The notes beneath the pieces were generated by a model. That model did no database searches. It worked only from the letters and a program-made list of their open reading frames with translations, and was not told the DNA's origin. The translations under genes were made by a program, and so were the position numbers. This document shows positions 1-32,000 of a stretch of DNA of 32,000 nt, piece by piece. The stretch spans positions 30,001-62,000 of the forward strand of contig JAFGBS010000002.1 in NCBI GenBank assembly GCA_016933055.1. Reading direction: 5' to 3'. The stretch's first letter is position 1. Each line of letters begins with the position of its first letter. The DNA comes from Promethearchaeota archaeon (GTDB taxonomy: Archaea; Asgardarchaeota; Lokiarchaeia; Sigyniarchaeales; Promethearchaeaceae).

Positions 1-1
1 T

Positions 2-973
2 TCAATAAATTATTTTGGATTAATTCCCGTGCGATTTAAAGAAGATGCTATACGAAGAAGTGTACAAGGATATGTTGGAATTTCCAGTTTCCTAGGGATG
101 CTTTTAGGTGCTCTAATTCCTACATTTATTATTTCTTATGGTAATATCCAATCGTACGGAGTTATGTCCCTAATAATCGTAGGTATTGCGTTTATTCCTG
201 CCATTGGTATGATTCCGGGAATTTATGAACCTCCTAATTTACGACCCAAATTCAAAGAAGCCCGAATTACTCAAAATGAATCATTTTGGACTATGGTGAA
301 ATTCTCTGCAAAGCACAAAAATTATCGGATTTTGCTATTATTGTCCTTTACTAATCAAGTTATCATGTCATGTGTTGGAGGGTCGTTACATTATATTGTT
401 AAATACATTTACCTTGAAGATATAGATATTTCGGTATTTTTTTATATCGGATACTTCAGCGGCGCTCTGATTGGATCCTTTGCATGGGTAAAAATAGCGG
501 ATAAACTCCAAAATACGAAACTTAGTTATTTATTATCTGGATTATGTATGTTGGTGTGTCAAATTCCCATGATATTTGTTAAGAATTATAATTATTATAT
601 TGCTAGTATCTTGTTATTTCCATTTGCATTCTGTTTTTCCGGATTTTGGAGCACCTTGCGTGTTCCATTGTCTTCGGATGTACTAGATGAGTTATCGGCA
701 GATTTAGGCAAGAGAAACGATTCAACATTTATTGGGATTAGATCAATTTTTTTCCAACTTGCAATTGTTTTCCAATCACTAGTGTTCGGAGTGGTGCATA
801 CCATCACGAATTTCGATAAAAATGTGGAGCTCCAACCAGTGAGTGCCCAAAATGGGATAATATTTCTTTTCGCAGCCGTACCAATACTATTAGAAATAAT
901 TACATTTCTTATCTTTTGGCTTCGTTATGATTTAACTCCAGAAAGAGTTCAGAAAGTCAAGCACCAATTATGA
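2..973 (+). CDS. MFS transporter, glycoside-pentoside-hexuronide (MelB/MFS_2-like) family; 5'-partial
   Basis: The frame is open from position 2, so the gene starts before the window and GTG 29 is not the true start. Many hydrophobic helices, GPH-type C-terminal motifs (DVLDE...GKRNDSTFIG, FWLRYDLT). Confidence 0.85.
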   Translation, partial: SINYFGLIPVRFKEDAIRRSVQGYVGISSFLGMLLGALIPTFIISYGNIQSYGVMSLIIVGIAFIPAIGMIPGIYEPPNLRPKFKEARITQNESFWTMVKFSAKHKNYRILLLLSFTNQVIMSCVGGSLHYIVKYIYLEDIDISVFFYIGYFSGALIGSFAWVKIADKLQNTKLSYLLSGLCMLVCQIPMIFVKNYNYYIASILLFPFAFCFSGFWSTLRVPLSSDVLDELSADLGKRNDSTFIGIRSIFFQLAIVFQSLVFGVVHTITNFDKNVELQPVSAQNGIIFLFAAVPILLEIITFLIFWLRYDLTPERVQKVKHQL

Positions 974-1144
974 TCTAGAAGAAAATGTAAAAGACCCATT
1001 CTTTTTTAATATCCAGTTCAATTCCCAGCGGAATTCCTTAAACATCTATCCTAGTTCATCCTCTTGTCGAAGAATTTGAAAAAATATTTCTTACTATTAA
1101 GTATCGTTGAAAAAATAGTAAATAAAAGAAAAAAGGTGGTATAA

Positions 1145-2530
1145 TTACGTTATACTCATATCCAAGGGCAGAAAATCATTAACTTCATCAAGAGCTGAAT
1201 ATAACGGAACCCCCGGATATCCGTACATCGGATATAGCCAGTAATTAGAGCCAACTAAAGCCATTGTGCCGTATCCGCATACATTAATGTAGAGCATATC
1301 ATCCTCCAGTACAGGAAATTCCGATTTTGCCATCTTAAACTCAAAAATTCGATGATCTTCTCCACAATTCTCACTTGGTCCATATGAATAGGCGATATCA
1401 TAATTTCCTAAAGCAATCGTATTACCAACTATTGCATAAATTAGTTGAGTTGAAGTAATTCGAAGGGAGAGCTTATCGATTTTTAGATCATAAGCTGTTG
1501 GATCAGTAGCGTTTTCTTCATTATAGCAGTGAATGGTGAAATAAAACATCCCATTCGTTGTGTTAATGGTATTATGGTCAAGATCAACCCCACCAGTCAC
1601 AATAGAATTTGCAGAGAAAACTATATTGTTACTATTCGAATCGAAACTGGGGTCATTTATATCACTAGGCATTCCCCCATGTTCATACACTGAGCAATAA
1701 AACTCGTCAGCTATTCCATAATGTCCAGAAGGATTCGAAGTAAGATTTGAACTCAATCGGTACCTTAACTTCAAATCAGTAATACTCGAAAGAAATGAAC
1801 TGATTTCTTCATCAGGGAGTTTTTCTGAGATATTGACCGCAAAATGGAGGTCTAAATAGTCTCCCGACAACCATGATCCGTCAACACTATAAAAATTGGA
1901 AGTTCCGGTATAGTTCCTATTATCATTACCTATCCAAAAATCATAGAAATTTCCATTAGTATCTCCTCGAGACACACTTATTGAATCGGTTTCCGGAAAA
2001 AGAGGAATATCACTGTAAGTTGTACCACCTATCCCCACATCGTAAAAATAATCAAAAACCTTCTCACTGCTAACGTTATAAAAGAAATATTCATATCCAT
2101 AATCCTCTAGAGAATAGAATGCTAAACTTGTTCCTGATGCATCAGGAAGCCTATTAGCGAGGTGAAATCCTATCCACTCCCCTTCCTCATTGTTAGTGCG
2201 ATCCGAGCATAGATCTAATGCTACATAATAATAGGTTTCATCTTCTGCAACATACATGTAATTCCATCCGTCAACATTAGCTTTTCCTTCTGTTATATCA
2301 ATCGAATTATCCACGTCTAGATAAAAAGGAATGAAATAAGAGGATCGGATCCATTCCCGCTTTCCAATTATACCATCAATTGTTGGAGTAAATTGCTTCG
2401 GTTTTTCACTGAACTGCCAATCGTTCCCAATAAGCCATCCAATAAAAAAAGCTCCTCCACTAACGACAAATATAAGAGAGATTGTAAGAATCACATTTCG
2501 TTTTTTATTTTCTTTTACCATCATCATCAC
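1145..2530 (-). CDS. Membrane-anchored extracellular protein with DOMON/CBM9-like domain
   Basis: Basic N-terminus plus a single TM helix; PTIDGIIGKREW, YMYVAEDETYYYVALD and HRIFEFKMAKSEF resemble DOMON-like/CBM9 strands; Asp/Ser/Asn/Tyr-rich. Confidence 0.6.
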   Translation of the reverse strand: MMMMVKENKKRNVILTISLIFVVSGGAFFIGWLIGNDWQFSEKPKQFTPTIDGIIGKREWIRSSYFIPFYLDVDNSIDITEGKANVDGWNYMYVAEDETYYYVALDLCSDRTNNEEGEWIGFHLANRLPDASGTSLAFYSLEDYGYEYFFYNVSSEKVFDYFYDVGIGGTTYSDIPLFPETDSISVSRGDTNGNFYDFWIGNDNRNYTGTSNFYSVDGSWLSGDYLDLHFAVNISEKLPDEEISSFLSSITDLKLRYRLSSNLTSNPSGHYGIADEFYCSVYEHGGMPSDINDPSFDSNSNNIVFSANSIVTGGVDLDHNTINTTNGMFYFTIHCYNEENATDPTAYDLKIDKLSLRITSTQLIYAIVGNTIALGNYDIAYSYGPSENCGEDHRIFEFKMAKSEFPVLEDDMLYINVCGYGTMALVGSNYWLYPMYGYPGVPLYSALDEVNDFLPLDMSIT

Positions 2531-2943
2531 CTTTTTATGATTAAGTCCCTATCGAAGATTCCATATATAATCTTAACTAGCAAAAATTGTGTGTTCAGTA
2601 TTTATCCATTATTTTCACGACTTAAAATCAATTCCAGATGTCAAAAATGATATAAAACAACTGTAAGCACCATAAATCAAATTTTTCAAAAATTTCACCG
2701 TTCTGTTTAATTAAATTTCTCCGACTTATCAACTCAATACATATAAAAGGACATCAAGACCGCAATTCTAAGTTCGAGACGTAAAAGGAGATCCGAGTTT
2801 AGAGAAGCTAAATCTCCATCATTCCGAACGAAGGGCATCATAAGTAAGAGACCTTTGGGCGGGAAAATTGTTTTATTAGGTTAGAGTCGATTAAAGCTGA
2901 AGTTATCTAGTAATGACAGTTTAAATGGTAGCTTTAATCATTA

Positions 2944-3591
2944 TTATTTCTTAATTTTCCTTTTCCCATGCAACGTGAAACCGTATCCTTTCATCCAACC
3001 GAATAAAATCCAATAATAAGGAACATTTGAGTAAGTGCCGTGATCCTTGATATATTCAACAAAAGGTTTACCTGTTTCATCTTGGTGTGCGAATAATCCC
3101 GGTTTAACTCCATCAAATTCCACAATTGGCCAGTTTTTACGTACACATAACTCTTTATCAAACGCGACGTTAGCTTCCACCCATTTTCCATTTAAATATA
3201 GTTCGGTATATCCATGATACAGAAATTTGTCGTTTCCAATATATTCAATATACTTTTTCGAGGTCATATGATTGATTATATCATTGAAATGAAGTCGTGA
3301 GGGAATTCCGACTGCTCTAGCAAGTGCGGCGAGTAAAACTGCTTTTTGGATGCAAAATCCAAATCCTCGATTTAATGTAGCAGTTGCTTTCATGTTTTCA
3401 CGACTATAATATTCATTATTATTTTTCACAACATAGGGTATCTCATCCCGAACAAAATAGAACAATTTAATTGCTTTCTCGATATCGTGATTGGTTGGTA
3501 TTCCTTCTATTAGTTTCGTTGCTTTTTGCGTTATGTGGGGATCTTTAAAGTTCATGTAGTATGTTGGTCTCAGATATTTTCGATTCACCAT
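2944..3591 (-). CDS. Transglutaminase-like superfamily protein
   Basis: GFGFCIQKAVLLAALARAVGIPSR (catalytic Cys) and HGYTELYLNGKWV (His) motifs. Confidence 0.9.
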   Translation of the reverse strand: MVNRKYLRPTYYMNFKDPHITQKATKLIEGIPTNHDIEKAIKLFYFVRDEIPYVVKNNNEYYSRENMKATATLNRGFGFCIQKAVLLAALARAVGIPSRLHFNDIINHMTSKKYIEYIGNDKFLYHGYTELYLNGKWVEANVAFDKELCVRKNWPIVEFDGVKPGLFAHQDETGKPFVEYIKDHGTYSNVPYYWILFGWMKGYGFTLHGKRKIKK

Positions 3592-3759
3592 AAGTCTATT
3601 ATTCCCTATTCCGTCTTATGTTTTTCTTCTTATTTTATTTCAAAAAGCGATGCAATCGATTTTTATATCGCTATCTGAGGTAAACCCAATTTTTTCATTA
3701 TATTTTTTTTTCACCTTTTTGTGAAAGAATATCCAGTGTTATGAAATGAATTTTTCAAT

Positions 3760-5388
3760 ATGCTACAATTTACCAAATTAATAATGCAAAAACCAACCGT
3801 TGCACTTTTTGGATCATCTGGTACCATGGGAATCAAGGCATTTAAGGGACTATGGAAGCGAAAGAACGAATTTAATATAATATTATTAGTTCGTCCATCC
3901 AAAAAAAATAAAAAATTATTCCGCTCCTATGAAAAAGAAAAGGGAATTCGCTCCATTCCATCTGCAGGGGTGGTTGAACAGAACGGTTTTAAGATCGTGT
4001 GGGGAGATGCTACGAGATACGAAGATGTGAAGGAGACTGTCAATGGAGCCGATTGGGTGCTTAATTGTATGGCTTTGATTTCACCCACCGCAGATTATTG
4101 TCAAAATGAAGCGTATGCTGTGAATACGGAAGGAATCCAAAATATTGTCACCGCGATCGAATCAGAGCCAGGAGGTCCGCAACGAATAAAATTAATCCAT
4201 ACGAGTTCTGTTGCCACTATGGGAGATCGTATGGGACCGATTCGATACGGACGAATTGGGGATCCTGTATTTCCATCAATTTATGATTATTACGCAATCA
4301 CAAAAATAGCAGGGGAACGAATAATTCTAGAATCTAAACTTCGATATTGGGCAATTCTCCGAATGACTTTTATCATGCCTACTGATTTCGCAAAATTTTC
4401 TAGTTTATTGGATCCAATCTTGTTCCATATGCCACTTGATACTTGTATGGAGAACACCACTGATAGGGATGCAGGATATGGATTAATAAAATGCCTTGAT
4501 GTTTCAGAAAATTCTGATTTTTGGAGGAGGGTATACAATTTCGGTGGAGGTCCCAGTATGCGTTGTACCGGGTATGAATATCTTAATTTAGCATTAAGTA
4601 TAAACGGCATTTCAAGTGTAGAAGATATAATGGATAGGAATTGGTTTGCTTTGCGGAATTTCCACCTGCAATTATATTTAGACAGTGTTATTCTCAATGA
4701 CTACTTACAGTTTCAGCGAGACACATTAGAGAGTTGGAAAACTACAGTTATCCAAAATATGCCGAGAATTCTCCAATTCTTCCGAACATTAACTTTGAAA
4801 TTTCCAATAGTCCAAAAATTAGTAAATCGTATTACGCGCAAAATGATGAAAGACCTTGCAGAGAACCACAGAAATGGAACACGACATTGGTATATCAATG
4901 GAAATGTAAAACGAATCACTGCCTTTTATAAAGATTTAGATACTTACGAATCCATCTCACCATGGAATTTATCGAGACCATGGGACACGGTAAAAGAAAG
5001 TGAAAAATTTTTACTCGATCATGGTTATGATGAAAATAAAAATCAGCTAAATATGCAAGATTTGCACCAAGCTGCAAATTTTCGAGGGGGAATTCTTCTC
5101 TCTGAAAAATGGGACGGAGATATGTTTAAATCATTGGAATGGGAGTGTTGCTTATCCCATAAGTTTACTGCAAATCCGAACACGGTACTAAAAACGGGTC
5201 ATTGGTGCCCTAAATGCGCTCAACCCCCTTGGAAACACAATGAAATTGCAAAAAAGAATCCTTATTTCGCTCAAGTCTGGCATGTTATGCATGATAGGAA
5301 TGAATACGAATTGTATACGTTAGAAGAATGCCAAGATATAGCACAAGCACATCTTGACAAGAAGAAAGCGAAATTTAGTATCATTTAG
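3760..5388 (+). CDS. NAD(P)-dependent epimerase/dehydratase (extended SDR) with C-terminal Zn-ribbon
   Basis: Rossmann motif VALFGSSGTMG, catalytic YAITK (YxxxK), C-terminal WECCLSHKF...GHWCPKC. The start may be ATG 3784. Confidence 0.85.
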   Translation: MLQFTKLIMQKPTVALFGSSGTMGIKAFKGLWKRKNEFNIILLVRPSKKNKKLFRSYEKEKGIRSIPSAGVVEQNGFKIVWGDATRYEDVKETVNGADWVLNCMALISPTADYCQNEAYAVNTEGIQNIVTAIESEPGGPQRIKLIHTSSVATMGDRMGPIRYGRIGDPVFPSIYDYYAITKIAGERIILESKLRYWAILRMTFIMPTDFAKFSSLLDPILFHMPLDTCMENTTDRDAGYGLIKCLDVSENSDFWRRVYNFGGGPSMRCTGYEYLNLALSINGISSVEDIMDRNWFALRNFHLQLYLDSVILNDYLQFQRDTLESWKTTVIQNMPRILQFFRTLTLKFPIVQKLVNRITRKMMKDLAENHRNGTRHWYINGNVKRITAFYKDLDTYESISPWNLSRPWDTVKESEKFLLDHGYDENKNQLNMQDLHQAANFRGGILLSEKWDGDMFKSLEWECCLSHKFTANPNTVLKTGHWCPKCAQPPWKHNEIAKKNPYFAQVWHVMHDRNEYELYTLEECQDIAQAHLDKKKAKFSII

Positions 5389-5418
5389 ACCGTAACAGGC
5401 AGCGGAATAAGTTTATAA

Positions 5419-5985
5419 TTATATGCTCTGCATAATCGATTTACCCAATTGCTGTACTTTTTCGATGAAACCCTTATTTTTAACTACTTCTCCAAGATCC
5501 ATCGCAGTGCCATGTACGATTTCTCTGCACACGCCCCCTAAATAGCTAAACATCATTTTTAGAGCATTTATAGCGTTGTTTGCACCAGAATTCTGTTCAT
5601 TCGAACCTCCATATACTAATATACCTGCCATTGCTTTTCCTTTCAATGCATTTCCATGTTTTCCGAAAAGAGCATAAAATCGATCAATTACCAGCTTCAA
5701 TTGCGCACTATAGTTGAACCAATAAATAGGCGCTGCAAACACAATACCAGACGCATCCAGAATTTTACCGTACAATGGGATCATATCATCTTGTTGTACA
5801 CACATTCCATCTTTATTTTTCATACATACATCACAAGCACGACAAGGGTGGATATTCATTGAGTTAACTGCATATATCTCCGTCTTTCCGTTGTGATTTT
5901 TGATACTTTGGGATAAGGTATCACATAAAATGGATGTGTTACCGTTATTTCGGGGACTACCATTAAAGATGAGAATGGTCTTCAT
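5419..5985 (-). CDS. Iron-sulfur flavoprotein (Isf) / NADPH-dependent FMN reductase family
   Basis: NGSPRNNGNT FMN loop, CX2CX2CX7C cluster motif (CRACDVCMKNKDGMC), APIYWFNYSAQLKLVIDR. Confidence 0.9.
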   Translation of the reverse strand: MKTILIFNGSPRNNGNTSILCDTLSQSIKNHNGKTEIYAVNSMNIHPCRACDVCMKNKDGMCVQQDDMIPLYGKILDASGIVFAAPIYWFNYSAQLKLVIDRFYALFGKHGNALKGKAMAGILVYGGSNEQNSGANNAINALKMMFSYLGGVCREIVHGTAMDLGEVVKNKGFIEKVQQLGKSIMQSI

Positions 5986-6010
5986 TCCACATCATATTCG
6001 TATGAAGAGA

Positions 6011-6018
6011 TATTTATA
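6011..6018. promoter_or_regulatory. Candidate shared TATA element for the divergent Isf and M23 genes
   Basis: TATTTATA (TATAAATA on minus) lies 26 nt from ATG 5985 (-) and 24 nt from ATG 6042 (+). Confidence 0.45.
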
Positions 6019-6020
6019 GG

Positions 6021-6725
6021 TTGATGAAAGTACTTAAAATTATGAAGAAAGGAGGAAAAATCCTACTAACCATCTCGTTAATTATAATTGTTCCAGTAAT
6101 AGGCTTTGTGAGTTATAAATTGATAGAGGATGCCTTACGGGGTGATGATGGAGGTTCTCTTTCCCCTATTGATTTTGATAATGAAGGACGATACGATGAT
6201 TCGGTTTTGAATAATATGACTGTAATTTATGAGTCCCAGTCTGATATAGTAGCCTGGAACGAGGGGTTCTCATCGAGTCCTGCATGTCCATGGGGGTTCA
6301 CGCATGAACGCTTAGATTTTTTCTATGTCAACAATTCAGCAATTCTAGCAGCCGCCCCGGGTAAGGTTGTGGATATAGAATATCGGGATAATGGAGAAGT
6401 GTATGATAATCGTTACTGGGTCACAGTTCATATTCGATTTAATCAAACAGTTGAATTATCTTACAATTTCGAATCTTGGACAAACATGACATCAGATTGG
6501 GAAAACCAACAATCCATGATATCTGTTCAAGTGGGAGATTGGGTGGAACAGGGTCAAGAATTTGCAAGATTTTTAGCTGTTGGGGGGGGAGCACATATTC
6601 ATTTTGATGTGTTTGAGGGAAATGAAAAATATTGTCCTCAGAAATATCTATCTAGCGATGCATACAATGAATTATTATCATTGGTTCATTTCTATCATCC
6701 CACGTGGGATCTGTGCTATCCATAA
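6021..6725 (+). CDS. Membrane-anchored M23-family metallopeptidase
   Basis: HxxxD (HERLD, 6303) and HxH (HIH, 6594) zinc motifs; AAAPGKVV and VQVGDWVEQGQ hybrid-fold motifs; N-terminal TM helix. The start is probably ATG 6042. Confidence 0.8.
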   Translation: MMKVLKIMKKGGKILLTISLIIIVPVIGFVSYKLIEDALRGDDGGSLSPIDFDNEGRYDDSVLNNMTVIYESQSDIVAWNEGFSSSPACPWGFTHERLDFFYVNNSAILAAAPGKVVDIEYRDNGEVYDNRYWVTVHIRFNQTVELSYNFESWTNMTSDWENQQSMISVQVGDWVEQGQEFARFLAVGGGAHIHFDVFEGNEKYCPQKYLSSDAYNELLSLVHFYHPTWDLCYP

Positions 6726-6807
6726 TATTGCCATTTTTGGGGTTCTAAAGTTTTATATAATTAAGATAGTACTCTTTAGCCATAGCTAATAGATTGGTAA
6801 CCATAAT

Positions 6808-8505
6808 ATGGTATTTCGTAATTTAAAGGAATCGGTCGCTATCAAGAATCCTGTTTACTGGGAGAGTCAAGAAAAAGTAACTTTAGTCATGAAATCGGTA
6901 TCAGGGAACATGTGGGAGGTGTTGATTGATCTATTAGAAAAACCGAAAACCTATCAAGAGATTGTTGATTCGAATACACGGATAGTTGCACGATTTGAGT
7001 ATTTTTCTGAGTACAAGCCCGAGAAAGCACAAAGAATGCAAATTAAAAAGCAAAATATGAATGACAAACTCCAACAAGACCTCGCATTATTAATTGGATT
7101 CGAAGTTTTGGAATACAACGGTGACACATATTCCCTCACACTAAAAGGTAAAGAAATAGCGGAACATGGGAAACAATTAGTACCTAAGTTCGTAGAAAAG
7201 ATTTTTTCTACAAAATTGGTCTCGACACTCACATTAATATTGCATATAATACTAACCGTTGTGAAATTATCCTTTGGATTTTTGTTCGGATCCGCCGGAT
7301 TAATTGCAGATGGTGTGGATAATGGAGTAGATACCGGAAGCTCTATGTTGATCTGGCTGGGAGTAAAATATAAGAAAGAAAAACTCATTTCACTGATTAT
7401 TATTATTTTGATGTACGCTAGTATAGGACTGATTGGGTACGAATCCGTCCAAAAATTCCTCAATCCCGAACCTATTGATATGTGGGTACTCAATCTCAGC
7501 ATAACGCTTGTTTGTGGGATTTTAATGTTAATCCTATCAGGATATCAGTATTTGACAGGGCAATTTCACAAGAATTTCCCTATTTTATGTCAATCGGTCG
7601 ATTCTCAAAACCATTTTTATACTTCTTTACTCGTAAGTGCAGGAATTGTCTTATCACGTATAGCACAGATAACAGGATTAACATGGTTGAATTATGGGGA
7701 TGGATTCGCATCTGTAATAGTAGGGATATTAATTCTTAAAAGTGCGATTGAATTAACTATTGAATTTCGAAAAGAACAAGAAGATAAAGATTCGGCTGTT
7801 TCTCACTATGTAAAACGATCGATGGAAAAGCTGAAACAACGGATTATTTTCGGATGGTTGCATAGAGAATTGGAAAAAAATCCTCTCACAAAAGAACAAA
7901 TGGAACAATCCTTTTTAGAAGAATTTGATAAAAATGCGTCTAAGGTATTGAATATCTTTCCGCTAGGATTTCAACCAAAGGGTTTAGCAGAATTGGAATA
8001 TTATCTTGATTATTTTCAAAAGAAACATATGATTACAAAACTCAATAATCACTATTACTTAGCATCAATTATTGGCGTGAAAGATATCCAGAATGCAAAA
8101 TCCCTCAGAAGATCCGTCCGCGCGTTACATTTCCAACAAATCTCACCCAAGATTTTTGCGATTATCTCAACACTTCTTATGTTGACGATGATTGGTATTC
8201 TTTTTCGAGATATCGTAAATAATATAAGAGAATTTCAGCAATTTACACTAATATTCTGCATAATTGCTTTACCTACTGAGATATTACTGAGTAATATTGG
8301 TCGTTTGCTGAGAAGAAAAGCCTTTTATGCTAAACGAAAAATAATTTATCTTTTAGTAGCGACCGCTAATATACATAACCTTAAGGAAATGCGAAAGAAG
8401 ACTTGGATCGATGAGCGGGAGATTCGAGATATTTTGAAGATCTTCATCTCTAATAAAATTATTCAAGGAAAGTTGGAGTACAATTCGTTTATTCCATCGT
8501 TTTGA
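6808..8505 (+). CDS. Cation diffusion facilitator (CDF) membrane domain fused to winged-helix-like domains
   Basis: LIADGVDNGVD (TM2 signature) within six TM helices; flanking soluble segments ending in YSLTLKGKEIA and ITKLNNHYYL resemble wHTH wings. Confidence 0.75.
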   Translation: MVFRNLKESVAIKNPVYWESQEKVTLVMKSVSGNMWEVLIDLLEKPKTYQEIVDSNTRIVARFEYFSEYKPEKAQRMQIKKQNMNDKLQQDLALLIGFEVLEYNGDTYSLTLKGKEIAEHGKQLVPKFVEKIFSTKLVSTLTLILHIILTVVKLSFGFLFGSAGLIADGVDNGVDTGSSMLIWLGVKYKKEKLISLIIIILMYASIGLIGYESVQKFLNPEPIDMWVLNLSITLVCGILMLILSGYQYLTGQFHKNFPILCQSVDSQNHFYTSLLVSAGIVLSRIAQITGLTWLNYGDGFASVIVGILILKSAIELTIEFRKEQEDKDSAVSHYVKRSMEKLKQRIIFGWLHRELEKNPLTKEQMEQSFLEEFDKNASKVLNIFPLGFQPKGLAELEYYLDYFQKKHMITKLNNHYYLASIIGVKDIQNAKSLRRSVRALHFQQISPKIFAIISTLLMLTMIGILFRDIVNNIREFQQFTLIFCIIALPTEILLSNIGRLLRRKAFYAKRKIIYLLVATANIHNLKEMRKKTWIDEREIRDILKIFISNKIIQGKLEYNSFIPSF

Positions 8506-8536
8506 TGACAAACTAAAAACCAATAAAACGATAACT

Positions 8537-9508
8537 TTATGAAAAGCACGGAAATTTTCTTCTAAGCTTCTCTAATCTCATCAAACCGTATTTTACCATA
8601 TTCTGTTTATGATGCTGAAGTCCAAATAAGACATATTCCAGCCACGTGCGGCAGTAAAGAAATTTCATTCGCTCAAATAAAGAGACAGAATCAGAATAAG
8701 CATATGCACTAATTATGGTATCTTGAAAAATAGGTTGTTCATAAAATAATAAATCGGCAGCAGGATCCCATACACAACATTGCTCGAAATCTACAATTCC
8801 TGTAATTTTACTCTTTTTCGGATCCACTAAAATATTCGACATATCAAAATCTCCATGAGTTAATACGGGTGTGAATTGGAAATTACGAGGATTTTCTAAA
8901 AAAGTCTCAAAAATTTGTTGACTCCAGAATTTTTGTAGAAGATTTAGCATTGGAAACACTTTTTCTTTAAATTCCTCGAACTTGTTTCTCCAATACTGCT
9001 TGTAGTCTTCGGTTTGAAAACTCGTATTGAATATTTTTGCATTTACTTGATGGAATAGAGTCGGAGAATGTAACTGATTAAGGAATTCCGCAATTTCGAT
9101 TGCGATTTGTTTGTATTGTTGATGAGTTAGATCAGAAAAAACTGTAGAAAGAGGCACTCCCGATAGTTTAGTATAGACCATAAACGGCATTTCTTCATCC
9201 AATGAAATTTTAGTGGGCTGAGGAATGGGAATGTTAAGAAAGCTGGATAAGTTTTTTAACTTCATTGCTTCCTCTTGAATTAATTGTATTCCCTTTTGAT
9301 TTCTGAAGGTGACATCAGGAACCCGCAATATAAAGTCCTTGAATTCGAACACGTTGTAGGTCCCATGGTAGAAAAAACGTAGATCCTTTTTTTCTACAAC
9401 GGTGTAGTGTTTCTTAAGAGTGGAGATAAGTTCGTTAATATCTATATCACACGGATTGGTTTCTTCAAACAATGCCATTAAAGTAAATAATTTAGCTCCC
9501 CCTAACAA
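8537..9508 (-). CDS. Aminoglycoside phosphotransferase / choline kinase (APH) family protein
   Basis: Brenner motif HGDFDMSNIL and GIVDFE. The start is more likely ATG 9478. Confidence 0.9.
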   Translation of the reverse strand: MLGGAKLFTLMALFEETNPCDIDINELISTLKKHYTVVEKKDLRFFYHGTYNVFEFKDFILRVPDVTFRNQKGIQLIQEEAMKLKNLSSFLNIPIPQPTKISLDEEMPFMVYTKLSGVPLSTVFSDLTHQQYKQIAIEIAEFLNQLHSPTLFHQVNAKIFNTSFQTEDYKQYWRNKFEEFKEKVFPMLNLLQKFWSQQIFETFLENPRNFQFTPVLTHGDFDMSNILVDPKKSKITGIVDFEQCCVWDPAADLLFYEQPIFQDTIISAYAYSDSVSLFERMKFLYCRTWLEYVLFGLQHHKQNMVKYGLMRLEKLRRKFPCFS

Positions 9509-9532
9509 TCTTTAAGTAATAACAAATCTAAA

Positions 9533-11044
9533 ATGGCAATGGCTTCCATATTGTCTTGGGGCATTATGTTACATTGGAAAAATAAAACCCAAAAATCACC
9601 TCAGCAAACAACATTCCATTGTTCTCAAGTATATAACCCCGTGTTTGAAGAACACAAAGACTCTCTGGAAGAAGGAGGAGTAATTCTAAAATCAATTATC
9701 CGGGAGACACCAAAAAGCAATACTCCCACAAGTCTCAAGACCAGTTTTACTAATAATAATATTTTCTTATTGGGAGATAATCTTAATGCCCTCCAATTCC
9801 TAAATTCGAATTTGAAACATGCTATCGATTTAGTGTACATAGATCCTCCTTTTATGAAAAATGTGTCATTTTTTCGACATGTCTACTTCAGAGGTACTCA
9901 AAAAGATGTACCTTTCAAACAAAAGCAATATTCCGACACATGGGATTTAGAATCGTATTTACAGTTCTTATATGAACGACTCGTAGTTATTAAAGACCTA
10001 ATGAAGGATACAGGCTCCATATATGTGCATCTTGATGAGGATGCAGCCCACTATGTAAAAGTAATATTAGATGAAATTTTTGGTAGAGAAAATTTTCGAA
10101 GGCAAATTATCTGGAATACAGCATCACTAAACGTTGCGGGTTTTAAAGGACAAATACGCGATAATTACATCTATGCCACGGGAATTTTGTTATTTTATTC
10201 GAAATCAGACGTGTATGCATTTAATCCACAATTTACTCCTCATGCTCAAGAATTTATAGAAAAGAAATACAAATATAGCGATGAAAAAGGCAGATTCCGA
10301 GTTACAAGAAGAAATAATACTATATATCTCCAAGAAGATCCCGGAGAACCTATAACGAACATTTGGAATGATATTTTATCATTTAATTATGCCAAAATAG
10401 CTAGCAGGGAGTCAGTGTTTTATCCTACACAAAAACCCGAGGCATTATTGGAAAGGATAATTTTAAGCTCTTCTAATCCCGGAGATACGATTCTAGATTG
10501 TTTTGGGGGATCGGGAACGACAGCTGCAGTTGCTCAAAGACTAGAAAGAAAATGGATCTTATGTGATGCTAATCCTCATGCAATCCATACGAGCTCCAAA
10601 CGCCTTCAAAGAATAATTACTAAGGAAGAAACTGGCACTTCCTCGCGATTATTTCAAATTTGGAGAAGCCAAGAAACGAAAAATGAAATTCAAAAAAATG
10701 GTGCGAAATTCCATTATGTGAAAAACGAGAACAAAATTACTGTTAGTTTTGAAGATCTTAATTTATCTCATCCGGACGAATTTCCAAAACTTATAGAGTT
10801 GATAAAAGATCATCCGAAAATCTCATTGGTAGATTCTATCTATTTTTCATTTAGCTCAGAGGAGTTAAACGAGTCTTCATTCAATATCCATTATTCAGAT
10901 ATTCCCCGCAAGAAGAAAGGACTTATTCATAAGAGCTATCAATTTCTTCTACCCAAGGGATGGAGAAATATCAAATACCTCACTGTACTACTGTATGATA
11001 TATTTGGAAATGCCTATACTCAATTCTATAATACAGAAACTTAA
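9533..11044 (+). CDS. Site-specific DNA amino-methyltransferase (beta class, Mod-like), orphan
   Basis: Motif IV YIDPPF precedes YPTQKPEALLERII and motif I DCFGGSGTT. The start may be ATG 9566 (MLHWKNK). Confidence 0.92.
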   Translation: MAMASILSWGIMLHWKNKTQKSPQQTTFHCSQVYNPVFEEHKDSLEEGGVILKSIIRETPKSNTPTSLKTSFTNNNIFLLGDNLNALQFLNSNLKHAIDLVYIDPPFMKNVSFFRHVYFRGTQKDVPFKQKQYSDTWDLESYLQFLYERLVVIKDLMKDTGSIYVHLDEDAAHYVKVILDEIFGRENFRRQIIWNTASLNVAGFKGQIRDNYIYATGILLFYSKSDVYAFNPQFTPHAQEFIEKKYKYSDEKGRFRVTRRNNTIYLQEDPGEPITNIWNDILSFNYAKIASRESVFYPTQKPEALLERIILSSSNPGDTILDCFGGSGTTAAVAQRLERKWILCDANPHAIHTSSKRLQRIITKEETGTSSRLFQIWRSQETKNEIQKNGAKFHYVKNENKITVSFEDLNLSHPDEFPKLIELIKDHPKISLVDSIYFSFSSEELNESSFNIHYSDIPRKKKGLIHKSYQFLLPKGWRNIKYLTVLLYDIFGNAYTQFYNTET

Positions 11045-11724
11045 TGATAATGGTTCGGATTAAAAATGCGGATAATATCTTCTTCTGCAAATGTTCCTTC
11101 ATAAGATTCTTCAATGATCACCCACTTGTCAGTAGGATTGAACACACTATGCATTTTTCCCCTGTCTGTATGAAAAATGTCTCCCGGTTTGACTGAATAA
11201 TATACTTGAGAATTCGCGATGATGATTGGATAGCCCTCTAGAATTCGCCATTCTTCCGTTCTCTTTGTATGTTTTTGGATACTTATGCCCAGATTAGGTC
11301 GAATATAGATAATATTTCTCGTGGGATAGGTGAATTTAATCGAATACCATTTTGGAAGTATATCGATGTACCCTTTAGGTACATTGTGGACCATTTCGAA
11401 TTCTTTAGGATTTATTACATCAGGAGGGTGTTTTTCATACCGATACGGATCAAATAGAATGAAATGCTTGCTATAATCATGGGAGAAGGTAAGGAGAAAT
11501 GGATGATCAGATAGATTGACGACCATATAAGCTTGGTTAAACGGAATAATAAGGGGATTAACATCCGTTGTTAGCTTGTGTAGCGAAATTGAATTTCCCT
11601 GGATGATCAAAAATTCTGAGTTAGAGAGATACCCTTTCGAATCTAGGTTTATTCGCATTTTTGTATCAGTATTTTGGTATAATTTAGTTCCTCGACTCGA
11701 TTTTAAGATCAATTCGTACCCCAT
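11041..11724 (-). CDS. Cupin protein resembling the type II phosphomannose isomerase C-terminal domain, with an N-terminal extension
   Basis: SIQKHTKRTEEW, HSVFNP and EEDIIRI match the PMI cupin pattern SLQxHxxRxEHW...HRLxNP...EDDIVR. Confidence 0.7.
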   Translation of the reverse strand: MGYELILKSSRGTKLYQNTDTKMRINLDSKGYLSNSEFLIIQGNSISLHKLTTDVNPLIIPFNQAYMVVNLSDHPFLLTFSHDYSKHFILFDPYRYEKHPPDVINPKEFEMVHNVPKGYIDILPKWYSIKFTYPTRNIIYIRPNLGISIQKHTKRTEEWRILEGYPIIIANSQVYYSVKPGDIFHTDRGKMHSVFNPTDKWVIIEESYEGTFAEEDIIRIFNPNHYH

Positions 11725-11841
11725 GAGGTGTCATAAGATGCAGAATGTTAAAATGTTCCTAAGCAAGATCTTTATCCAACGGAAAACGATTAATTTTTAT
11801 TACAACAGTTCCAACATAATACCAATGTTTAGGTGAATAAA

Positions 11842-12147
11842 ATGGCTAAGGATAAGATTCTTGGAGTAATTCTACTCGCCCTTGGAGTGTTAATTTTTGT
11901 GTTTTATACATTAATTGGTCCCGTTGACTTGATACTTGAGAGTCTCGGATCTGATGCAATGGCTTGGCTGAGAAATGTTCCCGGATTTAACTGGAAATAT
12001 TCAGTAATGGTCCCGATGTTTATCGTCGTATTATTGGTTTGTGTGGTAATGGTTTGGATTGGTTATTCGATGATCACAACCCCACCTCCCGTTCCATTAG
12101 AGGAATTAGAAGAAGAACTTGAGCGAGAAGAAGAAGCTTCAAAATAA
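11842..12147 (+). CDS. Small two-TM membrane protein, DPM2-like, with acidic C-terminal tail
   Basis: AGGTGA SD-like site 11831-11836 supports ATG 11842; two hydrophobic helices followed by WIGYSMITTPPP and an E-rich tail. Confidence 0.7.
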   Translation: MAKDKILGVILLALGVLIFVFYTLIGPVDLILESLGSDAMAWLRNVPGFNWKYSVMVPMFIVVLLVCVVMVWIGYSMITTPPPVPLEELEEELEREEEASK

Positions 12148-12399
12148 GAACACAATTTTTTTTCTATCATTTTTAAATCAAGTACGATCTTTTGCACAAT
12201 GTCTGGAATTTATGCTACGACAAGACCAACCCAAAAGTACCGCATCATAACAAAATATTATCTATTTTCCCCTTTCTTTCCTACTTTATCTATTCGTGCG
12301 GGATCGCTATGCGCAAAATTTAAATCGAATGTACAATAAATGCTTTTCAATTTCATCTTTATAGGTTAGTATTTAGAAACCTAGGAATACTGAGACATC

Positions 12400-12407
12400 T
12401 TTATAAA
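12400..12407 (+). promoter_or_regulatory. Candidate TATA box of the ribosomal protein operon
   Basis: TTTATAAA about 225 nt upstream of the uL22 start, immediately before a GC-richer structured stretch. Confidence 0.45.
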
Positions 12408-12420
12408 GAGATTGATTCCC

Positions 12421-12605
12421 AGCTATTCAGGATGGATACGATCACTCAGGGAAAAAGTGTTACTGTGTGACACCGTTTCCACGCATATCCGTTATCAACG
12501 CAGGTGCTGGATATACATATATATCACAAATCTGCGCCACGACTGTGGAATACTGATTCGGACCCTCAATCTACAGATTGAATAGATGACCTCATGAATC
12601 TAGCT
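12421..12605 (+). ncRNA. Candidate structured 5' leader RNA of the r-protein operon
   Basis: About 43% GC by hand count over 12421-12600, several complementary segments, no substantial ORF. Confidence 0.4.
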
Positions 12606-12631
12606 AAGAAACTAAAACAGAGCCAAATATC

Positions 12632-13099
12632 ATGCCAAATTTCGGATACTCTATCACTGGACTCGATAAGGATAAAACAGCCATAGCCAGCGGTAGGGAT
12701 ATTAAAGTTAGCCCAAAAAATACAAGAGAAGTTACTAATACTATCAAGGGTATGTATTTAGAACAAGCAAAACGTTTCCTTGAAGAAGTAATCTTCATGA
12801 GACAACCAGTTCCTTTCAAACGTCACAATAAAAAAGTTGGACATCGAAAAGGCTTAAAGCAATACAAATGGGCTTCCGGGCGATATCCTGAGAAATCTGC
12901 ACGAATTGTATATGAAGTATTATCGAACGCAGAAGCAAATGCTGAATATAAAGGATTGGATACCGAGAGATGTCGTATCATTCACGCTGCAGTGATGAAG
13001 GGGCGATCCATTAAGAGATATATCGAACGCGCACATGGAAGAAGTACACCTTACTTTGATACCCTTGTACATATTGAAATTGTACTATTGGAGGAATAA
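12632..13099 (+). CDS. rpl22: 50S ribosomal protein uL22 (archaeal L22p)
   Basis: VPFKRHNKKVGHRKG, GRYPEK and RAHGRSTP motifs. Confidence 0.98.
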   Translation: MPNFGYSITGLDKDKTAIASGRDIKVSPKNTREVTNTIKGMYLEQAKRFLEEVIFMRQPVPFKRHNKKVGHRKGLKQYKWASGRYPEKSARIVYEVLSNAEANAEYKGLDTERCRIIHAAVMKGRSIKRYIERAHGRSTPYFDTLVHIEIVLLEE

Positions 13100-13105
13100 A
13101 GAATT

Positions 13106-14014
13106 ATGCCATTAAAACGAGCATTCGTGCAACGCGGAATTCAATTAATGCAAATCGATGAATATCTAGCTGAATTATTGGATAACTCAGGTTATGCGGG
13201 AGTTGAATTACAAAAGCGCTATCCATTAGGTTACCAAATCACTATAAAGACCGCACGACCAGGTCTTGTAATAGGTCGAAAAGGAGTACGTATTCGAGAG
13301 ATCGGAGAAAAATTAACAGAATTATTCGGTCTTGAAAATCCTCAAATAGATGTAGAAGCAGTTGAAAATCCAGAATTAAATTCACAAATCATGGCGGAAG
13401 CAATTGCTTTCGGTATCCGAAAAGGACAGAACTACCGAAGAACCGCTTATAACATCATGCGTCGAATTATACGAGCCGGAGCTCGAGGAGTGGAAGTGAA
13501 AATTTCCGGTAAATCCACATCTCAGCGCGCTAGAACGCAAATATTTCGGGCGGGTATCATTTCGAAATGCGGAGCTCCTGCAATTGAAGGTGTAGACAAA
13601 GGAGTAGCTCAAGTTGTATTGAAATCGGGTACAATCGGAATTGTTGTAAAAATTATGCCGTTAGACTATCAGCTTCCCGATGAGATCATTCTAAAAGATC
13701 CTGAACTAAAAGCTCGTCTAGAAAAATACCGAAAGAAACAAGCATTAGAGGAAGAAGTGGAAGGAGGAGATCCGTTGATAGACAAGGATTCCAAGAAAGT
13801 TGTACTAGATGCAGGAGATGAGGAAGATGAAGAAGATTTCTTTGATGATGTTGAAGAAGATATTGAAGATATCGAAGTTGAAGAAGCGATAGAAGAGGAA
13901 GAAGAAACAATCGAAGAGATACAACCGAAAGAAGAACCACCACAAAAAGATAAGAAAAAGCGAACTCGAAGAAATCGTACAACAAAGAAAAAAAATGAGG
14001 ACAAGGAGGAGTAA
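13106..14014 (+). CDS. rps3: 30S ribosomal protein uS3 with long charged C-terminal tail
   Basis: KH domain RPGLVIGRKG, GARGVEVKISGK, GTIGIVVKIM. Confidence 0.98.
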   Translation: MPLKRAFVQRGIQLMQIDEYLAELLDNSGYAGVELQKRYPLGYQITIKTARPGLVIGRKGVRIREIGEKLTELFGLENPQIDVEAVENPELNSQIMAEAIAFGIRKGQNYRRTAYNIMRRIIRAGARGVEVKISGKSTSQRARTQIFRAGIISKCGAPAIEGVDKGVAQVVLKSGTIGIVVKIMPLDYQLPDEIILKDPELKARLEKYRKKQALEEEVEGGDPLIDKDSKKVVLDAGDEEDEEDFFDDVEEDIEDIEVEEAIEEEEETIEEIQPKEEPPQKDKKKRTRRNRTTKKKNEDKEE

Positions 14015-14016
14015 TC

Positions 14017-14232
14017 ATGCCTAAATCCGATTCTATTAAAGATTTACGGAAATTAAGTAAAATTGAGCGACAAAAACGCTTGGAAGATTTACGTGATGAA
14101 TTATTATTACTGAAATCAAAAAATTCCATGGGTGGAGCGTTAGATAACCCCTCCCGTATTAGATTGGTAAAAAAGGAAATTGCACGACTCAAAACCATTG
14201 AGAATGAAGAAATTTTAGGAATAAATCAATAA
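14017..14232 (+). CDS. rpl29: 50S ribosomal protein uL29
   Basis: NPSRIRLVKKEIARLKTI motif; operon position. Confidence 0.97.
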   Translation: MPKSDSIKDLRKLSKIERQKRLEDLRDELLLLKSKNSMGGALDNPSRIRLVKKEIARLKTIENEEILGINQ

Positions 14233-14235
14233 TAG

Positions 14236-14592
14236 ATGAAATTAATGCACAACATCAGTCAAGATCCTATGTATTTCATCTATCGGGATATGATAGGCTT
14301 GGAAGCATGGATCAAACATAAATTCAACACAAAACCGCAGGAATTCATCCCGATCGGGAAAGTAATTGATGAGACCTATAACCTTATCATTACCAGTAAA
14401 ATGGAGAATCCTGCACACTATCATCAAGATGAAAAGAAATATGTTAAAAAAAATTACATATTTCGGTTTAAAGTACCAAAATACGCCAACGGGCACATTA
14501 TTATGGAAGTAGATGGAGAAAAACTCCTAAAACGACCAGAAAATCGAATAAAACAAATCAGAAAAATACGATATGTGAAAACCAATGAGTAA
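14236..14592 (+). CDS. rnp1: Ribonuclease P protein component 1 (Rpp29/POP4), divergent
   Basis: MIGLE...GKVIDETYN...IFRF...VDGEKLLKRPENRIK; canonical position between uL29 and uS17. Confidence 0.88.
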   Translation: MKLMHNISQDPMYFIYRDMIGLEAWIKHKFNTKPQEFIPIGKVIDETYNLIITSKMENPAHYHQDEKKYVKKNYIFRFKVPKYANGHIIMEVDGEKLLKRPENRIKQIRKIRYVKTNE

Positions 14593-14917
14593 CACATCAA
14601 AAATTGGGATTCCTGGTGTAACCGAACCCAGCAAGAAATGTGATGATCCCCACTGTCCATTCCATGGAAATCTTAAAACACATGGGCGAATCTTTACTGG
14701 AACAGTGATAAAAAATCGAATGACAAAAGCAATCACCGTACAGATCGATTACAACAAATTCAATGACAAATATCAACGATATGAACGGAGAAATACCAAA
14801 ACCAGTGTACATCTCCCACCGTGTATTGACGTTGTTCCCGGAGATGTCGTTCGGTTCATGCAATGTCGAAAAATAAGTAAAACCATTTCATCTGTGGTTA
14901 TCCAAAAATTACAATAG
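14585..14917 (+). CDS. rps17: 30S ribosomal protein uS17
   Basis: CDDPHCPFHG, KYQRYERR and CRKISKT motifs. Confidence 0.98.
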   Translation: MSNTSKIGIPGVTEPSKKCDDPHCPFHGNLKTHGRIFTGTVIKNRMTKAITVQIDYNKFNDKYQRYERRNTKTSVHLPPCIDVVPGDVVRFMQCRKISKTISSVVIQKLQ

Positions 14918-14928
14918 GGGTATGAAGG

Positions 14929-15357
14929 ATGGGAAAGAAGAGGAAAATTGGAAAGAAAGGAAGTATTTTCCGAAAGAAGATTACACGAGGATTACCTGTT
15001 GGGGCTCAAGTAAGAATTGCGGATAATAGTGGAGCAAAAATCGTAGAGATCATTAGTGTGCTTCACTTAAAAACACGATTGAATCGACTTCCATCTGCAG
15101 CTGTCGGGGATGCGGTGGTAGTTAGTGTAAAGAAAGGGACTCCCGAAATGCGTAAAAAGATAATGCGTGCAGTAATTGTACGTCAAAAACAATTAATCCA
15201 TCGGGTAGATGGAACGAGAATAATGTTCGAAGACAATGCCGCGGTGATAATTTCTCCAGATGGAGAACCCAAGGGATCGGATATTCGCGGACCCATCGCA
15301 CGGGAAGCTGCTGAATTGTACCCCCGAGTGGCTAGTGTAGCAAGTCAGATAATCTAA
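14929..15357 (+). CDS. rpl14: 50S ribosomal protein uL14
   Basis: ADNSGAK, RLNRLPSA and FEDNAAV motifs. Confidence 0.98.
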   Translation: MGKKRKIGKKGSIFRKKITRGLPVGAQVRIADNSGAKIVEIISVLHLKTRLNRLPSAAVGDAVVVSVKKGTPEMRKKIMRAVIVRQKQLIHRVDGTRIMFEDNAAVIISPDGEPKGSDIRGPIAREAAELYPRVASVASQII

Positions 15358-15371
15358 AGAGGAAAACAGAA

Positions 15372-15797
15372 ATGAAAGTAAAGTCAAAAAAACCAAAAAA
15401 ACAACGTTTAGCTCTTCACACAATCAAACAACACCAAACATCTAAACTGTTCATGGTTCGATTAGATGAACCCCTACAGGAAGAATGGGGTATCAAACGA
15501 ATGCCGTTACGTAAGGATGACGAAGTACGTGTCATTAAAAACGAAATGGTTGATGTTGAGGGGAAAGTCTTAAGTTTGAATAGACGGACCCGTACCATCC
15601 AAATTGAAGAGTGTACTCTTGAGAAAAAAAGCGGTGCTACCTATTACATTCCAATCTCCCCTTCAAATGTTATATTAACAAAATTTGGTGGAAAAAAAAT
15701 GGACTCATGGCGTCAGAAAATTATCGATCGGAAACAAAAATTGGAAATCGAAGTCGATGCAAAGAAAAAGATTTCGGAAAAAAAGGGGGGTAAATAG
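15372..15797 (+). CDS. rpl24: 50S ribosomal protein uL24 (archaeal L24p)
   Basis: SKKPKKQR, MPLRKDDEVRV and ISPSNVILTK motifs. Confidence 0.96.
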   Translation: MKVKSKKPKKQRLALHTIKQHQTSKLFMVRLDEPLQEEWGIKRMPLRKDDEVRVIKNEMVDVEGKVLSLNRRTRTIQIEECTLEKKSGATYYIPISPSNVILTKFGGKKMDSWRQKIIDRKQKLEIEVDAKKKISEKKGGK

Positions 15798-15799
15798 AA

Positions 15800-16546
15800 A
15801 TGGGATCGAAAGGCAATAAACGACATGTTAAACGGCTTAATACTCCGAAAAATATGCCGATCGAAAAAAAAGCAGCAAAATATTTCTATAATACCCGAGC
15901 AGGACCTCATCCGAAACGGAATTCTATTCCTTTGGGGTCGCTATTAAGAGATGTACTCAAAGTTGTGGATACCCATAATGAAGCACGAAAAATACTCAAC
16001 ATGCGAAAAATCTTAGTGGATGGAATAATTCGTACCGATTCGCGGTTTCCAGTGGGATTAATGGATGTGGTAGAAATCCCAGATTTAGAAAAAACCTATA
16101 GGATTTTACCTAAATGGAAAAAGGGATTGGTCCCCTATGAATTAGAGAAGAACGAAAGTTCCTTCAAATTGTGTCGGATTGAAAATAAGAGTATCGTGAA
16201 AAATGGAAATATACAATTGAATTTACATGATGGAAGAAATATTCACATTCCCGTAAAAGACCCCAAAAAACCGAAGGAAGACATATATAAAACGATGGGA
16301 GTTTTAAAAATAAAAATACCCAGTCAAGAGATAGTCGATTATTATCCCCTGAAAGAAAATTCCCCAATTCTGGTAATGAGAGGAAAGAACCTCGGAATGA
16401 ATGGGATTGTGACAAAAATCGAAAAACGATATGGTCCTAATGCAAGCATAGTTACCATTAAAACACCCCAAGAGGAAACCCACGAAACGGCATATGCATA
16501 TTCATTCGTGGTAGGAAAAATAAAACCCGCAATCAAATTGGAATAG
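15800..16546 (+). CDS. rps4e: 30S ribosomal protein eS4
   Basis: HVKRLNTP, AGPHPK, FPVGLMDV and QLNLHDGRNI motifs. Confidence 0.98.
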   Translation: MGSKGNKRHVKRLNTPKNMPIEKKAAKYFYNTRAGPHPKRNSIPLGSLLRDVLKVVDTHNEARKILNMRKILVDGIIRTDSRFPVGLMDVVEIPDLEKTYRILPKWKKGLVPYELEKNESSFKLCRIENKSIVKNGNIQLNLHDGRNIHIPVKDPKKPKEDIYKTMGVLKIKIPSQEIVDYYPLKENSPILVMRGKNLGMNGIVTKIEKRYGPNASIVTIKTPQEETHETAYAYSFVVGKIKPAIKLE

Positions 16547-16555
16547 TGATCATTC

Positions 16556-17131
16556 ATGGCAAAGAAAAAGCAAGTAGCGGAATATGAACAAGATTGGAAA
16601 TCAAACCCTTTTCGTCAACCGAAAATCGAAAAAATAGTGGTTAATATCTGTGTAGGCCAAGGTGGAGAGGAATTGAATAAAGCAAAACGCATCTTGGAAT
16701 TACTCACTAAAAGTAAATCAGTTACAGTGCAAGCGAAAAAAAATGTCAAAGAGTGGGGGATTCGTAAAGGGCAATCTATCGCAGTGAAATCCACTTTACG
16801 AGGAGACAAGGCCCATCAATTCCTAAAACGGGTTTTATTTATCTATGATAATCGTATACTACGGACAGCATTTGATAATTTTGGGAATTTTTCTATCGGT
16901 GTGGATGAACATATCAAACTTCCAGACACTAAATATATTCCCGAGTTAGGAATCACTGGATTTGATGTCTCTGTACGTCTGACCCGTCCAGGATATCGTG
17001 TAAAAATCCGAAGGAAACAACGTTCAAAAATTCCCCGACATCACTATGTAAATCGCTATGAAGCCATGGAATTTATGAAGCAATTATTTAAAGTGGAAGT
17101 TGTGGATGTAATGGAGGAAAGATTCTATTAA
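16556..17131 (+). CDS. rpl5: 50S ribosomal protein uL5
   Basis: [17 protein letters not shown] and [10 protein letters not shown] motifs. Confidence 0.98.
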
Positions 17132-17141
17132 AGGTGTTATT

Positions 17142-17303
17142 ATGAGTTCACAGAAAAAATCAAAAAAACGATCATCAAAAGGAACCCGATTTTGCAGAAG
17201 ATGTGGTACCAATAAAGCGATTATTCGATCGTATGGTTTAATGATCTGCCGTCGCTGCTTTCGGGAAACGGCCAATAAAATTGGATTTAAAAAATATGAT
17301 TAG
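17142..17303 (+). CDS. rps14: 30S ribosomal protein uS14 (zinc-binding type); absent from the ORF track
   Basis: Hand translation [53 protein letters not shown] (53 aa) with two CxxC motifs; canonical position between uL5 and uS8. Confidence 0.97.
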
Positions 17304-17315
17304 GAGAGAAAAAAA

Positions 17316-17705
17316 GTGTTACATGATCCATTAGCAGATTGTTTCTCAAACATAAAGAACGCAGAACATGCTGGTAAACGTTATGTAATTGTGAGACCTG
17401 CATCAAAAACTATAGGTATCTGTTTAAGGATACTCCAAGCAAATGGCTATATCGGGGAATTCGAATTCATCGATGATGGTCGAACCGGAAAATTTAGATT
17501 GGAACTACTTGGAAGAATCAATAAATGTGGAGTTATTAAACCACGACAACCCGTTAAGGTAACTCGATTCGAATTTATGGAGAAAAGATTCCTACCCTCT
17601 GTAAATTTTGGATTACTTATCATATCTACATCTAAGGGTGTAATGACTCATACGGAAGCGAAAAGGAGAAATTTAGGTGGACGCCTGTTGGCGTATGCCT
17701 ATTAA
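17316..17705 (+). CDS. rps8: 30S ribosomal protein uS8
   Basis: [17 protein letters not shown] and STSKGVMTH...GGRLLAY motifs; GTG start after AGGAGAG. Confidence 0.98.
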
Positions 17706-17726
17706 TCAAATGGAGTGGGATAATAA

Positions 17727-18305
17727 ATGGTAAAATCATTCAAATCAGAAATTGTTGTTGAAATCCCAGAAGATATTACCTTCTTAATTGAGGGAAAGAA
17801 AATAACAATTGAGGGAAAGAAGGGTAAAATTGTAAAAGATTTTTCCCATATGAAGAGAGTGGATATAAAATACACTGATAAAAAAGTAATCCTCTCAAGT
17901 TTTTTCCCAAGAAAATCGACCGAGGCTAAAATGGGAACTCTCCGAAGTGTTATTACAAATGCTATTGAGGGTGTTTCCAAAGGATATACCTACAAAATGA
18001 AAATTGCGTATTCCCACTTTCCAATTACTGTGGATACGGATGGAAAAAAAATCCTTGTTAAAAATTTTATTGGAGAACGTAGCCCACGTATTACTTACAA
18101 AGCAGGCTCCCATCCAATTGAAGTGAAATCCACAAAAGAAGATGTAGTAATAACCGGCATTGATAAAGAAGAAGTGGGACAAACTGCTGCTAATATTCAA
18201 AAAATATGTCGTATCCGTCAAAAAGACAAACGAATATTCCAAGATGGAATTTATTTATATGAAAAGCATCTTGGAGATGAAATCTTCTGGAAATTGAAAG
18301 TATAA
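17727..18305 (+). CDS. rpl6: 50S ribosomal protein uL6
   Basis: YSHFP, NFIGER and KDKRIFQDGIY motifs. Confidence 0.98.
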   Translation: MVKSFKSEIVVEIPEDITFLIEGKKITIEGKKGKIVKDFSHMKRVDIKYTDKKVILSSFFPRKSTEAKMGTLRSVITNAIEGVSKGYTYKMKIAYSHFPITVDTDGKKILVKNFIGERSPRITYKAGSHPIEVKSTKEDVVITGIDKEEVGQTAANIQKICRIRQKDKRIFQDGIYLYEKHLGDEIFWKLKV

Positions 18306-18318
18306 GGATGGTATAATT

Positions 18319-18822
18319 ATGACAAATACAGAAACAAAAAGGTTACTTAAAGAACGAGAAAATATCCAGAAAAAGAAGCCTTCCTTTAAGAGAATTGAAT
18401 CCTGGCGGTATAAGCGGGTTCATGGGGGATGGCGTGCAGCAAAAGGAATTGATTCCAAAACTCGTCAAAAACTGAAAAGTGGAGTGAAAAGTCCCAATGT
18501 TGGATATCGTTCTCCCAAAAAAGTAAGGGGATTGCATCCATCAGGATTGATCGAAGTACATCTTACTCACATTGAGGAACTCGAGAATCTTGATCCAAAA
18601 GTCCATGGGATAAAAATTTCCTCCAGAATTGGAATAAAAAAACGATTAAAGCTAGTAGAAGATATTCAAGCAAAAGGATTTAAAGTATTGAATTTAGGGA
18701 TTCCCTACGTTGAGCTCCTCCAAATTAAAGAGGAACCTGAAGAAAAGAAGAAAAAGAAGAAAGCGAAAAAGAAGTCTTCCAGAAAAAAGAAATCAAGTAA
18801 AAAAAGTACGAGTAAAAAGTAA
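18319..18822 (+). CDS. rpl32e: 50S ribosomal protein eL32 with Lys-rich tail
   Basis: WRAAKGIDSK, PNVGYRSPK and RGLHPSG motifs. Confidence 0.97.
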   Translation: MTNTETKRLLKERENIQKKKPSFKRIESWRYKRVHGGWRAAKGIDSKTRQKLKSGVKSPNVGYRSPKKVRGLHPSGLIEVHLTHIEELENLDPKVHGIKISSRIGIKKRLKLVEDIQAKGFKVLNLGIPYVELLQIKEEPEEKKKKKKAKKKSSRKKKSSKKSTSKK

Positions 18823-18832
18823 GTGAAATAAA

Positions 18833-19282
18833 ATGAACGTAACAGCTCAAAAGCGTATGGCTGCTGAAATCCTAAAATGTGGAAAGAATCGGATCTTCAT
18901 CGATCCCGAATATGTAGATGATGTAATAATGGCGATCACACGGGAAGACATCCGGAATTTGATCCAACAAGGGATTATTCAAAAGCGTCAGAAAATCGGA
19001 ATAAGTAAATACCGTAATAATCTGAGAAAAGAACGCAAGAAAAGGGGAAGAGCTCGCGGATATGGAAAAAGGAAGGGAGTGACCACTGCACGGAATCCAA
19101 GTAAACGTGCATGGATCAATACCATTCGACCCTTACGGAGAGAATTAAAAGAATTAAGAGATACCGGCAAAATTGAAAAAAGTGTATACCGAAAAATGTA
19201 TCTTCGAGCTAAAGGAGGATCTTTTAAATCTGTAGCAACCCTTCGCCGGTATTTACAGGAGCAGAAGCTCATTAAAAAATAG
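18833..19282 (+). CDS. rpl19e: 50S ribosomal protein eL19
   Basis: QKRMAAEILKCGKNRI, GYGKRKG and YLRAKGGSF motifs. Confidence 0.98.
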   Translation: MNVTAQKRMAAEILKCGKNRIFIDPEYVDDVIMAITREDIRNLIQQGIIQKRQKIGISKYRNNLRKERKKRGRARGYGKRKGVTTARNPSKRAWINTIRPLRRELKELRDTGKIEKSVYRKMYLRAKGGSFKSVATLRRYLQEQKLIKK

Positions 19283-19293
19283 AAGTGAGAATT

Positions 19294-19881
19294 ATGGCAG
19301 GTCCACGATATCGAGTATCAATGCGCAGACGGAGAGAAGGTAAAACCAATTATCAATCACGGTTAAAATTAGTGTTATCAGGAAAACCGCGATTAGTAGT
19401 ACGTGCAAGTATCCATTCCATAATAGTGCAAGTGGTCGAAGCACGCTTGAAAGGAGATAAAGTGCTTGTAAGTGCGCATTCCAGCCAACTAGTAAAATAT
19501 GGATGGAAGTATAATTCAGGTAATATCCCTTCAGCTTATCTGGTGGGATATTTATGTGGTTTACGCGCAAAAGATAAAAAAATAAAAGAATGTGTTCTGG
19601 ATTTGGGAATACTAGTTCATAAACACCGAGTATATGCAGCATTCAAAGGTTTTTTGGATGGAGGAATAGAAGTCCCTCATGGGGATTCTGTATTCAAGAA
19701 ACTAAACTTGGAATCCCGAATCAATGGTACACACATAAAAGATTATGCAATATTAATTCAAAAGAAGGATAAAAAGAAATACGAGCGAGAATTCTCAGCT
19801 TACTTAAAAAATGGATTAGATCCAAGTAAAATTACTGAGGATTTCGATAAAATTAAAAATTCAATAACGAAGAAACTATAA
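19294..19881 (+). CDS. rpl18: 50S ribosomal protein uL18
   Basis: RRRREGKTNY, RLVVR and SAYLVG motifs. ATG 19294 is preferred over GTG 19285. Confidence 0.97.
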   Translation: MAGPRYRVSMRRRREGKTNYQSRLKLVLSGKPRLVVRASIHSIIVQVVEARLKGDKVLVSAHSSQLVKYGWKYNSGNIPSAYLVGYLCGLRAKDKKIKECVLDLGILVHKHRVYAAFKGFLDGGIEVPHGDSVFKKLNLESRINGTHIKDYAILIQKKDKKKYEREFSAYLKNGLDPSKITEDFDKIKNSITKKL

Positions 19882-19894
19882 AAAAGGTAAGTAT

Positions 19895-20578
19895 ATGTCT
19901 TCCAATACAGAAAATCGATCCGAACCACGAAGGGGGAGGGATCGGAGAGTACGACGCAGACCACAACCCCCCGAATGGATTCCTCGTACATCATTAGGTG
20001 AAGCAGTGAAGAATGGGTTGATCACGACCATAGAAGAAATCTTTCAGAATAATTATAAGGTTCGAGAAAAAGAGATCTTTGATATGTTGCTTCCTAATAT
20101 GAAAGAGGAAGTTGTAGATATTAACATGGTCCAAAAGCAGACGGATGCTGGTCAACAATCTAAGTTTAAGGCAACTGTTTGCGTAGGAAATGATGAAGGG
20201 TATGTTGGGATCGGATCGATTAAACATAAAGAAGTCGGTCCAGCAATTCGGAAAAGCATCAATCGGGCAAAACTAAATATTATCCCAGTAAAACGAGGAT
20301 GTGGTAGCTGGGAATGTAACTGTGGAGATAATCACAGTGTGGCATACAATTCTGAGGGAAAGATGGGAAGCGTAAAAGTTAGATTGACGCCAGCCCCCAA
20401 GGGAACGGGGTTAGTATGTTCCGATGCAGCAAAAATACCATTACGACTTGCTGGTATCAAAGATTGTTTCGTTTATATAAAAGGCAATTCAAAGAACGCA
20501 GAAAATACCGCAAAAGCTGTGATTAATGCTTTAAAAAATGCATATAACACAATGGCTCCATCAGAATGGGGTCGGTAA
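19895..20578 (+). CDS. rps5: 30S ribosomal protein uS5
   Basis: WIPRTSLG, VQKQTDAG, GCGSWEC and PAPKGTG motifs. Confidence 0.98.
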   Translation: MSSNTENRSEPRRGRDRRVRRRPQPPEWIPRTSLGEAVKNGLITTIEEIFQNNYKVREKEIFDMLLPNMKEEVVDINMVQKQTDAGQQSKFKATVCVGNDEGYVGIGSIKHKEVGPAIRKSINRAKLNIIPVKRGCGSWECNCGDNHSVAYNSEGKMGSVKVRLTPAPKGTGLVCSDAAKIPLRLAGIKDCFVYIKGNSKNAENTAKAVINALKNAYNTMAPSEWGR

Positions 20579-20603
20579 TAAAAATAACCACAGGGTGTAA
20601 AAA

Positions 20604-21107
20604 ATGGCAAAGGAGAAAGGTAGTACTAAAACAGAAAATAAACTCATGCTTGTGATTCGGGTTCGAGGAGCTCCTCACATGAACTATAAGATTCATGATA
20701 CACTGAAAATGTTGCGATTAAACAAAGTTAATCATGCATCGTTAGTATTTGCTGATAAAAGTATGATGGGGATGTTGCGAAGAGCGAAAGATTACATTGC
20801 ATATGGTGAGGTAGATAAAGAAACTGTACTTAAACTCCTCAACAACCGTGCTTTAGTTAAAGGTAATCTCCCACTCACAGACAAACATATCAAAAAGCAT
20901 TCGAAATTTACCAGTGTTAAGGCATTTGCAGATGCTTTAATTAGTGGTGAGGTAAAATTAAATGATATTAATGAATTGAAACCTGTATTTAGATTACACC
21001 CTCCCATTGGAGGACATCGTGGAACTGTGAAAAAACATTATCACGCGGGAGGAACACTTGGGCATGTTGGAGAATTTATCAATGTGCTTGCAAGTAAAAT
21101 GATATAG
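20604..21107 (+). CDS. rpl30: 50S ribosomal protein uL30 (long archaeal type)
   Basis: TLKMLRL, DYIAYGE and FRLHPPIGG motifs. Confidence 0.97.
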   Translation: MAKEKGSTKTENKLMLVIRVRGAPHMNYKIHDTLKMLRLNKVNHASLVFADKSMMGMLRRAKDYIAYGEVDKETVLKLLNNRALVKGNLPLTDKHIKKHSKFTSVKAFADALISGEVKLNDINELKPVFRLHPPIGGHRGTVKKHYHAGGTLGHVGEFINVLASKMI

Positions 21108-21120
21108 GAGAGTTAACATC

Positions 21121-21624
21121 ATGACAATGAAATTTAAAAAACATGTGAACAAATACCGAGGAAAACGAACTCATGGATTCGGAAGACAACAAGGTCGAAG
21201 AAAAACCGGACGAAAGCACGGACATGGGTTAACCACAGGATGGCAAAAGGGACAAAAATCCTATATGGTTAAACAAAAATCGTTAGGATTTCCCACTCAA
21301 AAATATGGTAAGAAAATCAAGCGTAGTCCATGGAAATTCGGAAAACATGGATTCTCACGACCACAAACCCAAGTGAGAATCTACAGGAAGAACTTCATTA
21401 ATATCGGTTCCCTAAATGCAAAATTGGATGGATGGGTAAAGGAGGATCTGGCACAGAAGTCTGGTGACACCTATTCCGTAGATTTAGATAACTTAAATAT
21501 TCAAAAAATACTCGCAAAGGGTTCGATAACAAAAAAAGTTCAAGTACGAGTTAGGTCAATCAGTGAATATGCGAAAGAAGAAATTGAAAAAGCAGGAGGA
21601 AAAGTTTTCCTCATTGAATCATGA
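21121..21624 (+). CDS. rpl15: 50S ribosomal protein uL15
   Basis: RGKRTHGFG, FGKHGF and AKEEIEKAGGKV motifs. Confidence 0.96.
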   Translation: MTMKFKKHVNKYRGKRTHGFGRQQGRRKTGRKHGHGLTTGWQKGQKSYMVKQKSLGFPTQKYGKKIKRSPWKFGKHGFSRPQTQVRIYRKNFINIGSLNAKLDGWVKEDLAQKSGDTYSVDLDNLNIQKILAKGSITKKVQVRVRSISEYAKEEIEKAGGKVFLIES

Positions 21625-21625
21625 T

Positions 21626-21651
21626 ATTTTTATTTTTTATTTTTATTCTTT
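21626..21651 (+). terminator. T-rich tract, candidate archaeal intrinsic terminator of the r-protein operon
   Basis: An almost uninterrupted T-rich run begins 2 nt after the uL15 stop and overlaps the 3' end of the convergent gene. Confidence 0.55.
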
Positions 21652-22820
21652 AACGCTAATTCTGTAAAACCCGCTGCTTGCATTAAACTTCCTTCAATTT
21701 CTACTTCTTTAGCTACTCTCGAGGTATCAAGCAAAACTTTTTGGTGTTTGAAATATACGGAAGAATACAAAGCTCCATATGCTTTTCCTCCACCTAAATA
21801 CACTAAAGTTCGATAAATAAAGTTACCTGAGACCCCATCCGGTGCCAAAAGAAAATTACCCTTTTTCACGGCGTTCTCAATTAAAATTTGATCATTTGAG
21901 ATTTGGTATTTAGTAGGCGAGTCATTTTCGAAATATGTTACTAAAAGCTCGGCAGTTTCTAATGTTTCATCCACATATTTGTTTCTACCTATATCTCCTA
22001 ATCTTCCACCACTCATCACGGATAAATGGGGTTCAATTCCTAATTCTGTTAATATGAGTGCAGCATTATTCAAAATGTATTTCTTTTTTTCAAAATTTGT
22101 TGCTTCATCGATTCCTACGGGAGCAAATAGAAATTGCAAATTATCAGAAGTTTCCATTAACGCGATCCGTGAAATTCGTAAGACATCATATATATCAGTC
22201 CGTAAGGATGTTAACATCAGCTTTAAAAACCCCAGAAAACGGGCTGCTGATATTGCACCCCGTATTCCTGAAAATTGATGAATCCATTTTTCTAATTTGG
22301 GATTCTTCACGATATCTGCTATAGGTTTAGAAGTAACTAATTCGACGATTAAATCAAAAAACACTATGCTGAGAATTATCCGCTCGGGATGATAGCATAC
22401 TATTTTATATACTCCACCAGTTTTACGAATTTCTTCCGTTTTTTCATACACTATACGGATAATCTGGTAAATATGCTCGAGATATTCGTTAACCTTTACT
22501 ATAGTTTCTCCTTTAAGTGCATCCGCTGGTTTCAGAGAATCATCGGTTTCAAATTCCAGTTCTCCTTGTGTAAGCGAAATATTTCCTATTTCCCTTTCTA
22601 TTTTAAGATCATACCCCTTAATCTCAGAGTCTTTCTTATTATTTGGATAGGAATCATATCCACCAACCAGAACAATAAGATTCTTATATTTTTTCGCAAA
22701 TGTCTCGCAAACAGTTTGTATCTTCTGGTTTTGATCCTTCTCTTCTCCTAAACCTATTAATATATTAAATTGATGTCCTTTGATATTTTGTTCTATTATA
22801 TCTAATATGTTTTTTTTCAA
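21630..22820 (-). CDS. MtxX / methanogenesis marker protein 4-like protein (phosphotransacetylase-like fold), enlarged
   Basis: APVGIDE, MSGGRLGDIGR, ILIENA, APDGVSGNFIYRTL, GGGKAYGA and DTSR motifs; TTG start with GGAGG upstream. Confidence 0.8.
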   Translation of the reverse strand: MKKNILDIIEQNIKGHQFNILIGLGEEKDQNQKIQTVCETFAKKYKNLIVLVGGYDSYPNNKKDSEIKGYDLKIEREIGNISLTQGELEFETDDSLKPADALKGETIVKVNEYLEHIYQIIRIVYEKTEEIRKTGGVYKIVCYHPERIILSIVFFDLIVELVTSKPIADIVKNPKLEKWIHQFSGIRGAISAARFLGFLKLMLTSLRTDIYDVLRISRIALMETSDNLQFLFAPVGIDEATNFEKKKYILNNAALILTELGIEPHLSVMSGGRLGDIGRNKYVDETLETAELLVTYFENDSPTKYQISNDQILIENAVKKGNFLLAPDGVSGNFIYRTLVYLGGGKAYGALYSSVYFKHQKVLLDTSRVAKEVEIEGSLMQAAGFTELALKNKNKK

Positions 22821-22840
22821 TCTAGTTCCTCCAGATCGCT

Positions 22841-23938
22841 CTAAGTTATTATAAATATTAAGATTAGAAATTGAATAATGTTATATAACGCATGGGCAGT
22901 GATTGCACTAATAAGATTCTTTCTCCAAATAAAGAGAAATCCTAGTATCAGCGATAAACTGAAATAAGGAAAGAAAGTAAAAAAGAGTAATGGTGGGGAG
23001 ATCACAAAGGGGTAAATGTGAAAGGCAGAAAAATAAATTGCAGTTATTACTAGTGCCATTAGTTTTCCCACTTGAGGATTTTTAAAGGAATTTTGAAAAC
23101 CTTTTTGAGTAAATCCTCGAAATAATACTTCTTCAGAGGGAGCTATCGAAAAAATCATAAGTAAGGAGTATATTATAATAAGCGGAATAGTGCTTGGGAA
23201 AGCCACTGAGATATTTTCAACATCTGTGTTTAGTATTTCTTGAGCCGGGATACCAAAAATAAATTGGGTAAGGTATGCAGAGAGCCATTGAACTCCATAA
23301 ACTAAACCCGTCATTATTAAAGAAAATCCAGCTCCAATTCCAATTTCCTTGAACCACTCGGAAGTAGTTAACCCAAATGGTATGCCTATTGATCTCCAGC
23401 GTTCTTTTTTAGATGCATTTTGAGGGAAAAATGGTGCTGTAAATAAAAAGGGAATTAGCAGAAAAACTAGTTGTGTACTGAATTCTATTATAGTAATGGC
23501 TAAAATATGTTCATCTAAAAATGCATTAACATCAAGATTGGTAATGTCCTCAATAACCAAAACCATATACACAAGTAAAATCACCACTGATAGTATCAAT
23601 TTAGCCAATACTGCCAATATGGGAACACCCAGAGCCGCACCCCACTTCCAAGGTTTTCGAGCTCGATAAGAGGGATGATATTTCGGTATCGATTGGGGAT
23701 CATATTCTTGCTTGTGAGGAGGAGGAGGTCTGTTTGGTGTAACGCTATACAAGCTATCGATCTCTTCAGAGGTTAAAGGAATATTCATCCATTCTTCTAT
23801 TTTCTCTTTAGGTATAAATTTTATCAAGTATGTCCCACAAGACATGCAATATCTCATATCTGAGCTCCACTCTAACGGTTTACCACAACCTGGGCAATAT
23901 CTTAAAATCGCATGTTTTGAATTGGATGAATCGTTCAT
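22841..23938 (-). CDS. CPBP (Abi/Rce1-like CAAX protease) intramembrane protease with N-terminal zinc ribbon
   Basis: EExxxR (SEEVLFRG), FxxxH (FSAFH) and HxxxN (HALYN); N-terminal CPGC...CMSC. Confidence 0.9.
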   Translation of the reverse strand: MNDSSNSKHAILRYCPGCGKPLEWSSDMRYCMSCGTYLIKFIPKEKIEEWMNIPLTSEEIDSLYSVTPNRPPPPHKQEYDPQSIPKYHPSYRARKPWKWGAALGVPILAVLAKLILSVVILLVYMVLVIEDITNLDVNAFLDEHILAITIIEFSTQLVFLLIPFLFTAPFFPQNASKKERWRSIGIPFGLTTSEWFKEIGIGAGFSLIMTGLVYGVQWLSAYLTQFIFGIPAQEILNTDVENISVAFPSTIPLIIIYSLLMIFSIAPSEEVLFRGFTQKGFQNSFKNPQVGKLMALVITAIYFSAFHIYPFVISPPLLFFTFFPYFSLSLILGFLFIWRKNLISAITAHALYNIIQFLILIFIIT

Positions 23939-23992
23939 TGGTGGATACCCTTGTAATTGGGATATAGAAGCAATATTACTTGATAAGGTTGA

Positions 23993-24436
23993 TTATGTCG
24001 TTTTATCAGAGAAAATAATGGGAATTTCTTTGACTTGAGTTTTCTTTTGAAGAATATACGCTTTCATCTGAACGGTTTGGTTCCCAAATATCACCCAGAC
24101 AAGATAGGGATATAATTTTCCTATGTGTTGAATCGTGACTCTATCATATGTTGAAACATATGCATCATCTGGGTGAGAATGGAAAATTCCAATGAGAAGT
24201 AATTTTTTTTTGTCGTAGGCAATACACTGATGGAACAATTCCATTTCGTCGATCTGAAATTCAACTGATGAATGAATGACATTATGGAGTTCAACTACTG
24301 CTTCTGCGTAATAAGTATCATCGTCTGAACTATCTTTTCTTCCGAACAGAGCAGCACAAGATTCTTGGGGATAGTGAGACCTTGAAATGTGCATAAGTTT
24401 CATTTGCAAATCACGGGAAATATTTAATTGTCCCAT
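23993..24436 (-). CDS. JAMM/MPN+ metalloprotease (desampylase/Mov34-like)
   Basis: N-terminal catalytic Glu (PQESC) and HSHP-DDAYV-S-TY-D zinc motif. Confidence 0.9.
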   Translation of the reverse strand: MGQLNISRDLQMKLMHISRSHYPQESCAALFGRKDSSDDDTYYAEAVVELHNVIHSSVEFQIDEMELFHQCIAYDKKKLLLIGIFHSHPDDAYVSTYDRVTIQHIGKLYPYLVWVIFGNQTVQMKAYILQKKTQVKEIPIIFSDKTT

Positions 24437-24539
24437 TAAGTAATCAACACGCTAGATTTTTGAATAGGAATTATGGTAATTTAATTAGGAATTTTGCGAA
24501 TTTATATTGCAATATCAAATAGGGTAGGGAGAGAGTAAT

Positions 24540-25700
24540 GTGACACCACGGATGGATTCTCTGATCAAATCCACAATACTGAAATTTACGGCTACAACTC
24601 CACAAGTAAGTCTAGAGAAAATTGCCGCACTGCTTGATATGAAGCTGGAAATACTCATCTTTACTTTAGAACGCATGATTTATACAGGATATATCCAAGG
24701 AACCATTGACAACGCTAATCAGATGTTCATATCGACCACCGTTCAATCTTCTCACCAAACTGAACCACCTCGTTCATTACCGGGGCCTACAAATCAATAT
24801 AACAATGGTCAAACAGAATTCATTAAAGTTAAAACTAGTGAAGTGTCACAAGAAGATTTTATTAAAATGGAAATCCAGCTCGGATATTTAGGAAGTCATG
24901 TGCGTTTCACCGTGAAGATAACTAATAAAAGTGATTTTCCCATCACCGAAATTGAACTAACATTGGAATTTTCAAAACCTCTTGAAGTGTTTCGTGTATC
25001 TCCAAAACTCGAATATGTCAAACATGGGAAGGGAATAGTTGCACTATTTCCCTTAATACAAGAAAAACGCAGTTTTGAAAGCACATTTTACTTAAATCCA
25101 GATACTCTCGGAAAGGGAAAGATTGGGGGACAACTCAAATTTGTAAATTATAAGGACTATGTAAGATTATTTAAAATTGAGGATCTGGAATATAATTTAA
25201 CAATTCCCGAAATACAGCCCATGCAAATACCTACTGAACTGATTGAACAATTTAATGAGTCTGATCAAATGAAAAGGGACATTCGTTCCTACGGATTACC
25301 AGAAAAACTACTTCCGACAACCGCATTTAATCACATCACTCAAATTATACGATCCAAAAATTTCCAACTACTCACCAAAGTAGATGAAGAAGACCGAAAA
25401 ATCGCCTGGTTTTTTGGGGTAACGGAAGAAATGCATTAAGAAATTTTGGTCGTAGGTCAAATTGTTAATAATAAAATCGAGTTTTTTGCATCAAGCACCA
25501 ACGAACAGATCCTATCCGCATTATTGACGGCATTTTCACTGGACTTAAAAAGAAGGATCTTGATATCGAATGTAGTTCGAAGTGAAAAGGAAATATTTGA
25601 GTTGTTTTGCGCAGAATGCGGGGCTGTTTTGCCCTACTTTCCCAAACCAGGGGAATCAATCCAGTGTAAATATTGTAACACGCCGAATCTAGTTCGATAA
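24540..25700 (+). pseudogene. PCI/wHTH + Ig-like appendage + platform + Zn-ribbon protein, interrupted by one in-frame TAA at 25437-25439
   Basis: ORFs 24540-25439 and 25446-25700 are in the same frame and read ...GVTEEMH*EILVVGQI.... Domain calls are by pattern recognition only. The stop may be a real mutation or a base-calling error. Confidence 0.6.
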
Positions 25701-25703
25701 TCA

Positions 25704-27500
25704 CTAATGGGTAAAATAGCAATATAATCCATTTTTCTGAGATTTTTGCATTTTTACATAACCATATCGTTCAAACTGCATGATAGTACCAGGCTTTACC
25801 GTTTTAATGGTATTTTCAGCCTTTCCATGAGTAATAACTCCCGTTGGTTTCAATACGTGCACCTTGACATTGGATTCATATGGTACCCATTGGATCTTTC
25901 GGATAGAAGGTTCTACTTTTTCGGTTAGGAATCTAGCTTCGAACTTTTTTGGATGGACAGATTGGATCTCTACTGTGAATAAGTCTTTTAATCGAAATCG
26001 CGTCCCTTCCGAAAATTTGGGATATCTTACTTTAGTCTCCTTCCGAGACATCTGTATTTTCGTGTCTAATCGGGAAATGTATACGGATGCTTTATGATCT
26101 TTGGTTTTTAACTCAATTAATCGAGTACCTCGTTCTTCATAACTGGGATGGAGTGAGGGAGTAGATACATATCGCTCTTTTGGAAGATTAATTATATCCA
26201 ATTTAACAGGATCTTCTACAAACCAATATCGATTGGCATCTGAATCAATCAATTTTGTATTTTTTGCGTAAATCCATTTTTCGGAAAAACTAATTCCGCT
26301 TTGGGACATTCCCAAGTCCAACAAGGACTCACGCAATGCATCTGGTTGGATTCCTCTTGCTTCAAGTGATTGTAATGACCAAGTTCGGGGATCCTTCCAA
26401 CTTTCATATTCCCCCGTGTTAATCTTCTGCCGAGCCAGTGTTTTACTCAGTATGAATTCGTTACTAAATCGCATTCTTCCGTACAATAAAATAGCTGCAG
26501 GTTCCCAGCCCATTAAATCCCAAATATAATGTTCCATGAATCCTTCTTTCTGCAAATCTGCCCCCCGGATTATATGAGTTACTCCCAATTCATGATCATC
26601 AATACCCCAGGAAAAATCCAAAATTGGCCATACTCTATATTTGGTTCCAATTCGGGGATGCTCTGCATCAGATATACGCATTATAACATGATCACGTAAT
26701 GCAGGATCCTTTTGATCCATCCCTGTATTTATCCGTACTACGGCTTCTCTTTCCTCGTAAGATCCATCTAACATGTTTTTCCAGCGATCTAAATGAACAT
26801 CTATGGACAATTCTTTGCATGGACACGGTTTCCCTACCTTTTTGTACTTCTCCCGAAACACAGTTGCGTCACAAGTACATACATACGCTTCCCCCTTCTG
26901 GATGAGATCTTGTGCATAATTCTGATATATCTTTACCCGATCGCTTTTGTATATTACGTTGTTTTTATCATAATCTATTCCAAGCCATTCCAAGCCTTCT
27001 CGAATCAAATCGTATGCTTCAGGTATAATGTATTTTGCATTAGGATCGTTTTCAATAGCATCTTTAGTGGCTCCAATTGTGTCATCGTATACTAAGAGAA
27101 GTCGTCCATTATAGCGTTTTACATATTCATCATTTAATACAAGCATTCGGGCATTCCCAATATGTAATGCTCCACTTGGATAAGGAGCTAAACGCATAAC
27201 CACTTTCTTGGCGTTTGTTACATTGGGTAATTCCGGTAGTTCTTTTATTTCTGGTTCACTTTTTTTCTGTTCTAATGCTTCAGGTTCAAGATGTTGAAGT
27301 TTTGTAAGTTGTGCGGATTTATCCCATGAGTTTACTTCTAGTACGATTTTATCAATATGGGATTTTATCTCTTCAGACCTTGACCGATATTCGGGAAAAT
27401 CTCTCATAATTTTACCAATTACGGCATTGGACCTAGCTTCTCCATATTTCACTGCATTTTTGAGTGCTTCGATTAGTATGCATTTCTCTACTTCATCCAT
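25704..27500 (-). CDS. gltX: Glutamate--tRNA ligase, archaeal type
   Basis: RLAPYPSGALHIGN (HIGH motif), DDHELGVTHIIRG, SWKDPR and C-terminal QFERYGY. Confidence 0.97.
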   Translation of the reverse strand: MDEVEKCILIEALKNAVKYGEARSNAVIGKIMRDFPEYRSRSEEIKSHIDKIVLEVNSWDKSAQLTKLQHLEPEALEQKKSEPEIKELPELPNVTNAKKVVMRLAPYPSGALHIGNARMLVLNDEYVKRYNGRLLLVYDDTIGATKDAIENDPNAKYIIPEAYDLIREGLEWLGIDYDKNNVIYKSDRVKIYQNYAQDLIQKGEAYVCTCDATVFREKYKKVGKPCPCKELSIDVHLDRWKNMLDGSYEEREAVVRINTGMDQKDPALRDHVIMRISDAEHPRIGTKYRVWPILDFSWGIDDHELGVTHIIRGADLQKEGFMEHYIWDLMGWEPAAILLYGRMRFSNEFILSKTLARQKINTGEYESWKDPRTWSLQSLEARGIQPDALRESLLDLGMSQSGISFSEKWIYAKNTKLIDSDANRYWFVEDPVKLDIINLPKERYVSTPSLHPSYEERGTRLIELKTKDHKASVYISRLDTKIQMSRKETKVRYPKFSEGTRFRLKDLFTVEIQSVHPKKFEARFLTEKVEPSIRKIQWVPYESNVKVHVLKPTGVITHGKAENTIKTVKPGTIMQFERYGYVKMQKSQKNGLYCYFTH

Positions 27501-27571
27501 ATTCTCTCAAATACTGCCGATAAGAAAAAATTTATTTTAATACGAATAAGATAAGACTGGTTAAGATTTCA

Positions 27572-28210
27572 ATGAATATTATTAAAAAATTATCAAATGA
27601 AATGCATGCAAGCAAAACGATAAAACCCAGTTTTAAATTAGTTCATCTTCTCCTTAGTCTTGTCATTTTTCAACAGGAGACTCAAGGTATTGGTCGTTAT
27701 CGATTGGAAAACGAATTATGTCTTTCAGAGGGAAAGGTCAGATCCCTCTTAAAGCACATGAAACAAAAACATTTGATAGAAGTGGACAACAAATTAAATG
27801 TACATGTCCTAACTGAAAAAGGATATTCCACTTTAATTGATATCACAAAGATCCTAACTCCTCCGAAAGAACCCAATTTTGAGATTACTCAAATAGTGAT
27901 CGGAGATTTTGTCAGATACAGTATTGTGCATAATGGTAGATCACGGTTAAAAACAGGATTAGAACAAAGGGATGAAGCCATAAAAATTGGGGGATCGGGA
28001 GCTACTTGTTTAATCATGAAAAATGGAGAATTCTTTTTTCCACCTACTCCCACTATGCAAAATACCTCAATTCCTGTTGCTATTGACCCTAATAATTTGA
28101 ATTATCCATTTTCTGAGTCAGATGTTTTGGTCTTAGGAACCGGAAAGTCACAATATCTTGCCAATTTAGCTGCTATCGCAGCAGCCTTAAGTTTAGCCCA
28201 CCATGTATAG
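27572..28210 (+). CDS. DUF4443/PH0730-like winged-helix protein
   Basis: IGRYRLENELCLSEGKVRSLL (HTH), VLTEKG wing, and GLEQRDEAIKIGGSGA C-terminal signature. Confidence 0.75.
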   Translation: MNIIKKLSNEMHASKTIKPSFKLVHLLLSLVIFQQETQGIGRYRLENELCLSEGKVRSLLKHMKQKHLIEVDNKLNVHVLTEKGYSTLIDITKILTPPKEPNFEITQIVIGDFVRYSIVHNGRSRLKTGLEQRDEAIKIGGSGATCLIMKNGEFFFPPTPTMQNTSIPVAIDPNNLNYPFSESDVLVLGTGKSQYLANLAAIAAALSLAHHV

Positions 28211-28237
28211 TACCAAAATTATTTAAATTTTCATCGA

Positions 28238-28245
28238 TTATATTT
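28238..28245 (+). promoter_or_regulatory. Candidate TATA box for a leaderless transcript starting near the Thr-rich uORF
   Basis: TTATATTT ends 26 nt before ATG 28272. Confidence 0.35.
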
Positions 28246-28271
28246 GCTGTATCTCGCATATGTGAAAAAAA

Positions 28272-28358
28272 ATGGTTGCGCCTGTCAATTATTCTATAAA
28301 TAAGAAATTTCTAAATTCGGTCAATTTGACCACAGCAACCATAACTACTACTATTTAG
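28272..28358 (+). CDS. Putative threonine-rich leader peptide upstream of thrS
   Basis: Hand translation MVAPVNYSINKKFLNSVNLTTATITTTI*; 6 Thr and 2 Ile in the last 9 sense codons; same strand and directly upstream of thrS. Confidence 0.65.
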   Translation: MVAPVNYSINKKFLNSVNLTTATITTTI

Positions 28359-28420
28359 TGGGTAACTCTCATACTTACTCTGACAGGCGTGAGATCGAGA
28401 GAGAGAGTTAATCTTTTATT
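28272..28420 (+). promoter_or_regulatory. Attenuator-like leader with competing helices and a T-tract
   Basis: Perfect 8-9 bp complementary pairs 28272-79/28335-42, 28279-87/28381-89 and 28363-70/28403-10, followed by ATCTTTTATT. Confidence 0.55.
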
Positions 28421-28627
28421 AAAAAATACGATGATGATAATTATAAAAATATTTTCTTGGTAAAGGCAACATGTGTACAGTAGAGATTAAATATTTTAAG
28501 AGATGTAGGCAAATAGGGTGACTAGATAATTTTAAATACATATTTTGAATATTTTCCTATAAGATTAGAAATATTCACTTGTTGTGATCTAAGCTTTTAT
28601 GAATGACGAAATTTTGTAGTTGATTAT

Positions 28628-30730
28628 ATGAAGATACTAATGATCCATTCCGATGGAGCCTTTATGGAAAAAAAAATGAAAGCTACATCCAGTCCTCAAG
28701 ATTTTAAGGAAAAAGACTTGAAAATTGATGGATTGGTGCTATTTGCTTTCGTATCTGTGGAAGATCAGGATATTTTTGATACGTCTGTTATTGCAAAACA
28801 AGGAGCCAATGTTATTGAAGATGCAATAGAGCTGATAGAGGGTTTCCCCGATAAGATCGAGGAACATAATAAAGAAATTCGTGAATTCAATGAAAAACTC
28901 GAAAAACGCAGGAAACTTGCAAAAGATAATCCTAAAATCCCTACTCCCACGGAAAGTCTGAAATCCGAGAAAAAGCTTATCATGGATCGAAAATTTTACA
29001 CAGTTGATTCCATTTTGGTATACCCTTGGGCACATTTGAGTCGATTCTTAAGTCAAGAAAAAGAGTCCATGGAGGTATGTCCAAAAATAGCATCTATTCT
29101 CAGCGATCGAGGATATAAAGCCGATTTTTCTCCATTCGGATGGTATAAATCCTTTAGCTTGAACTGTTTAGGCCATGAAGTCGCGGAAATGTATCGGGAT
29201 GTGAAATTATCCATCCTCGCAGATGAGGTTCGAGCAAACTCTGTGTTCAAGATACTGACAGAGGACGGTAAAGTATTGCATTTATATGATCCTAAAAAAG
29301 ACACTAAGAATAAAGATATTGTTCCCGATCGTTATAAAGGAAAGGAATGGAAGTCGTTCCAAGAATTGATCGCTGATGAGGTTCTTGGATCTGGGGCGAC
29401 ACAAAAAAAGGAACCCCCCCACATCAAGATGATGCAGAGTATGGAATTGGCAGATTTTGATGATGCCAGTGATGCAGGGAACCTTCGGTGGTATACAAAA
29501 GGAGTGTTGATGAAAAATCTTGTGAAGGATTACTTGGAGAATGTAATGATAGAAAACGGTGCTATCTATGCGGACACACCCGTCATGTACACGGTTAAGA
29601 ATAAGAAACTTACAGCTCAAACGGCAAGATTCCCTGCAAAAACGTATTGGGTACATTCTGGGAATAATCGTTACTTATTGCGATTTGCGAACGATTTTCT
29701 CTTATTTAATATGTTTTCTCAAATGCAAATAAGGGAAGAAAGTTTACCATTGGGTGTATATGAATGGGAGACTTATTCATTCAGACGAGAGCAAAAAGGA
29801 GAATTATCCGGTTTAAGAAGACTACGAGCTTTTGTGATGCCAGATCTTCATACATTATGTAAAGATTTACCTCAGTCCGTTAAAGAGTTCAAAAAAGAAT
29901 TCGAAATGGTACAGAGAATCCTTAAGGACCTTGGAATAAATTCTCACATAGTTTTTAGAGCAACAGAACAATTCTGGGAGGAAAATAACGATTGGATTAT
30001 TAAGAGCATTAAGGAATGGGGTCAACCTGCAATCTTTGAGTTATGGCCCGAACGTTATTATTACTTCATCTTGAAGTTTGAGTGGCCCGTAATTGATTCT
30101 CAAGGCAAATCTGCAACGCTTTCTACCATCCAGATCGATGTAGAATCAAGCCAAGATTATATCGAGCAGTTTGGTGAGAAACGTCAAAAGTATAATATAA
30201 TATACACATCAAAAGATGGTAGTACGGGTCATCCGATTATTTTACATACCAGCCCCTCTGGGGCGTTCTGCCGAATCATCTGGGCATTGCTGGAATCTAA
30301 TGAAAAATATAAAGATGAGATAGTTACAGGATTTAAAACATGGCTCTCACCGGTACAAGTGCGAGTTATTCCAATTACGGATAAAGACAAGAGATATGCC
30401 GAAAAAATTATGATAAAACTAAATGATGTGAAAATTCGAGCAGATTATGATGATCGGGATGAGAAAATAGGCAAAAAAATACGCTCAGCGGAAGTAGAAT
30501 GGATCCCATATACAATTATTGTCGGATCAAAGGAACGGCAGAACAATACAATTTCAGTACGGAAACGATTAATCGGTGAAAAACTGGTAGACAATAAGAC
30601 TAACGAACAAATTCAAGATATAAAATTAGCAGATTTGAAAAAAATTATTAACAAGGAACTTAAGGGTTTCCCACGTAAAGAACTTCCCATACCCTTCCGG
30701 TACTACAGTAAAAAAATCAGTTTTCGATAA
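28628..30730 (+). CDS. thrS: Threonine--tRNA ligase, archaeal type with N-terminal DTD-like editing domain
   Basis: MKILMIHSD, YPWAHLS, PFGWYK (editing domain); FRREQKGELSGLRRLRAFVMPDLH (motif 2); C-terminal anticodon domain PVQVRVIP. Confidence 0.97.
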   Translation: MKILMIHSDGAFMEKKMKATSSPQDFKEKDLKIDGLVLFAFVSVEDQDIFDTSVIAKQGANVIEDAIELIEGFPDKIEEHNKEIREFNEKLEKRRKLAKDNPKIPTPTESLKSEKKLIMDRKFYTVDSILVYPWAHLSRFLSQEKESMEVCPKIASILSDRGYKADFSPFGWYKSFSLNCLGHEVAEMYRDVKLSILADEVRANSVFKILTEDGKVLHLYDPKKDTKNKDIVPDRYKGKEWKSFQELIADEVLGSGATQKKEPPHIKMMQSMELADFDDASDAGNLRWYTKGVLMKNLVKDYLENVMIENGAIYADTPVMYTVKNKKLTAQTARFPAKTYWVHSGNNRYLLRFANDFLLFNMFSQMQIREESLPLGVYEWETYSFRREQKGELSGLRRLRAFVMPDLHTLCKDLPQSVKEFKKEFEMVQRILKDLGINSHIVFRATEQFWEENNDWIIKSIKEWGQPAIFELWPERYYYFILKFEWPVIDSQGKSATLSTIQIDVESSQDYIEQFGEKRQKYNIIYTSKDGSTGHPIILHTSPSGAFCRIIWALLESNEKYKDEIVTGFKTWLSPVQVRVIPITDKDKRYAEKIMIKLNDVKIRADYDDRDEKIGKKIRSAEVEWIPYTIIVGSKERQNNTISVRKRLIGEKLVDNKTNEQIQDIKLADLKKIINKELKGFPRKELPIPFRYYSKKISFR

Positions 30731-30774
30731 AATCTGCTGTGTATTTTTATTTTTCATTCTCCTTATTAGCTCTT

Positions 30775-31536
30775 ATGAAAGTTATTTTTCATGAAGATTT
30801 TTATAATGTTTATGAATCCGATCCCGCTGCGGCGGCTGGTAGATTAGAGCCTATTGTGCGAAAGATACTTGATGATCCATTCTATCAGCTCATAGAACCA
30901 GTACCTGCAAAGAAGGAAGATATTTTACGAGTCCATACTGAACGACATTTTCAACGGATTCAATCAGATGCCTATGTATTTCTCATGGCGATGTTGGCAG
31001 CTGGTGGAGCGATTCAAGCCGCAGATATTGCATATACGGAAAAGACAGCAACATTTGGATTAATTCGCCCTCCAGGACATCATGCAAGCCGAGATTCGTG
31101 TTGGGGTTTTTGTTTTTTTAATAATATTGCAGTCAGTCTGTTATATTTAATGCAGAAATATCCTATTCATTCTGCATTTATTCTTGATTTTGATCTTCAC
31201 ACCGGAGATGGAAATATTAATATTTTGGAGGGATATCGGGATGTCTACATTCTTAATCCCTATTCCCATGATGAAATCAAATATGTCCGAGAAATTGAGG
31301 AAAAATTACTTAGTTTAAAGAATGTTGACATTTTTATTTGCAGTGCTGGGTTTGATAATGCTCAAGGGGATTGGGGAGGAGTATTATCTACGGAATCTTA
31401 CCATAAAATTGGTATGCTACTTAAGAAATACAGCCAGAAACTGTGTGAAGGTCGTCGTTATGCTTTACTAGAAGGAGGATATAACTATTCATTAATGCCA
31501 ACCAACTTTGATGGTTTCTGTAAGGGATTTGGATGA
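30775..31536 (+). CDS. Histone deacetylase family (HDAC/AcuC-like) zinc deacetylase
   Basis: RPPGHHA, WGFCFFNN, DFDLHTGDG, SAGFD and LLEGGY motifs. ATG 30775 is preferred over GTG 30739. Confidence 0.93.
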   Translation: MKVIFHEDFYNVYESDPAAAAGRLEPIVRKILDDPFYQLIEPVPAKKEDILRVHTERHFQRIQSDAYVFLMAMLAAGGAIQAADIAYTEKTATFGLIRPPGHHASRDSCWGFCFFNNIAVSLLYLMQKYPIHSAFILDFDLHTGDGNINILEGYRDVYILNPYSHDEIKYVREIEEKLLSLKNVDIFICSAGFDNAQGDWGGVLSTESYHKIGMLLKKYSQKLCEGRRYALLEGGYNYSLMPTNFDGFCKGFG

Positions 31537-31944
31537 TTAATCATCCTTTTTTCTGAAATCCAGTGAGATGGAGTTAATGCAATAACGTAATCCACCTTTA
31601 TTTCGTGGGCCATCATTGAATACATGGCCGAGGTGTGATTTGCAAGAGCCACAAAGAACTTCCGTACGGACCATGCCATGGGACGTATCCCGTTGTTCAA
31701 CAATGGCATCATCACTCACAGATTCGTAGAATGATGGCCATCCGCTTCCTGATTCGAATTTGGCGTTAGATTTAAACAATGGAGCACCACAAGCACCACA
31801 TACATATACACCTTTCTCTTTGTTATGTAAAAATTTACCCGTACCAGGGGGTTCGGTCCCTTTTTCACGCAGGACTCTAAATTGTTCAGGGTTGAGGATT
31901 TTTCTCCATTCCTCGTCTGATTTTTCTAAGTTTACCTTTGTCAT
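31537..31944 (-). CDS. msrB: Peptide-methionine (R)-S-oxide reductase
   Basis: GTEPP, two CxxC Zn motifs, [14 protein letters not shown] and catalytic RYCINS (Cys form, not Sec). Confidence 0.97.
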
Positions 31945-32000
31945 ATTAAAATAGTTAAATGAAGGTTACCACTTAAACTTCGCAACTTAAGTTTATGAAC

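Follow-up and report, generated by a model that had tools for sequence, protein, structure and literature searches.

A predicted adaptin-type ear protein with an N-terminal winged helix and a C-terminal zinc ribbon, encoded beside a JAMM protease gene in a Promethearchaeota archaeon

Results and Discussion

Gene structure and reading frame

The window analysed here, a 32,000-nucleotide stretch of a Promethearchaeota archaeon contig, contains a 299-codon open reading frame with a GTG start (24540-25439, + strand), followed in the same frame by an 84-codon open reading frame ending at 25700. Read in one frame, 24540-25697 gives 386 codons with a single TAA as the sole internal stop, and all of the motifs quoted in a first-pass annotation of this DNA are found in the joined product (Table 1). 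Searching 5.8 billion proteins gave 14 homologues (302–397 residues, 44–69% identical), one of them named as from a Promethearchaeota archaeon. Twelve are full-length (348–397 residues) and span 89–100% of the joined product unbroken, the other two being shorter at the N-terminal end, and all 14 read through the stop position without a break. Since full-length homologues exist and the genome to which the window belongs (3.76 Mb, 36 contigs, 91% complete) has a single copy, we treat the two reading frames as one gene and not two, as the first-pass annotation had done by reading through the stop.

The column of the homologue alignment in which the stop falls is a variable loop residue (Y, F, T, I, L or N), and the nearest locus, L001, has the codon TTT in place of TAA. 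Homologues begin with MDxLIK. In this gene the ATG at 24552 lies at the equivalent point and may be the true start instead of the GTG at 24540. A tRNA scan of the window found none. The in-frame stop also carries a practical warning, in that automatic annotation called only a 295-residue fragment here.

Table 1. Features of the gene and of two neighbouring genes in the window. Residues refer to the 386-codon product, and domain boundaries are predicted.
Feature	Residues	Position	Strand	Remarks
Whole gene, winged helix-hinge-ear-zinc ribbon protein		24540..25700	+	Start GTG 24540 or ATG 24552; terminal TAA 25698-25700
PCI-type winged helix	1-66	24540..24737	+	PF01399, E 6e-7, 30 bits against a cut-off of 22
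Disordered hinge, Pro/Ser/Thr/Gln-rich	67-92	24738..24815	+	pLDDT < 50 at 68-79 and 82-91
Ig-like β-sandwich lobe	93-221	24816..25202	+	Strands E94-E219, pLDDT ~90
α/β platform lobe	222-344	25203..25571	+	Best match AP-4 β in whole and domain models
In-frame TAA	codon 300	25437..25439	+	Loop between third and fourth platform strands
C4 zinc ribbon, CxxC-x15-CxxC	352-386	25593..25697	+	C357, C360, C376 and C379 invariant
Stand-alone MPN+ (JAMM) metalloprotease gene, divergent neighbour		23993..24436	-	PF14464, E 6e-14
PH0730-like wHTH + DUF4443 gene		27572..28210	+	PF14544, E 3e-18; PDB 2p8t, E 2e-7

Predicted domain architecture

An AlphaFold2 model of the whole protein, built with 15 sequences (pLDDT 82.5), predicts in order a three-helix winged helix, a disordered stretch (68-91), an all-β region (94-219), an α/β region (225-342) and a pair of hairpins bearing the CxxC-x15-CxxC motif. 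The winged helix (helices 3-17, 25-31 and 36-48, with a hairpin) agrees with the PCI assignment of the first-pass annotation, as the match to PF01399 (residues 7-65, profile positions 24-82 of 84) lies above the Pfam threshold and is shared by 12 of 44 relatives. Its closest structures, by VIA-align, are the winged helices of DDRGK1 and UFL1 (Z 10.8, rmsd 1.7 over 65 residues), and a family profile compared with PDB sequences matched those of DDRGK1, CSN1 and Rpn6 (E 0.007–0.17). The helical-repeat arm found in lid, CSN and eIF3 subunits is absent, the protein beginning a few residues before the winged helix. Orthologues in the sister family are without the winged helix, and any PCI-MPN logic is therefore lineage-specific. 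The hinge that follows, of about 27 residues, varies in length and sequence among homologues.

Foldseek comparison of the joined protein with the PDB placed COPI and adaptor appendages first: the best 16 matches are all to gamma-COP, beta-COP, beta2-adaptin or alpha-adaptin appendages (E 3e-11 to 6e-7), with BBS7 next (E 6e-5) alongside generic Ig proteins. A VIA-align search covering 48,161 chains gave the AP-4 β platform as top match of the whole model (Z 12.1, rmsd 2.8 over 117 residues), while the sandwich lobe matched the gamma2-adaptin ear (Z 11.0, rmsd 3.0 over 113 residues) and the GGA GAE domain (Z 10.4). Taken alone the sandwich is nonspecific, pilin and adhesin Ig domains tying with adaptin ears at Z 10–11, and the case for an ear in these models therefore rests on the platform and on the two-lobe layout. 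The Sec23/24-like ArnB also reached Z 10.5, but its 105 aligned residues are scattered over 106-359 and it ranks below the ears.

As the question turns on the platform, this lobe was modelled separately from 44 sequences, using the residues equivalent to 219-386 of an intact orthologue (pLDDT 94.9, pTM 0.88). The top four VIA-align matches of this model are AP-4 β (Z 11.2), AP-2 β2 (11.0), AP-2 α (10.7) and gamma-COP (9.3), with rmsd 2.5–2.8 over 105–116 residues; unrelated folds appear from Z 8.8 down, generic helix-grip and TBP-like proteins lie at Z 6–8, and the best four Foldseek matches are likewise appendages. The predicted structures are thus those of an Ig sandwich followed by an α/β platform, as the first-pass annotation had proposed, and the platform matches adaptin and COPI ears where generic Ig or CARDB domains without a TBP-like platform might have been the closest relatives. 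The two lobes superpose on solved ears singly; over both together the rmsd is 12–14 Å, so that their mutual orientation is not reproduced.

In sequence the resemblance is slight, with 9–16% identity to AP and COPI ears. None of the Pfam adaptin or coatomer appendage models matches at gathering score, PF02883 (the adaptin ear sandwich) giving 14–19 bits against a cut-off of 27.6. This same model is nevertheless the commonest Pfam match in the family, found below threshold in 17 of 44 members (best E 0.001) and in three long relatives; no Pfam family for the platform was listed. Searches of PDB sequences with the single protein and with the family profile found winged-helix and zinc-ribbon matches only, and no adaptin. 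Judged from the models, the relation to adaptins is one of fold, with a faint echo in sequence. Trp290, invariant in 45 relatives, is a candidate motif-pocket residue.

The C-terminal zinc ribbon claimed in the first-pass annotation also holds, with two CxxC knuckles whose four presumed zinc-binding cysteines are conserved in 45 of 45 sequences. Its hairpins are predicted with a pLDDT of ~95 in the domain model, in which the ribbon probably packs on the platform. The family profile compared with PDB sequences suggests an eS27-like ribbon (E 0.004), and Pfam zinc-ribbon matches are weak.

Gene neighbourhood

The divergent neighbour, which shares the intergenic region 24437-24551 with the ear gene, encodes a JAMM protein whose motif residues (E, HSHP, S and D) do not vary among 22 orthologues and which weakly matches the haloarchaeal desampylase model NF041370. 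In all four window-lineage loci (L001, L003, L021 and L022), as in the sister-family cluster, it adjoins the ear gene. In the window lineage the order is a ribosomal operon, an MtxX-like gene, a CPBP protease gene, the divergent JAMM and ear genes, a GluRS gene on the strand opposite to the ear, and DUF4443, the last lying 2–4 kb off. These flanks are quite unlike those of the sister family of the same order, where 37 of 41 genomes have an ear orthologue and nearly all of about 20 loci show a proteasome β gene converging on JAMM and DUF4443 genes that share one direction, with the ear gene diverging from DUF4443; one locus is without these neighbours. A more distant relative, P0028, has DUF4443 divergent from the ear amid quite different flanks and with no JAMM gene. 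DUF4443 is the most constant neighbour, adjoining the ear or lying ~2–4 kb away in nearly all loci examined.

The converging proteasome β-type paralogue scores 181 bits with TIGR03634 against a cut-off of 224, below equivalog level, and is seen in one Lokiarchaeial family (L007:3380-4021, L036, L042, L044, L046, L050, L051 and L055). The genome of the window itself has five proteasome-family genes, none within the window. The proteasome β, JAMM and DUF4443 genes are retained, with no ear gene anywhere, in four genomes of a single genus and in one more genome, which indicates that the ear is dispensable for its neighbours. DUF4443 is a single-copy gene in 91 of 121 genomes of the phylum and also occurs in Sulfolobus acidocaldarius; its C-terminal domain has invariant R, D, G, A and D residues, and a literature search found no paper on it. 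Outside this order it does not lie beside a JAMM, proteasome or ear gene, even by profile search. As the arrangement is conserved only within one order and a few metagenomic lineages, shared ancestry explains part of it. A complex prediction of the intact orthologue P0005 (with its alignment) against the window JAMM protein scored 0.00 and returned no answer, a result that speaks neither for nor against an interaction.

Three further genes in the window merit description. At 21630-22820 (-) lies a 396-residue homologue of methanogenesis marker 4 (Mmp4/MtxX; TIGR03270, E 9e-45, below cut-off), in which the match is to the C-terminal half only; the context is non-methanogenic and the synteny is kept in L001 and L003. 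Adjoining the JAMM gene, 22841-23938 (-) encodes an Rce1-like intramembrane protease of CPBP type that has a zinc ribbon at its N-terminus and is conserved in L001 and L003 and not in the sister family. A histone-deacetylase-family gene (30739-31536, +) directly follows thrS; it encodes 265 residues for a 298-position model, and its Pfam match is split in two stretches.

The wider family

Searched with a profile, 1.84 billion representatives yielded 314 proteins at E ≤ 0.001, in which the ear module is C-terminal in polypeptides of ~300 to 4,900 residues. Arrays of DDRGK/UFL1-like winged helices, or TPR repeats, occur in some relatives. Many are membrane proteins in which the ectodomain is of Kelch, Big or LVIVD type and the ear is preceded by a hydrophobic segment. 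The zinc ribbon is present in some relatives and absent in others. Those members that are named are from Lokiarchaeia, Hodarchaeota and Asgardarchaeia, their annotations reading hypothetical or 'PCI domain-containing'. Eight giant surface-type proteins (P0100, P0102, P0109, P0110, P0113, P0116, P0125 and P0128) have a C-terminal ear without a zinc ribbon, followed at the very end by an acidic tail common to them, in variants of S-L-L/M ... E-x-G-E-T-E/D-Q. Two distant ear and zinc-ribbon proteins, L060:4799-7614 (a TPR form) and L062:6001-13685 (with multiple winged helices), are encoded next to or near Band_7/SPFH genes. A scan of genome contigs with a narrow family alignment found two loci only, both in Promethearchaeota MAGs; the broad alignment offered no usable conserved stretch for such a scan.

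Relation to known systems

The large subunits of AP complexes and the β and γ subunits of COPI (PDB 1pzd, 1e42, 1w80, 2mj7 and 9qpq chain H) have the same succession of sandwich and platform, preceded by a flexible hinge, and their ears are the best structural matches both for the lobe pair and for the platform alone. They differ from the present protein in what surrounds the ear: ahead of the hinge there is no HEAT or α-solenoid trunk here, the sole upstream domain being a winged helix of 65 residues, and a zinc ribbon is added at the C-terminus. The GAE and platform modules of the BBSome (BBS2/7/9) share the layout, as the first-pass annotation had suggested, with BBS7 appearing in both searches (Z 10.5 by VIA-align) and BBS9 for the platform (Z 7.8). 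These matches are clearly weaker than those to adaptin and COPI ears, and the β-propeller and coiled coil are missing here.

Ears in archaea have been described before. In Asgard genomes, Eme et al. (2023) reported the Pfam domains of the ear sandwich and platform (PMC10307638). The 'adaptin appendage regions' (IG + TBP) of Makarova et al. (2024) come from Methanobacteriales loci (that paper's clade label), Halobacteriales and Asgard archaea, and include a zinc-ribbon form (Meth_adaptin loci) and Asgard proteins with Vps28-C, longin, TPR or HTH/PCI parts (PMC11188069). The statement of the first-pass annotation that appendage-like domains occur in Asgard archaea is therefore sound; the archaeal ear class is published and common in these genomes. 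The IG + TBP-like module is common to those proteins and ours, and a zinc ribbon and HTH/PCI are among the parts already known to be fused to it. In contrast to them, Vps28-C and the steadiness box are absent from the protein and 44 relatives, longin is absent from the orthogroup, and the gene is not in an ESCRT locus, having DUF4443, JAMM and proteasome β genes as its constant neighbours; a JAMM, DUF4443 or proteasome link is not mentioned by Makarova et al. (PMC11188069). The suggestion that this combination may be undescribed thus stands in part: ears with zinc ribbons or HTH/PCI parts are already in print, while no description of the exact domain order and neighbourhood was found in the literature searched, which is not proof of absence. 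What is new is the domain order (winged helix, hinge, ear, zinc ribbon) and the conserved place beside DUF4443, JAMM and, in the sister family, proteasome β genes.

A third comparison is with the PCI/MPN pairs of the 26S lid, the COP9 signalosome and eIF3, and with DDRGK1/UFL1. The winged helix passes the Pfam PCI threshold, the MPN+ gene lies head to head with the ear gene, and a proteasome subunit gene is nearby in the sister family. Unlike the subunits of those complexes, however, the protein has the winged-helix part only and most orthologues are without even this, while the MPN protein is a minimal JAMM of 147 residues that lacks the C-terminal helices holding lid subunits together.

Putative function and alternative explanations

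The reading we favour, with a probability of about 0.6, is that this gene of a Lokiarchaeia-type Asgard archaeon encodes a soluble, non-enzymatic docking hub of ~380 residues in five parts, which would act as an accessory adaptor for a ubiquitin-like-modifier/proteasome module. Partner proteins or short peptide motifs would bind to the ear and zinc ribbon, and the flexibly hinged winged helix would link the hub to a further winged-helix or PCI-type protein; by analogy with other ears, docking is probably the function. As some relatives keep the proteasome β, JAMM and DUF4443 genes without the ear, the ear would not be an obligatory part of a complex, and since it stays beside DUF4443 and yet is accessory, co-regulation from a shared promoter or service to the module fits better. 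The ear would then be an accessory adaptor co-regulated with or serving the ubiquitin-like-modifier/proteasome module, rather than a vesicle coat component. A more ambitious version, in which the ear protein, the MPN+ JAMM, the proteasome β paralogue and the PH0730-like protein form a small lid-like protein-turnover module, with the ear and zinc ribbon selecting modified substrates and the PCI-type winged helix docking them, seems to us quite unlikely.

The evidence for the ear fold comes throughout from predicted models, and the identity of fold with coat-adaptor ears that they suggest would also suit an adaptor in trafficking or linked to ESCRT, in which the ear recruits cargo or accessory factors to membrane-remodelling machinery. 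Archaeal ears have been linked to ESCRT and SPFH loci (PMC11188069), and the SPFH link is echoed by the distant relatives L060 and L062; other ear and zinc-ribbon relatives form the cytoplasmic tail of membrane proteins. The orthogroup, however, has no membrane anchor, Vps28-C, steadiness box or longin, about 30 loci have no ESCRT, SPFH, GTPase or coat gene beside the ear, and no ESCRT, Vps4 or coat-type Pfam family was found among the called genes of L001-L008 and L059. Nothing in this analysis shows a role in membrane traffic, and we regard such an adaptor as rather improbable. Less probable again is a DNA- or RNA-binding regulator with the ear as sensor, to which we attach very little weight: while a winged helix with a zinc ribbon is a common make-up of archaeal regulators and the ribbon weakly resembles those of eS27 and TFIIB type, the winged helix belongs with those of PCI and DDRGK1, a type that mediates contacts between proteins, and it is missing from most orthologues, which retain the ear and ribbon. 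The docking hub remains our preferred reading for the family.

Compatible with this reading, and concerning only the state of the window copy, is the possibility that the TAA is a real nonsense mutation in a recently inactivated or split gene, that ear function is lost in the population, and that the product is a fragment of 295–299 residues that lacks the long helix, two strands of the platform and the zinc ribbon; we put this at slightly below an even chance. A Logan assembly of the probable source sample has the identical 1161 bases including the TAA, on a contig of 139,710 bases at ~20x word depth, so that the stop is present in two assemblies of that sample. The only other run with any of the gene, from an unrelated hot-spring metagenome, has parts of it and none over the TAA site, and two metatranscriptome runs of the source study contain no part of the stretch. 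Since TAA ends 22 of the 35 long open reading frames in the window, this gene among them, nothing points to a changed genetic code, and a recoding of TAA, the main terminator here, is unlikely; as TAA is a normal stop codon, the window copy has probably been truncated or was inactivated recently. A recent change from TAY to TAA, one base away from the tyrosine codon of several homologues, explains the stop most economically; it may have reached fixation in the sampled population or simply be frequent there. The predicted position of the stop inside the platform sheet and the outright loss of the ear gene in relatives that kept its neighbours, showing that loss is tolerated, both argue for inactivation. 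Against it, the 86 codons 3′ of the stop have no further defect and show higher conservation, with 80% identity to the nearest locus, L001, where the part 5′ of the stop has 64%, contigs hide minority variants and the TAA is known from assembled contigs of one sample, and a TTG two codons 3′ of the stop, at 25446, could restart translation. Read-through or such a restart is a conceivable alternative to truncation; without read-through the product would stop halfway through the platform, after the winged helix and the sandwich.

Implications

Ear domains are interaction hubs of eukaryotic vesicle coats, and archaeal forms therefore bear on the origin of the trafficking machinery. The present orthogroup places a compact soluble form, with winged helix, hinge, ear and zinc ribbon, amid genes for a JAMM isopeptidase, a proteasome β paralogue and a conserved wHTH protein, and not amid ESCRT or coat genes. 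As the protein is small and confidently predicted, its intact orthologues are easy targets for structural and partner studies. If the lid-like module were real, ears would have served ubiquitin-like-modifier/proteasome systems before vesicle coats existed; if the link to the neighbouring genes is functional, the archaeal relatives of eukaryotes would have used ears for purposes other than membrane traffic.

Follow-up and report, generated by a model that had tools for sequence, protein, structure and literature searches.

A conserved threonine-rich leader ORF upstream of thrS in an Asgard archaeon as a candidate leader-peptide attenuator

Leader-peptide attenuation is a textbook mechanism of bacteria, and pheM-pheST represents a case in which attenuation of a synthetase operon depends on a leader peptide with many residues of the cognate amino acid. 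The gene of threonyl-tRNA synthetase (ThrRS) is itself known to be regulated by RNA elements, with thrS and thrZ of Bacillus subtilis being controlled by a T-box riboswitch and thrS of E. coli by a translational operator to which ThrRS binds. Furthermore, mycobacterial leaderless short ORFs encoding polycysteine act as amino-acid-responsive attenuators of downstream genes, according to the accessible part of a preprint (bioRxiv 10.1101/834739). No report on leader-peptide attenuation in archaea was found in the searchable full-text literature, which yielded bacterial work only. This agrees with an earlier note on the DNA considered here, which regarded the mechanism as not established for archaeal aminoacyl-tRNA synthetase (aaRS) genes.

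The locus described in the following belongs to a 32,000-nt stretch of DNA (contig C28), referred to as the window, from a genome assembly of 3.76 Mb and 35% GC (G000). Homologues of its ThrRS bear Promethearchaeota/Lokiarchaeota names, which places the organism among the Loki-type Asgard archaea. A short ORF precedes thrS on the same strand, and by sequence comparison it is a real, conserved and thrS-linked Thr-rich leader ORF with a predicted attenuator-like switch of three helices. Such an element is judged to be of a known kind, found in a domain of life where this kind is undescribed. The genes and reading frames of the locus are as follows:

25704-27500, minus strand: GluRS gene, divergent, farther upstream than the DUF4443 gene.
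27572-28210, plus strand: gene of a DUF4443/PH0730-like winged-helix protein of 212 aa, the upstream neighbour of the thrS leader.
28272-28358, plus strand: leader ORF (uORF) of 28 codons, translated as MVAPVNYSINKKFLNSVNLTTATITTTI*, the frame of which is open in homologues.
28329-28352, plus strand: Thr-codon run ACC ACA GCA ACC ATA ACT ACT ACT, which contains segment b of the RNA helices listed below.
28628-30730, plus strand: thrS, archaeal-type threonyl-tRNA synthetase (Pfam PF08915, PF00587, PF03129).

The product of 28628-30730 matches the archaea-specific editing domain tRNA-Thr_ED as well as tRNA-synt_2b and HGTP_anticodon in Pfam and is accordingly an archaeal-type ThrRS. Thus, the ORF with its translation and terminal Thr codons as well as the identity of the next gene, both claimed from the letters alone, were borne out by the sequence and the Pfam matches, respectively. 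A gap of 269 nt lies between the stop of the leader ORF and the start of thrS. The upstream neighbour combines a PH0730-like/CggR-like winged-helix N-terminus with a DUF4443 domain and could be a regulator of the GluRS or the ThrRS gene; the DUF4443 gene also precedes the leader in L032, a contig of a congener. Contigs identical to the leader and the thrS start (window 28100-28800) were encountered in a hot-springs metagenome of 2017 (run X2). As the likely source of the window is a sediment metagenome of 2021, the same strain-level sequence occurs in two studies, and due to this identity the leader from X2 adds no variation to the comparison.

The leader ORF closes with the codons ACC ACA GCA ACC ATA ACT ACT ACT ATT TAG (28329-28358), and Thr accounts for 6 of its last 10 codons. 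In a census of all ORFs of 8-60 codons, covering six frames of the whole genome (99,064 ORFs, 13,610 of them intergenic), it was the sole ORF featuring at least six Thr in a window of nine codons, which supports the assertion that the enrichment goes beyond chance. Only one copy of the leader region exists in G000. A cluster of cognate codons in a short leader ORF, by which the attenuator class is recognized, is hence present at this locus. Intergenic small ORFs rich in A, D, E, G, N, P, R or V had no meaningful gene downstream, and the idea that leaders with cognate codons could likewise precede other synthetase genes found no backing in G000, where no convincing one was detected upstream of 16 other aaRS-family genes. 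On contig C17 of the same genome, a Leu/Phe-rich ORF of 42 codons (MKFGLKEDYNGWLLLLFLLFLVRMEREFLLRKFEKNSVSYSL) is located 248-119 nt upstream of pheS (pheS start 682632).

With thrL as well as trpL, hisL, pheL and leuL, the Asgard leader has the short ORF with tandem cognate codons in common. It differs from thrL in its archaeal host, in its putative control of a synthetase instead of a biosynthetic operon, in a run composed of Thr only and not of Thr plus Ile, in the distance of ~270 nt to the gene and in the termination machinery. A cognate-rich leader peptide before an aminoacyl-tRNA synthetase operon is shared with E. coli pheM-pheST, whereas amino acid, domain of life and RNA topology are different and no homology was detected. 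T-box riboswitches and the E. coli operator act on the same gene, the expression of which increases with low tRNA-Thr charging or low ThrRS. However, these are untranslated RNAs binding tRNA or ThrRS, whereas the Asgard element keeps a frame that is predicted to be translated, and the T-box features one specifier codon instead of several tandem in-frame Thr codons. Runs of codons for a single amino acid at the transcript start connect the leader to the mycobacterial polycysteine ORFs, which are bacterial and Cys-responsive and for which a start-codon arm with two partners is not described in the accessible part of that preprint. In the Rfam comparison (cmscan of 27500-29000 at E ≤ 10), neither Thr_leader (RF00506) nor the T-box riboswitch (RF00230) was matched, and only four chance-level matches were listed.

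In nine leaders, which represent about four lineages within a single Lokiarchaeia-type family, an ATG-initiated ORF of 26-29 codons closes with a run of Thr. These leaders comprise G000, G001/L002, L031 and L032 at the genus level, L033, L084 and L086 as the L033 type, and L034 and L085 as single representatives. G001 is the sole other species of the genus among 60 relatives, its ThrRS being 83% identical and its leader peptide, MVAPVIFNKSDNSMELVSLTTATTTTTYL, being encoded at a distance to thrS as in G000. The genus-level contigs L031 and L032 contain the leaders MVAPVNNKKCDISMDLVSLTTATTTTTIL and MVAPVNYYKCNISMELVSLTTATTTTTLF, and more diverged ones accompany ThrRS sequences of 68% identity in L033 (MITSVIQIQFRNLINFYAKTAVTTTIVF) and L034 (MIESRLSNFIFIIIIFSTTEMTTTTTSST). 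Additional leaders were obtained from metagenomes by means of an arm pattern, i.e., a DNA pattern of the two helix arms alone, which required neither the ORF nor any Thr content. Its nine matches consisted of three AT-rich leaders, all of them with a Thr-run ORF, namely MITSVNQVQFRNLINFSTQTAVTTTIYF (L086, followed by thrS), MITSVIQIRNFINFCTKTAVTTANYF (L084) and MFTSVIIINLRFRVFSSVETVVTTTTYF (L085), and six GC-rich chance matches; over genome contigs, the pattern gave only five matches, which were bacterial and due to chance. Likewise, a covariance model of five sequences, comprising the helix between arms a and d alone and built without L033, detected L033 with 40 bits (E = 1.5e-6). The gene downstream is thrS in all contigs that reach that far (7/7, of nine leader contigs), despite an upstream neighbour varying by lineage between the DUF4443 gene, a DinB_2 gene and a divergent FTCD gene on the other strand.

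The way in which these ORFs diverge points to a translated frame. They end in ...TTATxTTTxx, ...TAVTTTxxF, ...TVVTTTTYF or ...TTEMTTTTTSST, with the middle of the peptide diverging freely and nothing outside the Thr run being conserved. In spite of this AT-rich, divergent interior, in which about two stops per 28 codons are expected, the ORF frame is without an in-frame stop in 9/9 leaders, whereas, with one exception, 1-4 stops interrupt the other two frames. Throughout, the ACN repeats share the frame of the ATG, and the stop follows within 1-3 codons. Among the genus-level leaders, the run varies by changes (ACA/ACT, ACT/ACA/ACC and ATA to ACT) that are synonymous or replace Ile by Thr. The synonymous variation of Thr codons that the earlier note had proposed to look for is therefore found, in the form of ACA/ACT/ACC exchanges plus one Ile-to-Thr change.

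The distribution of the element is narrow. Orthologues of thrS are present in 61/61 relatives, most of those of Loki type having a thrS upstream region of 30-140 nt without the element. A search of 151 genomes of the order with the covariance model recovered it in G000 and G001 only; two matches of ~31 bits were rejected as spurious, one falling within a coding gene, the other coinciding with the beginning of a 524-aa ORF. No leader was detected in loci L035-L037, L077-L081 and the other thrS loci examined. It is missing from seven other metagenomic ThrRS relatives (63-66% identity), and a ThrRS-seeded protein scan of JGI metagenome contigs gave no confirmed relative. The anticipated Thr-rich uORF upstream of orthologous thrS genes thus exists in nine leaders but is confined to few lineages of one family. 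A mini-ORF, LLEFITIITTTNI, located 75-33 nt upstream of thrS in L018 (G053, another family), was judged to be probably due to chance, as it has a TTG start, no ATG, three Thr codons and no relatives for comparison. In G022 (G022:C1:3202923-3204781), the match to thrS consists of two separate pieces, the first of which contains an in-frame TGA; a frameshift, a misassembly or a disrupted gene may account for this.

In the genus-level alignment, GC-rich conserved blocks stand out amid AT-rich spacer. These blocks are predicted to form competing RNA helices around the ORF, the strands of which are listed in transcript order:

28272-28287, plus strand: arm a, AUGGUUGCGCCUGUCA, 5' strand of both competing helices, including the start codon.
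28335-28342, plus strand: segment b, GCAACCAU, within the Thr run, pairing with AUGGUUGC of arm a.
28362-28370, plus strand: segment c, GUAACUCUC, 5' strand of the outer stem of a terminator-like hairpin, 3 nt past the uORF stop.
28381-28396, plus strand: arm d, UGACAGGCGUGAGAUC, 3' partner of arm a (helix P1, antiterminator-like), located inside the c:e hairpin.
28403-28411, plus strand: segment e, GAGAGUUAA, pairing with segment c in the minimum free energy (MFE) fold.
28412-28420, plus strand: U-rich tract, UCUUUUAUU, directly after segment e.

The a:d helix was predicted by RNAalifold with a length of 14 bp, UGGUUGCGCCUGUC (28273-28286) pairing with GACAGGCGU..GAGAUC (28382-28397), and encloses the whole ORF. 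Its arms are spaced by 93-96 nt in all lineages. In the nine sequences, a:d pairing is realized in 90% of cells compared to 27-46% with slid partners, in an alignment that is model-fitted and has the L085 row aligned to segment b. Two compensatory pairs, C:G to U:A and G:C to A:U, were observed, and the arm of L033 is aligned as GGCAGACGUG by the covariance model; the covariation statistics are thin because only about four lineages are known. The competing a:b duplex amounts to -16.3 kcal/mol in G000, compared to -19.9 kcal/mol for a:d, and reaches -13 to -16 kcal/mol in each lineage vs. -5 to -8 kcal/mol in shuffled sequences (p ≤ 0.007 each). It is formed by different sequences, i.e., by AUGGUUGC with GCAACCAU in the genus, UCACG.CUGUC with GACAG.UGUGA in the L033 type, UUCACG.UCUG with CAG.CGUGA in L085 and AGUCA..UCUGUC with GACAGA..UGACU in L034. 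Similarly, four unrelated sequence pairs form the c:e stem: UAACUCUC with GAGAGUUA in the genus, UUUCCC:GGGAAG in the L033 type, AUCCCCA:UGGGGAU in L085 and GUCCU:AGGAC in L034. The hairpin is followed by UCUUUUAUU in G000, which is weak (T4), by T5-T6 in the congeners, by U6AUUU in L034 and by UUAAUUUU in L085, and the L033-type leaders have no U run directly after it.

As segment b lies within the Thr run, the Thr codons could in principle have arisen as a side effect of pairing. Complementarity to arm a indeed dictates part of the Thr and Val codons early in the run (ACA, GUG, AC). For the run 3' of segment b, this explanation was rejected because 3-5 consecutive Thr codons located there are unpaired; the ACN-rich stretch is mostly unpaired in the folds.

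The comparison with classical attenuators can therefore be extended to the RNA. Mutually exclusive helices are common to both, one of them being a hairpin that U residues follow (in the Asgard element, in most lineages). In both, the regulatory codons are situated within or beside a strand of the first helix. In contrast to the classical order 1-2-3-4, the strands of the Asgard leader are arranged as 2-1-3-4, with arm a located upstream of the regulatory codons and containing the start codon. The proposed switch would keep the 1:2 / 2:3 / 3:4 logic of the bacterial attenuators.

A stalled ribosome was mimicked in silico by excluding a 30-nt footprint, centred on a Thr codon in the middle of the run, from pairing in the eight complete leaders. 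Without a ribosome, the MFE fold combined a:b with the c/d/e hairpin in 6/8 of them, a:d being the MFE helix even then in two genus-level sequences. Masking of the Thr codons led to the a:d helix in 7/8 leaders, with the hairpin persisting despite the mask in L086. When the footprint was moved along the ORF, a:d appeared almost only with the A site in the last 10-14 codons, i.e., where the Thr codons are situated. In this thermodynamic model, a ribosome at the stop codon likewise favours a:d, and stalling and normal passage must therefore differ kinetically. Mutually exclusive helices which are shifted by a stalled ribosome, a further mark of the attenuator class, were thus found in silico only.

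A translated, Thr-sensing cis-regulatory leader before thrS, i.e., a leader-peptide switch of the attenuator kind, is the reading favoured here, with a probability of roughly 0.6; confidence in termination as the specific read-out is lower. More tentatively, and at odds slightly short of even, the leader may be a ribosome-mediated attenuator in which the pioneer ribosome on the Thr leader decides on the passage past hairpin and U tract into thrS. Both a:b and a:d would sequester the AUG, and reading of the ORF would consequently require a ribosome to load while the RNA is still being made. At high levels of Thr-tRNA, this ribosome would reach the stop codon, and segment b would emerge behind it and capture arm a. 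After release of the ribosome, c, d and e would fold as the hairpin before the U tract, and transcription would end or the RNA be cut. With scarce Thr-tRNA, the ribosome would wait on the Thr codons and its footprint would cover segment b, leaving arm a free to pair with d upon emergence of the latter, which in turn would prevent formation of the hairpin. With the hairpin pre-empted, RNA polymerase would cross the ~270-nt spacer into thrS and add to the supply from a proximal promoter. The net effect would be an increase of ThrRS whenever charging of tRNA-Thr falls. Coupling of transcription and translation, on which such a mechanism depends, was observed in archaea (French et al. 2007, cited in PMC7858274). 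The sequence features suggest that the leader has a promoter, that its transcript would end at the U tract and that transcription may continue into thrS. The signals concerned are:

28216-28232, plus strand: promoter-like block AAATTATTTAAATTTTC with the TATA core TTTAAAT at 28222-28228, identical in four genus-level sequences.
28262-28265, plus strand: SD-like GTGA, its first nucleotide 10 nt before the uORF ATG; GTGAAGAT in congeners.
28540-28568, plus strand: conserved block ATATTTTGAATATTTTCCTATAAGATTAG, -88 to -60 from the thrS start.
28586-28618, plus strand: conserved block TGATCTAAGCTTTTATGAATGACGAAATTTTGT, -42 to -10 from the thrS start.

The flanks of the block at 28216-28232 diverge among the four genus-level sequences. 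Judging from the usual archaeal distance between TATA box and start, the leader transcript would begin ~17-20 nt before the uORF ATG. The TATA-like box that had been placed at leaderless distance, TTATATTT, is unconserved in the congeners; the conserved one is TTTAAAT at 28222-28228, and instead of a leaderless message it predicts a 5' UTR of ~17-20 nt carrying the SD-like GTGA. Across 1,734 long ORFs of G000, GTGA/GGTGA peaks at -14 to -10 before the start codons, which indicates SD-led mRNAs, and a TATA-like signal peaks at -30 to -28 from the ATG, which indicates leaderless mRNAs. Hence, this archaeon appears to use both modes of translation initiation. Scans for bacterial-type promoters and terminators and for tRNAs gave nothing relevant. 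Two metatranscriptome runs of the source study gave no reads on the locus, and a marine-sediment metatranscriptome (X5) contained a fraction of 0.20 of the words of leader plus spacer of L086; these observations are not taken to weigh in either direction.

In front of thrS itself, identity between G000 and G001 amounts to 70-82% in the two proximal blocks and to ~45-50% in the spacer, and a motif, TGAATATTTT / ATATTCTGA, is shared with the distant L033 and L034 lineages, at about -88. The region 28540-28618 is thus probably a thrS-proximal promoter and/or an element of the 5' UTR. The possible promoter element TTTTATGA that the earlier note had pointed out at 28595-28602 is present and belongs to a block conserved in the genus, and the accompanying caveat of an independent thrS promoter is strengthened by the two conserved blocks. 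In many relatives, GTGAT is found at -13 to -9 from the thrS ATG, which argues for a leadered thrS mRNA. The blocks may constitute a second promoter or a 5' UTR element working together with the leader; equally, in view of their promoter-like conservation, a promoter of thrS itself may account for most or all of its transcription.

The latter is the core of the best surviving rival explanation, in which the leader would form a small transcription unit of its own, driven by a separate promoter, closed by a constitutive terminator and yielding a short structured RNA and/or a 28-residue peptide, with thrS being expressed from the proximal promoter only. The unit would then exert no cis control on thrS, and its product might act in trans. 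Besides the promoter-like blocks just before thrS, the poorly conserved spacer of 244-336 nt which separates leader and thrS across the lineages is in agreement with this explanation, and a plain terminator could explain the hairpin that T5-T6 runs follow in several lineages. Products acting in trans are moreover on record for bacterial attenuators, from which the sRNA rnTrpL and the leader peptide peTrpL are derived (PMC7968998, PMC7298713). Nevertheless, a separate unit would not be expected to adjoin thrS in every case while the upstream neighbour changes, nor to be enriched in precisely the cognate codon; its peptide is unconserved outside the Thr run, and an arm a with two partners would be pointless in a plain small gene. 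We therefore consider it unlikely. The linkage to thrS, the cognate codons, the frame open in 9/9 leaders and the two-partner arm argue against this explanation as well as against that of an untranslated RNA, which is treated below.

The weakest link of the attenuator model is termination, as archaeal termination has no known hairpin requirement. Archaeal transcription ends at U-rich tracts, aided by aCPSF1, with a need for or modulation by hairpins not being known (PMC7515710). A translated sensor of Thr-tRNA might have another output, with the position of the ribosome governing either cleavage or stability of the RNA, e.g., through access of aCPSF1 or further RNases, or the interference of distal and proximal promoter. 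The U tract being weak or absent in some lineages would suit this alternative, and so would the long spacer with a likely second promoter and the reliance of archaea on U-rich tracts and aCPSF1 cleavage instead of hairpins (PMC7515710). In most lineages, however, a conserved hairpin around arm d abuts on a U-rich tract, which corresponds to the classic geometry of a terminator, and no sequence feature is specific to a cleavage site, so that such an output is regarded as rather improbable.

A further alternative is an untranslated RNA which senses tRNA-Thr or ThrRS directly, by T-box-like ACN repeats or as a ThrRS operator, with the ORF being incidental: the long closing helix a:d around a domain of constant size (arm spacing of 93-96 nt), the largely unpaired ACN-rich stretch and the regulation of bacterial thrS genes by both such RNA mechanisms would fit, but ATG and open frame are retained in 9/9 leaders of about four lineages despite the divergent AT-rich interior, the ACN repeats always follow the ATG frame with a stop within 1-3 codons, the SD-like GTGA shows the spacing typical of G000, and no T-box or other Rfam family is matched at E ≤ 10, all of which makes this reading improbable.

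With regard to the biology of these archaea, the Thr-sensing leader-peptide switch preferred here would have several implications if it holds true. Archaea would sense their metabolism through the position of a ribosome on nascent RNA, and archaeal aminoacyl-tRNA synthetase genes would be tunable to the charging of tRNA. Moreover, RNA structures such as hairpins would be able to gate archaeal termination or 3'-end formation. As the element is compact, with ~150 nt and clear predictions for mutants, it would render regulatory coupling in archaea directly testable. Finally, amino-acid sensing by coupled transcription and translation would be at work in the archaeal lineage closest to eukaryotes.

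Follow-up and report, generated by a model that had tools for sequence, protein, structure and literature searches.

The threonyl-tRNA synthetase gene (thrS) of an Asgard archaeon is preceded by a short open reading frame ending in threonine codons, and the start region of that frame can pair either with those Thr codons or with a box beyond the frame's stop codon. The best reading of this Thr leader is an attenuator-like switch with unusual wiring, though its parts merit different degrees of trust. That it contains a sensor, a translated-looking Thr-codon frame whose start region toggles between Thr codons and post-stop box, seems highly probable from the comparison of relatives. For the element as a whole, a leader-peptide, attenuator-like cis switch of thrS that senses Thr-tRNA via a translating ribosome and acts by termination at a U-tract has slightly the better of an even chance. 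The most specific version, ribosome-mediated transcription attenuation in which the helix between start region and post-stop box closes around a Thr-stalled ribosome and termination before thrS is prevented, is tentative, with the balance a little against it. What would follow from such a switch? Leader-peptide attenuation, of which such a frame within RNA of two rival folds is the hallmark, is a textbook bacterial mechanism in which the ribosome must closely trail RNA polymerase. Direct evidence for archaeal transcription-translation coupling is scarce (PMC13681488), and if the reading is true, the prokaryotes most closely related to eukaryotes control a gene by means of functional coupling. 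The attenuator topology would also be one not known from bacteria, an alternative switch wiring in which the first helix has the regulatory codons in its 3′ strand and the mobile strand is the region of the start codon. At ~170 nt, the Lokiarchaeia Thr-codon switch would offer a compact template for testing coupling, U-tract/FttA termination and co-transcriptional folding.

The stretch of DNA analysed, here termed the window, is 32,000 nt long, and the coordinates of its relevant features, counted from its first letter, are collected in Table 1. A Pfam search of its thrS, presumed to be the gene under control of the Thr leader, finds editing (PF08915), class II core (PF00587) and anticodon-binding (PF03129) domains. 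Because the nearest ThrRS homologues carry Promethearchaeota or Lokiarchaeota names (the Lokiarchaeum ossiferum enzyme is 61% identical), the host is placed as a Lokiarchaeial Asgard archaeon (Promethearchaeota). From the leader stop codon to the thrS ATG there are ~270 nt of untranslated RNA, and from the U-tract to thrS ~210 nt; on the 5′ side of the leader the + strand carries a DUF4443/winged-helix gene at 27572-28210 and the - strand a GluRS gene.

Table 1. Features of the Thr leader and its surroundings in the window
Feature	Coordinates	Strand	Basis
TATA-like promoter block AAATTATTTAAATTTTC; TTTAAAT at 28222-28228	28216..28232	+	unchanged among genus members, flanks diverged
Shine-Dalgarno-like GUGA, 7-10 nt 5′ of leader AUG	28262..28265	+	sequence; putative function
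Leader ORF, 28 codons, MVAPVNYSINKKFLNSVNLTTATITTTI; 6 Thr within last 9 codons; Thr run 28329-28352; stop 28356-28358	28272..28358	+	sequence and homologous frames
5′ box: start codon and first five codons; strand common to two rival helices	28272..28288	+	duplex folding, relatives
Small hairpin GGUCA-AUU-UGACC; 3′ half overlaps proximal arm	28319..28331	+	sequence; genus conservation
Proximal arm UUGAC...GCAACCAU, codons Leu-Thr-Thr-Ala-Thr-Ile; with 5′ box forms helix P1, -18 kcal/mol	28326..28342	+	compensatory changes; shuffles 2/1000
5′ strand of post-stop hairpin H3, UAACUCUC	28363..28370	+	pairing check, folding
Distal box UGACAGGCGU..GAUC, upper part of H3; other 5′-box partner, -20.8 kcal/mol	28381..28396	+	covariation; shuffles 2/1000
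3′ strand of H3, GAGAGUUA	28403..28410	+	pairing check, folding
U-rich tract UUUUAUU, 3 nt past H3; candidate termination site	28414..28420	+	sequence; putative function
Second genus-conserved block TGATCTAAGCTTTTATG.AT.ACGAA.TTTTGT just 5′ of thrS	28583..28617	+	genus conservation
thrS, archaeal-type threonyl-tRNA synthetase	28628..30730	+	Pfam PF08915, PF00587, PF03129; homologues named threonine--tRNA ligase

Four pairings were claimed in the initial annotation, and a script check found each to be an exact reverse complement where it had been placed: ATGGTTGC (28272-79) with GCAACCAT (28335-42), CGCCTGTCA (28279-87) with TGACAGGCG (28381-89), TAACTCTC (28363-70) with GAGAGTTA (28403-10), and GGTCA (28319-23) with TGACC (28327-31). 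The (GA)n run and the tail ATCTTTTATT (28411-20) are likewise present. Both of the rival helices exceed their first description, the start-codon arm ATGGTTGC:GCAACCAT being extended by GTCAA (28284-88) with TTGAC (28326-30), and the second helix being lengthened to GGUUGCGCCUGUCA paired with UGACAGGCGU..GAUC (28381-96) at -20.8 kcal/mol. The mutual competition that had been proposed holds, one 5′ box having as alternative partners the Thr codons or the post-stop box, the latter beginning ~22 nt 3′ of the leader stop.

Could all this be chance complementarity beside a chance frame in AT-rich intergenic DNA? Intergenic G+C is 28%, and U4 runs and short hairpins are common in such sequence. However, segment 28260-28430 folds at -37.5 kcal/mol (z = -3.2), a value equalled by 0/200 shuffles, and when the partner regions in the window were dinucleotide-shuffled each helix was matched in 2/1000 cases and both jointly in 0/1000; for five sequences representing all three lineages described below, the corresponding counts were 1-17/1000 for each helix and 0/1000 for both. 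When the 5′ box was duplex-folded with all of the sequence 3′ of it, 7/7 leaders tested had the same two best partners, a proximal one at +50..+70 (-13 to -18 kcal/mol), which overlaps the first Thr codons, and a distal one at +106..+126 (-20 to -25 kcal/mol), ~22 nt past the stop. The observed pairings are confirmed as real and beyond chance. With shuffle tests, conserved islands that match the arms, compensatory changes and recurrence in three lineages all against it, the chance explanation is effectively refuted and keeps hardly any probability.

The relatives on which this comparison draws came from thrS upstream regions of 40 related genomes, from contigs encoding the closest ThrRS and from one metagenome pattern scan, and fall into three lineages (ThrRS identity 80-83% for the genus, 68% for lineage 2 and 68% for lineage 3). 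The genus leaders are that of the window (G000), G001 (L002; MVAPVIFNKSDNSMELVSLTTATTTTTYL), L151 (...LTTATTTTTIL) and L176 (...LTTATATTTHL); lineage 2 comprises L152 (MITSVIQIQFRNLINFYAKTAVTTTIVF), L160 and the truncated L159, and lineage 3 is L153 (MIESRLSNFIFIIIIFSTTEMTTTTTSST). L177 is identical to L002 over the leader, probably represents the same genome as G001 and was not counted separately, and L175 is a sequence without the leader region. The metagenome scan yielded two true relatives, L159 and L160, together with one chance match (L161), and a 16-mer scan of genome contigs (L031-L150) returned chance matches only. Eight distinct leaders in three lineages share the frame with its Thr run, both partners of the 5′ box and the post-stop hairpin; within the genus the conserved islands are the helix arms and the TATA-like block, the sequence between having diverged. 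Gene order in the genus (window 25704-31536; L176, L177, L175) is GluRS (-), DUF4443/winged-helix (+), Thr leader, thrS and a histone-deacetylase-family gene, and in lineages 2 and 3 the thrS neighbours are others, DinB-like or FTCD. The DUF4443 protein has an N-terminal domain of DNA-binding type and might be a regulator.

For comparison between lineages the helices were anchored on CUGUC, the core of the 5′ box, which is invariant across all leaders; MAFFT alignments misplaced the lineage 2 distal box and the L153 proximal arm, and helix-anchored tables and model-based alignments were used instead. Two adjacent P1 pairs, U:A and G:C in the genus, have become C:G and A:U in both other lineages, a fully compensatory change, and a third, G:C in most leaders, is A:U in L153. 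In the distal helix those same two 5′-box positions face an unchanged G and U, so that the genus has U:G and G:U where the other lineages have C:G and A:U. At a different place in the distal helix C:G gives way to U:A in lineage 2 and to U:G in L153, a further pair is G:U, G:C or A:U, and in L176 a distal U:G has become U:A. When the strand common to both helices changes, one partner changes with it and the other still pairs through wobble, as selection on both pairings would predict. On the model-based alignment A7, P1 and H3 together reach 90.8% pairing, with both bases altered in 8 pairs, as against 25-53% for slid controls; the 90.8% is inflated because A7 was fitted to the P1 and H3 structure. 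The distal helix is absent from the model behind A7 and is 92.4% paired on it (slid controls 18-55%), with one doubly and three singly changed pairs; as there are just three independent lineages, these covariation figures are indicative and of low statistical power. Compensatory change in homologous leaders had been set beforehand as a test of the switch, and it was found for both pairings across the three lineages. Two lesser elements of the initial annotation are more local: the GGTCA/TGACC hairpin by the first Thr codon pairs exactly but is kept in the genus only, lineages 2 and 3 having nothing that corresponds to it, and the (GA)n run, to which a role in register shifts had been ascribed, is there in this genome only, its relatives carrying AAAAAGGAGAG or AAAGAGGAGAG.

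Is the frame itself maintained? In all eight distinct leaders, seven of them additional to that of the window, a homologous frame opens with ATG, remains open for 26-29 codons and has an in-frame run of 3-7 Thr near its end; the chance of an open frame of that length is ~0.09 per lineage in AT-rich DNA, and the expected proportion of Thr codons is 5%. The Thr codons vary synonymously among relatives (ACA/ACT/ACC), there is also replacement of Ile by Thr, and the frame survives indels that are not multiples of three. Compared with lineage 2, L153 has 5 nt more before the box and 8 nt fewer after it, the frame being restored, so that the box CACGUCUGUCA is in different reading frames and the ATG and Thr run are still in phase; in L159 the leader has a 6-nt in-frame deletion. 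Outside the Thr run the peptide is unconserved among the eight leaders, a conservation pattern such as would be expected of a leader peptide rather than of a functional small protein. The GTGAA of the Shine-Dalgarno-like site is kept among genus members, with the weaker CTGAAG or TTGAGA in the other lineages. The leader ORF is putatively translated. Throughout the 3.76-Mb genome the strongest Thr-run small ORF is the one directly 5′ of thrS (6 Thr in 8 codons, ATG start), and a scan of all its small intergenic ORFs with amino-acid runs ranked the thrS leader cleanest. Other small ORFs with runs (Cys, Val, Trp and other Thr) were set aside as chance occurrences, their neighbours being unrelated (Ras, TBP, arginase, MFS).

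The properties of the frame bear on an explanation in which the ribosome plays no part, the RNA binding ThrRS, uncharged tRNA-Thr or some other factor and the ORF being incidental. That explanation draws on the concentration of the most conserved nucleotides in the helix arms and not in the peptide, on the differing frame of the 5′ box between L152 and L153, and on the pairing of the AUG in both folds. It is nevertheless improbable. The ATG, open frame and in-frame Thr run persist in 8/8 leaders through frame-restoring indels and synonymous Thr changes, and because most Thr codons are outside the arm, RNA pairing is insufficient to explain why the run is kept. Neither a T-box nor any other Rfam match (E up to 10) was found, nor a 7-nt loop with a Thr anticodon, nor likeness to the anticodon arms of the genome's tRNA-Thr, and with 210 nt between its 3′ end and the start of thrS the element could not occlude the thrS ribosome-binding site.

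The two folds of the attenuator-like switch are closely balanced. When first one helix and then the other was enforced, the gap between the best total energies was just -4.2 to +2.8 kcal/mol across six leaders; folded unconstrained, G000, L152, L160 and L153 form P1 with H3, and G001 and L151, a point against the switch, slightly favour the distal helix even without a ribosome. When the bases beneath a 30-nt footprint centred on the Thr codons were kept unpaired, G000, L152 and L153 took the distal helix as their minimum-energy fold, and H3 was lost. The proposal that ribosome position decides which helices form is to that extent borne out in these three predicted folds, but L160, which keeps H3 under the same footprint, does not switch. 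A footprint at the stop codon gives a predicted fold identical to that of the stall, from which it follows that any discrimination must be kinetic, as in bacterial attenuators. The leader AUG is base-paired in both folds, which would limit translation to ribosomes that load during RNA synthesis.

How might the switch work? A promoter ~50 nt upstream would yield a transcript opening with the 28-codon ORF, its Thr codons at the end, and the first 16 nt of the ORF (the 5′ box, AUG included) could pair with the first Thr codons, as P1, or with the distal box. With Thr-tRNA abundant, or with no ribosome loaded, P1 would form first, the distal box would be held in H3 with the U-tract next to it, and transcription would halt before thrS. 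With Thr-tRNA scarce, a ribosome would stall on the Thr codons and cover the proximal arm; the 5′ box behind it would be free to pair with the distal box once that is made, the resulting helix would disrupt H3, and RNA polymerase would continue into thrS. Stalling, termination at the U-tract and read-through into thrS are the putative steps of this scheme.

Its output is less well marked than its sensor. H3 encloses the distal box at the same place in all lineages with differing stem sequences (AACUCUC/GAGAGUU in the genus, UUUCCC/GGGAAG and CCAC/GUGG in lineage 2, GUCCU/AGGAC in L153), and taken alone it is modestly stable, with z of -2.0, -1.4, -1.2, -1.2, -3.2 and -0.07 against shuffles. 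A U-run stands within 3 nt of it in G000 and G001 (U4) and in L153 (U6); G001 has U4 and then U5, L151 has U3C and later U5, and in lineage 2 no U-run was found up to 60 nt from H3. For intrinsic termination in archaea a run of U4 is short. A scan for bacterial-type terminators did not flag H3 and the U-tract. The distal helix shares bases with the H3 stem in L153 and with the inner H3 stem in lineage 2; in this genome it overlaps weak inner H3 pairs only, and as it has no bases in common with the outer stem the two could coexist as a pseudoknot. Termination at the U-tract is a putative output and the weak point of the scheme.

The main alternative keeps the same ribosome and Thr-codon sensor and gives it a different output: H3 and the U-tract would be no intrinsic terminator, and the folds would expose or hide RNA for termination by FttA/aCPSF1 and Spt5, for a nuclease or for some other step. 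We regard it as unlikely, at appreciably lower probability than termination at the U-tract by the switch. In its favour, no part of the element is weaker or less conserved than the hairpin and U-tract, lineage 2 having no U-tract and the z of H3 ranging from -0.07 to -3.2; there are the ~270 nt of untranslated RNA ahead of thrS; and a beta-CASP protein as large as aCPSF1/FttA (642 aa) is encoded in the genome. Published archaeal termination involves U-rich 3′ ends together with FttA (PMC13681488). On the other hand, nothing in the sequence is specific to FttA, and the post-stop hairpin is at the same place, with changed sequence, in all three lineages; moreover a U4-U6 run ≤3 nt from the stem, seen in 3/4 of the genus-plus-L153 sequence types, would be superfluous to a pure factor model. 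The suggestion in the initial annotation that what the switch gates is aCPSF1/FttA and not a hairpin terminator is made possible by that protein but is a matter of pure inference.

With the usual archaeal spacing between TATA box and start site, the TATA-like block upstream of the leader would place the transcript start near 28250; 5′ of the leader in lineage 2 there is a comparable ATTTAAAT. A point against the attenuator-like switch is the second conserved block, which ~30 nt 5′ of the thrS ATG contains a TATA-like TTTTATGA and may be a thrS-proximal promoter or another element, so that thrS could have a promoter of its own. A promoter at that place would give a nearly leaderless thrS mRNA, which would clash with the Shine-Dalgarno-like GTGAT/TTGAT 8-12 nt before the ATG. 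Between U-tract and thrS (28405-28650) RNAalifold found no convincing conserved structure. From three metatranscriptome runs of one study nothing mapped to 28150-28750, which is neutral on expression.

The thrS-proximal block, with the ~210 nt that separate the U-tract from thrS, also lends itself to the idea that the leader is an independent small transcript, a small RNA or small-protein gene with its own terminator, that merely lies beside a thrS transcribed from a promoter at ~28595. This too is improbable, about as much so as the ribosome-independent element, as the Thr leader is found 5′ of thrS in three lineages despite their other neighbours (DUF4443 in the genus, DinB-like or FTCD elsewhere), it has no further copy in the genome nor elsewhere in 151 genomes of the order, the peptide is unconserved save for its Thr run, and, regulation apart, there is little to account for Thr codons being linked to ThrRS.

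A covariance model (R1) built from the genus leaders detects lineage 2 at E 1e-6 to 5e-4 and did not detect L153, which was analysed via duplex folding only. R1 finds a single copy in this genome and matches in 2/151 genomes of the order, both in the genus, and for the 14 other aminoacyl-tRNA synthetase genes of the genome no leader with cognate codons was found, a point against the switch. As far as tested, a 5′ box with two partners is particular to this element. With one copy, unrelated genes after the other candidates and 14 synthetase genes lacking such a leader, the Thr leader is a single dedicated device in this organism and not part of a genome-wide system. In the window no Rfam family reached its gathering score and no tRNA was found; matches resembling C/D-box snoRNAs at ~28424-28461 and 28573-28650 (E 2-8) are weak and unconserved and were rejected. 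No Thr leader was found at 33 thrS loci with 53-66% ThrRS identity (L003-L030, L154-L157). A small 'TTIT' ORF 5′ of thrS in L018, L024 and L029 proved to be the antisense of a divergent gene.

Among the closest known systems is E. coli pheST, whose attenuator has the Phe-rich pheM leader peptide and in which a stalled ribosome masks the first strand, leaving strands 2 and 3 to pair. In both cases a synthetase gene follows a small frame with many codons for the cognate amino acid, rival RNA structures are succeeded by a hairpin and U-run before the structural gene, and the quantity sensed is, here as a proposal, the charged cognate tRNA. However, pheST/pheM is bacterial and unrelated to the Thr leader by sequence or Rfam, and the wiring differs: here the regulatory codons lie in the first helix's 3′ strand, and the proposed antiterminator would form when the region of the start codon, behind the ribosome, pairs with a box from the terminator loop, so that the helix would close around the stalled ribosome. 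The host differs too, being archaeal, and its RNA polymerase is eukaryote-like and follows other rules of termination. With thrL of Enterobacteria (Rfam Thr_leader, RF00506) the element has in common an alternation of Thr and Ile near the peptide end (here LTTATITTTI) followed by switchable hairpins, and the length scale, with ~57 nt from stop codon to U-tract here; thrL controls biosynthetic genes and not a synthetase, its helix topology differs, and RF00506 gave no match in 28200-28650 (E up to 10). The element would act like the pheST and thrL attenuators and, as judged by the want of any Rfam match, is not their homologue. The full-text literature searched yielded no archaeal leader-peptide attenuator.

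Other thrS genes are controlled without leader translation. In E. coli ThrRS binds a tRNA-like leader, a translational operator that overlaps the thrS ribosome-binding site and displays anticodon-like loops. T-box leaders of thrS in Firmicutes bind uncharged tRNA, and for neither is translation of the leader needed. Both resemble the present case, as proposed, in thrS feedback via a structured 5′ leader that reports Thr-tRNA status. T-box identity was rejected, there being no covariance-model match in 28200-28650 (E up to 10) and the UGGN in the 5′ box being confined to the genus and lost in lineages 2 and 3. An operator of the E. coli type was rejected as well, as the element lies ~210 nt short of the thrS start and has no anticodon-like 7-nt loop; nor was any likeness to the anticodon arms of the genome's tRNA-Thr (CGU/UGU) found in it.

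In a large sister family (f3, L014-L030) there is, ~130 nt before thrS, a short and highly conserved intergenic region, TTTAAATATA ... ATCAAAAG.AAGAAAAATATTTAGGATTTTTT, which a divergent gene shares and which has no leader ORF; control of thrS in f3 must differ. A whole-genome ARAGORN search (G000; contigs C2, C6 and others) returned just 26 tRNA genes, the Thr tRNAs among them having CGU and UGU anticodons only; a GGU isoacceptor was not found, although ACC or ACU makes up 5/6 of the Thr codons in the leader. The gap may be due to tRNA genes with introns or to the 9% of the genome that is missing. Beyond the leader a GTG-started 24-codon ORF (28389-28463, MRSRERVNLLLKNTMMIIIKIFSW) has its start within the distal box and 17-codon counterparts in G001 and L151 (MRPKRRVDF...); because the similarity is confined to the structured part it is judged to be probably incidental. 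In lineage 2 a four-codon mini-ORF, AUGAUUGARAUUUAA (MIEI), lies directly 3′ of the post-stop hairpin (L152 ~1812-1830; L160 ~1098-1115), and in L153 GUGAUUGAAAAUAUUAAAAUUUAG begins in the distal box, RUGAUUGA being common to L153 and the lineage 2 mini-ORF.
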